From: a virus
Taxonomy: Duplodnaviria; Caudoviricetes
Strand: one strand, 5' to 3'
IMG/VR virus record: IMGVR_UViG_3300032243_000596
Span: 1-64,000 of that record
Length of the DNA: 64,000 nucleotides
The notes under the pieces: model-generated
What the model saw: only the letters and a program-made list of their open reading frames with translations
Database searches by the model: none
Told to the model about the DNA's origin: nothing
Made by a program: the position numbers and the translations under genes
Part shown: piece after piece, positions 1 through 64,000 of the stretch
Layout of the letters: each line of letters opens with the position of its first letter
How positions within the stretch are numbered: the first letter of the stretch is position 1

Positions 1-29
1 AAATCCTTTTTAATATTTACCAAACCAAC

Positions 30-50
30 AAAAAACCCGCCTCAGCGGGT
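30..50 (-). terminator. intrinsic terminator
   Basis: ACCCGC-CTCA-GCGGGT hairpin followed by a U-run on the minus strand. Confidence 0.7.
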
Positions 51-63
51 AAATGTCAGAACT

Positions 64-342
64 TTATAATTTTCTAATGTCTGTAACATTCATCACTTTG
101 AATGCTCGCCATTCGGCTTTATCTAAACACCACACACTCAATGTTTCTGGTTTGTACACACGAGTTTGATGCTGTTCGGTCACTGCTCGTTGCGGCATAG
201 CATCATCACGCAAGGTGCAAGGCATCACTCGGACCGAACCATCCAACTTGGTAAAGGTAACTTGGTGATCTTCTTTGAGAGTTTGGCGCAGATAATTATT
301 ACGACTGTCTGCATCTAGTTCTGACCAGTTTTCTGGTAACAT
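64..342 (-). CDS. WYL_2/DUF2693-like SH3-fold phage protein
   Basis: VTFTKLDGSVRVMPCTL...VWCLDKAEWRAF pattern. Confidence 0.6.
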   Translation of the reverse strand: MLPENWSELDADSRNNYLRQTLKEDHQVTFTKLDGSVRVMPCTLRDDAMPQRAVTEQHQTRVYKPETLSVWCLDKAEWRAFKVMNVTDIRKL

Positions 343-343
343 A

Positions 344-604
344 TTAAATCCTTTTTAAGTAGGTGAAAAAATCTTTTTTATCACGTGGTTGCCAAGCGGT
401 GGCATCGGGGCCACACACGGCTTTTTTAACACGGACCACACCACAACTGTCATAGCGACCGGGGCTTGTGGTGCCATCTACAACATTGTATTCAGGTGGT
501 GTGTATGACAAATCACAGGTCCAGGACCACGTGCTTACTTTAAATGTGCGCTCAAACCAATTGGCACGATTGTGTGTACAATTCTGACAGGTTATTTGAC
601 TCAT
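344..604 (-). CDS. hypothetical Cys-rich protein
   Basis: ATGA-coupled to ligase; CxxC and further Cys. Confidence 0.6.
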   Translation of the reverse strand: MSQITCQNCTHNRANWFERTFKVSTWSWTCDLSYTPPEYNVVDGTTSPGRYDSCGVVRVKKAVCGPDATAWQPRDKKDFFTYLKRI

Positions 605-1917
605 AGTTTTTCTCCTGCTTCAAATCCACGAAAACGCAGGAAACGCGGAAAACGCAAACTGTATGAACCATCTTGGTTCTGAGTAATAGCATCTGCACGT
701 ACCTCAACTATGTTGCCAGCGAGACGATTCCTAGCACCCCAATACTCAATGCGATGATCATCAGTAAAACCACTTCCCACATTGACTCTAATCGATTTAC
801 CATCGTCAACACCTTCGCATACAAGAGCACCGAGACGTCCAATATTTTTTCCTGTACCTTCTTCAACATCTTTGACCTCCAGACTTACTTCAATAAAAGG
901 CTTTAACTTGAGCCAGGCCACACTACGTTTAACTTCGTAGGGTGCTTGTGGATCTTTAAGCATAATACCTTCGTAGCCACCCGCAATGGCCTGCAGGTTA
1001 ATGGCCCGATAACGCTCCTGGCCTGCCGTAGTCTTTAGGTCTACCAGTTCTTGCCCCACAACTGTTACGTTGGGCAACTTGTCTGAATAAAAACCGTGCC
1101 ACAGTTTTAATGCCTTACTGCGGGCTGTTTGAGTTTGTTCAAAGAATCCTTTTTCAAACGCACTTAACGGCAACCAATCAAAGAGGTTTAAAACGGCATC
1201 ATTGCTTTGTACATCACTTTTACGATGCACCTGCTTCATCAAATCTTGGAAACTGCTAGACATAACTTCGCCGTCTAACACCCAGGGTTCGTTCATTGCC
1301 CGGCCAGTTTCTTTTAACTGTTGTCGAATGTGCGGAAAGTTAACCAATTCTTTACCGTTGCGACTAAATTGATCCACGCGACCATCTGGGTAAACAATAG
1401 TTATAACACGAACTCCATCCAGTTTGACTTCAATTAATTTCTTGCCGTCAACTTTGGTCTCGTGGTTGGCGCTGTCGTGAGCAAGCTGACAACTGAACAC
1501 AGGTACTGCGTACTGGGGCCAACGCTTTTCCACTACTTTGTTGATGGTTTTTTCGCTGGCACCACAGCGTAGGTCTTTGATCAATATGCGACGGTACCAA
1601 CCATTCCATTCTTGTCTAGTGGCCGATGCCATCATTGCGTCAATCATATCACGAGCTGTATTACCCGTGACGTCGCGAGTAACAAATCCGGTAATGGCCA
1701 AGGTAAAACTTGACCAAGGTAGGCCTGCGCCGTCTGCGTCTGTTTTTTCAGGCACCTGCTTGATGCCAAATGTAATCATTGCGTCTAATGCCAGACGAGC
1801 TCCTTCAAAAAATTCACTGTTGCCTGCTTCTGCTTGGGCAAGAATGATATCTTCTTTGTTGAGACGACTGGGATGATTTTCTAAATCAGCGATAACTTGA
1901 TAGCAAGGGTCACTCAT
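601..1917 (-). CDS. lig: ATP-dependent DNA ligase
   Basis: EVKLDGVR (KxDG), LDGE, EGIMLK, WLKLKP, C-terminal SLRFPRF. Confidence 0.95.
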   Translation of the reverse strand: MSDPCYQVIADLENHPSRLNKEDIILAQAEAGNSEFFEGARLALDAMITFGIKQVPEKTDADGAGLPWSSFTLAITGFVTRDVTGNTARDMIDAMMASATRQEWNGWYRRILIKDLRCGASEKTINKVVEKRWPQYAVPVFSCQLAHDSANHETKVDGKKLIEVKLDGVRVITIVYPDGRVDQFSRNGKELVNFPHIRQQLKETGRAMNEPWVLDGEVMSSSFQDLMKQVHRKSDVQSNDAVLNLFDWLPLSAFEKGFFEQTQTARSKALKLWHGFYSDKLPNVTVVGQELVDLKTTAGQERYRAINLQAIAGGYEGIMLKDPQAPYEVKRSVAWLKLKPFIEVSLEVKDVEEGTGKNIGRLGALVCEGVDDGKSIRVNVGSGFTDDHRIEYWGARNRLAGNIVEVRADAITQNQDGSYSLRFPRFLRFRGFEAGEKL

Positions 1918-1952
1918 AAAAATAGCACCATAGTTGTTGAAACGATAGTGCT

Positions 1953-1981
1953 ATTATACAGTGGATTGAATTAATTGTCAA
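1953..1981 (-). promoter_or_regulatory. sigma70 promoter
   Basis: TTGACA-17-TATAAT; the -35 contains the TGA stop of the upstream ORF. Confidence 0.85.
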
Positions 1982-2376
1982 CCGTTTGTTCGTTGACCAA
2001 ATAAGTGTTGCAAATAACCTAAGGGTGTGTAGTACAAAGTCTGACCGTTTGGACCTTGAGTTTCGTTACCATCTGTGTCCAGGACCTTGACGCCGTGACC
2101 AAGTTCCGAAGCATCGGCCCTTGATAGTTTGGCCACTTCTGCGTGAACTGCGCTGGTCCAAACAAATTCGTATTGTCCAGTTTGTTGGTTGCGCTCAGCT
2201 GAAATTAGTCCTAAGTTTTTTTGTCGTTCAACTTGAGATTGAACACCTTCTTCGGTAATTTGGTCAAGTGTTTTGCCTGAACATTCTGGATAATCAGATA
2301 AAACTGAAATATCTGTTGAAGCAATAAACTCATCCCAGGTTATACTTGGGTTTGTTGTTGTAATTGTATGTGCCAT
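1978..2376 (-). CDS. hypothetical protein
   Basis: 132-aa ORF with AAGGA SD. Confidence 0.7.
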   Translation of the reverse strand: MAHTITTTNPSITWDEFIASTDISVLSDYPECSGKTLDQITEEGVQSQVERQKNLGLISAERNQQTGQYEFVWTSAVHAEVAKLSRADASELGHGVKVLDTDGNETQGPNGQTLYYTPLGYLQHLFGQRTNG

Positions 2377-2400
2377 ACTAAATTCCTTTATATAGCTTAT

Positions 2401-2745
2401 TTATTTAATTTGTGTCAAGTGCTTACAGTTACCACGGAATTTAAAACCACTACAGGTACAGGTCAATCCATTTTCAGTTTGCTCCACTGTATATCGATCG
2501 CCTTTACTGCCTGTAACAGTCCATTTGGGGTTGGCATTGATCTCTTCGATTTTATAATCAAAAGTATTTTTTACAGGTTGAAACTTACGACCTCGTGTGT
2601 CGATTCGGATAGGATTTTTGAATGTGAACACGCTTTTACTGCCTGCCCGAATATATGCGTACATTTTGGTCTTGCTGTCGTCCAGCAGGTACACGCCATT
2701 GGGGATATCGTCTCGATAGTCAGTAGTTTCTTCAAAAAATTTCAT
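2401..2745 (-). CDS. SWIM-type zinc finger protein
   Basis: CTCSGFKFRGNCKH (CxC..CxH). Confidence 0.75.
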   Translation of the reverse strand: MKFFEETTDYRDDIPNGVYLLDDSKTKMYAYIRAGSKSVFTFKNPIRIDTRGRKFQPVKNTFDYKIEEINANPKWTVTGSKGDRYTVEQTENGLTCTCSGFKFRGNCKHLTQIK

Positions 2746-2754
2746 TTTGTGTCC

Positions 2755-2985
2755 TTAGCCCAAAAATGCACGATATAAACCAAAACAACTGATCAACATA
2801 CTGACCACATTGACCACAATTTGTGCTGTATTTTTTACCAGTAGGGCCCAGGTTACAAAAAACATCATTCCCAATAAGAATGCTATGATATTGTAAGGAT
2901 CTGCGTTGCCCACTGCGTTCAAACTGTGCCCTAGCAGGATGCACACTACCCCTGCCCATTGTAAGTGATTTAAGTATTTGTTCAT
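2755..2985 (-). CDS. small membrane protein, probably leaderless
   Basis: three hydrophobic segments; start moved to MNKYLNH, 6 nt after TATAAT. Confidence 0.7.
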   Translation of the reverse strand: MNKYLNHLQWAGVVCILLGHSLNAVGNADPYNIIAFLLGMMFFVTWALLVKNTAQIVVNVVSMLISCFGLYRAFLG

Positions 2986-2991
2986 ATCAAT

Positions 2992-3020
2992 ATTATACTG
3001 CCAAAATGAATAATGGTCAA
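2992..3020 (-). promoter_or_regulatory. sigma70 promoter
   Basis: TTGACC-17-TATAAT. Confidence 0.85.
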
Positions 3021-3052
3021 TCAAAAAGAAACCCGCCATTTAGACGGGTTAT

Positions 3053-3072
3053 TGTAGTACTTGAGTATTACT
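3053..3072. repeat. promoter-associated palindrome copy
   Basis: TGTAGTAC-TTGA-GTATTACT. Confidence 0.75.
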
Positions 3073-3073
3073 T

Positions 3074-3580
3074 TTAGCTGTTTAGTACTTTGGCCACGCT
3101 GTTCATCACTGCGGCAATACGACCAATGTCACGAAGTTGTTCTACTGTGTAGCCTTCCTTCTTGAGTGTTTCATAGTGCGCTTTTACACAGAAATGACAC
3201 TTGCCAACGATACTGGCGGCAAGGCTAAATGCTTCAAAGTTGCTCTTGGTAGTGCCACCGTGACTGGCAATGGCATTCATACGCAACTGGGCTGGTAAAC
3301 CCGTTAACTGCGGATCGTCGGCCATTTCAACATATGGGTACCATACATTGTTCTGTGCCATAATGCTGGCGGCTGTCATTGCTGACTCTGCATATACAGG
3401 TGCGTCTGCCAACAAGATACTCAGGACCTTACCGTTACCAGTTGCGGCCAATGCGGCCACAGCACAACCCAAAGCCACATCTGCATCTAAAGTACTACGC
3501 AAAAGGACGGCGTCAAGATTTAACTTGGTGTCCTTTGCGTATTCTGGCAACGCACCTTTGATAGCGTCGTTGAATGCCAT
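3074..3580 (-). CDS. ahpD: alkyl hydroperoxide reductase AhpD
   Basis: SIVGKCHFCVKAH (CxxC) motif; coupled to ahpC. Confidence 0.92.
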   Translation of the reverse strand: MAFNDAIKGALPEYAKDTKLNLDAVLLRSTLDADVALGCAVAALAATGNGKVLSILLADAPVYAESAMTAASIMAQNNVWYPYVEMADDPQLTGLPAQLRMNAIASHGGTTKSNFEAFSLAASIVGKCHFCVKAHYETLKKEGYTVEQLRDIGRIAAVMNSVAKVLNS

Positions 3581-4137
3581 TATAGAGTCTCTCCGCCTAC
3601 TGTACGATTACAGGCACATAGCTCGCCGGTTTGCAATGCGTCCAAAATACGCAATGTTTCTTCTGGGCTACGACCCACATTCAAGTTGTTGACAGTCACG
3701 TGCTGGATAACGTTGTCTGGATCAACGATGAATGTAGCACGAAGTGCCGCACCTGCTGGAGTATAGAATACACCCAGTTGCTCAATTAGGCTAAGATTTT
3801 CATAAGTTTCATTATTAGTACGCTGTGTGTCTGCAAATTGTGTATGTGTGATCTTCTGTAGATCTGGATGTGCCTTTTGCCAGGCTACCTTACAGAACTC
3901 GTTGTCTGTGCTGCCTGTGAGCAAGATGGCATCACGGTCAGCAAAGTCGCTGGCCAGTTTGTCATAGGCTACAATTTCTGTAGGACATACAAATGTAAAG
4001 TCCTTGGGATAGTAAACGATTACTTTCCACTTGCCTTCATATGACTTTTCTGTAATGTCAAAGAAAGCGTCTTCTGGTTGTCCGGGCTTAACGCCAGTTA
4101 CCGCAAACGGTTCTAATTTATCTCCAACTGTTTTCAT
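3580..4137 (-). CDS. ahpC: 2-Cys peroxiredoxin AhpC
   Basis: YPKDFTFVCPTE; GELCAC. Confidence 0.95.
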   Translation of the reverse strand: MKTVGDKLEPFAVTGVKPGQPEDAFFDITEKSYEGKWKVIVYYPKDFTFVCPTEIVAYDKLASDFADRDAILLTGSTDNEFCKVAWQKAHPDLQKITHTQFADTQRTNNETYENLSLIEQLGVFYTPAGAALRATFIVDPDNVIQHVTVNNLNVGRSPEETLRILDALQTGELCACNRTVGGETL

Positions 4138-4237
4138 ATAATTTCCTTTAAGTAAATGATTTGTGTGCTAGACTAAAACGTAATTGTACATTCAAACTTT
4201 GAAAAATCAATCAGTTTGGTAAAATTAGTTATTAAAG

Positions 4238-4260
4238 GATCTGGGCACAAGGCCCAGATC
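4238..4260. terminator. GC-rich hairpin, probable terminator
   Basis: GATCTGGGC-ACAAG-GCCCAGATC. Confidence 0.6.
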
Positions 4261-4320
4261 TTAATTGAGATTAAATTTTTGATTTAGCTAAACTTGAAAA
4301 CCAGCTTTTAATGCTGGCTA

Positions 4321-4968
4321 TTACTTTCCCAAGAGCGAATCGACTTTGGCTTCGGCAATATCTAAACGTGCTTCGACAGAATCCAATGCTGGATCTGCTG
4401 GAGTAGCAACTGCTTGGGTAATTTGTTGAATAACTTCAGGAGCAACTGTATCAACACCAGTGGCTGTAGCAATAACATTGGCAACTGCATCAACTACTGC
4501 TTGAACTGCTTCTGGTGCAGGTGCAGGTGCATCGGCAACGGCTTGAACAATGGCTTCAGTGATTGCAACTGCATCAACAACAACTTCTGGCTCGGCTGTA
4601 ACAACTGCAATAACTGCGGCTGCGACTACGTCGGCAATCTGTGTGTCAGCGATTGGCTCTGCTTCGTGCTGGTCGGTAACTACGTCTGCAACAATGTCAG
4701 CAGCTTCTGCGTGATCTGCACTTGGAGACAATGCAACAACTTCTTCGACTGCTACAGATGCAACATCGGCTGGTGCAGCAACAATAGCGTCAATATGTTC
4801 TTGTGTCTTTTCAGCTACTAAATGATCAACAGTAACTTCTACCAATGTCAAACGTGCGTTTAGTTCTTCTAATGAAGAAGCGATGTCGGGGTTAGCGCCA
4901 TAACCAGCTAATGATGCCAATTTGGCTTCGACTGCTACTAATCGTATTGCTAAGTCTTCTAATCTCAT
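4321..4968 (-). CDS. acidic Ala/Val-rich low-complexity protein with terminal coiled-coil segments
   Basis: start moved to MRLEDL (AAGGA SD, CGTAAATA late promoter at 5025-5032). Confidence 0.75.
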   Translation of the reverse strand: MRLEDLAIRLVAVEAKLASLAGYGANPDIASSLEELNARLTLVEVTVDHLVAEKTQEHIDAIVAAPADVASVAVEEVVALSPSADHAEAADIVADVVTDQHEAEPIADTQIADVVAAAVIAVVTAEPEVVVDAVAITEAIVQAVADAPAPAPEAVQAVVDAVANVIATATGVDTVAPEVIQQITQAVATPADPALDSVEARLDIAEAKVDSLLGK

Positions 4969-5042
4969 AGGAATTTCCTTTAAAGTTTTTGTTTTTGAGA
5001 ATGTGTACCCCATTGGTACATTAGTATTTACGTGTATATGTA

Positions 5043-6059
5043 TTACAATGATTTGACAGACACAAGATTGTCTCTAAATATTTCCCAAGCACGTTCCCAG
5101 GTCCAACGACCACTGCCTTCCCACACACGTTGACGATTCAACATAAGTGCATCCTTGACTGCCTGTTTTAGATCTGTGTTCATACAACCAGTAATGCCTT
5201 CGTCAATGACATCTTCCGGACCTTGACAAGGAAATGCAGCCACAGGTGTACCACAGGCCATAGATTCTATCATTACAATACCAAATGTTTCCCAACGTGA
5301 CGGAAACACAAATACATCAGCAAGGGCGTAGTACTCAGCCAGTTCCTGGCCAGTCTTAAAACCCACAAACTCTATAGCGGGATATCGCTTTTCATATAGT
5401 TCACGCATTGGGCCGTCGCCTACCATAATCTTACGACAGTTGGGATAATCTAGTTCAAAAAATTCTTCTAAGTTTTTTTCTTTGCTGACTCGACTGACAC
5501 AGACCAATGTTTTTTCTTTTGTGCTGAGTTTTTTCCTTAGGGTAGGAGAAAATATGTTACGATCCACTCCACGAGTCCAGGGAATAATATTTCCAGTGAA
5601 TCCGTTTTCTTTTAATTCCCTGACCATTGCATCTGTGGTAGTCAACACCTTACCTGAGTGTTTATGAAACCAACGCACTAAAGGCCAAGTAACGGCTTCA
5701 GGTACACCAAAAAGTTTTCTAAGTCCTTCTGGAAATTTAGTATGATAAGCAGTATTGTACCTATAATTATGTTTGTCAAAATATTGTCTAGCACACAAAC
5801 CAAGAGGACCTTCGGTGGCGATATGGATATAATCCGGATTGATCTCCTTAAATATCTTGCCCAAGGTGCGTTTACGTGCAAGGGTAATCTTGACTTCGTT
5901 GTAGCCAGGGCAATCAACATAGCGGAACCGCCCGGGATCAAGATATACAACACGATAGTTGTCCAGAATCGCACAAGCCTCGATATTTTTGTAGGTCGTA
6001 ACAACACCATTTATCTGCTCCGGTAAGTTATCAGTGACGATCAAGATTGTTTTCTGCAT
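5043..6059 (-). CDS. agt: GT4 glycosyltransferase, Agt-like (diacylglycerol glycosyltransferase)
   Basis: ILIVTD..QINGVVTT, IHIATEGPLG, DVFVFPSRWETFGIVMIESMACGTPVAA; adjacent to plcP-like gene. Confidence 0.75.
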   Translation of the reverse strand: MQKTILIVTDNLPEQINGVVTTYKNIEACAILDNYRVVYLDPGRFRYVDCPGYNEVKITLARKRTLGKIFKEINPDYIHIATEGPLGLCARQYFDKHNYRYNTAYHTKFPEGLRKLFGVPEAVTWPLVRWFHKHSGKVLTTTDAMVRELKENGFTGNIIPWTRGVDRNIFSPTLRKKLSTKEKTLVCVSRVSKEKNLEEFFELDYPNCRKIMVGDGPMRELYEKRYPAIEFVGFKTGQELAEYYALADVFVFPSRWETFGIVMIESMACGTPVAAFPCQGPEDVIDEGITGCMNTDLKQAVKDALMLNRQRVWEGSGRWTWERAWEIFRDNLVSVKSL

Positions 6060-6810
6060 TGTCCTTTTCCTGTGTCCAAGTTATTATTTCCCAGCGCCCG
6101 TCGTGATGTTCCACCAAGGCTGTACAACTTTCTACCCAATCGCCATCGTTCATATAAACAATACCGTCTATAGTTTTTATTTCTGCGTGATGGATATGAC
6201 CGCAGACCACACCGTCAAATCCTCGCTTTTTACAGTAGGCCACAAGGTTCTTTTCAAACTGGAAGATAAAGTCCACAGCTTTTTTGACCCGTTGCTTAAG
6301 ATACTGGCTAAGACTCCAATAACCAAAACCCATACGATGACGGAGCCAATTAAATTTAGTATTAAGTGTAAGGACCAGGTCATATGCTCGATCTCCTAAA
6401 AAACTTAGCCAAGGTGCTAGTCTGGTGATACCATCAAATAGGTCACCGTGCACCACAAGATAGTGTTTGCCGTCCAGACCTATGTGCTCGCATTGGTTAC
6501 ATATTTCAACATTACCAAATCCAATGTTGTATGGCATCAGCGGACGCAGGAATTCGTCGTGATTTCCAGCCACGTATACAACCCTAGTGCCACGCTTACT
6601 ATGACCCAGAATTCTACGGACAACATTGGTGTGGCTTTGTTTCCAGCGCCATTTGTTTTGTTGGATTCTCCAAACATCTAGAATGTCTCCCACCAGGTAG
6701 AGTGTTTCGCAGCTATTATGTTTGAGAAAATTGTTGAGTTTATCCGCTTGGCTATCTCTTGTACCAAGGTGTATGTCGCTAATAAAGATCGTGCGAAAGG
6801 TCTTCTGCAT
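6031..6810 (-). CDS. plcP: metallophosphoesterase, PlcP/LpxH2-type phospholipase C
   Basis: FISDIHLG, LVGDILD, GNHD, HGD, GHIHH, NDGDWVES. Confidence 0.8.
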   Translation of the reverse strand: MQKTFRTIFISDIHLGTRDSQADKLNNFLKHNSCETLYLVGDILDVWRIQQNKWRWKQSHTNVVRRILGHSKRGTRVVYVAGNHDEFLRPLMPYNIGFGNVEICNQCEHIGLDGKHYLVVHGDLFDGITRLAPWLSFLGDRAYDLVLTLNTKFNWLRHRMGFGYWSLSQYLKQRVKKAVDFIFQFEKNLVAYCKKRGFDGVVCGHIHHAEIKTIDGIVYMNDGDWVESCTALVEHHDGRWEIITWTQEKDNAENNLDRH

Positions 6811-6842
6811 ACAATTATTTACGCAGAAGTCTTTTTATTTTT

Positions 6843-6860
6843 ATTACGTTTTTGTTACAG
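6843..6860 (-). promoter_or_regulatory. Pho-box-like direct repeat
   Basis: CTGTAAC-AAAA-ACGTAAT, 11-bp period, upstream of plcP. Confidence 0.55.
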
Positions 6861-6862
6861 TA

Positions 6863-7021
6863 TTAAATTTTCACCACAGTCCATTTTGCTGTAAATGGTT
6901 TGCCTTCGGCGCGGTGTTTTAGTATCTTGCGGAACTCTTCTATACGGAGTAGAGCAATTGCATCTTCATCGTGTCGGAAGCAAGCCTTGTACAACTTACG
7001 AACTAATTTCGCTTGTTTCAT
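6863..7021 (-). CDS. small basic hypothetical protein (52 aa, not in ORF track)
   Basis: [52 protein letters not shown]; AAGGAG SD; CATAAATA upstream. Confidence 0.7.
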
Positions 7022-7096
7022 AGCATTGTCCTCCTTGGGAAAATATTTATGCTGTTTATCATAAAAATATTAATTTTGGACTACCATAAATACTCA

Positions 7097-7801
7097 ATGA
7101 ATATAATTATTGCAACACTGGTGATGACACACATCACCATAGTGTGTGTTACACTGTACCTGCACAGAGGGCAAGCACACCGAGGCATTGTTTTCAATCC
7201 CTTGCTAGAACATTTTATGAGATTTTGGTTATGGCTCACAACCGGAATGGTGACCAAACAATGGGTGGCTGTACATCGCAAGCATCATAGGTTCAGCGAC
7301 GTCGACGGTGATCCACACAGTCCACACGTATACGGAATTCAACGTGTATTTTTTAAAGGAGCACTACTTTATAATGACGCCGCAAAAGATAAAACTATGG
7401 TTGATACATACGGTCGTGGTACTCCTTCTGATTGGATGGAGCACAACATATACACTGCTCACAGTAGACTTGGCATTGGCATTCTCTTTGTGTTCAACAC
7501 CCTAGTATTTGGTTGGTGGGGGCCAGTGGTGTGGATAATTCAAATGATATGGATACCACTGTGGGCTGCAGGAGTTATCAATGGCGTGGGACATTGGCTG
7601 GGATACCGCAACGGTACTGCCAAAGATCATAGCCGCAACATTAGTCCTTGGGGTATTTTAATTGGCGGAGAAGAACTGCACAACAATCATCATCTGGATC
7701 CTGCTAATCCTAAACTAAGCCGTCGATGGTTTGAATTTGATATAGGCTGGATGTGGTTGAGCGTGTTTAGATTCTTACGTATGGCCAAACTTCGCACCTA
7801 G
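7097..7801 (+). CDS. membrane fatty-acid desaturase (delta-9/OLE1-like)
   Basis: His boxes HRGQAH, HRKHH, HNNHH; start moved to MNIII. Confidence 0.88.
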   Translation: MNIIIATLVMTHITIVCVTLYLHRGQAHRGIVFNPLLEHFMRFWLWLTTGMVTKQWVAVHRKHHRFSDVDGDPHSPHVYGIQRVFFKGALLYNDAAKDKTMVDTYGRGTPSDWMEHNIYTAHSRLGIGILFVFNTLVFGWWGPVVWIIQMIWIPLWAAGVINGVGHWLGYRNGTAKDHSRNISPWGILIGGEELHNNHHLDPANPKLSRRWFEFDIGWMWLSVFRFLRMAKLRT

Positions 7802-7817
7802 TGTCCTAGTGTAAGTG

Positions 7818-7835
7818 GTGTCATAAAACCTTAAT
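7818..7835 (+). promoter_or_regulatory. Pho-box-like direct repeat within a duplicated promoter cassette
   Basis: GTGTCAT-AAAA-CCTTAAT; cassette resembles 7056-7099. Confidence 0.55.
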
Positions 7836-7856
7836 TTTGGCCATCATAAATACTCA

Positions 7857-8495
7857 GTGACACCATCAACTATAGCTCTTTTTGTACACGATCCAAAATG
7901 TTCCGTACAGTCCAGTAACGGCATTATGCGAGCTTTGGGCAGTCGCTATAACTTTAAATTGTTTTCCAAAAGTCCCGTAGAAGATAATTTCTTTGACAAC
8001 GTGGACATAGTCTGCTTTCCTGGCGGGTTTGGGGACAGTGACGGTTTTGACACGCTGCTGAAACATAACCAAGATCAGATAGTTGATTTTGTCCGCAATG
8101 GCGGCAAGTACCTGGGCATTTGTATGGGAGCCTATTGGGCCGGCCACTATTACTTTGATCTACTGGACAATGTCCGAGCTTATCAATATATTAAAAGACC
8201 CAACACAGACACTCGCAGACCCCACGCAAAAAACTTGTCAGTCACTTGGCAGGGCAAAGATACACAAATGTTTTTCTACGATGGATGTGCGCTAGTGGGC
8301 ACAGGCCCGCACAAGACCATAGCCACCTATGCCAATGGTGATGCTATGGCCATAATACAAAACAACATAGGTCTAATTGGTTGTCATCCCGAGGCAGATG
8401 AATTTTGGTACGACAGTTACAGTTGGATGCAGGGACACTGGCAGTCGCATCATCGCCTGCTGTTAGATTTTGTCAATCAGCTAGACGAGTCTTGA
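7857..8495 (+). CDS. BPL_N class I glutamine amidotransferase-like protein
   Basis: FPGG, YLGICMGAY (nucleophile Cys), GCHPE; GTG start. Confidence 0.8.
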   Translation: MTPSTIALFVHDPKCSVQSSNGIMRALGSRYNFKLFSKSPVEDNFFDNVDIVCFPGGFGDSDGFDTLLKHNQDQIVDFVRNGGKYLGICMGAYWAGHYYFDLLDNVRAYQYIKRPNTDTRRPHAKNLSVTWQGKDTQMFFYDGCALVGTGPHKTIATYANGDAMAIIQNNIGLIGCHPEADEFWYDSYSWMQGHWQSHHRLLLDFVNQLDES

Positions 8496-8721
8496 CCCAC
8501 ATACCCAGCAGGGTTCCAAAAAATGCACCCAGCAGTGCCGGAATTAGGGCCCAGTGATCTGTGGTATAGTTTATAACTGCCACACTGGCAGTAAAAGTTA
8601 CAACCGTGCTCCACCAGGCCGCAGCAACGGGACGATTGTGTTGTATGGATTTTACAAAATAGATGTAGATCAAGTCAGTAAAAAATACAGCCAAAAAGGT
8701 CACTAGGTATTCCCAATTCAT
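8473..8721 (-). CDS. small multi-pass membrane protein
   Basis: three hydrophobic helices, GAFFGTLLG. Confidence 0.7.
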   Translation of the reverse strand: MNWEYLVTFLAVFFTDLIYIYFVKSIQHNRPVAAAWWSTVVTFTASVAVINYTTDHWALIPALLGAFFGTLLGMWVKTRLAD

Positions 8722-8855
8722 TTTGATTTTTCTTCAGCTTGGCGTTCAGCACGACTGGGAGGATCTGGAGGGAAATAAGGAACTATCACATAATGATTGG
8801 CACTCCACCAACCAATGGCACTTAGAAATCCAATTACGATATATTCAGCAATCAT
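8718..8855 (-). CDS. 45-aa membrane-anchored peptide (not in ORF track)
   Basis: MIAEYIVIGFLSAIGWWSANHYVIVPYFPPDPPSRAERQAEEKSK; ATGA overlap with next gene; TAAATA-N5-ATG. Confidence 0.6.
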   Translation of the reverse strand: MIAEYIVIGFLSAIGWWSANHYVIVPYFPPDPPSRAERQAEEKSK

Positions 8856-8864
8856 ATGAATATT

Positions 8865-8937
8865 TAATAAAAATAGGACCCGAAGGTCCTATTACTGGTT
8901 ACGAGTTCCAGCGCCACTCTATCGTTGTGGTCGGTTA
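8865..8937 (-). ncRNA. candidate small RNA or leader with two hairpins
   Basis: between a perfect TATAAATA (8942-8949) and a UUCG terminator; no ATG-initiated ORF. Confidence 0.4.
8872..8893 (-). terminator. UUCG-tetraloop terminator
   Basis: AATAGGACC-TTCG-GGTCCTATT-TTT; same core as 26866-26883. Confidence 0.85.
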
Positions 8938-8970
8938 AGAATATTTATATTGGTATATATTACACTAGTA

Positions 8971-9345
8971 TTACAAATGAATCTGGCGGTATCGAGCCAT
9001 AGCTCTCGCTCTGGCCACTGCCAGTCTTACAGTAATGTAATCGCTCAATGGTTCGTCAGGATCAACGGGCACATTGACTATACTGGGTCGACGATAGGGC
9101 ACTTGCAGATCCACCTCGTCTGGACCCGGCAAGTCATCATTTTCGGGATCAGTTAAATCATTGGCTTCGATGAATTTCCGTTGTGTCTTTTTTGCGGCAC
9201 GAACAGCTACGCTTTTCGTCTGCATTTGACTCATTGATACGGAATGTCTGGGGTAGTCCTGGACCTGTGCCACTGTATTCGTTTTTGCCTGGCTTAGGCT
9301 CAAAACGGCTGAAAGTGTAAGGGCTGTGACTGCAAGTTTCATCAT
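8971..9345 (-). CDS. secreted hypothetical protein
   Basis: N-terminal signal peptide. Confidence 0.7.
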   Translation of the reverse strand: MMKLAVTALTLSAVLSLSQAKTNTVAQVQDYPRHSVSMSQMQTKSVAVRAAKKTQRKFIEANDLTDPENDDLPGPDEVDLQVPYRRPSIVNVPVDPDEPLSDYITVRLAVARARAMARYRQIHL

Positions 9346-9428
9346 AGTAGTTTCGATTAAAGTCTAACATAGTAGTTGTCTAGCATCTAATTGCTATATA
9401 TATACAACGCCTTAGCCAGCTGAACAGT

Positions 9429-10577
9429 TTACACACGACGAAACAAATATATGCCTTCGCTCTTATAGGCCTTTTCCAATTTGTTATTGCCCACACCGGG
9501 ACGCACATTCAGCACCATATCGATTTGCTGTGTGTATTCAAATCCTACTCGTTCACTTAAAGCCTTCCAGCGATCCACTATCTCAAAAGTTTCTTTGCCA
9601 TTACGATAGTCGGCAATGTTAACAGCATACACGGCATCCCGGGCCAGACCCCGGTGTATCATTTCCAGCGTGGGTGCCACATAGCCTTCAAACCATAGGT
9701 CTAGTCCCGGATAACGATTCATACATTGGGTGGACTCGTTGGTGTAGGTCTCAAGATTAAAGTAAGGTGGGCTGCTGAATGCCGCATCATAGTGGCCTGG
9801 CTCGGGTTCAAACTCTTCACTGGGCATACAGTTCATACTGGCGCCACGACCCTGACCTTGTTCTTCAAGTAAGGCGCCCAGAGCCTCCAGTCCCTGAAAT
9901 GTTCTTGTGTTGGGATCAATACCTGTATAATGGTAATTGAATCTACTGGTCAAGGCTCCCAACATACGACCACCATAGCCACTACTAAAGTCTAACACAT
10001 TGCCCATAAAGGTGGGACAAATATATTCCCATATGGCTCTGGCATTCATAGGCTTAAAGTTTTGTATGGTGCCCCCATTGACCAATTCCAAGGCACGACG
10101 TAGGTTCTTGGGCAGTACAGTATCTTCACCTTCGTCCCTGTGTACATAACACAATTTGATTGCACGTTTGAGTTTGTTATCGTGCAGAAAGCGAGCACGG
10201 ATACTGACAGTGTCGTTGTCGTTCCATTTAGCATCTTGCATATTGGGAAACCAAAAACGACCAAATGCTAGACCTTCATTGTTGCCCACATTTAATTTTC
10301 TGTTGTTTACAGATTTATGTTTGTGTGCCAGACTGCGTATCTGTTCTCTACATCCATCTAGGTTGTAGTAGGTAATTGGCACTATATTGACCTGACGATA
10401 AAGATCAAACACTTGCTGTTGGATCGCTTCCTTACCAACTGCGTCGGCCCGGTCCCAGGCCTGTTTACTGTAGGCTGTTCGAAATAAATGTTCCACGTGT
10501 TCGTACCCTGTACATACCGGTGCTGTGGGTGTATATCCCCATTCTTGGCACAACTGTTGGTAGTATTGATCGATCAT
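9429..10577 (-). CDS. amino-type DNA methyltransferase-like protein
   Basis: motif I DFSSGYGGR and motif IV FSSPPY; start moved to MIDQYY. Confidence 0.7.
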   Translation of the reverse strand: MIDQYYQQLCQEWGYTPTAPVCTGYEHVEHLFRTAYSKQAWDRADAVGKEAIQQQVFDLYRQVNIVPITYYNLDGCREQIRSLAHKHKSVNNRKLNVGNNEGLAFGRFWFPNMQDAKWNDNDTVSIRARFLHDNKLKRAIKLCYVHRDEGEDTVLPKNLRRALELVNGGTIQNFKPMNARAIWEYICPTFMGNVLDFSSGYGGRMLGALTSRFNYHYTGIDPNTRTFQGLEALGALLEEQGQGRGASMNCMPSEEFEPEPGHYDAAFSSPPYFNLETYTNESTQCMNRYPGLDLWFEGYVAPTLEMIHRGLARDAVYAVNIADYRNGKETFEIVDRWKALSERVGFEYTQQIDMVLNVRPGVGNNKLEKAYKSEGIYLFRRV

Positions 10578-10596
10578 TGAGCTTTGTATTATAAAG

Positions 10597-10621
10597 AAAA
10601 AAGGTTGCCTGAGCAACCTTT
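10597..10621 (-). terminator. terminator of the tmRNA gene
   Basis: AAAGGTTGC-TCAG-GCAACCTTT-TTT. Confidence 0.85.
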
Positions 10622-10911
10622 CTGGTGGTTTCTGTTACGAGGTATTTCCTACCCTAGGCTGCGTTTAGGCTGCCAATGCGAACTGTGAGTCGTTTGCGTT
10701 TACTTTTGTGCTTGATTTACGGTCATCGCCTACCGAGCGCCATTATCCCTACTCTTGACCCAATCGATCCTGTGTCAGGCCCATTATAAAGTACATTCAC
10801 GTTTCTGATGTCTCTGTTGGCTATATGCCAACCGAATATACTTTATGGTGGACCTGGGCGGCACTGCCCCGCCGTCTTGAATCTGTTTCTTGATAACAGT
10901 TTACGCTGTTA
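10622..10911 (-). ncRNA. ssrA: circularly permuted (two-piece) tmRNA
   Basis: acceptor piece ends CAGGTCCACCA at 10846; coding piece starts GGGCCTG at 10782; 7-bp acceptor stem with G3:U; tag GCA AAC GAC TCA CAG TTC GCA TTG GCA GCC TAA at 10697-10665. The 5' boundary is approximate. Confidence 0.93.
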
Positions 10912-11277
10912 AAATCTAACCAACACTTCTTGGTATACACCATTCACCAGCATAATTTGCTTGTGATAAGCAATACCATTCAAATAAACAACATCTTGTG
11001 GTTGTTGTACAACTACCGGAGGTTGCTGAACAATTATAGGTGGGTTAGGTGGAACGGGTTGTCCATTTACTATAACACCACCAGGTTGTCCATTTACTAT
11101 AACAGTGGGTTGTTGACTACGAGCGATCTCATAACCAATCACTCCGCCTATGATGGTTGGTGCTACCCAATTGCCATATCCCCAACCACCACCATATCCA
11201 CCGTGAAAGTGGCGATGTTGGGCACTTGCAGAAACTGCTACCAAACTTAAAATTAATGCGGAAAGTATCTTAGACAT
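10909..11277 (-). CDS. secreted Gly/Pro/Val-rich protein
   Basis: signal peptide, repeated VIVNGQP. Confidence 0.75.
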   Translation of the reverse strand: MSKILSALILSLVAVSASAQHRHFHGGYGGGWGYGNWVAPTIIGGVIGYEIARSQQPTVIVNGQPGGVIVNGQPVPPNPPIIVQQPPVVVQQPQDVVYLNGIAYHKQIMLVNGVYQEVLVRF

Positions 11278-11331
11278 TGAGGTCTCCTGTGTACTTATTT
11301 AACGCCTGACCACTGAAATTAGTTGACAAAA

Positions 11332-11349
11332 AAGCCCCTTTCGGGGCTT
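11332..11349 (-). terminator. GNRA-loop terminator
   Basis: AAGCCCC-GAAA-GGGGCTT-TTTT. Confidence 0.8.
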
Positions 11350-11367
11350 ACGGCACACTTGCAGTAA

Positions 11368-11697
11368 TTACTCTGCAACTGCTTCTGTAGCCTTAGCACG
11401 AGCTTTGATAGCATCAATGCTTGGCTTGGCTGTTTTGGCCTTGGTAACTTTGACAGTCTCGACTGCATTGTACTTGGCATCTGCGGCATCAATTGCAGCA
11501 GTAAAACGTGCATCTGTGTACAGATCAGTGGTCTTCAAATAAGTAACCACGGCAGGCTTGTCCATAGCCTGGGGTAGGTCGCGCAACTCAACATCAGTGT
11601 GACCGTTCTTGTCGAGAACTTTAACACGAGTCATATCGTTGGCAAAACGAACTTTGGCCTCACCATTCAAAATAGAAACACCAGCAACTTTAAACAT
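11368..11697 (-). CDS. hypothetical protein with Lys/Ala-rich tail
   Basis: AGGAG SD; promoter at 11760-11788 (TTGACA-17-TATAAT). Confidence 0.75.
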   Translation of the reverse strand: MFKVAGVSILNGEAKVRFANDMTRVKVLDKNGHTDVELRDLPQAMDKPAVVTYLKTTDLYTDARFTAAIDAADAKYNAVETVKVTKAKTAKPSIDAIKARAKATEAVAE

Positions 11698-11815
11698 AAA
11701 AACTCCTAGAAAAACAAGTTAGTTGAAAAATGTTAGCACTCAATCGCTAACATATTCAAATTATAGCTGAATTCGAAATTGATGTCAACTATTTTTTGAA
11801 TTTGGTTTACCAAAA

Positions 11816-11944
11816 TTAATTGGCCAATTCTTTGCTTTGGCTTTTGACCGCCGTCACACCGTTGTCCAAAATTCGAGCAATGCCCGAAAATCCCACAGTG
11901 GCCACAACCAAACCCGTAACAAAACCGATTAATATTTTGCCCAT
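11816..11944 (-). CDS. 42-aa membrane peptide (not in ORF track)
   Basis: MGKILIGFVTGLVVATVGFSGIARILDNGVTAVKSQSKELAN; TAATG coupling. Confidence 0.6.
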   Translation of the reverse strand: MGKILIGFVTGLVVATVGFSGIARILDNGVTAVKSQSKELAN

Positions 11945-12423
11945 TACACAGTCTCCTCAACCTTGGTCAACACTTGAGCCAAGGGTACCAGCTTGCATCC
12001 AAGTTGGGCATCATCTTTATAGGTAGTGCCCACGTACCACACACCGTCTTGCATAATGTAGTAAAACTCGGCGCCACAACCATCAGCACGAGCGAAGAAC
12101 TCTTCAAAACTGTGGTCAATCTTAAACTCTGTGTCTGTATCGCCACGGTCACGACCGTAAAAGGTAGTGATTTGAGAACGAGCTTCTGACTCCGCTTGGT
12201 ACTCAGGCGTACCGTAAGGGGCTTGCATATTGAAATCGTGCTTTTCGCCAATGTTAGGACCCAGTGAGCTGATGTCACCCAGGGCTACCAAATTGGCAGC
12301 TTTTGAGCTGTCATAGTGTTCTTGCAAAATAGCGCCATTGTGTTCCAAATAGCCATCCCAGTGGCAATAAACACTACGGCAATTGTCACCAAACATAATA
12401 CCAATTCGACTACGTGTACCCAT
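11944..12423 (-). CDS. phage hypothetical protein
   Basis: MGTRSRIG...SVYCHWDGY; AGGAG SD; promoter at 12454-12482. Confidence 0.8.
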   Translation of the reverse strand: MGTRSRIGIMFGDNCRSVYCHWDGYLEHNGAILQEHYDSSKAANLVALGDISSLGPNIGEKHDFNMQAPYGTPEYQAESEARSQITTFYGRDRGDTDTEFKIDHSFEEFFARADGCGAEFYYIMQDGVWYVGTTYKDDAQLGCKLVPLAQVLTKVEETV

Positions 12424-12478
12424 TACAGACTCCTAGTGTTAAACAATACGTATATTATACAACCAAAATCAATTAATG

Positions 12479-12832
12479 TCAATCCAAACGACTGCCAGCA
12501 TAGGCTGTGAAACCGTATTTTTGAAACACTTTGGCGGCCGCTTCTGCACCCACTGCCAAGGTGTCCACGTTCTGAACGTAGAGCCCGCTGGGATTCCAAA
12601 TTGAGAACGCCTTGGTGTAGTCCTGCTTGACGCCTACTTTCTTCAAGAGCTTGCCCAATTTGGTATTGCCCTTGACACCGTGAATGTTGACCCAAGCAAA
12701 GCCACAGGCATACTGATCCACACCGTTCAAGTTGGTATGGAAGAAACGCTTGGCCGCTATGTTGGCCGCGCATTTGGCTTCTGCCACGATATGCTGTACC
12801 TGCTCCAGTGTAGTGATATTTGCTGTAGTCAT
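12479..12832 (-). CDS. phage hypothetical protein
   Basis: CGFAWVNI motif; promoter at 12866-12894 (TTGCTC-17-TATAAT). Confidence 0.8.
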   Translation of the reverse strand: MTTANITTLEQVQHIVAEAKCAANIAAKRFFHTNLNGVDQYACGFAWVNIHGVKGNTKLGKLLKKVGVKQDYTKAFSIWNPSGLYVQNVDTLAVGAEAAAKVFQKYGFTAYAGSRLD

Positions 12833-12925
12833 AAGTTACGCTCCTTTGTTGCTTACTATGTCATTATTATAACAGTAATTCGAATTTTGAGCAATAATAC
12901 CCGCCCAAAAAGAGCGGGTATTACA

Positions 12926-12945
12926 AGTAGTACTTAGGTATTACT
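12926..12945. repeat. promoter-associated palindrome copy
   Basis: AGTAGTAC-TTAG-GTATTACT; supplies the HNH stop codon. Confidence 0.8.
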
Positions 12946-13374
12946 TTTTCCGGGCTTGTAATCTTCGTTAATCACCGTTTTGATAGCGTGGCAAACTACG
13001 CAAATGCCGTTGACGTTTTCCTCTGTATCTTCGCCCCCGTCTGCCGCACGGATTTGATGATCGCCGTGCATCAAAGTTCTTGCCACTCTACGTTTGGTCA
13101 TTTCATCAGTTATGTGAGCCAGTCTTGGATCTGCTAACGAATCATATCCACATTCGGCACATACGTATGACCTGTGGAATGTATGGGGGCGGTCAGTCCT
13201 CCCCATACCGCCGTACTCAATTTGATTGCGTTGATGGTACCTGCAAAGTGTGCTTTCACCGGGACCTTTCATATTGGTCAAAGGCTTGCCACAGCCTGGG
13301 ATGGAGCAGGTGTGACCCAACTCCTTCCTAATCTGGGCAAGACTCTTTGGTTTGTCGAAAGTAAACAGTCGCAT
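12934..13374 (-). CDS. HNH endonuclease with zinc-binding motifs
   Basis: HGDHQIRAADGGEDTEENVNGICVVCH; start moved to MRLFTF. Confidence 0.8.
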   Translation of the reverse strand: MRLFTFDKPKSLAQIRKELGHTCSIPGCGKPLTNMKGPGESTLCRYHQRNQIEYGGMGRTDRPHTFHRSYVCAECGYDSLADPRLAHITDEMTKRRVARTLMHGDHQIRAADGGEDTEENVNGICVVCHAIKTVINEDYKPGKSNT

Positions 13375-13375
13375 T

Positions 13376-14545
13376 TTAGTACAGGTCTTCGCGAGCAGGA
13401 GTAAATTCACTGCTGGTGTTGCTATTCAATTTAGCAAAGCCCTTGAGATCTTTCTTAACTTGCTCGGCAAGGAAAGGATAACCGTGTAAAGGTTCTTTGT
13501 TACAACGAGCAACTCCGTAGCCCACGTGAGCATCGTGCCAGTTACGATAAGCATTACCCACGTGTGCCCAGAATCGACTTGAAGGGCCAAAGTCTGCACC
13601 CCACTTGGTCTTGGCAAGATTGGCCACGTCAAACACCTGTTCAGGAGTCAATTTAAGTTTAGCAAGACGGCAACGTTCAAAGAAGTAGGCCATCATCACC
13701 ATTTCCTTTTCCTCTACTGCGCGATGCTGTGCGCCAACTGCTACCAAATAATCGCACAACCATTCAAGTGACTCTGTGTCCATCTTGTTGAATTCTTGCA
13801 TACGACTAATTGCGCCAGGCATATGATCGTCACCAAATTTTTTGCTAGTAAGAAACAGACCGCGACTTTCCACAATTTGTTGCTTTTCTTCCATTAGTCG
13901 CCACAAAGGATGATTGCTACCGTCCACACGTACACCGTAAATCATTTGCTCGATCTTATCAAACAAGTCCAGCATCTTTTTGCCTTCTTCGCTGTTAAGG
14001 TCAATGAAACAACCTCGCATCTCTGCCTTTTGATTGCTGGCGTATACACACACAGGGATTTCAAAATTCTCTGGATCCTCGCCAAAGATTTGTGTGCAGA
14101 TTAGCCAAAGTAATACTAAAGTATGCTGCCCGTCCCACGCAAGATAAATGTCGCTGTCGGGGTCTGGCATATAGGTATGCACAGGTATGACCTTTGTTGC
14201 AACAAATACATTCAGCAAAGTTAACACCCAAGCAATGTTGAGTTGGCGTTGCATTGAGTCGTCGATGTGAACTTGACTCATTTTAACAGTCCAGGCCTTG
14301 GCCAATTTCTTTTTAAGATCCTTGGTGCCTTTGATATCAGGATTGCGTAAACGGAATTCGTTGATTGCCGCCGCAAGTCCTGCATCTACTGCTTGTTGTT
14401 GGATTCGGGGAAGTGCGTTGTAAGTCTCGTCCCATCGTTGTTTGACAGTTCGAATTTGACTTGCTGAGATTGAGAAACGGCCGTTCTTTTGAGCCGCATA
14501 AGTTTGAGTCGTAGATTGACCAGACCCGTTAATGAAATTTAACAT
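13376..14545 (-). CDS. ParB/Srx-superfamily (DGQH motif) protein
   Basis: MQRQLN...YLAWDGQHT; own promoter at 14598-14625. Confidence 0.6.
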   Translation of the reverse strand: MLNFINGSGQSTTQTYAAQKNGRFSISASQIRTVKQRWDETYNALPRIQQQAVDAGLAAAINEFRLRNPDIKGTKDLKKKLAKAWTVKMSQVHIDDSMQRQLNIAWVLTLLNVFVATKVIPVHTYMPDPDSDIYLAWDGQHTLVLLWLICTQIFGEDPENFEIPVCVYASNQKAEMRGCFIDLNSEEGKKMLDLFDKIEQMIYGVRVDGSNHPLWRLMEEKQQIVESRGLFLTSKKFGDDHMPGAISRMQEFNKMDTESLEWLCDYLVAVGAQHRAVEEKEMVMMAYFFERCRLAKLKLTPEQVFDVANLAKTKWGADFGPSSRFWAHVGNAYRNWHDAHVGYGVARCNKEPLHGYPFLAEQVKKDLKGFAKLNSNTSSEFTPAREDLY

Positions 14546-14621
14546 TTTGGTAACTCCAGTTTTGTTTAAGTTTCGTGCAACGGTTGCACAGTGACTAATT
14601 ATACTGGTTTTTTAATAAATG

Positions 14622-14879
14622 TCAACGGGTCAGTGCGTCTAATTGCTTTTTTTCCGCTTCGGGAATCGGGGCGGTGGTTTGTGTGGGCATAGCCACGGCG
14701 TGACAGGTGCGGATCACCTGTGTATTAGGGCCGTTCCACGGGATTGATATGACACGCCCTGTCACAGGATCCACAGCACCCATACGTGGCACATTTACAA
14801 CACGGTTTTCACAAACGGTGGCAACCTGTGCGTGAGCTACACTTGTAAACAAAAGTATTAAGGCCAGAGCTTTGGTCAT
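14622..14879 (-). CDS. small secreted protein, probably leaderless
   Basis: signal peptide; TTGACA-17-TATACT-6-ATG. Confidence 0.7.
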   Translation of the reverse strand: MTKALALILLFTSVAHAQVATVCENRVVNVPRMGAVDPVTGRVISIPWNGPNTQVIRTCHAVAMPTQTTAPIPEAEKKQLDALTR

Positions 14880-14900
14880 AGTACTAGTATAGCACCAAAA

Positions 14901-15362
14901 TCATTTTTTGTCAATAGTTTTTGCAGGCCGCCAATGAAACACAGTCATACCCATACTGGGGTATTCTTCGTGGGTCCACTTTGGTCCTAGTATATTTTGG
15001 ATCACCGGAACAAAGTATTTACGGTATAAACTGGTACGATTATCCTGTTTGCTAGTGAATGATATGGCTGGCGGGCGAGCTTTGGCAATATATTCGGGCA
15101 ATTGTTGTTTAATGATATTAAGAACTGTACTCAAGATTTTCACAGTCGACTTGCTGGCACTAGTGGGTCGATCAGTCGCATCATAATTTCCATTTACGGT
15201 AAATGTAATATGAAGTGTGTCATTAAATTCACTGCGGTCAAAAAACACATCTACCCAATGATTGTCCACGGTTGCGTGAAACAGACTGCGCTTTCTTCTA
15301 CGATTGGGTTTATAGTCAGCGGGTGCGTTGCCTAATTCTATTAAAAATTCCTCTGCCCTCAT
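14901..15362 (-). CDS. hypothetical protein, possible internal head protein
   Basis: N-terminus MRAEEFLIE; ATGA-coupled to the amidoligase gene. Confidence 0.6.
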   Translation of the reverse strand: MRAEEFLIELGNAPADYKPNRRRKRSLFHATVDNHWVDVFFDRSEFNDTLHITFTVNGNYDATDRPTSASKSTVKILSTVLNIIKQQLPEYIAKARPPAISFTSKQDNRTSLYRKYFVPVIQNILGPKWTHEEYPSMGMTVFHWRPAKTIDKK

Positions 15363-18013
15363 CGCATCACCGGATAAACTTCGAAACCTTCACCACTTAC
15401 GCCCATTCCGTTGTCCCGTAACCACGCGGCGGCTACTCTGTTGGCATCTGCTTGGTTGTTGCCCACACCACTAAAACGATAGACTTCATCACCGTTGACC
15501 AAGACCTTCCACTCACCATTAAATTGAGTGCCGTAGTTGATGGTGCGGCCATCGGTTCTGGCCTGACCTGTGGCGCCGTATACATTGTCCGTGGCCGCTG
15601 GCGCGACAGGTCGTCCATCATCATCGACCAGACTATATTGACGATTTGGGTGGCTATCTTGATATTCTTGGAATTGCTGCAGAGCAGCTTGATCGCTTGT
15701 TGCGAGGAATCCTGCCGAAGTTTCTTGATTTTGGTTTAGGATTCTATACTGTCTGTGTACAGGCTGATTGGCTGTTGTGGCCCTAGACTGATTGGTTACA
15801 GCAGGTCCACGACGAACACCAAAATTTTCAGGGTCGCTTTGGCCGGCACCGTGCTGACGATAGTCGTCTAATCTTATTCTTGCTTCGTCATCATTGCGAG
15901 CAGGGAATGTATCTATAACTTGACCAGTAGTTCTATTGTAGAGTTCGTAATCAACACGGGCGTCAACAGCCTGTGGAGTTCTGGTATCAATACGGCGGCC
16001 ACCAATGCCCACGTGTATGGGGCCTCCTTGCCTGTTGGCCAGTTGTTGTGCGGCTTCAATCGCCTCTCCTTGTGTGTCATAGTAGTCAAGACGACGGCCG
16101 CTGTCATCATATACCAAATAGCCCTCTGAGCCCACAGTTCTTACACCGTACATATCGTGTCGTCCATCAGCAATCAGTCTTGCAGCATAAGCCTGTGCTG
16201 AGCCACGATCAGTAATAGGTTGCTGATTCTGAGCAATATTCATTACGCTATTGCCAGTAGCCCTGTTATAGATTTCCCAAGGTCCAGGACCTGAAGGTCG
16301 GAGGCTGTTAGAAAGATTGGCATTGTCCTCATATGATCTCACTGCTTCTGCGTCCATTCGAGCTAGAGTATTAACCAAGAGTGGTTCTCCCCACTCTTTG
16401 GCGGCTTTCTGTTTGGCTTCTTCTTCACTGGAGGCAACTACTTCCACTGTGGCACTATATCGGCCAGCTCCTCGACCGTCTTTGTAAACCTTCCACCACA
16501 TCTTTTGATCCCCGGTTCCGCCACGTTTGATTTTACGTTGTAGTTGTGCTTGTTTGACAAAACTGCGTAGTGCGGCCTGTGGAATCTTACCTGCCACATA
16601 GTCAACAAAGTATTTTACAGTATTGGTTTCGTCGGTATCTTTTTGAGTCAGCAACTTATAAAGTTTAGTGTGATATTCTTTTTTATATTTTTCAGGATCA
16701 CAGGCCGCATCCAGTGCCACTACAAAACGCAACAGGGTATTTTTAATTTTATTGGGATCGGCTGCATAGTCTCCCAACCAATCTCCACCTGGGCTACGAA
16801 ATTCAATATATTTGTCTTTGGTGTTGATACTGGTATACTTGCTGGTTATGCCACTGTGTATGACCTTACTGGCTATACCTTCTAGACCATTTTTCAATGC
16901 GTCCAATAATTTTTCAGCTGCATCAGGTTGACTGCGTATACGTTTTTCAATATCCGTTAGAGCACTTTTGGCAAAACTGTTGCCCATACGACCAAACTGT
17001 TCTAGCACATACTTGTCACCCATCAATACTGCCAGTTTAACATAGTCCAGCTTGTTTAACTCAAAGCCAGGTACACTGACATTAATGTGTAGACCTGTAG
17101 ATTCATTTGTATAGCAACCATTGCTGGCAGCCCATTTGGCCACCTTGTCTAGGTCGCTCAACATATCTGGGATAGACAAGGCAGGACTGACAAATTCCAG
17201 TCCTTTATCAGCACTGCTGTCCTCTGCATCTAAACTGCCATCAGGTTCTACCACATAAAAGTCTGTGCCAGTTCCGGGTCTTTTTTGGCCCGATTGATGA
17301 TAGTTACTGTAGGCACGAGCCGGCCGACCAATGGCGGCAGAAAATTGATCAGCAACTTCCTCAATATCTGCTTCACCTTCGTCGCTTGGCTCTGTATAGT
17401 AGGGCCAGGTGATGCTGTAGTTACCTTCTATGTCCCTCATACTGTCTAGATCTGCATCTTCTAACCAGTCACTTTCGTCCCAATCTTCTCGATGATCTTC
17501 ACGGAACTCTTCATAGGCTTCTTGATATGCTGTACTGCCTGGGTCAGCGTGTACGTTGGAGGTATATTCTTCCAAGGCTTCATTGCGGTCATCGCCATCT
17601 AGGTCATCAGGATTCCATTCTGATTCATCTACGTTGTTTTTGACCCATTCAAGAATATAGTCTTCTCCGTCACTTTCCCACTCTTTGTTAATCTTTTCTT
17701 CTACCCATTCGTAGTAGTCTTCTGTCATCTTGTCACGCAAGCGGTCAGCATCAGCGCGACTGTTATATTCACGGTCATAGAAAAATTCATAGGCATCTTG
17801 TATGCTACGACAACGTTGATCCTGATCATAGTCAGGCTCACTTTCGTAGTAATCATCGCCACCACCTGCAATATTGGGCACGTACATTTCAAATTCCATA
17901 CCCGCCCGGGCATCGATATCCCCAGCCAACCTGGACAAATTACTGGGACTCATATTGACTTCGAACAGGTCTTGATCTTCTGAGATTAATTTTTTAACTT
18001 CTTTAAAACGCAT
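15359..18013 (-). CDS. putative amidoligase (COOH-NH2 ligase type 2) multidomain protein
   Basis: GMEFE, EPDGSL, GLEFVSP, STGLHINVS, IEFR; acidic insert; repeated C-terminal modules. Confidence 0.75.
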   Translation of the reverse strand: MRFKEVKKLISEDQDLFEVNMSPSNLSRLAGDIDARAGMEFEMYVPNIAGGGDDYYESEPDYDQDQRCRSIQDAYEFFYDREYNSRADADRLRDKMTEDYYEWVEEKINKEWESDGEDYILEWVKNNVDESEWNPDDLDGDDRNEALEEYTSNVHADPGSTAYQEAYEEFREDHREDWDESDWLEDADLDSMRDIEGNYSITWPYYTEPSDEGEADIEEVADQFSAAIGRPARAYSNYHQSGQKRPGTGTDFYVVEPDGSLDAEDSSADKGLEFVSPALSIPDMLSDLDKVAKWAASNGCYTNESTGLHINVSVPGFELNKLDYVKLAVLMGDKYVLEQFGRMGNSFAKSALTDIEKRIRSQPDAAEKLLDALKNGLEGIASKVIHSGITSKYTSINTKDKYIEFRSPGGDWLGDYAADPNKIKNTLLRFVVALDAACDPEKYKKEYHTKLYKLLTQKDTDETNTVKYFVDYVAGKIPQAALRSFVKQAQLQRKIKRGGTGDQKMWWKVYKDGRGAGRYSATVEVVASSEEEAKQKAAKEWGEPLLVNTLARMDAEAVRSYEDNANLSNSLRPSGPGPWEIYNRATGNSVMNIAQNQQPITDRGSAQAYAARLIADGRHDMYGVRTVGSEGYLVYDDSGRRLDYYDTQGEAIEAAQQLANRQGGPIHVGIGGRRIDTRTPQAVDARVDYELYNRTTGQVIDTFPARNDDEARIRLDDYRQHGAGQSDPENFGVRRGPAVTNQSRATTANQPVHRQYRILNQNQETSAGFLATSDQAALQQFQEYQDSHPNRQYSLVDDDGRPVAPAATDNVYGATGQARTDGRTINYGTQFNGEWKVLVNGDEVYRFSGVGNNQADANRVAAAWLRDNGMGVSGEGFEVYPVMR

Positions 18014-18058
18014 AGGTATGATAGTGTCTAGATACTATATTTAGCAGGTCACAAAAAA

Positions 18059-18076
18059 GGGCATCCGAAGATGCCC
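18059..18076 (-). terminator. UUCG terminator
   Basis: GGGCATC-TTCG-GATGCCC-TTTTTT. Confidence 0.85.
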
Positions 18077-18105
18077 CAAGTGGTCATAAGACTATGCTTC
18101 TTATA

Positions 18106-18924
18106 TTAATCGTCTGCCTTGCCGCATCGAGCACGTTTGGCATTGGTCAAAGCACCAAAGTTAACGGGCCATTCTGCACCAGGGGACAGTTCTCGAGCAT
18201 TTGCTGGAAACTTATATTGAACTCCGGCCTGTTGTTGAATTTGTGCCAAAGGAGCGCGAAACTTAGTTAAATCGTTACCCAAGTTAACATAGGGTTTTGT
18301 GTGGGGGAATGCCCAACCAGCAACTTCGTGTGTGGCGTTGTTGATAACGATTTTGTAGAATCCGTGCGGAACAATGACTCCATTACCAATAGTGGGATCG
18401 CCTGCACCATAGAATGCACCAACGTAGATTGTAAATGGTTGATTTAGTTGCACTGCCCATCCGCGTACACTTGTTTCCAATAGTTTCCAAATACCACGAT
18501 TTAGGCTACCGTGTTGTGGATACATATTGGTCATTAGGAATGATTCGTACTCTACCTGTGCTGTCCAACTTAGATCGCCGTCCGGAGCAGCGTGTCCCTT
18601 GTCGTAGCCTGTACCAGCGTAGTCATCTGGACGAGCACCTGTGCCATTTAAACTGGCATCAGCCACAAAAGCATTTGTTCTGGGAAAGCACCCTAGTGCG
18701 TTTTTTGGTAGTAGTGTGTAGGCCACATAGGCAGGAATCTTAACAGGAGCGTCATATGCTACCAAATATGCTTCCCGGCAAATAGGAGTAGAAGGTCTTG
18801 CTGTTTGTGCAAAACCATAAGGACTATGCGGCTGGCAGGCCTGTGGTGGCAGTGGGGCACGTTGGTCCCAAGCAAAAGAATTAGCGGATAAGAACAAGGC
18901 AAGAACTGCCAATAATTTTTTCAT
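18106..18924 (-). CDS. secreted DNA/RNA non-specific endonuclease (NucA/EndA family)
   Basis: signal peptide; YDKGH, TNMYPQHGSLNRGIWKLLE. Confidence 0.9.
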   Translation of the reverse strand: MKKLLAVLALFLSANSFAWDQRAPLPPQACQPHSPYGFAQTARPSTPICREAYLVAYDAPVKIPAYVAYTLLPKNALGCFPRTNAFVADASLNGTGARPDDYAGTGYDKGHAAPDGDLSWTAQVEYESFLMTNMYPQHGSLNRGIWKLLETSVRGWAVQLNQPFTIYVGAFYGAGDPTIGNGVIVPHGFYKIVINNATHEVAGWAFPHTKPYVNLGNDLTKFRAPLAQIQQQAGVQYKFPANARELSPGAEWPVNFGALTNAKRARCGKADD

Positions 18925-18972
18925 TGAAATACACCTTAAAGATAATATAGTGTATTTAGCGCGGTTATTACT

Positions 18973-19218
18973 TTATGGCACCAGCAACCAGCCTTGGCCG
19001 GAGATTCTATGATACCAGCAGTAAAAAGGTTCATCGATAGTCAATACACCATTGCTGGTCAGGTGTGTATATTTAGGCAGTATTTCTATTTCGTCAATTG
19101 TTACTGTATTTTTAGCATCAAACACCAACAGGTCGTGCAGACCCCGGGTAAACGTTTGATCGTCTACCCTAACAGTCAATTGGGGATCAGTAGCCTGCAG
19201 ATCTGAAAGCGTTTTCAT
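18973..19218 (-). CDS. hypothetical protein
   Basis: ORF in operon context. Confidence 0.55.
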   Translation of the reverse strand: MKTLSDLQATDPQLTVRVDDQTFTRGLHDLLVFDAKNTVTIDEIEILPKYTHLTSNGVLTIDEPFYCWYHRISGQGWLLVP

Positions 19219-20461
19219 ATTCGGGCAAATAATCTAGTACAGAATTTTTCCTGCTGGATTCCATTAATTTTAAGTAGTCGACCAGATCCGGAAGCAAGTG
19301 GCTGAGATCCGGTTCTTGTTCTAAATAGGCAATATAACTAGCTGCATCTTGTAATATCTGTTGACGGCTATAATTAGAATTACGGTGATTTACAATTTGT
19401 TCTGTCACCGTAATCTGATGTCCCTGCAACCAGGTTTTTAATTGTTCAATAACCTGTTCACGTAACTCTACTGGCAATACAGCAGGCTTCATATATTCGG
19501 GATGGCTGATAAAGTTACAACTTTCAATGGCAATATTATATCTATAAGCATAGTCATAAACTGTGTGCAAATGCAGTATAGACAGTACATTAGGAGTAAC
19601 TCTCAATTGCAAAAGCCATTTGTTTTGCTGGCCTATCCTAATCCAACGCTCAAGTGTTTTTTGAACCGCGCCAATCTCACTGGGCCAACGTATATAATCG
19701 TTTGCAGGATCAAAACACTCTATGCTCATACCCAAATTCACACCGCCAAACTTTGTTAATAAATCTACAACTTCCTCGTCCCATACAGTCAGTCCTGTAG
19801 TAAATCCTATGGTAATATGTGCTGCAATACCTTGTTCTACTAAAATTCTAAGAATAACTTTAAATGCTGGTGTTATTATTGTTTCACCACCAATAAAATG
19901 AATGTACTTGGTTTTGGGGCTTGATTTAAGTGCCTGTATAAACTTGTCCAATAATACAGGATCTTCACACCAACTGACTTTAGGAATTTTTTCTATTATT
20001 TTTAAACGATGCCATTCGGCAGCAAGTCTGGAACTGTACAAGGGGTGGCAAAATAAACAGGCACTGTTACAGTAATTACCAAGATCAATTTGCCAATCTT
20101 GTACTCCAATATCAGCTGACGGATCAAGAAATGTATCAAACCAAGGACTGCTCAGTAGACTCTTATCAAAATACTCTAAACGAACTCCGGTCTTCAATAG
20201 TTGTTTTTGCCTGCCACTGATCTTGCCGTACTTTTCCATTTTATAGCAGTCGCTACATCCTGCTGTTGCACGGCCCGATGTCATAGCAGTTCTAATTTCT
20301 GCCATTTCATTTTTAAAATAGTCCAGCGGGTCAATATTTCTAATATTGACTGGTGCGGGTCTACTGTCACGCTCTAACCATCTACAATATTCATATTCCC
20401 CGACGTTGTTAATACGCATATGGAACCAAGGGCTGGGGCAAAAATATTGTTTAAGGCTCAT
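19187..20461 (-). CDS. radical SAM protein with N-terminal SPASM/twitch-like region
   Basis: CNSACLFC; CPSPW...C...CSDC; GGETII. Confidence 0.85.
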
Positions 20462-21048
20462 CGTTTGCGTACAATCTCATCTGCCAGTCCATAAGTCACT
20501 GCTTCTTCTGCACTCATAAAATAATCACGTTCCATATCTGTACTTAGTTCGTCGAATGTTTTACCAGCCGAATTATGGTCCACGTAGATCTGTGTTAAGG
20601 TCTGTTTCATTTTAAGAATTTCTCTCACTTGAATTTCCATATCTGTAGCCTGGCCACCGGCGCCGCCGCTGGGTTGATGGATCATATGACGGGCATTGGG
20701 TAATATGAGCCTTTTACCTTTGGCTCCTGCGGTGGCAAGTAAACTGCCCATACTACAGGCCTGGCCCATAACAATGGTGCTGACATCAGGCTTGATAAAC
20801 TGCATTGTGTCGTAAATGGCCATACCAGCAGTAACAACTCCGCCTGGACTATTGATATAGAATAAAATATCAGCGTCGGGGTTTTCACTTTCTAAAAATA
20901 GCATCTGTGCTACTACAAGACTGGCTGAATGTTCATTGACATCAGTGTCCAACATTACAATGCGGTCTTTGAGCAAACGACTATAAATGTCGTAAGCACG
21001 TTCGCCGTTGCTGGTTTTTTCTAGTACGGTTGGTACAAAGTTTGGCAT
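20458..21048 (-). CDS. clpP: ATP-dependent Clp protease proteolytic subunit
   Basis: [23 protein letters not shown] (Ser), MIHQP (His), RDYFM (Asp); promoter at 21066-21094. Confidence 0.95.
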
Positions 21049-21090
21049 AATTTCTCCTATGTTACATTATACAGGAGAAAGTGACTCAGG

Positions 21091-21618
21091 TCAACACTTG
21101 TGAAAATCCTGATGTTTGAACCAACGCCGTTGTCCAAAAGATATTTTCAAGTTTAGATCGTAATATTCAAAACGTTCACGCCACATATAAAAACTGGGAC
21201 CGTGAGCGCCTGACTTTTCATACATAGGCCGGCCATAGTGTCCAAAGTGTTCCCAACGATAAATGTCCCACTGATATTGATGCACCATTTCGTGCGCCAT
21301 AGTGTTCATAAACCACTGGGGACAAAACCATTTGTCCATCAAGTTAATGCGACACCAAGTGCCGTTTTTCTTTTCTTTCAGCCAATTGCAGTAGCCCCAG
21401 GCCTTGCGAAGTGTGCCCTGTGTAATTTCTGGCTGCTTCAAGGCGCTGTCAAATATGTATCGGTTAATTATGTTGTAGGCGTAGGTAACGTCTGCGTCAC
21501 TGGGCCTAAAGCTCTTACGTCTCTGACTCGTTATGCTGGGCAACGGTTCAGCCATTATTGCTCGTATTGGGTTGGATCTGGCCACAAAAAAGCCCTCGCT
21601 GTGGTATTTAACTACCAC
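21091..21618 (-). CDS. SprT-like zinc metalloprotease
   Basis: AHEMVH, HGPSF; start uncertain. Confidence 0.75.
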   Translation of the reverse strand: MVVKYHSEGFFVARSNPIRAIMAEPLPSITSQRRKSFRPSDADVTYAYNIINRYIFDSALKQPEITQGTLRKAWGYCNWLKEKKNGTWCRINLMDKWFCPQWFMNTMAHEMVHQYQWDIYRWEHFGHYGRPMYEKSGAHGPSFYMWRERFEYYDLNLKISFGQRRWFKHQDFHKC

Positions 21619-21644
21619 GCAAGGGCTTATAAACTTAGCAGTTA

Positions 21645-22448
21645 TTAGTTAGATTGAATTACTGTTTTACCCACTACCAGCTCAGATCCAGACTTGAGAG
21701 CGTCGGCAGATGCCTTGTTGATGGCGCGAAGACGTGCTTCATCTGCTGTTTTGAACTCAGTGTAGTCTGTGTCCGATTTGCTCTGTGGACCAGCTGACGC
21801 TGGGGGTGCTGTTTCAGTGCGTGGACCGATTTCCTGTTTTATTTTGGCATCAGCACGTTCGGCTGTGTCACGCTCTCGCTCGTTGACTCGTTCCAAGTCC
21901 TGCTGTGAACGGGCTGCACGTAGCTCAGTTTCACGCTTTAAACGAGTCTGTTCACGCTCTTTACGCAAAGGATTATTTTCTGCCAAGGGGTAACGAAGCA
22001 GTACATAGACCTTATAAGTGCGGCCATCAAACACCGATTGACTGTCCACACGCTGTGCGCCGATAAGTTCGCCATCTGCTGTTTTGTTGACAGTGACTTC
22101 TGTGCGCTCACTCATAGCGTCACCTGTGTCTAGCCTAAAACTCTTGGTATTGCTACGCACACGGGCAGTCATCATTTCTACCAATTTGCGTTCAGCCTGT
22201 AGGCGTGCCTTGTCGTAGGCCATTTGCTCGTCCACACTGGTAGCGGTGGCCGCACTAAACAACATATATGGAGTATCGTCGGGCAAGCGAACGAACCACG
22301 TGGGTGCGGCGCCGGGTTTAACAGGTTCAGCCTGTTTCATAGCATAAGGATGCGGAGCCGGAGCTACCTTTTCATCGGATCCAAACCAGCCAGCATTGGC
22401 AGTAAGGGCCACAGAGAGTGCAACAAGTGCAGAAAGATTGCGTTTCAT
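21645..22448 (-). CDS. periplasmic LPP20-like protein
   Basis: signal peptide; PTWF...A...A...AR pattern; promoter at 22478-22506. Confidence 0.55.
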   Translation of the reverse strand: MKRNLSALVALSVALTANAGWFGSDEKVAPAPHPYAMKQAEPVKPGAAPTWFVRLPDDTPYMLFSAATATSVDEQMAYDKARLQAERKLVEMMTARVRSNTKSFRLDTGDAMSERTEVTVNKTADGELIGAQRVDSQSVFDGRTYKVYVLLRYPLAENNPLRKEREQTRLKRETELRAARSQQDLERVNERERDTAERADAKIKQEIGPRTETAPPASAGPQSKSDTDYTEFKTADEARLRAINKASADALKSGSELVVGKTVIQSN

Positions 22449-22492
22449 AAAAACCTCATCTAGTTAATGATGTGTATATTATACACGATTGA

Positions 22493-23140
22493 TTAAAATT
22501 TGTCAACTACTTGCCAAACATTTGATTGTATTTGACAAGCAATGACCGTAAATTGAGCCACATCTTTAAACCAGCGACAGGTCGTTTGGTTATAAGTCAA
22601 GGCCGGCAGTCGAATAGGTAGCAAATGTTCTTCCCTAACAACCTCACCTAACCGAACCTGTCGGAGCTCAATTCCAGGTTCTTCAATCCTCACAGATTTT
22701 CTGTAAGTTTCGATATGTCCGTTGGGCATTGCTGTTGTGCGCGATTCGAATCGTTCTTGGAATCGCTCAGGCAATGTCTGCGGATTAAAGCGAGCATCAC
22801 TGACCCCCACCGGTCCTGAGTAAGTGCCCGGGCAGTAAGTTCGTATGGACCACATTTTGACACGAGCCACATTATTAAGTCTGCGCTGTTCCTGTGGCAA
22901 CTGTTCAGGTTGCTGCGGGCTACGACCCACACGACTTTCTAACACGGTCATAATGTATTCTTTGTTGGTACAGTCAATCCCGATGTTGGCAATTTGCTCA
23001 TAATTTAATTGCGCGACGGCAGGATGACTGTTAACTTGGTATACAGTAATTGTGGGTCCAGTGGCAGGTGGTGGAGCGGGAGGCAAGCTGGTACAGGCCA
23101 TCAACTGACAAAAGAATGAACCAACAAATAGTGGTGTCAT
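22493..23140 (-). CDS. putative lipoprotein
   Basis: start moved to MTPLF; lipobox-like LMAC followed by a Pro-rich linker. Confidence 0.6.
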   Translation of the reverse strand: MTPLFVGSFFCQLMACTSLPPAPPPATGPTITVYQVNSHPAVAQLNYEQIANIGIDCTNKEYIMTVLESRVGRSPQQPEQLPQEQRRLNNVARVKMWSIRTYCPGTYSGPVGVSDARFNPQTLPERFQERFESRTTAMPNGHIETYRKSVRIEEPGIELRQVRLGEVVREEHLLPIRLPALTYNQTTCRWFKDVAQFTVIACQIQSNVWQVVDKF

Positions 23141-23141
23141 T

Positions 23142-23303
23142 TTACTTGCGAGTTTTGTAGCCCACAAGTGTTTGCTTGATCGCGGACCCTGCGGTCTTGG
23201 GATCCACGCTGGCGTTACGAATAACATAGCGTATGGCCTCCTCGGTACTGAGTTGAAGATGAAAAATAGCCGTATTGGCTGCGTTTAGTGCATAGTCGCT
23301 CAT
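23142..23303 (-). CDS. hypothetical protein
   Basis: start MSDYAL with GAGGAG SD. Confidence 0.65.
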   Translation of the reverse strand: MSDYALNAANTAIFHLQLSTEEAIRYVIRNASVDPKTAGSAIKQTLVGYKTRK

Positions 23304-23339
23304 ATCGTTCTCCTCGGTTGAAAAATTATTAATCATTGA

Positions 23340-23714
23340 TTACCAGCTGGAATTATAAAAAACTTTTAGTCCACTGAACAATTCTGTTCGTGCTTTTTTA
23401 ATAAACTCTAGATCTTGTTCTCGATAATGATCATCTGCCCCATCACCAAAGAAGAATCCCTGGGTAGAAGGCAATTTACCTTTGTTAATATCCTGTTCAA
23501 GTTCGTCAATATCTTGCCAATCAAGTTCTAGCTCGATACCATTGAATGTGTGCTGTTCAGGGTCACGGCCTTCTGCTTGCATTTTGTATCGCCACAACTG
23601 TTCCATCCAACCGTGTAGGTTAGGGTGCTTACGCCAGTAGGCAATTTCACGTTGTTCTGTTTCCCAGTCTGCCTCTGGCTTGGTGGCAGTATATGCGTAC
23701 ATATCCAAACCCAT
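23340..23714 (-). CDS. phage hypothetical protein
   Basis: MGLDMY...YWRKHPNLHGWM...YNSSW. Confidence 0.8.
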   Translation of the reverse strand: MGLDMYAYTATKPEADWETEQREIAYWRKHPNLHGWMEQLWRYKMQAEGRDPEQHTFNGIELELDWQDIDELEQDINKGKLPSTQGFFFGDGADDHYREQDLEFIKKARTELFSGLKVFYNSSW

Positions 23715-23715
23715 T

Positions 23716-23940
23716 TTATTTTCCCAGGGTAAATTGTTTCAACAAGGACTGTGCTTGGGACATATCCTCAACTTGATCAAGCAACTCTGCTTCTTGTTCT
23801 AAGATCTCTCGACGAGCAGTACGGATCAATTCCATAGCATACTGCAACTCATCGTCTGCGGCTTGGTCTGCCCAATCATCAAACTCCTGTTGACTGCCAT
23901 TAATGAAAAAATTCAAGTTATCTCGATCGAAGTCATTCAT
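23716..23940 (-). CDS. hypothetical protein
   Basis: GGAG SD, operon context. Confidence 0.65.
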   Translation of the reverse strand: MNDFDRDNLNFFINGSQQEFDDWADQAADDELQYAMELIRTARREILEQEAELLDQVEDMSQAQSLLKQFTLGK

Positions 23941-23952
23941 TGCATATACTCC

Positions 23953-24168
23953 TTAAACGTAAAAATCTGATTTAAAACCGCAGGCATCGTAAACAATTTC
24001 ACGAACCATAGTGTCTGTAGCCTCACCATAAGTGGGCTCCTTGGCCAATTGACAAAGTAAACTGTAAGTCTCAGGCCAAGTAAGGCGTTTGATCTTTGCG
24101 TTGTCAACGATCTCAGCGATCAGGTCGTTACCCACATCGCTAAACATACCAAAATATTGATCTGTCAT
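23953..24168 (-). CDS. hypothetical protein
   Basis: AAAGGA SD, operon context. Confidence 0.65.
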   Translation of the reverse strand: MTDQYFGMFSDVGNDLIAEIVDNAKIKRLTWPETYSLLCQLAKEPTYGEATDTMVREIVYDACGFKSDFYV

Positions 24169-24186
24169 TTTCAGTATCCTTTTCTA

Positions 24187-24465
24187 TTACATTGACCAAA
24201 AAGTTTCGCTGGCAGGACTGCAACAATTTGGGGTGTTGACATCTTCCAGAAATTCTTGCCCTGTCATTAAGTTTGTACGGGTGACCATCTTGGGTTTGTA
24301 ATACTTGGTGTCAATAATGCTGAGTTCGGAAACATTGTAACCTGCTTTATTGCACAAACGAGTTCTGGTGGCACGAGCGGCACCAAAAGTTTTATATGCA
24401 CGAGTACGATTTGGGCCATCTGTAACGATATATCCAGTGCCCTTGGCAACAATATAAAAGCTCAT
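24187..24465 (-). CDS. early hypothetical protein
   Basis: start MSFYIV behind AAGGAG and promoter at 24496-24524. Confidence 0.7.
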   Translation of the reverse strand: MSFYIVAKGTGYIVTDGPNRTRAYKTFGAARATRTRLCNKAGYNVSELSIIDTKYYKPKMVTRTNLMTGQEFLEDVNTPNCCSPASETFWSM

Positions 24466-24467
24466 TT

Positions 24468-24504
24468 CCAACTCCTTTTTAGTTACAATACAAGTATTAT
24501 ACAA
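24468..24504. repeat. 37-bp direct repeat, copy 1 (-10 box plus SD)
   Basis: CCAACTCCTTTTTAGTTACAATACAAGTATTATACAA, identical to 24815-24851. Confidence 0.95.
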
Positions 24505-24533
24505 TAAATGCCATTTTTGGTCAACCAAAAATT

Positions 24534-24553
24534 AGTAGTACCTAAGTACTACT
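24534..24553. repeat. promoter-associated perfect palindrome
   Basis: AGTAGTAC-CTAA-GTACTACT. Confidence 0.85.
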
Positions 24554-24554
24554 T

Positions 24555-24812
24555 TTAGTACTCCAAAACCAAGTTAGAATCAATGCTCAATAACTCGCGA
24601 GCACAAGCATACAAGAATGTACTCTTGCGTACCAAGGCCGCACCACGCACTTCACCATCGCAGGTCAAGTTTTCTGGGCTAAGGTCCGACTCTAGCAAGT
24701 CAGCAATACGCTGGCGATCGCCAGTAGTTTCCAAAGTGAGTGGTTTATAACCAAAGATTGCATTCCACTCGTTTTTTTGTTTGACATACTGTTCTATAGT
24801 GCTGATGTTCAT
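24555..24812 (-). CDS. early hypothetical protein
   Basis: start MNISTI; DLSPENLTCDGE motif. Confidence 0.75.
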   Translation of the reverse strand: MNISTIEQYVKQKNEWNAIFGYKPLTLETTGDRQRIADLLESDLSPENLTCDGEVRGAALVRKSTFLYACARELLSIDSNLVLEY

Positions 24813-24814
24813 CG

Positions 24815-24851
24815 CCAACTCCTTTTTAGTTACAATACAAGTATTATACAA
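24815..24851. repeat. 37-bp direct repeat, copy 2
   Basis: identical to 24468-24504. Confidence 0.95.
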
Positions 24852-24870
24852 CCAAAATGAATTTTGAGCA

Positions 24871-24890
24871 AGTACTACTAAGGTATTACT
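24871..24890. repeat. promoter-associated palindrome variant
   Basis: AGTACTAC-TAAG-GTATTACT abutting the -35. Confidence 0.65.
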
Positions 24891-25677
24891 AAAACGGAGC
24901 CGCGTCTACTTGTATAAACAGATCGTGCAGTTCCTGGCGGCTCAGCTGATCCAAATCTACGTCGGCGCTCAAGTTGAATCTAATAGGTTTGTAAAACAAG
25001 TAGTCGGAACCAAAACTGGCTCTTATGTTGTGTGCCATTATGTGATGAGCCAACAGTTGATGATGCGTCTTACCTTCCAAGATTTGATTGTAGAATTGTT
25101 TGGTGATTTGTGATCTAGCGTCCAGCACTCTAGCAGAAATTAGATCGTGCGTAAATGAATTAGTTCTCAAGTAAACATCAACAATTGATGCGTAGCCGCT
25201 GGTATTGATCCAAACTGCATTGCCCATACTACTGTCATCCGCTGTGCTTAATTCAAGATCTTGTAAGGGATAAAAAGGAGTTGGATATGTATCTAAACGA
25301 AAATAAATGTCGGGCCTTGTGTCAATGACCTGATCATAGATAAAATCGCCCTGTATTTCTTTTTCTCTTTTAAGTATATTGCCTACTTTGCTCAAGTAGG
25401 CCTTGAGATAGTAGGTATGATTTCGAGCAACGCTTTCTGTGGGTATGATTTTAAAGCTGACCAAACGATGTTGTTCATCGAAATATCGTGTAACATCTTG
25501 GTCTATGACAGGTCGATATGTGGGATTCCATCTAGACGATGCAATGGTTGTATCCCAAGTTACAAAATAATAATCTATCTGTTCAGCACGACCAGCAAAA
25601 GTCTTAAAAAAATATTTGTGGCTGATGTCCCAGGTCCTGTACTCTCCAGCAACGATGACTGCCAGTCTTTTTAACAT
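24889..25677 (-). CDS. glycosyltransferase-like hypothetical protein (paralog of next gene)
   Basis: AVIVAGEYRT...YDQVIDTRPD. Confidence 0.55.
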   Translation of the reverse strand: MLKRLAVIVAGEYRTWDISHKYFFKTFAGRAEQIDYYFVTWDTTIASSRWNPTYRPVIDQDVTRYFDEQHRLVSFKIIPTESVARNHTYYLKAYLSKVGNILKREKEIQGDFIYDQVIDTRPDIYFRLDTYPTPFYPLQDLELSTADDSSMGNAVWINTSGYASIVDVYLRTNSFTHDLISARVLDARSQITKQFYNQILEGKTHHQLLAHHIMAHNIRASFGSDYLFYKPIRFNLSADVDLDQLSRQELHDLFIQVDAAPF

Positions 25678-26843
25678 ATATGTTCAATCCTTATATCACA
25701 TTTTACAAATAAATCCATAAGACTAAATTCGTCAGATCTCGTTGGATGTTGTTCTCTAATTTTATAAACATTTCCAATTAAACTGAATAAGTCCGGGTGA
25801 CAATAAAAATTACATTCAGACAAGGGATCATTAGAAACGTAAACAGTATCTAATCTGGCATAAGGTAACAGTTTAAAAAAATTATCTGGGTGATCCTTGT
25901 CGTTTTGAATAAATCGTACCCAATCATATTTTTCATTATTAAAATAACATATTTGATCTATTCTCAAGGCTGCATAACGTAAACTATCAATTAAAGATTT
26001 ACCGTTGGCTTCAATGAATATGTTATTGGTTGCAGTAAACTCTGTTATCAAAGTATTATGATAAACACTAATAAATTTAGGTCTAGGTCTGGTTTCTGTG
26101 TACTCATAACTAGAACCATTGATTTCATCACTACTTAAACTATTCAAATCAACACCCGCCAGTCCAGGATTGCGTACCACATTGATAAATGCGTAATCCG
26201 TAATCTCGATTCTTTTTATATTGTGCGTGACTAACCAGTCAGCGTACCTACTGTGATGATCATATTCGTATTGATCAGCAAATGCCAGTCTGGGTCTGAA
26301 CATTTCTTCTCGATCAAATTTGGATATTCTGTCGGCAACAATATTGTGTGTGGCACTGTCGGTTCTAATATAACAGTCATCCATAAAAAAGTGTCCGTTT
26401 ATTGTTTCGATCTTGTGACCCCCGTATTCCAAGGGCCCGCACAAGGGCCAAGCCAAATTTAAATCTTGTCGCAAATACATATCGGGTCTGGTTTCTACCA
26501 CTTGGTCATAGATAAAATGATTCCTACATTCCTCTTCGCGCTTTAATCGGATACCAATTTTAGACAGATAGGCCATTCTATAGTATGTGTGTTTTTTGGG
26601 TATATCGTCGACTATTTGATAATCAACTAACTTTTCATTGACAAAGTATTTGGTAATGTCATCCTCAGTTATAGTAACTGGTTCTTGGTAATATCGTGTG
26701 TTGTGTCCTCCGGTTACGGCCCAAGTTATGAAATAATAGTCCACGTGGACTGCTTTGGTTTTAAAAAACTCAAACAGGTATCGGTGCGTGACGGCAAAGG
26801 TTCTATATTGCCCCACAAGCATTACGGCTAGTCGATTGATCAT
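25671..26843 (-). CDS. glycosyltransferase-like hypothetical protein
   Basis: AVMLVGQYRT...YDQVVETRPD; TAAATA-N5-ATG. Confidence 0.55.
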   Translation of the reverse strand: MINRLAVMLVGQYRTFAVTHRYLFEFFKTKAVHVDYYFITWAVTGGHNTRYYQEPVTITEDDITKYFVNEKLVDYQIVDDIPKKHTYYRMAYLSKIGIRLKREEECRNHFIYDQVVETRPDMYLRQDLNLAWPLCGPLEYGGHKIETINGHFFMDDCYIRTDSATHNIVADRISKFDREEMFRPRLAFADQYEYDHHSRYADWLVTHNIKRIEITDYAFINVVRNPGLAGVDLNSLSSDEINGSSYEYTETRPRPKFISVYHNTLITEFTATNNIFIEANGKSLIDSLRYAALRIDQICYFNNEKYDWVRFIQNDKDHPDNFFKLLPYARLDTVYVSNDPLSECNFYCHPDLFSLIGNVYKIREQHPTRSDEFSLMDLFVKCDIRIEHIC

Positions 26844-26865
26844 TTAAATATTTACCGTAAAAAGA

Positions 26866-26883
26866 AAGGACCCGAAGGTCCTT
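26866..26883 (-). terminator. UUCG terminator
   Basis: AAGGACC-TTCG-GGTCCTT. Confidence 0.8.
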
Positions 26884-26902
26884 ATTGTGGAGTAATTTAA
26901 AA

Positions 26903-27172
26903 TTACTTCTTGGCAGTTTTGAAAGCTTCGGTGACTTTGTCAAAAGCCTTGAACCAGTCATACTTGGCCGCTTCTTGTGTCATCTTGACTGTTTCGCTGG
27001 CAACTGTAGTGGCTGTGTCCAGGCCTACTTTGGCAGCTTTTTTAGTGTAATCAGCTTGGGCATCAATGAACACGATCATTGCGTCTTTTACTTTTTCGTT
27101 GGTTACAAATGTGTTAACAAATGTTTTCTTACCTGTTTGGATTAGGTCGATGGTTGCGTCTGGTGTAAACAT
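26903..27172 (-). CDS. amphipathic helical protein, tentatively phasin-like
   Basis: Ala/Lys/Thr-rich helix; strong SD; function is a guess. Confidence 0.5.
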   Translation of the reverse strand: MFTPDATIDLIQTGKKTFVNTFVTNEKVKDAMIVFIDAQADYTKKAAKVGLDTATTVASETVKMTQEAAKYDWFKAFDKVTEAFKTAKK

Positions 27173-27177
27173 AATTT

Positions 27178-27193
27178 CTCCTTAAAAAGCGAG
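27178..27193 (-). promoter_or_regulatory. ROSE-like SD-sequestering hairpin
   Basis: CUCGCU-UUUUA-AGGAG with bulged G. Confidence 0.5.
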
Positions 27194-27335
27194 TTTACTA
27201 TACTGTGGGCCCGCACCGTGCAGCACCCTACTGAGTATTTATTGATTATATGCTCAGCTGGACCAAATAATCAAGTGTTTTCACTAGTGAGCTGTCACTA
27301 ATTTTAAAGTCATCAACCGCCAAATAAATATACAT

Positions 27336-27917
27336 ATGAAAAATTATTTTCGATTAAATCTTACATTTAATCCGTTAAACAATAAATTCCAATTCCCACA
27401 AGTAGCTAATTTTAATGATGGTCCCTTAAATCGTTGGCAAATATTTTTACCACAAGCAGAAGAACTGCTGAGTTCTGAATGTTTGGATTTTATTAGATCT
27501 TTGGACTTAGAACCTGATAAGTGTCATTTATTTGGCGGTGGACCTGGATATACTGCGCCGATTCATATAGACGGGTACGGAACTGGCCAAGGACCGTTGT
27601 GGGCTATTAATTGGATATATGGTGCTGAAAAATCGCAGATGCGCTGGTATAAACCGCTTCAAGCAGGAATATCAAATTTTACACCAGCGAATACACCACA
27701 AGTACTTTTCACAGAAGATGAGCTTGAACTAGTTGACTGTTATCAGTTTGATAAAGATAACCAAGGGCCTATTCTAGTTCGAACAGATGTACCACATACT
27801 GCAATAAATCAAGATTTGAACAATGCAAGATGGTGTTTAAGCGTTAGAGTCAAAAGAACTCGAATCAATGATTGGTTTTCCGCAGTGAAAACTTTTAAGC
27901 CGTATCTAATTCAATAA
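27336..27917 (+). CDS. 2OG-Fe(II)/cupin-like protein
   Basis: IHIDG...VPH; TAAATA-N5-ATG. Confidence 0.55.
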   Translation: MKNYFRLNLTFNPLNNKFQFPQVANFNDGPLNRWQIFLPQAEELLSSECLDFIRSLDLEPDKCHLFGGGPGYTAPIHIDGYGTGQGPLWAINWIYGAEKSQMRWYKPLQAGISNFTPANTPQVLFTEDELELVDCYQFDKDNQGPILVRTDVPHTAINQDLNNARWCLSVRVKRTRINDWFSAVKTFKPYLIQ

Positions 27918-27955
27918 GGTTAAATAAAGTATCTATCAATTAAGGAGATATCAAA

Positions 27956-28228
27956 ATGGAAGTTTTACTAGTAATCGGTTTTATTGTTATTGTTGGTGGT
28001 TTAGCGGTTCGCCTAATCAGCACAGCCAATAACAAAACAACGGTGACAGTGTCAGATCCAACACCTGTAGCAACTGTGCAAGAAATTGCCAATGCCGCAG
28101 AAACCGCACCCGCACCTGCACCTGTGGTAGAAGCTGCACCAGCCAAAAAAACAAGAGCCCCGGCAAAAGCCAAGGCTCCTGCTACAGCTAAAAAAGCCGC
28201 TGCACCAAAGTCTAAAAAATCAGTTTAA
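27956..28228 (+). CDS. membrane-anchored protein with Ala/Pro/Lys-rich tail
   Basis: N-terminal TM helix; KKAAAPK repeats; AAGGAG SD. Confidence 0.75.
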   Translation: MEVLLVIGFIVIVGGLAVRLISTANNKTTVTVSDPTPVATVQEIANAAETAPAPAPVVEAAPAKKTRAPAKAKAPATAKKAAAPKSKKSV

Positions 28229-29256
28229 ATTAAACCTTTAGATTGAGCTAGTTTGGCCAGTTCAAAGCTGGCCAAATTTTTGGCTTTACTTTCGCACATA
28301 ATGTCGTGTGTGCGAAGAAATTCTACAGCCCATTCACTCACCGCAGTATTCCAATAACAATCACTGTGAGCCCGTAGTTTTTGTTTTTTGTAACCCTCTA
28401 CAAGCAATGATGCGTGGCAGGGCATCGTGGTGGTATCGTGACCGATGAGGTAGTCTTCACGAGAGACGGAGTAATGTAAAGTAGGGCGCACACCGCGCCA
28501 ACTGTCAACCACCTGTTTAACACTATCGCTATTAGCATCAATGTATTCACCTTCTCTGATCCAATGATGATGTACATCGAGGACAGTAGGTACAAGATCA
28601 CGCAAACTGAGACAATCATTTAATCCCCAACTGTTTTCTTCGTTTTCAATCGTAATACAATTACGTGCTTCTGGACTTAACTGTCCATATACCTTGCGAA
28701 TACCTTCCGGTCCTCGCTTGCCTGATATATGTACGTTAATTTTAAAATCTTGGAATGTGCGACCATAGCCCATATAGCGGGCCATATCTGCGTGATATTC
28801 AAATTCTTCTACGCTACGCTGGACAATGGCATCTGATTCGCTGGCCAGCACCGTAAATTGACCAGGGTGCATACTGAGTCTTACATCTAGCTTTCTTGCA
28901 CTGTCCCCGACCCGCACAAATTCTTTTTCTAAATAGGCAATGACATCGGGCTTACGCCAGAAATAAGAATAAGTGGGTTCTGTATAGGCCGGAAGCATAT
29001 CACTGCCCAGACGAATCATACGTAGATGCTGATCCAGTGATCCAATTCGTTCAACCAGTAGGCGACTGGCTTCTATGTTTTGCGCCATCAAATCCCATAA
29101 CTTTTGCTCAGCAACTTCTTGTGTTTGACGTTTGAGCCAAGTTATGGTGGTGGTGCCAGTTTGATACTTTTTACAGTCATCTTTGGGTTTTATGCCCAGT
29201 ATTTGATCTGGGCGGTCAATCCATTTGCAGGCAAAACCGATACGTTTAGTAGTCAT
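28225..29256 (-). CDS. uvsE: UV-damage endonuclease (UvsE/UvdE)
   Basis: RIGFACK, RLSMHPGQF, ENEE, LDVHHH, MCESKAK; TTGACT-17-TATACT-5-ATG. Confidence 0.92.
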   Translation of the reverse strand: MTTKRIGFACKWIDRPDQILGIKPKDDCKKYQTGTTTITWLKRQTQEVAEQKLWDLMAQNIEASRLLVERIGSLDQHLRMIRLGSDMLPAYTEPTYSYFWRKPDVIAYLEKEFVRVGDSARKLDVRLSMHPGQFTVLASESDAIVQRSVEEFEYHADMARYMGYGRTFQDFKINVHISGKRGPEGIRKVYGQLSPEARNCITIENEENSWGLNDCLSLRDLVPTVLDVHHHWIREGEYIDANSDSVKQVVDSWRGVRPTLHYSVSREDYLIGHDTTTMPCHASLLVEGYKKQKLRAHSDCYWNTAVSEWAVEFLRTHDIMCESKAKNLASFELAKLAQSKGLI

Positions 29257-29290
29257 ACGCTAGTATAACACTGAATTGATTATTAGTCAA

Positions 29291-30007
29291 TCAGTTTTCG
29301 AAACAGATGCTGATTACGTGCTCGTAATTCTTTTTGATTAAACTCTTGTACATAATGTTTTTATGTACCAAAAAATTGGTTGAGCCAGCATCTGCACTGA
29401 ATTTGGCCAGTTGTTTGAAGAACAAGGCTCTGCGAGCGTAAGAACCTTTGAATTCAACCAAGGGACCTTGCATTTGGTAAACTGCTGTGTCCCAGGCATT
29501 CTTGTCCTTTTGGCTCCAATCGTGAATTTCGGTAAATGCGGTCAATTGGTTGTTGGCCCGAACCATAGCAGGTTGGCTATATTCACGATCTTTGAAATCT
29601 TGGTTTTTATAGTCTTTGACTGTGGTCACAACAATACCTTGACTGCTGTGGCACAGGCTTTTAATCAAGGCCAGTTGTTCATCTTCTGATGCGGCAAAAG
29701 TCAAGTATTCATCAAAGGCCACTACACAATCAAATTTACGCAGATCTGTATAGCGTTGTACTTTTATGCCCTGCTCTAACAACCATTGAAATACGTTATC
29801 GCTGACTTCGGCCACATAAATCTCTTTAACTTGAACTTTTAAGATGGCAGGATTAAAACCCACAAACAAGATGCTGTCGTATCCGGCATTATAGTACTCG
29901 CCAATCTTGTCAAGTATTTCGTGTTTTCTGTCGATTATTTCTGTTCGTTTTGTGTGCAGACAAAATGCGTCAAAGATCACATCACTATAATTTACAAATT
30001 GTGCCAT
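29291..30007 (-). CDS. degenerate class I methyltransferase-like protein
   Basis: ILFVG...FDCVVA pattern; lacks a clean GxGxG. Confidence 0.4.
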   Translation of the reverse strand: MAQFVNYSDVIFDAFCLHTKRTEIIDRKHEILDKIGEYYNAGYDSILFVGFNPAILKVQVKEIYVAEVSDNVFQWLLEQGIKVQRYTDLRKFDCVVAFDEYLTFAASEDEQLALIKSLCHSSQGIVVTTVKDYKNQDFKDREYSQPAMVRANNQLTAFTEIHDWSQKDKNAWDTAVYQMQGPLVEFKGSYARRALFFKQLAKFSADAGSTNFLVHKNIMYKSLIKKNYEHVISICFEN

Positions 30008-30033
30008 TTTTTAATTTTTGTTATACCAGCAAG

Positions 30034-31053
30034 TTATTTATAGTGTTCTCTTAATAAATCTAGAGTCACACAATGGAATCCCCCACCCAGTGTGCGACTG
30101 TGTCTCAGTTCCAATGGTACCACAGTCATCGACTGGCTTTCTAATTTTTTAATCAAGTCTCGTTGATTTTTATCTACTATCACTGTGTTGGGATCTAAAC
30201 TTAGTACATTCAAGGCAATCCATTTGCTAGCATAAGGGTATTGATAAAAACTTTGCGGTACAACGTCGTCTACGTAGATCTTGTCCCACTTTTTAAACAG
30301 TTCAGGACAATTATAGTCATTGACCCTGCTGCCATTGAGTAATACTAGACCATCTCGCAATACGCTTATTGTACTATCTATATGTGCATAGGAGTATAGG
30401 TTATCGACAAGATGTACACGATATTGTTTACCTAAAATATTTTGTAACCAACGAGCACCAATACGATTGCCTGTGTTGCTGACAAGATAAAGAATGTCAT
30501 CGTTGTGTCTAAGTATATTGGCGGCATCAAATATAGGTTCAGTTTCCGTTAGTTCAACATTGTCATCCACAATATAGTTTTCGTGTGTGAGTAAACGCGG
30601 CCGGGGTGCTGATATCCAACGTGCATCATCAGCAACGGCACTTTGTTTGATTTTCCAATAGGCGTTGCTTTCCATTTGACGACTGCGATAGGTCATTGGT
30701 GCTTCAATGACAACATCGTCCACAACTAACAAGACATCACGGGGGCAATAGTTATACATACCATCAGTTTCCCACTCGTGTGTTTTCACTATGTGGGCGT
30801 GATCTAGATCTTTGGGGCGATGAACCTTGACGCCAAAATTACGTAGAGCCAAACAAAGATCTTCAAGATCCTCATTGGCTTCATCAACTATGTGCTGTGG
30901 GAAAGGTCCGTGGGGCAAGGGTGTTTCTTTCCAGGCTGTTACCTCCTGGTTGTAGTTAAATATTTCATCTAACAGGGGGAAACGAGCACCTGTTGCGTCT
31001 CCCACCACACAGGTCTTTAAGGTGTCGTATTCATTACGACTTGAAATTTTCAT
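30034..31053 (-). CDS. amidinotransferase (glycine/inosamine-phosphate family)
   Basis: YNYCPRD, FDAAN, HIDST, GGGFHCVTLD. Confidence 0.9.
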   Translation of the reverse strand: MKISSRNEYDTLKTCVVGDATGARFPLLDEIFNYNQEVTAWKETPLPHGPFPQHIVDEANEDLEDLCLALRNFGVKVHRPKDLDHAHIVKTHEWETDGMYNYCPRDVLLVVDDVVIEAPMTYRSRQMESNAYWKIKQSAVADDARWISAPRPRLLTHENYIVDDNVELTETEPIFDAANILRHNDDILYLVSNTGNRIGARWLQNILGKQYRVHLVDNLYSYAHIDSTISVLRDGLVLLNGSRVNDYNCPELFKKWDKIYVDDVVPQSFYQYPYASKWIALNVLSLDPNTVIVDKNQRDLIKKLESQSMTVVPLELRHSRTLGGGFHCVTLDLLREHYK

Positions 31054-31568
31054 TTGTATCCGGTAATTTGTAGCGTGTATCTTGGCAATAGGCCAAGATT
31101 AGCAGCCATATGTTCAACATCATAACGCCATTCAACAGCGTCACCTGCTCGCCAGCCTGTTATGGCCCGGCCGTCTATTTCAAAATAGTGTCCCGAAGAC
31201 CAATCTTCTAAAAATACTATAGTACGATAGATCCAGTATTCTTGTCCTTGTAGCTTTAATAGGTCTATATAGCGTGTGTATAGATCCCTGTGTGCCGGCA
31301 GTACAGTATTTGTATCCATACGATAGTAACTGGTTCCTATTTCTTTGTAGCCCCTAGCTTCAAATATGCGTATAAAACGCTCATTCCAGCTGGGTTGGGG
31401 TCTACGCATATCACACATAGCACCAGTAAAAGGCCCAGTATAGCCCTGAGTGGTCCATAGAGCTAGACTTACTGGGTCATTAAACGGTTCCAGGACGTAG
31501 TCTAATTGCTTGTACTCGTCGTCCCAGAACTGATTTATGTGTAGTTTATTGACCTCTAGTGTTGCCAT
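31050..31568 (-). CDS. 2OG-Fe(II)/AspH-like oxygenase
   Basis: LPAHRD...EHMAAN...RYTLQITG. Confidence 0.7.
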   Translation of the reverse strand: MATLEVNKLHINQFWDDEYKQLDYVLEPFNDPVSLALWTTQGYTGPFTGAMCDMRRPQPSWNERFIRIFEARGYKEIGTSYYRMDTNTVLPAHRDLYTRYIDLLKLQGQEYWIYRTIVFLEDWSSGHYFEIDGRAITGWRAGDAVEWRYDVEHMAANLGLLPRYTLQITGYK

Positions 31569-32793
31569 AGTGGATTACTTGTACATTGCCGGTTGGTTGC
31601 AATTTACGCCAAGGATCAACAATAACACTGCCAGGTTTGATATCACAGTAGGCCTGTGTATCTGCTTGTTCACCGGTATACTCATATGTGATCTTACGAT
31701 TGTGTGCCCAGAGGAAAATAGCAGGACCGTCAATTGAATCGACAACCTCATCCTTGTTGTCTGCCAGCGGATCAATGTAGACAACAGGCAAACCTGCTTC
31801 TTTAATATAGTGACCAACCAGTGTTGAATAGCTGCCAATACAGTATTCAACATCTGGCTTGTAGGCCTTGCCGTGAATAACGACAGGTAGTCCGGTTGCA
31901 CGAGATTGTTCCACTAGGAATAGTCCTAGATTCTTGGCCTGAACTTCACGGGCGTGCATAATGGTATCAAACAGATCGTAACCTACTTCGTAGTGTTCAG
32001 CTAACCAACGTAAGGCAATATTGTCACGTGGGTGGCAAGCACCTGCATCGCCCATACCTGCTGTCATATACTTGGGTCCTTGCAAGCGCATAGTGCTGCG
32101 AGCCAATGCGTTGGTGACCACATCAACGTTAATATTGCCAATCTTCATAGCAAAGTCTTGGATCATATTAACAATACCAACTTTGGCACTGATGTAGGTG
32201 TTATAGAAAATCTTAATAGCTTCGCACTCATCCCAAGTGCCGATTTCATAACGTGGATCATTTTGCATCATAGTCTTGTATAGGGCAATTAGTTCGCCGG
32301 CAACGCCAGTCATCTCACCGTCTTCGGTACCGATGATGACCATCTCTGGATTGGCCATATCCCACTTGACACTGCCCATAGCAATTAGATAAGGATTATA
32401 CAAGAACTGATGACGCTGGTCTAGCAAAGTAATAAACTTGCTGCGTGTTGTGCCTGGCAATACGGTACTGATCAATACAACCTTTTTGCTAGTGGTAGCA
32501 TACTTGTTGACTTTATTAATGGCATCAATGACTGCATCGTGACCAAAGTCTTTGGGAGTCATATGACTTGATGGAACACTACCGTCGTAACCTTCTGCGT
32601 GTGGTGTAGGTACTGCAATAAAGATCCACTCTGCATTGACACAGAGCTCTTCGATATCACAAACCTTGACTGAGTCACTGGTTCTGGGGTAAATATCATA
32701 ACCCCAGACATCGTGTTTTTCGGCCATAACTTCGGCGCAATCAAGACCTAGTTTGCCGATACCAATAAATCCAATTTTTTTCTTTTCTAACAT
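31546..32793 (-). CDS. ugd: UDP-glucose/GDP-mannose 6-dehydrogenase family protein
   Basis: GIGKLG, AVPTP, YNPY, EAIKIFYN, GMGDAGACHPRD, AYKP. Confidence 0.88.
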   Translation of the reverse strand: MLEKKKIGFIGIGKLGLDCAEVMAEKHDVWGYDIYPRTSDSVKVCDIEELCVNAEWIFIAVPTPHAEGYDGSVPSSHMTPKDFGHDAVIDAINKVNKYATTSKKVVLISTVLPGTTRSKFITLLDQRHQFLYNPYLIAMGSVKWDMANPEMVIIGTEDGEMTGVAGELIALYKTMMQNDPRYEIGTWDECEAIKIFYNTYISAKVGIVNMIQDFAMKIGNINVDVVTNALARSTMRLQGPKYMTAGMGDAGACHPRDNIALRWLAEHYEVGYDLFDTIMHAREVQAKNLGLFLVEQSRATGLPVVIHGKAYKPDVEYCIGSYSTLVGHYIKEAGLPVVYIDPLADNKDEVVDSIDGPAIFLWAHNRKITYEYTGEQADTQAYCDIKPGSVIVDPWRKLQPTGNVQVIHYGNTRGQ

Positions 32794-32794
32794 A

Positions 32795-33994
32795 ATGTTT
32801 TCCTTAGATAATTTCTATTACGTATTATACAAAAATTTGTTGAAGCCTGTACAGCTTCCCCCGCTCTTTTTTAGTAAATTTGGATCAACAAATAAAGACG
32901 ACTTAGAATTAGATAACTTTGATAGAAGCATTAATAATAAAAATAAAAGAGACAATTTTCAAAATGATTTATGTTTTTTTTATGATCAAGAACCCTTGAT
33001 AGTGGAATTACTTGAAAATATTGATCATCATCTTTTCTTACATCAAACTACTTTAAAAGTTTTCGCAAATAGTGAAAAGTCAGAATACAAAAAAATCTAT
33101 TGTAAAAACAATAATTTTTTAGATTGGTATTATTTCTTTCACGGATTTGCGGCATTAGATTGGTATCGAGATTATAAGTATATCCCCAAAGTTGAAAACA
33201 AATTTAGTAAAGTATTTATATCCTTAAACAGACTGGTCGTAAAAGATAGAAGTTACAGACTTAATCTGGTGGCCAATTATATGGAACAAGGCTTGTTAGA
33301 ATATGGACACGTGAGTTTGGGGTTGATCAACAATGACTGGAAAGAAGAGGTAACATATTCTAATTCTAAGCTCAGCACTCAAGCCAAAGGTAAAATATTA
33401 AAATACATAAGTTGTCTAAAAGGTCCGTTAATAGTGGATCAAGAAAACGTCCCTGGATATGCAAGTGCTGGATCAGGGGACAACGAAATGATGTTACAAC
33501 AAAGTGCTTTGTGGCACGTGGTATCAGAAACTGTATTTTATTATCCTAAACTTCACCTAACAGAAAAAATTTTTAAACCTATTGTACATCGAAGACCTTT
33601 TATACTCGTCGCAGCTCCGGGTAATCTTGCTTATCTAAAAAGTTACGGATTTAAAACATTCGACCGGTGGATAGACGAAAGTTACGATACTATTGAAGAC
33701 AACGATCAGCGTATACAAGCCATTACTCAGGAGCTGGCAAAATTGTGCAAATTAAATCGGGAAGAGCTAGAAACAATGTACCAAGAAATGCAAGAAATAT
33801 TGGACTATAATTTCAATCATTTCTATGGAGATTTTAATCGAATTATAGTTGACGAGCTAGTAGATAATTTTCGATGGGTTCTTTCACGATGGAATAACGG
33901 AAGATTTGATATAGACGGTAGAGGAGTATTGCGTGACTATACACCGACCGATCACATAGACTTTGAAGCTGTCAAGCAACGTCTTCTTGGCTGA
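32795..33994 (+). CDS. GT-B/exostosin-like hypothetical protein (family member 1 of 3)
   Basis: SETVF...LTEKIFKPI...GFKTFDRWIDESYD; start MFSLD. Confidence 0.65.
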   Translation: MFSLDNFYYVLYKNLLKPVQLPPLFFSKFGSTNKDDLELDNFDRSINNKNKRDNFQNDLCFFYDQEPLIVELLENIDHHLFLHQTTLKVFANSEKSEYKKIYCKNNNFLDWYYFFHGFAALDWYRDYKYIPKVENKFSKVFISLNRLVVKDRSYRLNLVANYMEQGLLEYGHVSLGLINNDWKEEVTYSNSKLSTQAKGKILKYISCLKGPLIVDQENVPGYASAGSGDNEMMLQQSALWHVVSETVFYYPKLHLTEKIFKPIVHRRPFILVAAPGNLAYLKSYGFKTFDRWIDESYDTIEDNDQRIQAITQELAKLCKLNREELETMYQEMQEILDYNFNHFYGDFNRIIVDELVDNFRWVLSRWNNGRFDIDGRGVLRDYTPTDHIDFEAVKQRLLG

Positions 33995-34286
33995 CTATGC
34001 GGTTGACGATTTCGTCATAGAAACTGTCCAACTCACCAGCAAAGCAACCCTTTAGTTGGGGTGCAACATCTTTGCAAAATTCATAGTTACCATTGTAGTA
34101 TTCAGCAACGAACCTGCTGTGTAAATCCTTTAAGTGGTCCAGGTTGACCAACTCCATAACAGGCACGTTGGACACAACACAAAATGCCTTAATTTCTTTG
34201 CCGTCTCTTATAAATGTTTCCAACTCTAAGACAGTATAGTTACTGTTAAGTGCGTCAGCTGCTTCTTGTCCTAATATGATTTGCAT
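33972..34286 (-). CDS. hypothetical protein
   Basis: ORF in operon; GELDSFYDEI. Confidence 0.7.
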   Translation of the reverse strand: MQIILGQEAADALNSNYTVLELETFIRDGKEIKAFCVVSNVPVMELVNLDHLKDLHSRFVAEYYNGNYEFCKDVAPQLKGCFAGELDSFYDEIVNRIVSQEDVA

Positions 34287-34708
34287 ACTGTTAAATCCTC
34301 TAATGCGTTAACAATTTGAAGTATATCCATACTGTGCTGACTATACCCTTCAGTTACTGTATTCAAGTAACCTTCGCCGGGCACATCCAAATCAAACCCC
34401 GGGGGCATAAAATATATCATAGCACGTACATTTTTATTGTTGTACTTGACTGTAACTTCTTTTTTATTATAAAATTCTGGATACCCTTCCAGTTTGTCCA
34501 GACTGCGTTCACAATCTTCTGTAATGGTCCACAAAGCACATTCCATAGCGTGGCCCGGTGTGTATTCAGCATCGCAGAATCTTTTAAATACCAATCGATG
34601 ATCATCCAGTGTAACTTTGCCTAAACTTTCAGCACTGGGGCAACGCCACCGCATTGAGTTCAAGTTGGTGTTCATTCCGTAAGCGAGATAGTGAGTTTTT
34701 GTTTTCAT
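34271..34708 (-). CDS. gamma-glutamylcyclotransferase (AIG2-like)
   Basis: YLAYGMNTN, LDKLEGYP. Confidence 0.85.
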   Translation of the reverse strand: MKTKTHYLAYGMNTNLNSMRWRCPSAESLGKVTLDDHRLVFKRFCDAEYTPGHAMECALWTITEDCERSLDKLEGYPEFYNKKEVTVKYNNKNVRAMIYFMPPGFDLDVPGEGYLNTVTEGYSQHSMDILQIVNALEDLTVCKSY

Positions 34709-35235
34709 AGTTCAGTTAATTTGTGACGGCGGACTGCGTCTTGTACTGCTTGTGCTTGACTGACTGCGTCGGCCAAAGCATTGTGCAATAGTGCTCCGCC
34801 TCGGCGACTATCTCCAAGAGCCTTGAGCAGGGTTCTGCTGTCGCGTATGTTGTAGTATAGCCAGGGACAAGGCTTTCCCATTTGTCTATATAAGTTTTCG
34901 ATAATAACAATATCAAAAACAGGACCTTGTGCCCAAATACGATCAGTGCCCACAAGAAATCGATTTAACTGGTGCGTAAATGTTTCCAGATCCACACGGT
35001 CGTGTTCACCCAATGCTTCTTCTCTGATTTCTTCACTTTGTGTACCCCACCATTCAACAGTGCCGGCATCCACGTGACGACCCAAGGCAATCTGCTCATC
35101 TACATCAACACGTAGATAAAGACCATCAGTAAGATCTTTACTGTCGTCAAAGGGATCAAACTTAATTGCACCAAAAGTAAGGATAACGCTGTTGGGGCTG
35201 GTGGCCAGCGTTTCCAGATCAAGCATTGTGTCCAT
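34705..35235 (-). CDS. DEDDh 3'-5' exonuclease (Rv2179c/DUF5051-like)
   Basis: MLDLETL, WAQGPVFD, RDSRT, HNALAD. Confidence 0.88.
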   Translation of the reverse strand: MDTMLDLETLATSPNSVILTFGAIKFDPFDDSKDLTDGLYLRVDVDEQIALGRHVDAGTVEWWGTQSEEIREEALGEHDRVDLETFTHQLNRFLVGTDRIWAQGPVFDIVIIENLYRQMGKPCPWLYYNIRDSRTLLKALGDSRRGGALLHNALADAVSQAQAVQDAVRRHKLTEL

Positions 35236-35550
35236 TTAGGCCTCGGGCTCTAATTTAACTACCAAAGGAAATCCGTTGTTACGGGCCAACATAGTTACTT
35301 CTACACCTTTTTGCTCGGCCATTTCAAAAGGATATGTGGCCACCACTGCAGATCCTTCTTCGTGAATTTTCATAGTTATGTCTTCAGCCGCCATATGATC
35401 ATAGTTAAAAATTATAACCAAGGTTTCCACAACAAACTCTTGTGTAGTGACTTCGTCATTGATGTAGATCACATTATAACGAACCGGTTCAGGAATATCT
35501 TCCTTGGGTTTGATTTTGGTAATGGGTTTGGTATCTGTTGCAGTTGTCAT
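35236..35550 (-). CDS. clpS: Clp protease adaptor ClpS
   Basis: YNVIYINDEVTTQEFVV...IHEEGSAVV...EIA-equivalent AEQK...GFPL. Confidence 0.9.
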   Translation of the reverse strand: MTTATDTKPITKIKPKEDIPEPVRYNVIYINDEVTTQEFVVETLVIIFNYDHMAAEDITMKIHEEGSAVVATYPFEMAEQKGVEVTMLARNNGFPLVVKLEPEA

Positions 35551-35566
35551 ATAGTTGAAATTCAAA

Positions 35567-35590
35567 TAGGGGAGAACAATCTCTCCCCTA
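35567..35590 (-). terminator. terminator overlapped by a sigma70 promoter (35592-35620)
   Basis: TAGGGGAGA-GATTGT-TCTCCCCTA-TTT. Confidence 0.7.
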
Positions 35591-35609
35591 TATTATAACA
35601 CCAATAGCA

Positions 35610-36053
35610 TTATTTTGCAAATGTTATGGCGATCTTCTTGGCTTTTTGCTCTTCTGGAATAACGTGTTCCAAAGCAATGGCTAAAATACCGTTTTGAACT
35701 GTGGCGGCCTTGACTCGAACTTCGGGGTTCAAAGTGAAGGTACGCTCAAAGTTACGAGTACTGATGCCCTTGTGGGTATAAGTGATCTCGGGTTCTTTTT
35801 TCTCTTTGGTACCTTTTACAGTTAAAACGTTGTCTTTGAGTTCAACGTCAACTTCGCTTTCAGCAAAGCCTGCCACGGCAACTTCGATCACATAGTGTGT
35901 ATCGTCCAATTGGGCAATATTATATGGAGGATAGTTGTCGCTTGAACGGCTATTGGCAAACGTTCTGTTCATTTCGTCAAACAGACGGTCAAAGCCAATG
36001 GCGTGACGGTGTAAGTTAGGTAAGTCAAGAGTACGGATTTGGAATTGTGTCAT
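35610..36053 (-). CDS. ibpA: small heat-shock protein Hsp20 (IbpA-like)
   Basis: IGFDRLF, YPPYNI, EVAVAGF, HKGISTRNFER, NGIL. Confidence 0.95.
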   Translation of the reverse strand: MTQFQIRTLDLPNLHRHAIGFDRLFDEMNRTFANSRSSDNYPPYNIAQLDDTHYVIEVAVAGFAESEVDVELKDNVLTVKGTKEKKEPEITYTHKGISTRNFERTFTLNPEVRVKAATVQNGILAIALEHVIPEEQKAKKIAITFAK

Positions 36054-36060
36054 TTTATTT

Positions 36061-36120
36061 CTCCTTTAATAAGCAAGTTATGACATTTGAAATGTAGCCC
36101 CACCCGGGCACTACACATTT
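36061..36120 (-). promoter_or_regulatory. ROSE-like RNA thermometer 5' UTR
   Basis: upstream hairpin plus CUUGCU-UAUUAA-AGGAG; promoter TTGACT-17-TATAAT at 36125-36153. Confidence 0.6.
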
Positions 36121-36149
36121 ATTTATTATACTTGAATCAAAAATTAAAG

Positions 36150-36419
36150 TCAATTGGATTTGGGAGGACTCATTGGCTCCACCAGTCTATAGTCTATGCT
36201 ACTGGCCCATCTGCTGTATTTTGGATTCCAGGTCAATCCAAAAAATGTATAAATTTCTGGATCTTCAAAAAATACTCTCAGTGTGTATTTTACCAATTTT
36301 TCTTTGTAATCAATGTGGTACTTTTCGGACCAAGCAGTTAGATCACGTCTCACATAATAAAGTGCATTGGCTGCGGATTGACCGCCTGCTCCAAGTGGCA
36401 AACGGAATTCTAAATACAT
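36150..36419 (-). CDS. hypothetical protein
   Basis: TAATG-coupled to rpsU. Confidence 0.65.
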   Translation of the reverse strand: MYLEFRLPLGAGGQSAANALYYVRRDLTAWSEKYHIDYKEKLVKYTLRVFFEDPEIYTFFGLTWNPKYSRWASSIDYRLVEPMSPPKSN

Positions 36420-36664
36420 TAGTACAATTTTTTGGGCAACTGCTGTGCCGCTAGTTTCTTATTCCAGCGATTCTTGGCTGCGCTGGCGGCCCGTTTACGG
36501 CCGGTGGTGGGCTTTTCATAAAATTCACGATCCCGCAACTCTTGCAACTTACCGCTGTCGGCCACTTTCTTTTTAAATTTACGCAAAGCCTTTTCCACTT
36601 GGTCGTCTTTGACGTAGACTTTACTGCCAGGTGCTATGGGCTTGTTTGCACGATCAAAACTCAT
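36419..36664 (-). CDS. rpsU: 30S ribosomal protein bS21
   Basis: VEKALRKFKKKV...ELRDREFYEKPT..RKR. Confidence 0.93.
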   Translation of the reverse strand: MSFDRANKPIAPGSKVYVKDDQVEKALRKFKKKVADSGKLQELRDREFYEKPTTGRKRAASAAKNRWNKKLAAQQLPKKLY

Positions 36665-36926
36665 CGTCCAATTTCCTTAACCAGCTGACAAAGTCCCCGT
36701 CCCGAACGTGGCGGCAGTCAATGACCTTGTTGACCATACCCCTTAGTCCTTCAAACCATTGTGGATCATTCATCGAGTCGTTGTACAAATAAATGTCATA
36801 GGGTTTGTCACTGAGTTGAAGCAAAATTGCCTTGGTTTCTTCTTCCGTCCACCTACAGTTTCTAATCAATACTTTGGGTATCGAAGGATCTAGATCCATA
36901 TCGGGCGGTGTGATAAATCTTGGCAT
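36654..36926 (-). CDS. hypothetical protein
   Basis: ORF in operon. Confidence 0.65.
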   Translation of the reverse strand: MPRFITPPDMDLDPSIPKVLIRNCRWTEEETKAILLQLSDKPYDIYLYNDSMNDPQWFEGLRGMVNKVIDCRHVRDGDFVSWLRKLDDEF

Positions 36927-36933
36927 AATGTCC

Positions 36934-37710
36934 TTAAAGTTTGGCAGTAATCATAAGGTGCCAGCCAAGGGCACGTTCCATAATTTTAAATAGTTCAGGC
37001 GGCATTGCCTCAAACCACGGCTGCTTTACATATTCGTATTTAACATAGTGTTCAATATTCCAGGGAAAAATAAAGTCCTGATCCACTGAGATATCCTTAA
37101 ATCCTGCGTGTCTAAACAAGGTATGCGCTTCATCTTTAGTGTAAGTTACCGCCTGGGGACAATTATCCTGTGCTTCAGGCTGATCCCACCCTGCATCAAT
37201 CAATATATTTTTCCAGCTGTTTTTGGCGTAAAGCATACACTTGACTTGCCCGTCTGGATTAAGCATTCGGGGCAAATTGGCCACTACACGTTCAGGACGA
37301 GGTGCGTGATGGATCACACCAAAACTGTAGATTAAATCAAACTTTTCGTGCGGATCAAATACAAGATTCAATTCTTCGGCGTTGCATTCAATGAAGTCGC
37401 CTGTTAATCCAAACACTTCAAAACGTTGTCGTGCCAGTTTAATACTTTCACCGCTTAGATCCACGCCCGTATATCGGGCACCCGCACGGGCAAAATTGGT
37501 AGCATCTGTACCTATGCCACAACCAATTTCTAAAACTCGTTTACCTGCCCAGCGATCAAACTGGGGAAAGGTATAATTGTGCGGTTCGTTGGCATAGCGT
37601 CGTGCTTCTACTTCATCAAAGTATTCTTGAGTGCCTATGGGGCTAGTACTGTGTTTGATATTACAGGGACGATTATTCCAATATTGTCTTACTTGTTCGA
37701 TGGTTACCAT
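36934..37710 (-). CDS. class I SAM-dependent methyltransferase
   Basis: [28 protein letters not shown]. Confidence 0.9.
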
Positions 37711-38534
37711 TTGTATTGTTTACTTTCAATTGATTCTACAAAAAATTTATCTACCACATAACCTGCAGGATCAAACTCTCGTTCTATGATGGCCTGATCG
37801 TAACGTCCAGGATATCGGTGATGGTTATTATGATAGACTTCTGCTGTATTTAACACTAGCAAAATAGGGTTATTATGACTGCCGTCGCTGGTGGCAAAGT
37901 TTCTATAACTAAAAGGCAGTCGAACGTGTACAAACCAGCGACTGAAAAAACTGTTCATTAGTATTTCCCACACCACTGGCATCATTACAAAGAATAGGGC
38001 AAATTGCCAATCAATGATCAAACTGACTGTGATCAGTATTGCCCATATGGCCAAGTAATTATCGGTGACAAATCTGGCGTGGGGATCCTGCATCACATCA
38101 TCCACTGTGGACCAACGTACCCGGCGACTTAAAAACCAACTGGGAGATCTTGTGGTCCATAAAAATATGGTGTGCCAGAATCCATCCACAGGACTGTGCA
38201 TATCGTGCTGTAAATCACTGTGCTTGTGATGATGTCTGTGTACCAATGCACTGATCGCAGGGTCTGCTTCGCCTATTAGAACACTGACCCAACATAGGAA
38301 AATGTGTTTGCGTCGTGTGGTCTTAAAACTTTTATGACTAAAGTATCTGTGTAAACCAATGCCGTTGGCAACCAGTGTTAGTATTCTATAGTATAGATAT
38401 GAATACAGCAACAGGATCCACTCGTTGGATAGGTAGCAATGTATGATGCCACACACAAAAGCCATCATACAACATATTTTTAATATGAATAGGCCTTTGG
38501 TATTGTTCATCTGGTTCTTAGTTGTTGGATCCAA
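37704..38534 (-). CDS. second fatty-acid desaturase-family protein
   Basis: HRYFSH, HRHHH, HNNHH. Confidence 0.8.
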
Positions 38535-39208
38535 TCCTGCAGATCTTGTTGACGTTGTGGGTGGGCGTAGTCTTCGGGATTGGTTGGGTCTTTTCCATCG
38601 GCAGCGTAACTTTGTTCTTTAAATGTTTCGTCATTGTTGCCGCCGGTCACGTCTGCACGATCGTGATAGACTTGTACTGGAATGTTACGCAATCTTCCCA
38701 GTGGTGCAGTCACATTGTATATCCACCAGTCACTGTGATTGACAGGACTGATGCAGCCAAAGAAGTCTAACCACCCTCTGGGGATGATAGGAAATAGGGC
38801 AAACGGGTGATCCATTGTGACACAAGGCATACGTAGTAGACCAAAGAAGCCGTCGTTCCGAACAATTTCTTCGTCCCAACCTTCTGTCAGCATAAGTGCG
38901 TCATCGTTCCAGAACATAATCCAGTCACCTGTGGCCTGTTCTGCCAAAAAGTTAACGTACTTGTACAAACGCAAGTAGCCAAAACGTTCTGTTTCAAACA
39001 CTCGACTGGTTGCGCTGGACTGCGCTAGGAAAGGAGTCCATACAGTTTCAAAGAACTCTCTACTTTCTAGATCGTCATCGTCGTATGCTACTAAGATTTC
39101 GATACGGCTGGTATCAGTGGCATTGGCCAATAGACTGCCAATACTTTTGACAACTGCTTCTGTGCGCTTGCGGGTGGGTAATAAAATTGATATTTTAGGT
39201 TTTGTCAT
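38507..39208 (-). CDS. GT2-like glycosyltransferase
   Basis: ISILLPTRKR, YDDDD, WNDDA. Confidence 0.75.
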   Translation of the reverse strand: MTKPKISILLPTRKRTEAVVKSIGSLLANATDTSRIEILVAYDDDDLESREFFETVWTPFLAQSSATSRVFETERFGYLRLYKYVNFLAEQATGDWIMFWNDDALMLTEGWDEEIVRNDGFFGLLRMPCVTMDHPFALFPIIPRGWLDFFGCISPVNHSDWWIYNVTAPLGRLRNIPVQVYHDRADVTGGNNDETFKEQSYAADGKDPTNPEDYAHPQRQQDLQDWIQQLRTR

Positions 39209-40805
39209 TCTTGATTTGTTCGAGTTTCTCTGCTACCAGCTCTTGTTCGCTGACACTTAATTGATCAATTTCATATTCGCCTGACTGCAATTTTTCTATT
39301 AAGAATAGTATATATTGTTCGTCGTAACTGTAGCTGTCGGTTTTGGTTTTGTCTACTTCAATCCACTTGTCGCCAGTAAACTTGTACAGTCTATTGGGCA
39401 AGTAGTCCACACGTAGGAACATTTCTCCGCGATCCGCACCTTCGGGGAATCGTGTGCCAAAACTGCTTTTGACCGCTGTGCCTTCTATGTTATCAGCGGC
39501 CAGACTTAAATGTTTTTCATAGTGCTGTGTTTCGGGCACCGGCGCCGATTCTGTTTTTACTCGCTGTGCTGTTTCGGGAACTTTGGGAAACTTGGACACT
39601 GGCTCGGCCACATAGTCACCCGGACGATCCACAACGTCAACGTCCGCAGCAGGTATTTGGGGTTCTTCTGCCAATGGTTGGTCACTGTCCACGTGCAATT
39701 CTTCTACAGGTTCTTGGTATTCTGCTATGCGACTGGGCATAGGTTTTAAGTCATCAAAGTGTACAAATGGTGTGAGCAAGTATGGATGCTGTTGTTGCGT
39801 GTACATCCAACCAGCAGGATGCGGGTCTTTGCCTTCCTGTTTTGCTGATTCTTTAATTTGTTCAATCTGTTCTTCTGTCAACGGACCGTCATCCATTGGA
39901 TAATCGGGCTCATTGATCTCTTCGGCAAATTCATAAATGGGATTATTTGCAGACACTGGTGGTTCAACCGGAACCACAATAGGTGTTGTATTAAACGCTT
40001 GGGTCAACTCATCTGCTTGATGGTCCAGCCAATGGGGCGGTTCCTTTTCTTCCTTTATCCATTTTATACTTTGCTGTGCGGCCAGTATTAGTACCAGTGC
40101 CAAAGGGTCAAACACTAGTACAATAATGATAATGACCAATCGTACTGCTTTTTCAAGAACACCTTGATCGGGGTTGTCTCCATAGACCAAGGCGGCAATA
40201 TATTTGATGGGCCCTACTTCACTTTCTACTTTGCGGAACTCCGCACGTAAGGGCGCGGCCTCTTCGTTAAATGCTGTGATTTTCTTTTGGGCTTCTGCAA
40301 TGTCCTGAGCCAGTCGGCCACGTTCTTTCTGCTGGGCTCGTCGAATGGCCACAGCTTTTTCTGCGCCTCTTTCATCCGAACTGCGACCCATAACCTGGTC
40401 CACAGATTCATCCATTTGTTTGAGAGCCTTGCGACTAGCCTCTATGTTGTCCCGCTCGATTTTAATCTTCTCGTCATAGACAGCAACCTTGGCCATACTG
40501 TCGCCCGACACCAAACTTTGATCGCTGTGTGCTTTGCTGAGAAATCCAAAGATGCCCATACTGGTCAGTAACATTAAAAATGCCACTGCGGGCACCAGAT
40601 AAAATTTATAAAGCAAACTGGCTCGGTGCCAATTCATCTTTAACCAAACTGCGGCAGTGACTTTGCCAACCTCCAAGCTGGCTCCCATAATAAGAATAGG
40701 AATAACTGCGGCTGAGAAAATAGCAGTAAGACCCACGATACTATAGTATGCGGCAACTGCACTAATAACTAGGGCAACAAATAGAGTAAAGTATCCGAAT
40801 ATCAT
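39195..40805 (-). CDS. membrane protein with coiled coil and Pro/Glu-rich linker
   Basis: TM helices, long coiled coil; TTGCAA-17-TATAAT-6-ATG. Confidence 0.8.
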   Translation of the reverse strand: MIFGYFTLFVALVISAVAAYYSIVGLTAIFSAAVIPILIMGASLEVGKVTAAVWLKMNWHRASLLYKFYLVPAVAFLMLLTSMGIFGFLSKAHSDQSLVSGDSMAKVAVYDEKIKIERDNIEASRKALKQMDESVDQVMGRSSDERGAEKAVAIRRAQQKERGRLAQDIAEAQKKITAFNEEAAPLRAEFRKVESEVGPIKYIAALVYGDNPDQGVLEKAVRLVIIIIVLVFDPLALVLILAAQQSIKWIKEEKEPPHWLDHQADELTQAFNTTPIVVPVEPPVSANNPIYEFAEEINEPDYPMDDGPLTEEQIEQIKESAKQEGKDPHPAGWMYTQQQHPYLLTPFVHFDDLKPMPSRIAEYQEPVEELHVDSDQPLAEEPQIPAADVDVVDRPGDYVAEPVSKFPKVPETAQRVKTESAPVPETQHYEKHLSLAADNIEGTAVKSSFGTRFPEGADRGEMFLRVDYLPNRLYKFTGDKWIEVDKTKTDSYSYDEQYILFLIEKLQSGEYEIDQLSVSEQELVAEKLEQIKNDKT

Positions 40806-40863
40806 CTTGCTATTATAAAATAAAAGTCAACTGATTGCAAATACAATTCAGCCAATTCAATAT

Positions 40864-41223
40864 TTATCGGATTTTTATTTGTTCGTTAGCAACTTGACGG
40901 TCACTGTACAATTTGCGACCTCGAACACGTATCAAATCGGCCGACCCTTGTGGATCCATTTCAAACATTGAGCGCATATCCTCTGTGCTTATGCTGTCAT
41001 CTGTGTCTATGGCATAGATCTCATAGTGCCTTTGATGGTTGAATCTGGCTCTCAGCATTAGAGCATTGACTATATGACCCACGTCCGGATCTCTGCCATT
41101 ATTCCACGGCTGGTCTTGTGTGGACTTGAGTGTGTCCCATACTTTGCGCTTTTCAATATCGCTGATATTGACGCAGGCTTCAAGACCCAGCTGATCCCAA
41201 CTGAGTACGTAAGTGTGGCTCAT
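40864..41223 (-). CDS. hypothetical protein
   Basis: RARFNHQRHYEIY; operon context. Confidence 0.7.
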   Translation of the reverse strand: MSHTYVLSWDQLGLEACVNISDIEKRKVWDTLKSTQDQPWNNGRDPDVGHIVNALMLRARFNHQRHYEIYAIDTDDSISTEDMRSMFEMDPQGSADLIRVRGRKLYSDRQVANEQIKIR

Positions 41224-41399
41224 AGTTGACTTTTAATACGTTGGATTAATTCATTGGCTTGTTGGTACTGATCGTCCAACAGGATTTCTTCCATAAGTTC
41301 AGCCAAGCTGGTCATATCGTAAGTCTGAGTCCAGCTTATTTTGTACAGTTCTTGGCTGTTGTTTGCCTGATCAATTTGACGTTTGCGCCACCCGCTCAT
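41220..41399 (-). CDS. hypothetical protein
   Basis: start MSGWRKRQI. Confidence 0.6.
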   Translation of the reverse strand: MSGWRKRQIDQANNSQELYKISWTQTYDMTSLAELMEEILLDDQYQQANELIQRIKSQL

Positions 41400-41403
41400 A
41401 TGA

Positions 41404-41673
41404 TTAGTCCTTGTAGTAGTGTTTTTGCCGTGCCTGTTCTCGGCCGTCTTGTATGGCACTTTGGAATTTATGCACCATTGCCTTATAATCATCCGAGCCT
41501 TTGATGGGCCATCGGGGTCTAAAGTAGTCGGCTTCGGCCACTACACCAATCACTGCCATAAACATACAAAAAGGAATCATTATGGGTTGATTCCAAAATA
41601 TACCAAAGAACATACCCACTGTACACAATAGATACAGTAGATAAAACCCAAACTGTGCTAGTTTATCTTTCAT
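41404..41673 (-). CDS. small membrane protein
   Basis: two TM segments. Confidence 0.6.
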   Translation of the reverse strand: MKDKLAQFGFYLLYLLCTVGMFFGIFWNQPIMIPFCMFMAVIGVVAEADYFRPRWPIKGSDDYKAMVHKFQSAIQDGREQARQKHYYKD

Positions 41674-41963
41674 ACGATTATATCTATGTGTTTGCCTAAA
41701 TATTTGGAATATTGATACAAGCCATATTCAACATTTCTTTTTACATTTAGATATCTATTAACTTCATCGATATCTTTTTTATAATTCCAATCATTCAAAT
41801 GGGCACGATTAGTTTCAAGGTCTTGTTTTTTAACCTTGTAATATTCGTTTACCTTTTCTTGATGCACCTTATGCAAATGCTCAGTCTTAACTTTTTTAAG
41901 ATTGTATACTGCTGAAGTATCAATAGGTGGTATTTGATTTGTATTGGGAACTTTTATATTCAT
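41670..41963 (-). CDS. hypothetical protein
   Basis: ends GKHIDIIV; AT-rich. Confidence 0.6.
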   Translation of the reverse strand: MNIKVPNTNQIPPIDTSAVYNLKKVKTEHLHKVHQEKVNEYYKVKKQDLETNRAHLNDWNYKKDIDEVNRYLNVKRNVEYGLYQYSKYLGKHIDIIV

Positions 41964-41965
41964 TT

Positions 41966-42127
41966 TTATTGGATGGTTTTAGCATCAATTATGATTACTA
42001 TACCAATTAAAAAGAACATTGCGCCTTGATTAATATTGCCATTGAGCGAATCCATAACGCCCGTAATCAAGTTCATCGCGCCCACTGTGTAGCCAATCGT
42101 TCGACGGTTACGACCAAACCATTCCAT
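41966..42127 (-). CDS. 53-aa membrane protein (not in ORF track)
   Basis: MEWFGRNRRTIGYTVGAMNLITGVMDSLNGNINQGAMFFLIGIVIIIDAKTIQ. Confidence 0.6.
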   Translation of the reverse strand: MEWFGRNRRTIGYTVGAMNLITGVMDSLNGNINQGAMFFLIGIVIIIDAKTIQ

Positions 42128-42131
42128 AAAT

Positions 42132-42455
42132 TTAATCATTGTTTACCTTTAAGTTTAATATATCTACATCGTTGGGCAATATCTCTATGGCCAGTTCGGG
42201 CGTCTGTTCAATTATGCCGCCCAGGACCGAATGTCCGTAGCCCGTAGATCCATAGCCTCTCTTGTGACATTTATATATGCTTCCGCTGGAGCCAGCAAAA
42301 AGATAATAGTCACCTTGTTCTGTAATTCCAGTAATACCTGAATTTAACTTCCAAGAATCTCCGTAGAGGTAACTGCCTGACCAAGTGGCAAATACTCGGT
42401 AGTGTGGATCCTTGCCGTTAAGTTTGACAATTAACCATTTATTTGGTGTGTACAT
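42132..42455 (-). CDS. phage hypothetical protein
   Basis: start MYTPNKW; WSGSYLYGDSWKLNSGI. Confidence 0.75.
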   Translation of the reverse strand: MYTPNKWLIVKLNGKDPHYRVFATWSGSYLYGDSWKLNSGITGITEQGDYYLFAGSSGSIYKCHKRGYGSTGYGHSVLGGIIEQTPELAIEILPNDVDILNLKVNND

Positions 42456-42663
42456 TATCTTCAACTCCAAAATGTTGCCGCACATACGAACCAGGGGGCG
42501 TCCACTGGTGTGCATTAATTGTGGCAATATCAGCACATTCCCGCACAATCAACTCGGCGAACTTTTCTACATCAAAGTTACTGTCTACCATAAAACGTTT
42601 TTGATCGTAGACCTGATGCCAAGCATTACATTGTAAAGCGAGTTCTTTAATTCTTTTGTTCAC
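42439..42663 (-). CDS. small protein, MNxRIxEL..FAELIVxEC..HFGV family
   Basis: paralog of 43483-43734 and 43731-43952. Confidence 0.7.
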   Translation of the reverse strand: MNKRIKELALQCNAWHQVYDQKRFMVDSNFDVEKFAELIVRECADIATINAHQWTPPGSYVRQHFGVEDNVHTK

Positions 42664-42739
42664 ATTATCACCGTTACATTGTTGCTAACCAAGTGAACAT
42701 ACAACGCCACTGTTACAGTCAGACAAAAAAGATAATCAA

Positions 42740-42937
42740 TCATCGCTGTACCCGTCGGCATTCAAATACGCCGGGAAACATCTTGCCTTCCCGTACCAAT
42801 TGATCCATATAGGTTACCATACTAGTCCGGGTCTTTTCGCAATCTGCAATCTCCTTAAATTGACTAATGTGTTCTATATGGAAGCCTGGAATGCCCGCCT
42901 GGGTTGTGACCAAAAAGGTAAAAATCAATTCATACAT
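42740..42937 (-). CDS. hypothetical protein
   Basis: two Cys; operon context. Confidence 0.6.
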   Translation of the reverse strand: MYELIFTFLVTTQAGIPGFHIEHISQFKEIADCEKTRTSMVTYMDQLVREGKMFPGVFECRRVQR

Positions 42938-43151
42938 CTGTCATTTCCTTAGTCAAGCACGTAGCCGCATCATCATATCCATTGTCAACAAGTTTTTGAA
43001 TACATTCTTTTACACTTAGTCTGTGCATTTCCTGTACAGCAAAGCCTGCAAAAACATTGTCAACATCACTGACCCGATAGTCTACGGCTTTACACTTTTC
43101 AAAGGCCGTACTGTACGAGGTCATAGCAAGTTGTTTAATTAGGGTATTCAT
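42930..43151 (-). CDS. divergent member of the same small-protein family
   Basis: MNTLIKQLA...SVKECI. Confidence 0.55.
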   Translation of the reverse strand: MNTLIKQLAMTSYSTAFEKCKAVDYRVSDVDNVFAGFAVQEMHRLSVKECIQKLVDNGYDDAATCLTKEMTDV

Positions 43152-43268
43152 TTAATAATTCCATAAAGCATATACAAACACAGAAACAGCAACAATCATT
43201 ATGCCGGGTTGTATTACACAATACACAAGAAACGGTATAATAAAATCTGGGTCTAAATATTTGCTCAT
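43152..43268 (-). CDS. 38-aa membrane peptide (not in ORF track)
   Basis: MSKYLDPDFIIPFLVYCVIQPGIMIVAVSVFVYALWNY; ATGA coupling. Confidence 0.55.
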   Translation of the reverse strand: MSKYLDPDFIIPFLVYCVIQPGIMIVAVSVFVYALWNY

Positions 43269-43486
43269 TCTTCAACTCCGAATGATTTTTTGTATAAATC
43301 TAATTCTTTAGTTGGAACCCATTCTTCAACTGGATCTTTACTATTAGATTTCATACGCAAGTATGAATAGTCAGAAAAATCAAACTTCCCATTGTTTCGT
43401 TGAACAGACAGGACAATTTCAATAGGATTGCCTGTGCTATCTGTTCTCGGTCCTCTGACCAATATAAAATCTGTTTGTGGTATCAT
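43265..43486 (-). CDS. hypothetical protein
   Basis: ends SFGVEE. Confidence 0.55.
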   Translation of the reverse strand: MIPQTDFILVRGPRTDSTGNPIEIVLSVQRNNGKFDFSDYSYLRMKSNSKDPVEEWVPTKELDLYKKSFGVEE

Positions 43487-43734
43487 TTTGTAACTCCAAA
43501 GTGTTCTTTCAATTCTTCACCTAAGTCTTGTATCAACCTAGTGTGAATATCGTAAATATCTTCCCACTTGGCTGAATGTCCAGGAACCAAATCATATGTT
43601 GTAATCTTTTCAATACATTCCTCTACAATCAACTCGGCGAACTTTACAGGATCCAATTCACCAGCAACATAATCACCATTGCCTTCTAAAATGATTGCTT
43701 GGTCATACAGTTCTTGAATTCGTTCGTTCATCAT
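43483..43734 (-). CDS. small protein, FAELIVEEC family
   Basis: MNERIQEL...KFAELIVEEC...HFGV. Confidence 0.7.
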   Translation of the reverse strand: MMNERIQELYDQAIILEGNGDYVAGELDPVKFAELIVEECIEKITTYDLVPGHSAKWEDIYDIHTRLIQDLGEELKEHFGVTK

Positions 43735-43952
43735 TCAACCTCAAAATGTTTCTTAATGTGTTTTGCTACAGTATAGCCTTGCCCTATTGTAAGTCCGTCA
43801 TAGTGATATGCAGTGTCAGCACACTCATTGACCAACAACTTGGCAAAATGATCTGCAAATTTTTGCAAGTCTTGGTAAGTCATCTCCGTCCACGTATGGC
43901 TAAACTTGTCATCTAACGTCTTATCAAATAATTTCTTAGCGATCGAATTCAC
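43731..43952 (-). CDS. small protein, FAxLLVxEC family
   Basis: FAKLLVNECA...KHFEVE; GTG start inferred. Confidence 0.6.
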   Translation of the reverse strand: MNSIAKKLFDKTLDDKFSHTWTEMTYQDLQKFADHFAKLLVNECADTAYHYDGLTIGQGYTVAKHIKKHFEVE

Positions 43953-44178
43953 AGTATTCTTTCTGGGGAGCATAGCCCTTGTAGTACTCAGCCATTTCGT
44001 CAAGCTCGAGATCTGTTGGTGCCGGTTCTTGGGGCATTTCGTCCATTGCTTCCATCTGCTCCAGCACGTCATAGACCAGTTCAGTGTCGATGCCTAAGGT
44101 ACGAGCTATTGTAGCAGGAAACGTTCCTTTTTGCAATTCTTTTTGAATATCATAATAAAGTTCGCTCATCGTACTCAT
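43936..44178 (-). CDS. hypothetical protein
   Basis: acidic small ORF. Confidence 0.65.
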   Translation of the reverse strand: MSTMSELYYDIQKELQKGTFPATIARTLGIDTELVYDVLEQMEAMDEMPQEPAPTDLELDEMAEYYKGYAPQKEYCEFDR

Positions 44179-44179
44179 A

Positions 44180-44413
44180 TCAAGTGTCCTTTTGATTTAG
44201 AAAAAACATTGTTAAATCGGTGCCTTCAACTCTCACCAGTTCAGCACCTTGTTGCAAAATATTTTGCCAGGACTCATCGCCCCACTTGACTTCAACTCTA
44301 CCTGTAACAGTAAATTTGTCAACCTGCCCCAATTTAAATTCTCTGTGATTGGGACGAATAAAGACCACATTGTCGCCAATGTTCAAGTCCCGGCCTAGAT
44401 AATCTCGAGTCAT
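44180..44413 (-). CDS. SH3/KOW-like hypothetical protein
   Basis: DYLGRDLNIGDNVVF. Confidence 0.65.
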   Translation of the reverse strand: MTRDYLGRDLNIGDNVVFIRPNHREFKLGQVDKFTVTGRVEVKWGDESWQNILQQGAELVRVEGTDLTMFFLNQKDT

Positions 44414-44416
44414 CAG

Positions 44417-44791
44417 TCAAGCGTGAGCCACAAGATAACGATAGGGCAAGCCCAACAAGAAGCAAAGGTACTCGTCGTCACCATTGCTACCTTCTGCTTC
44501 GTGGAACCAACGGATGGCCGTTTGGCGTGTCTTAGCACCCGACTGGATAAAGCTGGTGACCTGCGCTTCGAAACGCTCTACAGCCTTAGCTTCACTGGCC
44601 AACTGCTCTTTGTAGTTGGCTTCAATGGTCCGGCCCAACTGAACGAACTCAGCTTCAAACTGGCTCTCTGTCCAAAGGGTAGTATCAACACCGCGGGGGC
44701 GAACGCCATAGGCATCCTTGTACATATCCGAGTATTGGCAAGCATATTGCTCTAGCACGGACATCTCTTCCCACGTTTTAAATGCTTCCAT
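44417..44791 (-). CDS. phage hypothetical protein
   Basis: start MEAFKT; YSDMYKDAYGVRPR; promoter TTGCAC-17-TATAAT at 44822-44850. Confidence 0.75.
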   Translation of the reverse strand: MEAFKTWEEMSVLEQYACQYSDMYKDAYGVRPRGVDTTLWTESQFEAEFVQLGRTIEANYKEQLASEAKAVERFEAQVTSFIQSGAKTRQTAIRWFHEAEGSNGDDEYLCFLLGLPYRYLVAHA

Positions 44792-44867
44792 TGCTCGCTC
44801 CTTTTGTGTCTGTATGCCAGTATTATAATGCCAATTTGAATTTCGTGCAACCAAAAATTTGTAGTAC

Positions 44868-45182
44868 TTAATACTGATTCAGTGCAGGGCACAATTCAGC
44901 AATCAAACCACGTTCCATATTATGGGCGTCTTTGCGACCGCGTATGGTGGCAATGACTTCCATTTCAAATGCTTCTGCGCCGTGAGCACGTATGCTACGG
45001 CACAGGTTCCAATCTTTGCCCTCTGTGAGCGCACGACGAACGTGTTTTTGGAAACGCACTTTAATGGCTTTTTTGATTTGTTGGGCACAAACTGTAATAC
45101 CTATGTAGTACTCGCCGGTGTTAGTGTTGGCTAACATATAAACAGCGTGTTTGCGATCTTGTCTGGCTTTGCGTTTCATCAT
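44868..45182 (-). CDS. GIY-YIG endonuclease-like protein
   Basis: AVYML...YYIGIT...RFQKH...E; TTGCTC-17-TATAAT-6-ATG. Confidence 0.78.
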   Translation of the reverse strand: MMKRKARQDRKHAVYMLANTNTGEYYIGITVCAQQIKKAIKVRFQKHVRRALTEGKDWNLCRSIRAHGAEAFEMEVIATIRGRKDAHNMERGLIAELCPALNQY

Positions 45183-45247
45183 AATGATATTATAACACCA
45201 AAATGAATAATGAGCAATACCCCTACAAAATGGTTGGGTATTACACA

Positions 45248-45267
45248 AGTAATACTTGAGTACTACT
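45248..45267. repeat. promoter-associated palindrome copy
   Basis: AGTAATAC-TTGA-GTACTACT. Confidence 0.8.
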
Positions 45268-45520
45268 TTTTGGACCCGCTTTTTAGTACTACTTTGGTTT
45301 TAGTTTTTTTCGGGGCGAATTCTTGCTCGGTATAGTACTCAACAAGTTTATATCTGATATTGGCGGGTAGATCAGTGTGGGGTTCTTCTAGAATAAATTG
45401 CCAACTGCACTTGCGCCAACTTTTTAATTTTAGAAAATCATAGTATGCACGTCTGTGTCCACTATTGGCAGGGTCAAAAACAGCGTGGGGCTTGTTGCCC
45501 AGTAACCAAGTTTTTAACAT
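45263..45520 (-). CDS. hypothetical protein
   Basis: FDPANSGHRRAYYDFLK. Confidence 0.7.
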   Translation of the reverse strand: MLKTWLLGNKPHAVFDPANSGHRRAYYDFLKLKSWRKCSWQFILEEPHTDLPANIRYKLVEYYTEQEFAPKKTKTKVVLKSGSKK

Positions 45521-45523
45521 AAT

Positions 45524-45733
45524 TTAATGTACAGTTTCGTTGTCAAATTCAGTTATGCCAAAAACGTTCATAACTCGTTGTACACGCTCGGGTGTTTCCA
45601 TTGTGGACTCTTCGGGCAACAGTACGCTTTTTAAATTGCCCTTGGCATCTACTACAAAGATGTAATCTCCTTCGGCTATGCTGTCGACGAAATCATCTTC
45701 ATTTAGTGTTGGACTTGTTGGGGTAGGTCTCAT
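45524..45733 (-). CDS. hypothetical protein
   Basis: acidic small ORF. Confidence 0.65.
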   Translation of the reverse strand: MRPTPTSPTLNEDDFVDSIAEGDYIFVVDAKGNLKSVLLPEESTMETPERVQRVMNVFGITEFDNETVH

Positions 45734-46385
45734 TGTATTGTCGCTCCAAAAGTTTATAATAACGCTGTGCTCGCTTTTCTAATTTTAACACCACAGGACT
45801 CTTTTTGTCAAAGACCCTAGTATATGTTTTGTAAACACGAGTGCGTTCAATATCAGTGGGTTGAATCTCTATTGGGTTAAAAGAATCAATTGCCATTTCG
45901 GCCGCCGCAATATAAGCATAAGCGTCGACTTCGTCGTTGTCCCCGTAGTATTCTTCTTGCTCTTTCAAACGGGGGTGTGGGTTATAACTTTTGTAAGGTT
46001 TGGGCCACTTGAAATCTCTGCGTCTAAACTGATGCAGGTGTACATACTCGTGACCCAAAATGTTGGCAAAGTCCACGCACAATTCACTCCAGTGATTGCG
46101 ACTCATATCAGACTCATCAAAAGTAAATGTGGGTTTCTTTTTAGGAAATTGAATTTCAATTTCAATGGGTTTTGAATGACCTTCTTCGTCTAGTTCGGAG
46201 TCGTAAACACCAGCAACTTCTAACTCATTACTGGCAATACTCAAAGATCTATTGCTTATGATTTTACAATCAGGGTAAGTAACTACTGCACGTATTTTTT
46301 TAAGTATAACTGTTTGATCAACAGTTTGACCCGCTAACCGATCGTAGATATGGTAAAGTTTGCTCAGCAGTTGGAAGTAGTTCAT
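45699..46385 (-). CDS. HExxH putative metallopeptidase
   Basis: GHEYVHLHQ...DEVDAYA. Confidence 0.65.
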   Translation of the reverse strand: MNYFQLLSKLYHIYDRLAGQTVDQTVILKKIRAVVTYPDCKIISNRSLSIASNELEVAGVYDSELDEEGHSKPIEIEIQFPKKKPTFTFDESDMSRNHWSELCVDFANILGHEYVHLHQFRRRDFKWPKPYKSYNPHPRLKEQEEYYGDNDEVDAYAYIAAAEMAIDSFNPIEIQPTDIERTRVYKTYTRVFDKKSPVVLKLEKRAQRYYKLLERQYNETYPNKSNTK

Positions 46386-46386
46386 T

Positions 46387-46710
46387 TTACTTAAAAATTA
46401 TAAATGCCATCAGTGTGGCCTGAACCATAAATCCAGCGCCAATGGTAACTGTATTTAATTGATCTTTCAACAGTATGGCACGGGCAAATAGCAGCATCAA
46501 ACCAGCCCATAGAAACAGCACAATATCAAAAGTTGGTGCCCTGTCACTTAGTCCGGTCATCAGAGCCAGTAAACTGGGAATGGTTGCACAATGTAGTACT
46601 ATGGCGGCCAACCAGCCCAGGGTGTCTGCTGTGATCTTTTTAAAGCGGTCCAAAAAGAACTTGCGAATTAAAACCCACACGCCCAGTAGGGTAACGTTGT
46701 TAATTTCCAC
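46387..46710 (-). CDS. multi-pass membrane protein
   Basis: GTG start with AAGGA; three TM helices; follows the hydrolase. Confidence 0.65.
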   Translation of the reverse strand: MEINNVTLLGVWVLIRKFFLDRFKKITADTLGWLAAIVLHCATIPSLLALMTGLSDRAPTFDIVLFLWAGLMLLFARAILLKDQLNTVTIGAGFMVQATLMAFIIFK

Positions 46711-46712
46711 TT

Positions 46713-47288
46713 TTATTCCTTGTAAAAGATGTGTTGACCAATTTGATTGATGCGCTGTTTGCGCCAACCAGGATTGACATAGGAAGCGTGATAATACAAC
46801 GCTTCGTTAAGGCTTGTCAATCTAAATCCTTCCAATAGAACTTTTTTGGCTGCTTCTTCACTTTCGGCATAGAGCTTGGCATAGATGGGTTTTGTCTTGT
46901 GTGCTGTTTCACAGGCCCAGCTGAATTGGCAAATTACTTTTTGGTAAAATACATTTTTTTGGTAAACCACGCCACATACACCTTCACCAAAACGGCCACT
47001 TTTTACACGATTCATTGTGACCTGTGCCACCGCGACTTTACCCTCAAAAGGTTCACTGGCGGCCTCCCAATAGATATTTTTAGTCAAGCAGTCAAGTTGC
47101 TTGGTACGTTCTGCGGCTGTGATGACCACTTGGTCTTGTGTTGCCAATTCTGAACGTAGATGATTCAGTTTGTTTTTTGTCACTGATGTCAGCAACATTG
47201 CGATAATTGCAAATCCTAAAAGTAACATTGTTACCTTGGTTGCAGAAATCACTCTCTCGTAATAATGATTTGATATAGCTAGGGCCAT
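46713..47288 (-). CDS. SleB-like cell wall hydrolase
   Basis: CLTKNIYWEAASE, VAQVTMNRV, CQFSW, YYHASYVNPGW, HIFY; promoter at 47377-47405. Confidence 0.9.
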   Translation of the reverse strand: MALAISNHYYERVISATKVTMLLLGFAIIAMLLTSVTKNKLNHLRSELATQDQVVITAAERTKQLDCLTKNIYWEAASEPFEGKVAVAQVTMNRVKSGRFGEGVCGVVYQKNVFYQKVICQFSWACETAHKTKPIYAKLYAESEEAAKKVLLEGFRLTSLNEALYYHASYVNPGWRKQRINQIGQHIFYKE

Positions 47289-47437
47289 ATGATTTCTCCT
47301 TTCACTTACAGAGTGTAGTTTTATATACCAGTTGAAATCCAGTAATAACTACTAACTTATCTAGTTAACAGCTAGTATTATACTGTATTCTTGCAGAAAT
47401 TGCAAGGTTATATGAGCAGTTAACTGAAATAAATCTG

Positions 47438-49375
47438 TCAAACTTTTGGCGTAGGGTTACTGCCAATGCTGGTCAAAATGGTATCATTTTTGCTTTGAGC
47501 AAACACAGCCTTGGCAATGTCGCCCGATGTGTTTGGTTGTGTGAGGCCGTAAAGCATCAGGTCTGTACCCAAATTTAAGGTGTCTTCTATAAGACCGGGA
47601 ACGGAACTTACAAAACTTAAAATTTGATTTGCATCAACGTTATTGTAAACTGCTATGTTTGCCTTGTTGAAGTTTTTATGCTCATAGTACAGTTGTTGGC
47701 ATAGATAGGTATAGTTGTCGTTGATTGTTGACACAATGGCGCCAACAGTGGGATCGGCAACTATGGTGTTGAGCAAATTAAACAATTGAGTTTTTGCCGC
47801 TTCCAACTGTGTGCCCCAGTAGTCCGGCCCACCTACATTTGTCAGTACTTTTTCGTAAGAAGAAAAACTACCGCCGTCGCTGGCATAAGTGGTTTCAACT
47901 GTTGTATACTGTGCGGGAGGATTTCTAACCCAATTATTTGCTGTGGCCGCTTCTGCCGCAGTCAGTGGAACTTTGGCATCATAACGACTAATATTGGTCA
48001 ATAGATCCCTTATTTGCGGCCCGTAGCTGGTGGCATACAGTTGTAGGAATCCGTTGTTTATTTTTGTTATAGTGTCGGTCAAGTAACCCGATGCCATTCC
48101 AATGACATTCAATATGCTGGCAGGTTTGTTGCTGACGGTTGTGGGCAAATAAGCTCTAAGATTTGCAATGATGTCAGGATTCAACAAACTGGTGGTTGTT
48201 GATATAGATTCTACATTGGCCGACACTTCTGTTTGTATGTTGTTGAGAGCTGTGGCAAAATCTTTGCCCAAGGTCAGTGCAAAATTTGGAGCGCGGTATT
48301 TCAAGTCAACGCCCGCCTCAGCAAAACTGGCAAACGCACTGTCGTTGTTTATTTTACTGGCGGCGGTGATACTGGTATAGTCCATTGGACTGGACATTTG
48401 GGTAATTGTACTTTCCACTACCTGTTGGATAGTGGTCAATTGATCCGGATCAGTTATTTGAAGTAAGATCTGTTCAACAACAAGATCATAGTTGGTATTA
48501 TAAATGTTGTCCACGCTGACATTGGCGTCAGACAAAGCCTGTGTCAGTGTCACTCCCGATGACAGTGTGATGACCCCGCCCAGGCCCAGATCCAGCATTA
48601 CACGGGCCACTGCATTGGCTGTGCCAAACCGTCCACTGGGCACACTCAATACCATTTTACCCACGTTGTTGAATGCCTGTGTCAATGCCAAGCCTTGTTT
48701 GTATCGGGCAAATCCTCCCGATACCAGATCCTTATAACTGGTGGCCCCGTAGTAGGACAAGTTGTTGGCCTGACTATTGTTTAACCCTGCGGTAAAATCG
48801 TTGGCACTGCCAATCCAACCCAAGACCTGATTCAATACACTGATAAAATAAAAATTGTCCCAGTTGTTGCTGCCTGATAGTCTGTTGATTTGTAGGTCTG
48901 CATAGTACAAAAACGACCCTTGCATATCAGTAAACTTGGCGGGCATAACTCCGGTCAGTGCGGGCATAGCACTATTACTTCCAAATGTTATAAGACTTGG
49001 ATCTTTCATATAAGTGCCAAAGTATCCCGAGAACCAGGGCACTGCCGAAGCAGAGTCATCAAATACATAATTGGCCCCAGCTTCAGGGTAACCAGGAATT
49101 ACACTGGTAATGCTGGTGGGGCTGGCTGCTTGACCGTTGGCATAGACAAAATTATAGCTGGCGGGACTAAGTTGTGTGGCCACCAATTGACCTTGTGCGC
49201 TGAGACTGCCACTGTATACACCACTGTTTGCGTCCCAGGGATTTAGTCGCCCGAGATCCGCTGTGGGTATTGCAACACCCTGAATGACAGGACCGCCCCA
49301 CTCCGGGCTAAATGGTTTCGAACTTGAAACAGAGGAATCAGCGTTGGCTGAAAAAGGTCCGTATACTGCAGCCAT
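47438..49375 (-). CDS. large putative virion structural protein
   Basis: Ser/Thr/Asn/Ala-rich; start MAAVYG (TAATG coupling); near PAAR gene. Confidence 0.6.
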   Translation of the reverse strand: MAAVYGPFSANADSSVSSSKPFSPEWGGPVIQGVAIPTADLGRLNPWDANSGVYSGSLSAQGQLVATQLSPASYNFVYANGQAASPTSITSVIPGYPEAGANYVFDDSASAVPWFSGYFGTYMKDPSLITFGSNSAMPALTGVMPAKFTDMQGSFLYYADLQINRLSGSNNWDNFYFISVLNQVLGWIGSANDFTAGLNNSQANNLSYYGATSYKDLVSGGFARYKQGLALTQAFNNVGKMVLSVPSGRFGTANAVARVMLDLGLGGVITLSSGVTLTQALSDANVSVDNIYNTNYDLVVEQILLQITDPDQLTTIQQVVESTITQMSSPMDYTSITAASKINNDSAFASFAEAGVDLKYRAPNFALTLGKDFATALNNIQTEVSANVESISTTTSLLNPDIIANLRAYLPTTVSNKPASILNVIGMASGYLTDTITKINNGFLQLYATSYGPQIRDLLTNISRYDAKVPLTAAEAATANNWVRNPPAQYTTVETTYASDGGSFSSYEKVLTNVGGPDYWGTQLEAAKTQLFNLLNTIVADPTVGAIVSTINDNYTYLCQQLYYEHKNFNKANIAVYNNVDANQILSFVSSVPGLIEDTLNLGTDLMLYGLTQPNTSGDIAKAVFAQSKNDTILTSIGSNPTPKV

Positions 49376-49818
49376 TAGGCTCCCCAACCATAATCACTGG
49401 GACTATAAGGAGGAGGTACTGCTGTACCACCAAATACTATCTTACCATAAAATGCCCAAGTACCGGCGGCAATATTTGCACGTTTGCCTATAAAGACTTT
49501 TTCATATCTATTTTCATCTGGACCGCAGTCAGATGCGCGACGATACAGATAGATATCATCGCCAATGGATTTATAAGCAATACCCACTGTGGTTGTTGAT
49601 ATATCGGGTTGTCTTGGTAAACCGGTGACTGGATCAACTGTGGAGGGACTTAACGGCTCGCTACTGGCAAATTTTTTCATTGCCAGGAGAAAGTCTTGAT
49701 TTACTTTGAACGGAGCACCACCGTTCATCATATCGTGGGCCATAGCCAACTGTAGGCTACTTAATCCGCCTTCTGTTTGCGTGGGAGTCAATCCTTGATA
49801 TATCGCTGGCGTTGACAT
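49375..49818 (-). CDS. putative virion protein
   Basis: directly downstream of PAAR. Confidence 0.55.
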   Translation of the reverse strand: MSTPAIYQGLTPTQTEGGLSSLQLAMAHDMMNGGAPFKVNQDFLLAMKKFASSEPLSPSTVDPVTGLPRQPDISTTTVGIAYKSIGDDIYLYRRASDCGPDENRYEKVFIGKRANIAAGTWAFYGKIVFGGTAVPPPYSPSDYGWGA

Positions 49819-49819
49819 A

Positions 49820-50104
49820 TTAACCCTTGATAATCACGTCACTGCTGGCGGTGGCCACAGATTCTCCGCAAGTACCTTTACTGCCTTTGGTCAAGGGGCT
49901 TTGTCCCTCTATGGTTACCTTGCCACCACTGGCAAAGATAACACCAAAGCAGTGTAATTTTGCTATGGGGCATTTAAGATGCGGTGTAAAGTTAGCACCG
50001 TTAAGCGCCACGGGACGGCCGTTGACAAACACAGATGAACTGCTGTTGCCTATAACAACCCCACCCTTACCATATAAATCACCAATTCTTGCTATGCCTG
50101 ACAT
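49820..50104 (-). CDS. PAAR-like tail spike tip
   Basis: IARIGD, VFVNGRPVA, TPH..C...H, TCG. Confidence 0.85.
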   Translation of the reverse strand: MSGIARIGDLYGKGGVVIGNSSSSVFVNGRPVALNGANFTPHLKCPIAKLHCFGVIFASGGKVTIEGQSPLTKGSKGTCGESVATASSDVIIKG

Positions 50105-50113
50105 AAAAGCCCC

Positions 50114-50425
50114 TTATACGATTATTGGGCCCTTGCTAATTGTTTCAATACCTGTGGTAGTTTTGATATAGTGGGACGCCAACTGTTGAATTGCTGGTGC
50201 GTGTAACATCACGTGCTCAGATTTCAACTCTACATCCTTATTTATATCCGCACTAAACAGGGTTTGTATGAGACCGATGCCTTGATGACTAGGTACCACT
50301 GTACAAGGTCTATTTAAAAGCCACCCTTTTGGTGTCGTTTCTACAATTTTTGCAACGATTTCGTCACCGTTTACCAGTTTAAACGACACTAAATCGTCAC
50401 GGTCATATTCTTTAGATAATAGCAT
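50114..50425 (-). CDS. Sm-like phage hypothetical protein
   Basis: VSFKLVNGDEIVAK. Confidence 0.7.
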   Translation of the reverse strand: MLLSKEYDRDDLVSFKLVNGDEIVAKIVETTPKGWLLNRPCTVVPSHQGIGLIQTLFSADINKDVELKSEHVMLHAPAIQQLASHYIKTTTGIETISKGPIIV

Positions 50426-50666
50426 TTAGTCTTTCTTTTAGTTCATCTTCAGTCAGTTTGGCTAGTCCTTGAAATCCACCTTCAACAAACACTTGACCGT
50501 CTCGATAAATTTGTGGAACAGTTCTGTGGCCTGCTTCCATAATAAATTGCCTTGCCACAGGATCTTGATCCACACGTATTTCTTCAAATGCAATATTTTT
50601 TAATTTTAATAAATTTTTTGCTTGATCACAAAACGGACAATTGGCTTTACTATATACTGTTAACAT
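50412..50666 (-). CDS. grxC: glutaredoxin
   Basis: CPFC, TVPQIY, GGF. Confidence 0.92.
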   Translation of the reverse strand: MLTVYSKANCPFCDQAKNLLKLKNIAFEEIRVDQDPVARQFIMEAGHRTVPQIYRDGQVFVEGGFQGLAKLTEDELKERLNAII

Positions 50667-51711
50667 CTTTTATTTCCTTTATTTTATTATATACCATTTC
50701 TTGCATCCTTGCTTTTATTTCATCCTGCAGGGAATACAAACGTTGATAATTATGTTCTACCGTGTCATTGATTTGACTACTAACACTATTATAGTCTTGT
50801 GTGCTCAAATATTCAATCTGTTTGAAGGCCTTGGCAAATCTGGCACCGGGATCTGCTTCTTCATCATAGGATTCGTCAATGACCGTGTCGAATGTTTTAA
50901 ACCCTAAATTCCGTAACTGTTTCAAATATCCCTTACTGGAAAATACGATGAACAACCTTTTACCAAAAATTGCTTTGGTGGTCTTTTCAGTAAAGAAAAA
51001 AGAATATTGAAAAATTGTTTCGGCAATAACGCTGTAGCGTGTTCTGTGATATATTTGCCAAGGTACTATGTCGCTGACATTGTAGGTGATTTCATCTCTT
51101 ACTTCCCAAGCAGGATCCAGATTGGCACTTACGTAAGGATATAATAACGATTGACCATCGAGCAAGGTGTCTATTCTTTGTTGTAGTGACGGTATAGACA
51201 TAAAATCTCCGTGGAACACATCTCTATAATTGACTATGCTACGATCCAATAAACCAGTTGTTTGCATACTGGCCATAATAAAATCTCTGTGACATTTTCT
51301 TGCGCCTAACAATACATCAAAATCAAATATAGGTTCTACCGTGGATTCTTGAAATGTATTCTTGTTGACAAGATTAAAACACCACCAGGGGCGATAAATT
51401 TCGTTGGGCCTGTCTACAGGAGATTCTATACTGCACATAGCCACCAGGTAATTTTTTATACCCTGTTCTTGTGCCCATATTCTTACCTGCCCCACGTCCC
51501 AGTTTTCTATTTCTGTCAACAACAATAGGTCAAAAGGCTTGTGATCAAACGAATCAGTATACTGATTATAAAATGCCGGCACACAGGCAATTTTTATGTC
51601 CTGGCTTAAAACTTCCGTTAAATCTGTAGAACGCTGGAACTGGTGGTGAATGAATCCAAACCAGTCGGCAAAACAATCTACAGTTATGTGGGGATTATAG
51701 ATCTTGATCAT
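50650..51711 (-). CDS. GT-B/exostosin-like hypothetical protein (member 2 of 3)
   Basis: AETIF...FTEKTTK...GFKTFDTVIDESYD. Confidence 0.65.
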   Translation of the reverse strand: MIKIYNPHITVDCFADWFGFIHHQFQRSTDLTEVLSQDIKIACVPAFYNQYTDSFDHKPFDLLLLTEIENWDVGQVRIWAQEQGIKNYLVAMCSIESPVDRPNEIYRPWWCFNLVNKNTFQESTVEPIFDFDVLLGARKCHRDFIMASMQTTGLLDRSIVNYRDVFHGDFMSIPSLQQRIDTLLDGQSLLYPYVSANLDPAWEVRDEITYNVSDIVPWQIYHRTRYSVIAETIFQYSFFFTEKTTKAIFGKRLFIVFSSKGYLKQLRNLGFKTFDTVIDESYDEEADPGARFAKAFKQIEYLSTQDYNSVSSQINDTVEHNYQRLYSLQDEIKARMQEMVYNKIKEIKDVNSI

Positions 51712-52547
51712 AGAAATTTTCGTACCTTATCGAACACACGATCAAAATCTCTGACTGTCATAGTGTCCCAATCTAACATTAAACTGTTGTCTAACTTGGG
51801 GATGGCGTCACATACACAATTATAGTCCTTGGTTAAATTGTCCAACTCATCTAATGTTTTGTATTGGAATCTGGTTTGCTCGATGAGTTCAACTGGGCGT
51901 TGTGTAATGGTCCAATTGGCAAGATACTCGTACTCGCTGAACCAGCGTATGCCTGTTTCCAACGGCACGTTATTGATAATAGCATCAAAGGCATCACAAT
52001 TATTTCGTGTTTCCAATGTGTGTTTGAGACTTAGCCAATCTTCTTTGAATGTGGGCATAAACTCTGTGACAAAGCAATGCGGGCTTTGGCGGGGAATACC
52101 TAAACTGTTTTCAATAACTTTATAATAACCATAGCTGTGTGTTTCGTTGGGCAGAATAAAGAACTTGGGATCGCCACGTTCATTGACACAGGTATAGGGC
52201 ACAATACTGAATGTGTCAGGATCTTGGATCAATACACAGTCAGCATCCAAGTAATCGATACTGGCCATTTTTAATGCCTGCTGGTACAACCAACTGCCCC
52301 GGGGATCATCGTCAAACCACCAATTACGCAGGGTGGGATATCGGGCGTCCATTTCCTTGTCTTCAACATAGATTAATTTATCTGTGTCTATGTTATATTT
52401 TTTTAAGATGTTATTGACAAAGTCCAGGCTCATATCTGTGAACACATAAGTTTGATCTATATTTTGCAAATAGTGGTCAAACTGCATACTCAGGCAGGCG
52501 TGGGGGATCCTGTAACTGGCCAAGAATAGGGCTCTTACTGTTTTCAA
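51708..52547 (-). CDS. DUF6492-like glycosyltransferase-fold protein
   Basis: WLYQQALKM, QDPD, FSEYEYLANW. Confidence 0.55.
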   Translation of the reverse strand: MKTVRALFLASYRIPHACLSMQFDHYLQNIDQTYVFTDMSLDFVNNILKKYNIDTDKLIYVEDKEMDARYPTLRNWWFDDDPRGSWLYQQALKMASIDYLDADCVLIQDPDTFSIVPYTCVNERGDPKFFILPNETHSYGYYKVIENSLGIPRQSPHCFVTEFMPTFKEDWLSLKHTLETRNNCDAFDAIINNVPLETGIRWFSEYEYLANWTITQRPVELIEQTRFQYKTLDELDNLTKDYNCVCDAIPKLDNSLMLDWDTMTVRDFDRVFDKVRKFL

Positions 52548-52555
52548 GGTAAACC

Positions 52556-53656
52556 TTACAAATTAGGCAGTGCTTCGTAGTCTAACATTTCACTCATCAC
52601 GCCAATAACGTAATTTGTGCTTTCACTTTCCTGTAGTGCTGTTTGTTTTTTACTAGTGTCACTGTGTTTATTGAACCAAGGTATAGGAGTTGATTTGGGG
52701 CTTGGTGTAAGATATTTAATGCCTATTTCGTATAGGGCAGTTTTTGCTGTAAAGTCAACAAAATCTTTAAGAATGTTGGCGTTGAGTCCAATTACTGGTC
52801 CCAATTTGAATAGGTAGTCTGCCCACTGTTTTTCTTCGCGTATGACATCCATATACAATCGATATACTTCTGCTTCGCACTCTTGTTTAGCCTGCACAAA
52901 GCGTGGATCTTCTTTGACCACTTGATTGATCAAATAGGCTGTCCAGCCTTTGTGTAGCAGTTCGTCTTGTAGAATCAAACTGATGATGTTGCCGTTGCCG
53001 ATAAAAATTTTATTTTCTACCATTGCCAAACTTGTGGCGAATGATACCATAAAGCGGAATGCTTCTAGTGCATAGCTGGCATTCAGTGCCATCCATATGG
53101 CCTTGATGTGTGTCTGTTCACTGATCTTTTCGCCTGTTTCCTTACGACAGTTGATCACGTGTAGCGCATCATAGTATTCTCCCACACTACTGGCCATATC
53201 AACTATTTCTTTGGTATCGTGAATAGTATTGAATACATCCTTGGGCACATTATAGATATTACGAATGATATGACTGTAGCTCTTTGAATGTATATTGGTT
53301 TCAAAGAAACCCCAATTGTACATAAGTGCTTCTACTTCAGGTAGGCTGCACACTGGAGTAAACACCTGTGTGGGACCGCGTCCTTGTAAACTGTCCAATG
53401 CTGTTTGGCGTAACAAGTTACTGGTAAAGATATGTTTGATAGCATCCGATGCTTCTTTAAAGTCGTTGCTGTCTTTAGTCAGACTAATCTCTTCGGGTTG
53501 CCAAAAGAACCCGCGAGCAGTGGCTTCAAAGTCTGCTATCTTTTTATATTTGACTTCTTCAAAACGTTGAATAGTAACTGGACCTGCTGGATCCAGAAAC
53601 ATCTTGCGACTGAGGTAGTTTGTTTTTGTTTGTAAATTATATTGTTCTTGGCTCAT
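52556..53656 (-). CDS. nrdB: ribonucleotide reductase class Ia beta subunit
   Basis: FWQPEE, QTALDS, ETNIHSKSY, EAFRF, DELLH. Confidence 0.96.
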   Translation of the reverse strand: MSQEQYNLQTKTNYLSRKMFLDPAGPVTIQRFEEVKYKKIADFEATARGFFWQPEEISLTKDSNDFKEASDAIKHIFTSNLLRQTALDSLQGRGPTQVFTPVCSLPEVEALMYNWGFFETNIHSKSYSHIIRNIYNVPKDVFNTIHDTKEIVDMASSVGEYYDALHVINCRKETGEKISEQTHIKAIWMALNASYALEAFRFMVSFATSLAMVENKIFIGNGNIISLILQDELLHKGWTAYLINQVVKEDPRFVQAKQECEAEVYRLYMDVIREEKQWADYLFKLGPVIGLNANILKDFVDFTAKTALYEIGIKYLTPSPKSTPIPWFNKHSDTSKKQTALQESESTNYVIGVMSEMLDYEALPNL

Positions 53657-54312
53657 TTATAGTTTCCTGATGCGAGTACTATCTTGCAAATATGTTCTAG
53701 TCGTTCAATATGTTCGTATGCTCTCCACGGTGTGGTATCAATAGCAACTACACCGTGTCCTTTGATACCTACAATGTCATAGGCAATATTTCCATCTCTA
53801 TCTAATTGTAACATCTTATGGCACTGATCTGCAAGCTCTTGACTGATAGGAGGCACATCTCCCACGTTTGGTGCTACCCGAGTATATCGGTTCAATTCTG
53901 GAAAAGCATCGCTGATAGTATTTAAGTCGATGCCGGCGTGCATTGCGGCAATGCAATAAGTAGGATGTACGTGTACAACTACACGTACCTCGCCCTTGTG
54001 TTGTCCCATTTCTCTCTGTAGGCCAAAGTGCAAGGGAATCTCTCCACTGGGCTTTAGATTAGCACTAATGTCAGTATAAGGTAAGTCTCTCCAGTTATAT
54101 CCAAAAACACCTGTGCCGTTGCCACTGTTAATAGTTCTATCAATGCTGATCTTTTTGAACTGATCTGGTTGTAGTGTTTGTTTACGTACTCCACTAGGTG
54201 TGATATAAAAGTGATCACGGTCGTGGTGACGAATGCTTACATTGCCATCACGACTAGTAATCCAGTTACGCTTATAAGCGTCGGTCATTATATCACAAAT
54301 AGTTTCTAACAA
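53653..54312 (-). CDS. class II aldolase/adducin family protein
   Basis: GNVS, YITPSG, SGEIPLH, HVHP, GHG. Confidence 0.88.
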   Translation of the reverse strand: MLETICDIMTDAYKRNWITSRDGNVSIRHHDRDHFYITPSGVRKQTLQPDQFKKISIDRTINSGNGTGVFGYNWRDLPYTDISANLKPSGEIPLHFGLQREMGQHKGEVRVVVHVHPTYCIAAMHAGIDLNTISDAFPELNRYTRVAPNVGDVPPISQELADQCHKMLQLDRDGNIAYDIVGIKGHGVVAIDTTPWRAYEHIERLEHICKIVLASGNYK

Positions 54313-54325
54313 AATTTACAGCTTT

Positions 54326-56647
54326 CTATAATTTACAAGAGAGACAATCCTCCTCGCCTTCGTCAAAGTCTATTGCTTCTAACTTTGCTTCTGGTTCATC
54401 TTGGCCTTTACTGCCTGCTTTATTGATTAGACTGTAGTAGAATGTCTTCAGGCCCCAATGATGCGCCAACATAAGATTTTTAGCAATTAGTGTAGTAGGA
54501 ACTTTACGATCCGCAAAGTACGCCGGATTGTAAAAAGTGTTAGTAGATATGCTTTGATCCACATACGCAGCCAAAACAGCCGCAGTTTTGATATATCCGT
54601 CACAGTCTTTTTGATCCCACATTAGTTGATATTTATTTTTAAGTCTTTGGTATTCTGGCACAACCTGAGTAAATGAGCCTGCTTTGCTTTCCTTAGTGGA
54701 AATAAGACTCATAGGCAGTTCAATTCCATTGGTGCTGTTTATGACCACACTACTGGACTCCACAGGAGCAATGGCCATTAGTGTGGCATTACGAACGCCG
54801 TACTGTTTCATATTTACTCGAAGCGTTTCCCAATCTAGTTCGGGAGTAAAATCTGCTAATTCGTTTACACCCGCTGCACGTAGTTCCCAAGGGAAAGTGC
54901 CTTGTCCGTAACGTGTTTTTTCACTGTGTGTACAGGCTCCGCGTTCTTTTGCTAACTCAACAGTTGCTTCTGTTAAGTAGAATGCTTGATGCTCCATCCA
55001 GCTTTTGACATCTTGTAGTGCGTCTTTGTCTCCATACTTGAGTCCGCGCTTGGCGTGCCAGTAGGCCAAGTTAGTAACACCAATACCCAATGGGCTAATT
55101 TCATCGTTGCTTAATTTACTCTGTATGCTCAAAAAGTCCTGGTAATCAAGAATGTTGCATAGACTGCGCTGTAGAATACGGCAAGCACGTCGCATATCCT
55201 CAGGATTACGGAACGCTCCCCAGTTGATCGAGCCGAGTGTACACAGAGCAATACGGCCGCTATCATCATCAAGGCGCTTAAAAGATCGTGTTGGTAAAAG
55301 AATTTCACAGCATAAGTTTGACTGATAAATTGCGTGGTGTTGGGGATCAAATGGTCCTTGGTTCTGAACATTGTCCACAAACACAAGATAGATACGACCC
55401 GTATCAGTCCTCTCCTTGAGTATACCACTTTTGAATACTTCTTCGGCACTCATAGTTTTAGTGCGTAGATCTGTGCGTTTCTCATACTTGACATAAAGTT
55501 CTTCAAACAGAGCAATGTCTTTGTAAAAAGCTTCGTACAGGTCAGGCACTTCGTTAGGATCAAAGAATGTTATGTTTTCTTTGTTTTTAAATCGTCTCCA
55601 GAAGAAAGCTGACAGCACAACCCCATAATCCATATGACGGACTCGGGTTTCTTCTGTTCCTTGGTTGTTCTTAAGCACGATAAGGTCATCAAACTGATGA
55701 TGCCAAATAGGATAAAATACAGTAGCACTAGCATTACGAATACCTCCTTGACTACAACTGCGTAGATCGCCAAACCATTTCTTTAAGAATGGTATCATAC
55801 CGGTGTGCATAATTTCGCCACCGCGTATGGGACTGCCCAGCGGACGCAGTCGGCCAATTTCTAAACCAATGCCAGCACGTTTACTGGCATACTTGGCCAT
55901 CATTTCTCCGGATGCAAATATGCTATCAAGATCGTCATCGCTGCGAATAAGAACGCAACTTGAAAATTGTTTAGTAGGAGTGCCCAACCCAGCCAACACA
56001 GGAGTAGCCAAGGTAAACAGTCCATCGCTGGCTGCTTGATAATATTCTTTGATATAGCGCATACGTGCGCTGTTAGGTTCTTCTTTATGGAACACAGTAG
56101 CGGCGGCCACCATATATCTAATTTGTGGAGTTTCATAAATTTCCTTTGTGGCTCGATTACGTACCAGATACTTTTCAATAAGTTGTTCAATGGCCGCATA
56201 ACCGTATTGCTCGTCTTTTTCGTGATCCAGCATAGCGTCCATTCGATTCCAATCTTCTTCACTGTACCAAGAAAGTAATTCAGATGTGTATAGGCCAACT
56301 TCGATATTCTTTTTAACAATTGAATAAAGGTGAGGAACTTCATAGGCTCCATAGACATCTTTACGCAACATTGATAATCTTTGCTTGCCTGCCACATACT
56401 GATAGTTGATGTGGCCAAGATCAGGATTGGACTCTACGTCAATTAGGTCTACAATAGCTCTAAGAGTAATTTCGTCAATTTCTTGTGTTGTAATTCCATC
56501 GTAAAAGTGCGGCTGACTTTTAATTTCTATCATTGATTGACTAACATCTGCTGTATTTTTACAGACTTTTGCAATTTGTGCTTGCCACTTTTCGATTGTT
56601 AATGGTTCTTTTTTACCGCTGCGTTTTGTAACTTGAATTTGCGTCAT
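54326..56647 (-). CDS. nrdA: ribonucleotide reductase class Ia alpha subunit with ATP cone
   Basis: VTKRSG, SSCVL, SNLCCEI, ALCTL, TFYY, C-terminal CLSC. Confidence 0.97.
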   Translation of the reverse strand: MTQIQVTKRSGKKEPLTIEKWQAQIAKVCKNTADVSQSMIEIKSQPHFYDGITTQEIDEITLRAIVDLIDVESNPDLGHINYQYVAGKQRLSMLRKDVYGAYEVPHLYSIVKKNIEVGLYTSELLSWYSEEDWNRMDAMLDHEKDEQYGYAAIEQLIEKYLVRNRATKEIYETPQIRYMVAAATVFHKEEPNSARMRYIKEYYQAASDGLFTLATPVLAGLGTPTKQFSSCVLIRSDDDLDSIFASGEMMAKYASKRAGIGLEIGRLRPLGSPIRGGEIMHTGMIPFLKKWFGDLRSCSQGGIRNASATVFYPIWHHQFDDLIVLKNNQGTEETRVRHMDYGVVLSAFFWRRFKNKENITFFDPNEVPDLYEAFYKDIALFEELYVKYEKRTDLRTKTMSAEEVFKSGILKERTDTGRIYLVFVDNVQNQGPFDPQHHAIYQSNLCCEILLPTRSFKRLDDDSGRIALCTLGSINWGAFRNPEDMRRACRILQRSLCNILDYQDFLSIQSKLSNDEISPLGIGVTNLAYWHAKRGLKYGDKDALQDVKSWMEHQAFYLTEATVELAKERGACTHSEKTRYGQGTFPWELRAAGVNELADFTPELDWETLRVNMKQYGVRNATLMAIAPVESSSVVINSTNGIELPMSLISTKESKAGSFTQVVPEYQRLKNKYQLMWDQKDCDGYIKTAAVLAAYVDQSISTNTFYNPAYFADRKVPTTLIAKNLMLAHHWGLKTFYYSLINKAGSKGQDEPEAKLEAIDFDEGEEDCLSCKL

Positions 56648-56656
56648 TGATTTCTC

Positions 56657-57103
56657 TTATTGTAATTTTTCTAATCCTAAATCCTTGGGGGAAATAGTTC
56701 TAACTAATTTTAGGCCGGAGTCTACTTGTTTTTTATTTACGACTTCGTCGTGAATGTAATTAAGAACATATTTCTCATTGTCAACAAATACTAAATTATA
56801 CTGTTCCTTGGTTGAAGGTTCATTATATAGTCTTATTTCTAATTCTGGTTTATGGTCACTAAGATATAGAGTATACACTATTCCCAGAGCTTTTGCAAGA
56901 TCACAATAGTAATTTTCATAGACCAATTCCCAAGGACCCGGCCATTCTTCAATGTGATCTGTGGTTAAATAATGCGCCACGTATGGGGCATAACTCCAAA
57001 GATGCTGGGTATCTTTGACTGCTTCTCCCAGTGGTTTTTTGCTGATAGTTTTTCGAAAGTCTTGCCAGAAGCGGAGGCGCTCACCGGGTAGTTGATTCCA
57101 CAT
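56657..57103 (-). CDS. phage hypothetical protein
   Basis: RLRFWQDFR...WPGPWEL. Confidence 0.75.
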   Translation of the reverse strand: MWNQLPGERLRFWQDFRKTISKKPLGEAVKDTQHLWSYAPYVAHYLTTDHIEEWPGPWELVYENYYCDLAKALGIVYTLYLSDHKPELEIRLYNEPSTKEQYNLVFVDNEKYVLNYIHDEVVNKKQVDSGLKLVRTISPKDLGLEKLQ

Positions 57104-57119
57104 TGATTGGGCTAATAGA

Positions 57120-57683
57120 TTAATAGGTTAAAGTTGTGGCCACATAGACCAAATTGGCCACATTGCCCGTATTGCTTGATGTATACTTGACTGCGGCGTT
57201 GCCAAAAGTTGGATCACCCGTCACAGTAAAAGTGATACCAATGTTGGCTGTTTCCGAATATTCTTCATCGTAGGCCACGTTACCGTTGATTTGGCTAATC
57301 CTTAACAAACCAGTTCTTACATCGTTATAACGAGTGATGCTGTAGTTCATTAGCACACCGGATTGTACATTGGCCGAAGGAACACCGGTGAATGGTCCTT
57401 GAAAACTGACAAATGTAGTGGCGGTGGATACATTGTTTGATAATTGTACTTTGCTAGTGGATGGTAAACCCGGGATATCTCCGCGGCCAGCACTGGCCAT
57501 AGTAAGAATTTCAGTGTTGCCTACAGCAGGTGCTCCTTCATCAAGAGTACCATTACCAATATAAAGACGTTGTGTGTCCACGTCCCAGCCCAGTTCGGCT
57601 GATGCTAGTTGTAATCCGTTTGCTGGGCCATTATCTGATAGACCACGACGGTGTTTAATCTGTGAGATTTGTACAATTGCCAT
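57120..57683 (-). CDS. Mtd_N-like virion fibre/structural protein
   Basis: MAIVQISQIKHRRG...LASAELGW..D..RLYIGNG; late promoter at 57704-57711. Confidence 0.75.
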   Translation of the reverse strand: MAIVQISQIKHRRGLSDNGPANGLQLASAELGWDVDTQRLYIGNGTLDEGAPAVGNTEILTMASAGRGDIPGLPSTSKVQLSNNVSTATTFVSFQGPFTGVPSANVQSGVLMNYSITRYNDVRTGLLRISQINGNVAYDEEYSETANIGITFTVTGDPTFGNAAVKYTSSNTGNVANLVYVATTLTY

Positions 57684-57706
57684 TTTTGCTATTCCCTATC
57701 TTGTAT

Positions 57707-58390
57707 TTAGTTAGATAGGTAATACTGCTCCACTCGCTTGAGCCATTGTTCTGTCCAGTGCTCAAATTCATCTTGGGCTATGACAAATTCTTGATATTCG
57801 TTGTTGGCACTGCACATTAAAATAACACCTGTTTGAATATCTGTTCCGTGTGTGTTATTATGTGCCATACTGTATGCGGCCAACTGTATAAAATAATCGT
57901 CGATCCACTCACGTTTCTTGGGCTTATTTGTTTGTTTGAAGTCTAAAATTGCAGGTTTTCCTTGCCACACGCCCACACAATCTGTAGTACCTGCGTATAG
58001 CCCACTGTAGTACACAGGAACTTCTACACCCCAAAATTCAGTCACGTGTTTATCAAGTGCTTGGTTAATGATGATATTGGCCATCCCGTGGCTTTGTTGA
58101 CTGTAAGGATTTGATCCTGGATCATCTATACTGCCATTTAGCACGTAGTTTTCTAACCACTTGTGCATACGTGTTCCCCGACTGGCAGCTTCGGTGGTAA
58201 TTTCCTGTGCTTTGGCTTCGCCCACGCTGCGGCGCCAACGCTGTAGTGCTTCACGTTTTTCTTGTGGTTTAGTTCGGTCTAGTATTGTGGTTACGCTGGG
58301 CACAGCAGTCCCATCAGGCAAAGCATAATGACGTTTGCCTTCAATGGTGGTTCTTGAAATGGGCGTATAATTAAATTTGGATATTAACAT
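57707..58390 (-). CDS. PD-(D/E)xK exonuclease
   Basis: VPSVTTIL, RGTRMH, YAGTTD, ILDFK, QLAAY. Confidence 0.88.
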   Translation of the reverse strand: MLISKFNYTPISRTTIEGKRHYALPDGTAVPSVTTILDRTKPQEKREALQRWRRSVGEAKAQEITTEAASRGTRMHKWLENYVLNGSIDDPGSNPYSQQSHGMANIIINQALDKHVTEFWGVEVPVYYSGLYAGTTDCVGVWQGKPAILDFKQTNKPKKREWIDDYFIQLAAYSMAHNNTHGTDIQTGVILMCSANNEYQEFVIAQDEFEHWTEQWLKRVEQYYLSN

Positions 58391-58399
58391 TGGTTATCT

Positions 58400-58723
58400 T
58401 TATATTCTGAAACTTTCCCCGCAACCACAACGGTCACGTTCGTTGGGATTACTAAATTCAAATCCTTCATTTAATCCATTGCGTACAAAATCTATTTCTA
58501 GACCTTGTAGATATGCGCCGCTTTTTGGATCAACAAATATTTTACAATCCTTAGATTCAATACATTGGTCTTCGGGGTTGGGTGTATCTACATATTCTAA
58601 CACATAAGCAAGTCCGCTGCAACCGGTAGTTCGAACGCCCACACGCAGGCCCTGCCCTTGTCCCCTGCGAGCCAATTGCTGTTTTATTTTTTTAGCGGCT
58701 ATATCAGTTAGTGTTACGGTCAT
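58400..58723 (-). CDS. iscA: Fe-S cluster assembly A-type carrier IscA
   Basis: GCSG, NPN..CGCGESF; start MTVTLT. Confidence 0.95.
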   Translation of the reverse strand: MTVTLTDIAAKKIKQQLARRGQGQGLRVGVRTTGCSGLAYVLEYVDTPNPEDQCIESKDCKIFVDPKSGAYLQGLEIDFVRNGLNEGFEFSNPNERDRCGCGESFRI

Positions 58724-59735
58724 TGTTAAACATTGTGTGGAACTTGCTTCCATAATTATTTACAACAGATTCAAATATATCCTGGTTGTACTGCAAGATG
58801 GGTGCAAGATTATCTAATAATTCTGTCAGCTGATCTGGATTTAATCTGTGAATTCTGTTTAATTCTTGTTTGATTGACTCCAGTCTGTAACCTAAACTGG
58901 GCTCGGAGTCGTAACTTTCGTCAATGTAAGGATGGAATGTTTTAAAGCCCAACTCACGCAAATAGGCCAACATACCCTGCCCTGCCACCACTAAAAAGGG
59001 TTTCTTAGTATACAGGCATTTGATAGTTTTGTCCGTGAACCAGTAGCTGTTATGGCAGTCTGTTTCGGCTATGATTTCAATTTTAAATTTTGGCCAGATA
59101 CTGGGGTATGTTTGCATACCCCTGGTCCAGTCAGATATGCCGTTGCCGTGCGTTGCTTCTACTGTTTTGTTTTTGTTGGTAAAGTTATGCGCCCACTCTA
59201 ACTCATTTTTATAGTAATCTTCAAAGTCAGTAAATTCATAGCGTATTACATCTGGGTGGGGTTGGAATACTACAAAACTGTCATTTTTAAATTGCGTGTC
59301 CAAATGATAGGCCATTAAAAATCGTTCTAGTGTGTACCTGCCGTACACAGCACCAAACAGTTTGGCATCGGCATTCAATTGATATTGCGGGCGATCTTCT
59401 AACCAAGGACATACTAGATCAAAACTATTGCTGGTCAAGTAGACTACACGTACCTGACTGTTCTTGTAATTGGGTGTTGAAGTTTGTACTTCTATTAGAT
59501 CGTGTGCCAGTCGTGTTTCCACTACAATGAGATCTATTAGATGATCTATATTACAAAAGGTGACAGGCAGTGCGTCGGGGAAGAATAAAATCAGCTTGCT
59601 GATGGCAATTTGCCTGCTGATGGCAGACAATTGATCAATTAGCACTGGTATTCTGGTAAACTGGTAGTCGTGGTTTAAAAAACAAGTCCCGTTAATTTTA
59701 ACTTCGTTGTTGGTTACGCCGATAGCACCATTCAT
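58704..59735 (-). CDS. GT-B/exostosin-like hypothetical protein (member 3 of 3)
   Basis: AETDC...FTDKTIK...GFKTFHPYIDESYD. Confidence 0.65.
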   Translation of the reverse strand: MNGAIGVTNNEVKINGTCFLNHDYQFTRIPVLIDQLSAISRQIAISKLILFFPDALPVTFCNIDHLIDLIVVETRLAHDLIEVQTSTPNYKNSQVRVVYLTSNSFDLVCPWLEDRPQYQLNADAKLFGAVYGRYTLERFLMAYHLDTQFKNDSFVVFQPHPDVIRYEFTDFEDYYKNELEWAHNFTNKNKTVEATHGNGISDWTRGMQTYPSIWPKFKIEIIAETDCHNSYWFTDKTIKCLYTKKPFLVVAGQGMLAYLRELGFKTFHPYIDESYDSEPSLGYRLESIKQELNRIHRLNPDQLTELLDNLAPILQYNQDIFESVVNNYGSKFHTMFNNDRNTN

Positions 59736-60109
59736 CAGTGCCGCTTTCTATAGTCTTCTACTGCTGCTTTGATTGCATCTTCAGCAAGGATGCTACAATG
59801 GATTTTGACTGGTGGCAGGGCGAGCTCTTCAGCAATCTCTGAATTTTTAAGAGCTGCGGCTTGGTCCAGCGTCTTGCCTTTAACCCACTCGGTAACAAGA
59901 GAGGAACTCGCGATAGCACTACCGCAACCGTAGGTTTTGAAACGGGCATCAGTAATTACTCCATCTTTAACTTTGATTTGTAACTTCATTACGTCACCAC
60001 ACGCAGGCGCACCAACCATACCAGTGCCAACATCGCTGTCGTCTTTGTCAAAGACGCCAACGTTTCTTGGGTTCTCGTAATGATCTATCACCTTATTTGA
60101 ATAGGCCAT
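59735..60109 (-). CDS. iscU: Fe-S scaffold IscU
   Basis: YSNKVIDHYENPRN, GAPACGD, GCGSA, LPPVKIHC. Confidence 0.97.
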   Translation of the reverse strand: MAYSNKVIDHYENPRNVGVFDKDDSDVGTGMVGAPACGDVMKLQIKVKDGVITDARFKTYGCGSAIASSSLVTEWVKGKTLDQAAALKNSEIAEELALPPVKIHCSILAEDAIKAAVEDYRKRH

Positions 60110-60147
60110 AATTGTCTCCTAATGTGTTATTGTACTTTAAAAAGATA

Positions 60148-60522
60148 CTATTGTCTACGGGCCATAGCCTGTTTGGCCATATTGGCAACAGTTTGTTCGG
60201 GATTTTCCGCATCAGCAGCCATCGAATCTGGTGTGTTGGCCACTGTTTGAGTAACTGCACCTGCAACCGAAACTGTTTCGGGAGTTATGTTTTTCAAAAT
60301 GTTTTTCATACTGGGTTCAGCATCGTTGGCTGTCAACAAGTCCTGGTATGTAAAACTGGGTAATCCGGTATTGCGAATATAACGGATAACCATTTCTGTT
60401 GGTATTTCTGGTTTTAAATCACCAGCTTGAATTCTATTTTGAAGGAGACTTAAAGCAGTGACAACATTTGTATATTGTTCACTGCCAGATTCATCACTAC
60501 CAACGAACTCAAAGAGTCTCAT
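60148..60522 (-). CDS. hypothetical protein, probable virion/morphogenesis
   Basis: MRLFEF N-terminus; late region. Confidence 0.65.
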   Translation of the reverse strand: MRLFEFVGSDESGSEQYTNVVTALSLLQNRIQAGDLKPEIPTEMVIRYIRNTGLPSFTYQDLLTANDAEPSMKNILKNITPETVSVAGAVTQTVANTPDSMAADAENPEQTVANMAKQAMARRQ

Positions 60523-61202
60523 TAACGACGCTCTCTGCCCATTTCTTCTGAACCACCTGCGGCGGCGTCAGTGGCGCTAAAGCCATCATCTTCGCTGTCA
60601 AAGTCATTTTCCAAGTCAGAGCCAGCACCGTCAGCTTCTAGGTCCGGGCCACTGCCCATATCCATTGGAGCTGCACTGGTCTGCTCACCTGCCAAGCCAC
60701 GTGCGCCTTGGTCTAGTGCATCACGTGCGCCATTCAAACTGTCCATCAAGCCTTGTAGAGCTGCTGTTACTGTTTGCTTGAATGAGTCTGCCTGTGGTTG
60801 GCCAACTTGGTCACGGATTGTGTCCAGCAGTGGGGGCAATTGCTCGTTCAGCATCTTGCTGGCATCAGTGATCATATCTTGAACACTGTCAACCATATCT
60901 TTGGCAGCCAGTACTGCTTCTGCTTTTTCCTGTTCACCTTCTGTCAACACACGGTCTTGCTGTGCTAACCAAGATGACAGGCCTTCGCGAACCATAAGCA
61001 TTTCCATATACTTGGGATTCTGTTCAGCAGTGTGTGCGCCGTGTGTGCGACGGATTTGATTTAAGTTTTCTGCTATAGCATAGCTCAAACGTTGTGCTTT
61101 GGCGTAGGTCAGGTTATCATAATCAATAGCAAACCCGAAACGGCTTTCCATTACTTTGTTAAGACGTTTTGTGGTTCTTGGTGCTAGTTCTTTTAAATTC
61201 AT
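60522..61202 (-). CDS. acidic helical protein, possible prohead core/scaffold
   Basis: start MNLKEL; acidic C-terminus ending GRERR. Confidence 0.65.
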   Translation of the reverse strand: MNLKELAPRTTKRLNKVMESRFGFAIDYDNLTYAKAQRLSYAIAENLNQIRRTHGAHTAEQNPKYMEMLMVREGLSSWLAQQDRVLTEGEQEKAEAVLAAKDMVDSVQDMITDASKMLNEQLPPLLDTIRDQVGQPQADSFKQTVTAALQGLMDSLNGARDALDQGARGLAGEQTSAAPMDMGSGPDLEADGAGSDLENDFDSEDDGFSATDAAAGGSEEMGRERR

Positions 61203-61219
61203 ATTATCTTTCCCAGATT

Positions 61220-61747
61220 TTAGTTGGCGCTTAGTACACTCGCCCAAACTTTATTATATTTAGCACTTGTTAAAGTTTTTTCTAATTCTTCCTGTGCTGA
61301 AATGTACCTTGTTTTTACGTCTGTATAGCGTATAGTCCACAGATCACGTTTAAAGTAATCTGTGGTTTTTTTAGTTAATTTCTTGCTGTAAAATTCAAAT
61401 TCGTCGTTCAACTTGGCTACATTTCTATCGTTTGCCAATAGTTTGTCTGCTGTCTTATAATGTTTGCAGTAGGTAAAAACTGCGTAAAAAATTGCTGCCT
61501 GTCGGCTGTAGAATACGTGTATTGGTTCTTCGCTGTCAGTTACTATATATTTGTGGCTGGCCAATTGGGATATTTTATGTGTGCCCACTACCCAGATTTT
61601 ATTGCTGAGTTGTAAACATACTGGAAATTTGGGCTCATAGCGTAAATGATTAAATTCTGTTCTTGCCCATTGGTCAACCTTGGTAATTGCCAGATCAACC
61701 AGCAGTTTGCCTAGATCGTTTTTTATAGATGATTTTACCGTTTTCAT
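61220..61747 (-). CDS. hypothetical protein
   Basis: ORF in late operon. Confidence 0.7.
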   Translation of the reverse strand: MKTVKSSIKNDLGKLLVDLAITKVDQWARTEFNHLRYEPKFPVCLQLSNKIWVVGTHKISQLASHKYIVTDSEEPIHVFYSRQAAIFYAVFTYCKHYKTADKLLANDRNVAKLNDEFEFYSKKLTKKTTDYFKRDLWTIRYTDVKTRYISAQEELEKTLTSAKYNKVWASVLSAN

Positions 61748-61919
61748 TTTTTCTTTGAAGTAAGTCTTTGTTGACTAGTTGATTGGCTATTAGTTGCTGT
61801 CGTTCGCTTAGATCGCTCTTGGCCATAACGGGTGTTTCTTCGTCAAACTGAGATAAGACATCTGCTTCCTCGTTTGTGATGACCATTGATAAATTCTCAG
61901 TGACTTCAATGATTTTCAT
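61695..61919 (-). CDS. small hypothetical protein
   Basis: MKIIEVTE...ITNEE...LVNKD. Confidence 0.7.
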   Translation of the reverse strand: MKIIEVTENLSMVITNEEADVLSQFDEETPVMAKSDLSERQQLIANQLVNKDLLQRKNENGKIIYKKRSRQTAG

Positions 61920-62182
61920 TTGTTTATAAAATTAACCAACAACACCGTGCAAGCAGATATCATTGCCGCCATTATGGCTGTTCCGATACTTATGATAGTT
62001 TTGTCACTGTTGTCGCTACCCGTTTTTTGAGTGATTGAATCTCTTATAGCTAATAAATGTTCTTCAACCGTATTCATACGCTTGTCTAATGAATCAAGTT
62101 TGTTTTCCAAGTTCTTGTACCTTTCAGCGCAAAGCTCTACGTGCGCCTCTAGGTTTTGTTTTTCTATATCGGTGGTGGACAT
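61916..62182 (-). CDS. coiled-coil protein with C-terminal TM helix
   Basis: LEAHVELCAERYKNLE; hydrophobic tail. Confidence 0.75.
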   Translation of the reverse strand: MSTTDIEKQNLEAHVELCAERYKNLENKLDSLDKRMNTVEEHLLAIRDSITQKTGSDNSDKTIISIGTAIMAAMISACTVLLVNFINK

Positions 62183-62217
62183 TTTATCTCGCTTGTTAAT
62201 GCGATGCAGTTTAGTTT

Positions 62218-62253
62218 GCCTATATGTGCCGTAAAGAGAAGCCTATTGGTGCC
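62218..62253 (-). repeat. two 13-nt near-identical repeats in a late 5' UTR
   Basis: GGCACCAATAGGC and GGCACATATAGGC. Confidence 0.6.
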
Positions 62254-62259
62254 AGAGCA

Positions 62260-62670
62260 TCAAACAATATTTATGCCAGGGCGTTGAATAAAGTGTATGT
62301 TCTTTAAAAAACCTTGGGTATGAAACAAAGGCAACATAAATCTTGCTGTTTCATCCAGTCCCAATACTATGGGTATTTGATCAAAGTCTTTGTCTAACTC
62401 TTCTATTAGATATGAATCTTCCCTGTCCCCCGAAAATTGAAATGCCCATACCGTATGATGGCCTTCATAAAAGTTCCCAAACTCAAAGTACTTTAAACTT
62501 TCGTTATTCCAGCGAACAGGCGTTTGATTAAAAAAAGGCTGAGCTCTTAGACCCAACAATTGTACCACTGATTGCCAATTGCGCTGTTGGTCTCTGGCTT
62601 CTCCCAAGCCTTTAGTTACTCCTGTGGCAGTGATGTCTATCAATGTAAAACAAGTGGTAACATTATTCAT
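62260..62670 (-). CDS. phage hypothetical protein
   Basis: TLIDITATG...QQRNWQS; TATAAATA-N5-ATG. Confidence 0.75.
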   Translation of the reverse strand: MNNVTTCFTLIDITATGVTKGLGEARDQQRNWQSVVQLLGLRAQPFFNQTPVRWNNESLKYFEFGNFYEGHHTVWAFQFSGDREDSYLIEELDKDFDQIPIVLGLDETARFMLPLFHTQGFLKNIHFIQRPGINIV

Positions 62671-62675
62671 AACAA

Positions 62676-62683
62676 TATTTATA
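62676..62683 (-). promoter_or_regulatory. T4-type late promoter
   Basis: TATAAATA; perfect copies also at 8942, 30035 and 63205. Confidence 0.75.
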
Positions 62684-62691
62684 GGTCAAAA

Positions 62692-62717
62692 AAATAGGCA
62701 GTCGAAACTGCCCATTT
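62692..62717 (-). terminator. UUCG terminator
   Basis: AAATGGGCAGT-TTCG-ACTGCCTATTT-TTTT. Confidence 0.85.
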
Positions 62718-62737
62718 AATTGTAGATAAACTACTGA

Positions 62738-63163
62738 TTAACCGCCTGCGGCTGTTACGAAACGCATAGCATTTGGTCCGCCAACAACTGTACCAGAGTA
62801 TGTATAACCACTGCTGTCGCTGATAGCACGGATGTTAGCTTGCAAGTTTGTGTAGTCCCACTGACTGTCTTCTGTCAATACGCTTAACAAACCGTTGGTA
62901 ACACCACCTAAAGCTGCATTACCAATTTGATATGCCAAGATTGTAGCATTCAAGCTGATTGTGCGTAGAATAGATTCAACTGCTTGACCTGTTCCAACGT
63001 TAGCTGTCAGTGCTGAAGCACAGTTGATAGACCAAGCCTGAACTGGCTTGCCAATACCTGTAGAAATAACTACGCCTACGCTGTTTGCTGCTGTAGAAAA
63101 ATCAGCTGCGCCAACGCTAACTACGTTTTGTCCATTACCGTTTGTACGTGTAAATACTGCCAT
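62738..63163 (-). CDS. putative virion structural protein
   Basis: Gly/Ala/Ser/Thr-rich; strong SD; TATAAATA at 63205-63212. Confidence 0.65.
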   Translation of the reverse strand: MAVFTRTNGNGQNVVSVGAADFSTAANSVGVVISTGIGKPVQAWSINCASALTANVGTGQAVESILRTISLNATILAYQIGNAALGGVTNGLLSVLTEDSQWDYTNLQANIRAISDSSGYTYSGTVVGGPNAMRFVTAAGG

Positions 63164-63239
63164 TTTATTTTCCTTTAAAAATTCTGCGAATTAACGCATA
63201 TAGATATTTATACCTAATGACAAAAATCTCTTGATTAGA

Positions 63240-64000
63240 TTAGTTTTTCTTCCAGTTCTTGACTGCGGCAAAATTCTGTTTACTGAACTCCAAGCGGTCT
63301 ACTAGTTTAACAGCGCCACCGTCGTGTCCTATAGCAACAAAGCCCTCGGGTGCTGTTACTTTGTAACCGTTTTCAGTATTGATAAATGTACCAATACTTT
63401 CAATCTTTTGCATCTTGGTCAAGATCAATAGTTTGCCCTCGATTACACGTTTGTAGATAGCAAGAATACCCAATAGTGTGTTGCTGTTAGATTCAATGAA
63501 TCGCTCGTTATCTTCTATCTTTTTAATACGTGCCTGTGCCGCTTTACTTTCGGGTCCGCCTTTTAGTTTGGCGATTTCAGCTTCTTGCTTGCCCTTATAG
63601 TAGGCCAGGAATTTTGTTAAAAACTCAGATGGCTCGCCAACCTGTACTCCGCCTTTGATCATACTGTTAATAAAAGGCTTGATGTAGGTGTTAAATTCAG
63701 GATTGCCTAAGATGACATTAAATGCTTTTTGATCTACTTTTTTCAGTGTGATTGCACCTTGGCCAATGGTGGCAGCAATCATATTGTCCTCTTGCGGTGT
63801 GAGGCTGGCGATGCCTGTGTAGTCTTTGTAAGTGGCATCATCAAACCATACAGCTTTACTGGGAGTAAGTCCAGCTACACTGGCACCAAAGCTGGCAGTC
63901 ATACTGGGCAAATCTGCACCTTCGTAGGCCGTGTGGAATATAATACCTATTTTAGCTGAAGCAATGCGTTTGCCCAATGCGCTGTTGACTGGCACAGCGT
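63240..64000 (-). CDS. DUF6267-like phage protein, 5'-truncated by window edge
   Basis: GIIFHT, APEGFVA, VKLVDRLEFS..NF. Confidence 0.6.
   Translation of the reverse strand, partial: AVPVNSALGKRIASAKIGIIFHTAYEGADLPSMTASFGASVAGLTPSKAVWFDDATYKDYTGIASLTPQEDNMIAATIGQGAITLKKVDQKAFNVILGNPEFNTYIKPFINSMIKGGVQVGEPSEFLTKFLAYYKGKQEAEIAKLKGGPESKAAQARIKKIEDNERFIESNSNTLLGILAIYKRVIEGKLLILTKMQKIESIGTFINTENGYKVTAPEGFVAIGHDGGAVKLVDRLEFSKQNFAAVKNWKKN

Follow-up and report, generated by a model that had tools for sequence, protein, structure and literature searches.

The closest described system to the locus reported here is the bacterial PlcP-Agt operon, whose members include S. meliloti SMc00171, Phaeobacter MED193_17359, SAR11 HTCC7211 PB7211_983 and PB7211_960, P. 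aeruginosa PA3219 and PA3218, and the genes of Methylosinus OB3b and B. cenocepacia. In bacteria, plcP operons are under Pho regulation (PMC4796936, PMC8528852), and it was demonstrated by genetics and lipidomics that PA3219 and PA3218 together make MGDG (PMC8528852). In the same study the product of Agt1 was MGDG only and that of Agt2 GADG only (PMC8528852). PlcP and LpxH share their metal ligands and their fold, in which a helical lid is inserted into a calcineurin-like core.

Concerning phages, Zeng and Chisholm reportedly showed in 2012 that cyanophage pstS and phoA are controlled by the host PhoBR system. Homologues on the PlcP side are also present in two cultured T4-like phages of other hosts, Pelagibacter phage Mosig EXVC030M (48% identical) and Synechococcus phage S-SRM01 (36%), where they are named 'Putative UDP-2,3-diacylglucosamine hydrolase'. 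In Mosig, an unrelated pelagiphage, the gene adjoins a divergent pstS, and neither phage possesses an adjacent glycosyltransferase. The preliminary description of our locus knew of no characterised viral system of this kind, and our literature searches on PlcP/LpxH2 together with phage, virus or AMG agree, having yielded no paper that describes a viral PlcP, with papain-like protease papers swamping part of the search.

The plcP-GT4 locus and its neighbourhood

We analysed a window of 64,000 nucleotides belonging to a 74-kb contig (record IMGVR_UViG_3300032243_000596), which represents ~21% of a ~350-kb phage. On the minus strand, plcP (6031..6810) encodes a PlcP-type metallophosphoesterase of 259 aa with an LpxH-like fold, a predicted phospholipase C, assigned on the basis of Pfam Metallophos, identity, tree and motifs. 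It is followed on the same strand by an agt-like GT4 gene (5043..6059) for a predicted diacylglycerol glycosyltransferase of 338 aa, assigned from Pfam GT4 domains and identity to Agt1. The overlap of the esterase with a gene of the Agt type, claimed previously, is borne out: the start of the GT4 gene lies 29 nt inside the end of plcP, and its product is a full-length Agt1 homologue. A PlcP gene is expected to share an operon with a gene whose product uses up diacylglycerol (agt, btaAB or pgt), and the overlapping GT4 gene agrees with this.

Both protein families, the gene order and the orientation are shared with the bacterial operon, as is probably a Pho-box-type repeat, and the two genes are probably a phage-borne copy of this lipid-renovation operon, freeing host membrane phosphorus. 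The phage version differs in being virus-encoded, in the plcP/agt overlap, in using the phage TAAATA element as -10, in a nearly leaderless mRNA and in the replacement of GT4 by GT2 in sister phages. Like cyanophage pstS and phoA, it represents Pho-regulon genes of host origin on a phage genome, apparently under the host phosphate-starvation regulator, and the same box stands before the pstS of this phage's clade. Its predicted function, however, is the removal and replacement of lipid head groups, where those cyanophage genes serve phosphate uptake or hydrolyse extracellular esters.

The pairing of the two genes was evaluated in 80 sampled viral relatives. In all 79 loci extending past plcP, this gene is followed by a same-strand GT4 or GT2; in bacterial loci a GT4 lies directly downstream of plcP, in the same gene order, in 22 of 34. 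Purifying selection is strong, with dN/dS of 0.045 for plcP, 0.146 for GT4 and 0.068 for GT2. Since the pair recurs in every extending relative with low dN/dS, it is not explained by chance open reading frames. The GT2 that sister phages possess in place of GT4 is an unrelated protein of 239 aa, matching Pfam GT2 and GT21 and, below threshold, an NCBIfam 'arsenosugar / mftF-like' model, while its protein atlas clusters are generic GT2 only; no homologue of it was found beside plcP in the bacterial plcP loci examined. The module is accessory, plcP being absent from five related records that were chosen by their pstS and of which one is 98% complete.

Immediately before the plcP promoter lies a conserved ORF of 52 aa (6863..7021, minus strand; sequence and tblastn), with 67% tblastn identity to a 52-aa gene that precedes plcP in ~40% of relatives. 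The downstream neighbour of GT4 encodes an acidic Ala/Val-rich protein (4321..5013, minus strand) and has a box and TAAATA promoter of its own; its start is likely M16 at 4968, behind a Shine-Dalgarno site, and no family was found for the protein in Pfam, NCBIfam or the protein atlas. The divergent neighbour (7097..7801, plus strand), whose start was revised from the sequence, encodes a membrane fatty-acid desaturase of the DesA family (Pfam FA_desaturase; 382 bits on NCBIfam NF049918, against a cut-off of 400). It has a plain TAAATA promoter without the box, so it is taken as lipid-related context and not as a shown part of the module. Membrane and stress genes were observed nearby, namely this desaturase and AhpC/AhpD, with SOD in relatives.

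The preliminary description also proposed that a UDP-glucose dehydrogenase in the window could supply UDP-glucuronate, and for this part we found no support. The gene in question (31546-32793) is divergent and falls below curated cut-offs (124 bits on the nucleotide-sugar dehydrogenase model, with a cut-off of 190; 54 bits to solved UGDHs), and it lies 25 kb away in another overlap-coupled operon. Because the operon is separate and the scores are below threshold, a functional link of this dehydrogenase to plcP-agt is unsupported.

A promoter architecture common to plcP and phage pstS

Upstream of plcP we found a Pho-box-like direct repeat, TGTAAC-aaaaa-CGTAAT (6843..6859, minus strand), with one mismatch to TGTMAY-N5-TGTMAY. 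A -10-like element, TAAATA (6816..6821, minus strand; assigned from sequence), is separated from the box by 21 nt and from the plcP ATG by 5 nt; box and element both fall within the range 5043-6860 of the preliminary description. A second repeat, TGTCAA-atcat-TGTAAT (5042..5058, minus strand), also with one mismatch, lies in the promoter of the Ala-rich gene, where it is followed by N11 and by TAAATA at 5025-5030. Within the window alone the motif is no commoner than expected by chance (8 found against 7.2 expected), and the box of its plcP combines one mismatch with the longer N21 spacing.

Patterns of occurrence among relatives show that the architecture is conserved and common to phage pstS. 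Of 70 non-redundant relatives, 32 have an exact box at a distance of 35-58 nt upstream of plcP (P ~3e-62), and exact boxes precede homologues of the Ala-rich gene at six related loci and in two complete genomes. Among relatives the spacing from box to TAAATA is rigid, at 11 nt in 31 of 49 cases and 21-22 nt in 15 of 49. The composite of box and TAAATA occurs only 0-2 times per complete genome of 322-360 kb, its sites being those in front of plcP, the Ala-rich gene and a gene with a PstS score of 391 bits. Phage pstS is preceded by an exact box in 45 of 59 loci, and in 14 of 80 pstS loci the plcP-GT pair is found within ~3 kb on the same strand; on the 74-kb contig itself pstS was not found. 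In E. coli, PhoB-dependent promoters have the box 10-11 nt upstream of the -10 element, and PhoB is our candidate for the factor binding the phage box. The link to phosphate starvation drawn in the preliminary description is therefore stronger than was noted there, with a Pho-box-type promoter common to phage pstS and with pstS adjacent in relatives. The Pho boxes upstream of bacterial plcP genes are more degenerate (2-6 mismatches, 4 for PA3219), a comparison that is qualitative only.

The half-sites in the clade are mostly TGTAAY and not the canonical TGTCAY, so that a phage-encoded activator or another OmpR-family regulator may be involved. In such a case the same chemistry, PlcP plus a diacylglycerol glycosyltransferase, might serve a change of the envelope (superinfection exclusion, receptor masking, or membrane stability in the long infection by a jumbo phage), with the box bound by a phage regulator or by a host regulator other than PhoB. 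It is consistent with this explanation that in P. aeruginosa the membrane proteins altered by lipid renovation include phage receptors (review PMC9804370), and that the membrane and stress genes mentioned above are neighbours of the pair. We nevertheless consider it unlikely, because the box precedes, with the same spacing, the archetypal Pho-regulon gene pstS, which often adjoins plcP, and is placed relative to the -10-like element as in PhoB-dependent promoters. Moreover, a motif confined to so few sites per genome is a poor fit to a general temporal promoter class.

Identity of the two enzymes and of their carrier

The automatic names given to viral homologues by JGI and GenBank would make the esterase an LpxH, that is a UDP-2,3-diacylglucosamine diphosphatase of lipid A synthesis, with the glycosyltransferase acting on LPS, and AMG surveys file viral 'lpxH' under LPS biosynthesis (PMC10653327, PMC9611531). 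We therefore compared the phage protein with characterised PlcPs and LpxHs. The alignment confirmed the GNHD motif and the PlcP-like tail reported earlier: GNHD occupies residues 82-85, the position of GNRD in LpxH, and the C-terminal tail N-D-G-D-W-V-E-S-C-T-A (GDWVESCTA) is common to PlcPs. The metal ligands are complete (D12, H14, D42, N83, H121, H205 and H207) and invariant in the alignments, and H84 and D85 are invariant across 80 PlcP-type sequences.

Over its full length the protein is 54% identical to P. aeruginosa PA3219 and 47% to S. meliloti SMc00171, which are 46-47% identical to each other (PMC8528852); its identity to the two characterised PlcPs is as high as theirs to each other. 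It scores 266 bits to P. aeruginosa PlcP versus 22.9 bits to P. aeruginosa LpxH (PDB). Both curated LpxH equivalogs are missed by far (TIGR01854, 39 bits for a cut-off of 190; NF003743, 49 bits for a cut-off of 134), and PA3219 and SMc00171 miss these cut-offs in like manner.

The comparison of PlcP with LpxH in a tree, suggested in the preliminary description, placed the protein on the PlcP side, with LpxH split off on a long branch at support 100. Within the bacterial PlcPs, the viral sequences form a monophyletic clade (support 99) that branches between PA3219 and SMc00171. Four genomes with a homologue also encode a true LpxH elsewhere. The AlphaFold model of the phage protein has a pLDDT of 90.4, and its closest solved fold is LpxH, at TM ~0.56-0.62 and 17-20% identity; with the shared core and ligands go a different lid sequence and C-terminal motif.

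As for the partner, the GT4 matches Pfam PF00534, PF13692 and PF13439 (Glycos_transf_1 / Glyco_transf_4) and possesses the E-x7-E motif as ETFGIVMIE. It is 38% identical to Agt1 PA3218 over 334 residues, the full length (E 3e-81), and this value, like those of the esterase, is as high as the identities among characterised members. Its profile of sub-threshold NCBIfam matches is that of PA3218, and in the plasmid collection it is matched best by GT4 genes adjoining plcP. The sequence predicts a diacylglycerol glycosyltransferase, whose sugar specificity is not readable from it.

Sequence, tree and fold support membership of the esterase in the PlcP family. The LpxH identity is refuted at the sequence level by the scores, the motif, the tree and the co-occurring true LpxH, and the partner matches Agt1 and not LPS glycosyltransferases. 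Although LpxH is the closest solved fold, we regard this identity as highly improbable.

The phage nature of the contig follows from an endolysin, a phage exonuclease and virion proteins (PHROGs), which lie within the window together with a DNA ligase and a ribonucleotide reductase, and from complete relatives: 98-100% complete genomes of 322-360 kb, one of them with terminal repeats. A terminase family search of the 74-kb fragment gave no match. On the possibility of a giant virus of eukaryotes, an NCLDV capsid family search was uninformative, since neither it nor its controls gave a match. Close relatives of plcP are carried by >596 IMG/VR contigs. The sole host clue is a tmRNA of betaproteobacterial type, and the phages probably infect heterotrophic Betaproteobacteria and not cyanobacteria.

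That the genes are bacterial DNA, on a mis-assembled or mis-classified contig or as a recent passenger without a phage role, is the least credible explanation and hardly tenable: the proteins are of bacterial type and six close copies sit in MAGs labelled Haliscomenobacter, Polynucleobacter, Fischerella and others, but those contigs carry phage neighbours and belong to unrelated phyla, and are thus mis-binned phage DNA, and, besides the phage genes and complete relatives just described, the monophyletic viral clade is only 50-57% identical to the nearest bacterial proteins and its synonymous sites have reached saturation at a protein identity of still 80-90%.

Host membrane as a proposed phosphorus source

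For the preferred reading, a phage-borne lipid-renovation operon, the following course can be proposed. In a phosphate-starved host, activated PhoB would bind the direct repeat at the -35 position and switch on the overlapping plcP-agt pair. PlcP, as a metallophosphoesterase that would depend on Mn and combine an LpxH-like core with a helical lid for lipid binding, would remove the phosphorylated head group from host glycerophospholipids such as PE, PC or PG, leaving diacylglycerol. The GT4 would then add the sugar moiety of a UDP-sugar to diacylglycerol, and the phosphorus-free glycolipid, which for an Agt would be MGDG and/or GADG, would preserve the membrane. The released phospho-head groups would enter the phosphate pool for replication of the 350-kb genome (7 x 10^5 P atoms per copy). 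Since PlcP yields phospho-head groups and not free phosphate, a phosphatase would also be needed, and none was identified in the window. In this scheme we infer the catalytic activity, the substrates, the sugar used and the benefit to the phage, as well as the phosphate-starvation induction and the phosphorus scavenging. The use of this phosphorus for phage DNA and an alteration of receptors, both proposed in the preliminary description, may likewise follow.

A wider hypothesis, quite possible but advanced tentatively, is that across a widespread clade of ~350-kb lake phages the host starvation regulator commands the use of membrane phospholipid as a phosphorus source through a small phage Pho regulon. 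This would comprise pstS, plcP with interchangeable GT4/GT2 lipid glycosyltransferases, the acidic Ala-rich protein and, in front of terminators in these units, a new RNA element with a pseudoknot; this element may gate read-through. For the RNA element, ACGA/UCGU kissing loops were considered and rejected, as they are not general and the covariation is seen in another pair of loops.

Many lakes and parts of the ocean are phosphate-limited, and the phosphorus demand per particle is far greater for a jumbo phage than for a phage of ordinary size. The known phosphate-stress genes of phages, pstS, phoA and phoH, act on uptake. A virus that strips the host membrane of phosphorus and makes good the loss with glycolipid would represent a new form of viral metabolic reprogramming. 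Metagenome genes of viruses annotated 'lpxH / LPS biosynthesis' would need rereading, with >596 IMG/VR contigs for this gene alone, and, if the reading is true, the counts of viral 'lpxH' in surveys would be a marker of virus-driven recycling of lipid phosphorus. The swap of membrane lipids may also alter the susceptibility of the host to other phages.

Phage origin and gene neighbourhood

The window takes up the first 64 kb of a 74,264-bp record, whose CheckV completeness of 21% corresponds to a full genome of about 350 kb. The window is phage DNA, which elsewhere carries genes for an endolysin, a phage-type exonuclease and virion proteins, and also encodes a ribonucleotide reductase and UvdE. 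The best clue to the host is a permuted (two-piece) tmRNA of betaproteobacterial type at 10597-10964 on the minus strand (RF01850, 114 bits against a gathering score of 84; also RF04321). Coordinates and family matches confirmed the overlapping genes of the preliminary description, which lie on the minus strand: the ORF of a calcineurin-like metallophosphoesterase of 259 aa (6031-6810) shares 29 nt with that of a GT4 glycosyltransferase of 338 aa (5043-6059). Downstream, on the same strand, lie genes for an acidic Ala/Val-rich protein, AhpC, AhpD and an ATP-dependent DNA ligase; the divergent plus-strand neighbours encode a DesA-family fatty-acid desaturase and a BPL_N/GATase-like protein.

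The esterase and its glycosyltransferase partner

Lists of auxiliary metabolic genes place viral "lpxH" under LPS biosynthesis (PMC10653327, PMC9611531). The fold agrees with such a name: the AlphaFold model of the esterase (pLDDT 90.4) has the core and helical lid of the LpxH architecture, and its top 25 PDB matches are all LpxH, with TM-scores of about 0.56-0.62 and an identity of 17-20%. However, the curated LpxH equivalog models, whose cut-offs are 134 and 190 bits, scored the esterase at only 49 and 39, and the top sequence match among solved structures, P. aeruginosa LpxH, reached only 22.9 bits. True LpxH (250-345 bits) is present elsewhere in four gammaproteobacterial genomes possessing an esterase homologue.

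Reference PlcPs were taken from mislabelled chromosome pieces of P. aeruginosa and S. meliloti within the plasmid collection. The S. meliloti match is flanked by sinR and sinI, and we take it to be SMc00171; the P. aeruginosa match adjoins a GT4 gene and cyaB, that is, the PA3219-PA3218 pair. Both references score below threshold on the LpxH models, in the same pattern as the window esterase, whose full-length identity is 54% to PA3219 and 47% to SMc00171. These two are 46% identical to each other, and the PA3219-PA3218 pair yields MGDG during phosphate stress (Jones et al., PMC8528852). In a tree of 128 rows rooted on five LpxHs, LpxH was split from everything else with support 100, and the window esterase belonged to a viral clade, monophyletic with support 99, that is nested among bacterial proteins of the PlcP type, with PA3219 in the clade enclosing the viral one and SMc00171 in the sister of that enclosing clade. 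The alignment also contained the motifs noticed earlier (GNHD, where LpxH has GNRD, and the GDWVESCTA tail), and every metal ligand is present. Tree, identities and LpxH scores thus bear out the earlier choice of PlcP rather than LpxH: the esterase has an LpxH fold, but belongs to a separate family.

The GT4 is 38% identical to Agt1 (PA3218) over 334 residues, possesses the E-x7-E motif and has the same profile of weak NCBIfam matches as PA3218. Within the plasmid collection it best matches the plcP-adjacent GT4 genes of Sphingomonas, Roseomonas, Ralstonia, Pseudomonas and Methylobacterium. With the esterase as query, 34 genuine bacterial loci were obtained, and in 22 of them a GT4 homologue lies directly downstream on the same strand; plcP followed by GT4 is the "type 2" plcP-agt arrangement (Sebastian et al., PMC4796936), with the same gene order and orientation as the window pair. 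The UDP-glucose dehydrogenase previously proposed as a possible supplier of UDP-glucuronate found no support in that role: 31546-32793 encodes a divergent nucleotide-sugar dehydrogenase (124 bits, below the cut-off of 190; best solved relatives UGDHs, at about 50 bits), 25 kb from the pair in an overlap-coupled operon of unrelated enzymes, with no tie to the GT4.

Esterase relatives at 80-90% identity are present on more than 596 IMG/VR contigs, including genomes of 322-360 kb rated 98-100% complete, one with terminal repeats. The closest genuinely bacterial proteins, mostly from Alphaproteobacteria, share 50-57% identity with the esterase. In 79 of 80 sampled viral loci plcP is followed by a same-strand GT (the remaining locus stops just past plcP), a GT4 in 31 and an unrelated GT2 of 239 aa in 48. 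The GT2 (for instance in fetched loci L004-L007 and L020-L035) matches Pfam GT2 and GT21, with a sub-threshold "mftF-like" match, and looks like an interchangeable second step of the module. Several relatives carry a RimK-family ATP-grasp glutamate ligase (213 bits) between plcP and GT4 (e.g. locus L015:6895-7785). Flanks vary (AhpCD, desaturase, BPL_N, SOD, Ala-rich protein, RimK-like ligase), and plcP is absent from five related records located via pstS, one of them 98% complete; the plcP-GT module is accessory. Median dN/dS values of 0.045 for plcP, 0.146 for GT4 and 0.068 for GT2 indicate strong purifying selection, with synonymous sites near saturation.

Six plcP copies in MAGs of unrelated phyla share phage neighbours and are therefore mis-binned phage contigs. 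These clade contigs (L094-L099, in MAGs labelled Haliscomenobacter, Polynucleobacter, Fischerella, Gammaproteobacteria and Bacteroidia) are jumbo-phage DNA contaminating public MAGs. The only cultured phages with a homologue are pelagiphage Mosig (48% identity) and Synechococcus phage S-SRM01 (36%). In both it is annotated as UDP-2,3-diacylglucosamine hydrolase and, unlike the window esterase, lacks an adjacent GT; that of Mosig is divergent from pstS.

A Pho-like promoter and a structured RNA

When upstream regions of relatives were lined up, a direct repeat TGTMAY-N5-TGTMAY appeared before plcP, independent of the upstream gene. Of 70 non-redundant loci, 32 have an exact box 35-58 nt 5' of the plcP start codon (P ~3e-62, with 49 exact copies in total across the 1.47 Mb searched), and TAAATA follows the exact box after 11 nt (31/49) or 21-22 nt (15/49). 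By its position the box resembles an activator site standing for the -35 element, as in PhoB-dependent promoters of E. coli, where the activator site takes the place of that element. Five complete genomes contain 0-2 composite motifs each, and none of the reversed control pattern; the sites lie before plcP, before the Ala-rich gene and once before a PstS-type gene (391 bits, cut-off 339). An exact box also occurs no more than 150 nt upstream of phage pstS at 45 of 59 non-redundant loci (P ~1e-78), and 14 of the 80 pstS loci fetched have plcP-GT on the same strand as pstS, about 3 kb or less away from it. Neither pstS nor a phosphatase was found on the 74-kb contig.

The window plcP box (6843-6859, minus strand) has one mismatch and N21 spacing to TAAATA. 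Counted in the window by itself, the motif does not reach significance (8 found, 7.2 expected), and the case for the box rests on the comparison of relatives. Binding of PhoB is likely but short of proof, because the majority of half-sites read TGTAAY instead of TGTCAY. In most relatives the start codon of plcP is only 0-8 nt past TAAATA, and in the window 5 nt past it (6808-6821, minus strand), which implies a leaderless or almost leaderless mRNA; pstS, in contrast, has a leader and a Shine-Dalgarno site after a promoter of this type. Directly upstream of the plcP promoter, an unannotated 52-aa ORF (6863-7021, minus strand) is kept in about 40% of related phages.

The Ala/Val-rich protein (gene and promoter 4321-5058, minus strand; about 215-230 aa, with coiled-coil-like ends) gave no match in the family search. 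Its gene has its own box-N11-TAAATA (5058-5025), as do its relatives, and therefore appears co-regulated with plcP and pstS; translation probably starts at M16 (4968), behind an AAAGGA Shine-Dalgarno site.

An exact box (8959-8975) and TAAATA also precede a structured RNA of about 70 nt (8870-8975, minus strand), behind which lie an intrinsic terminator and genes for two small membrane proteins (45 and 82 aa). Related phages gave 51 distinct copies for an alignment. In it, helix P1 covaries (CG, AU, GU, GC), its three variable pairs having no unpaired cells, helix P2 (CUGG/CCAG) is invariant, and a loop-loop pair covaries (AU 30, CG 8, GC 6, GU 6, UG 1), unpaired in 0 of 51. Copies are located past the stop codons of pstS, plcP-GT or the Ala-rich gene, or right behind a box promoter; five relatives have the element within the plcP leader, without terminator. 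Rfam gave no matching family, and the element is a candidate attenuator or riboswitch-like element of phage Pho units.

Predicted lipid renovation by the phage

Our literature search found no paper joining PlcP with auxiliary metabolic genes and none on virus-encoded PlcP. The plcP-agt interpretation of the preliminary description is supported wherever sequence analysis reaches (tree, identities, motifs, gene order), and the pair is a virus-borne copy of the plcP-agt lipid-renovation operon; the activities of the enzymes, their lipid product, induction and the use made of the phosphorus set free are predictions.

The DesA-like membrane desaturase (7097-7801, plus strand; 382 bits, covering only positions 8-240 of a 385-position model) likely starts at ATG 7097, not at TTG 7013. 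A second, divergent membrane fatty-acid desaturase (37704-38534, minus strand) adjoins a SAM methyltransferase, which has weak similarity to cyclopropane synthases and fatty-acid methyltransferases. The phage may thereby also edit the acyl chains of its host, and its plcP-agt operon is probably under the phosphate-starvation control of that host.
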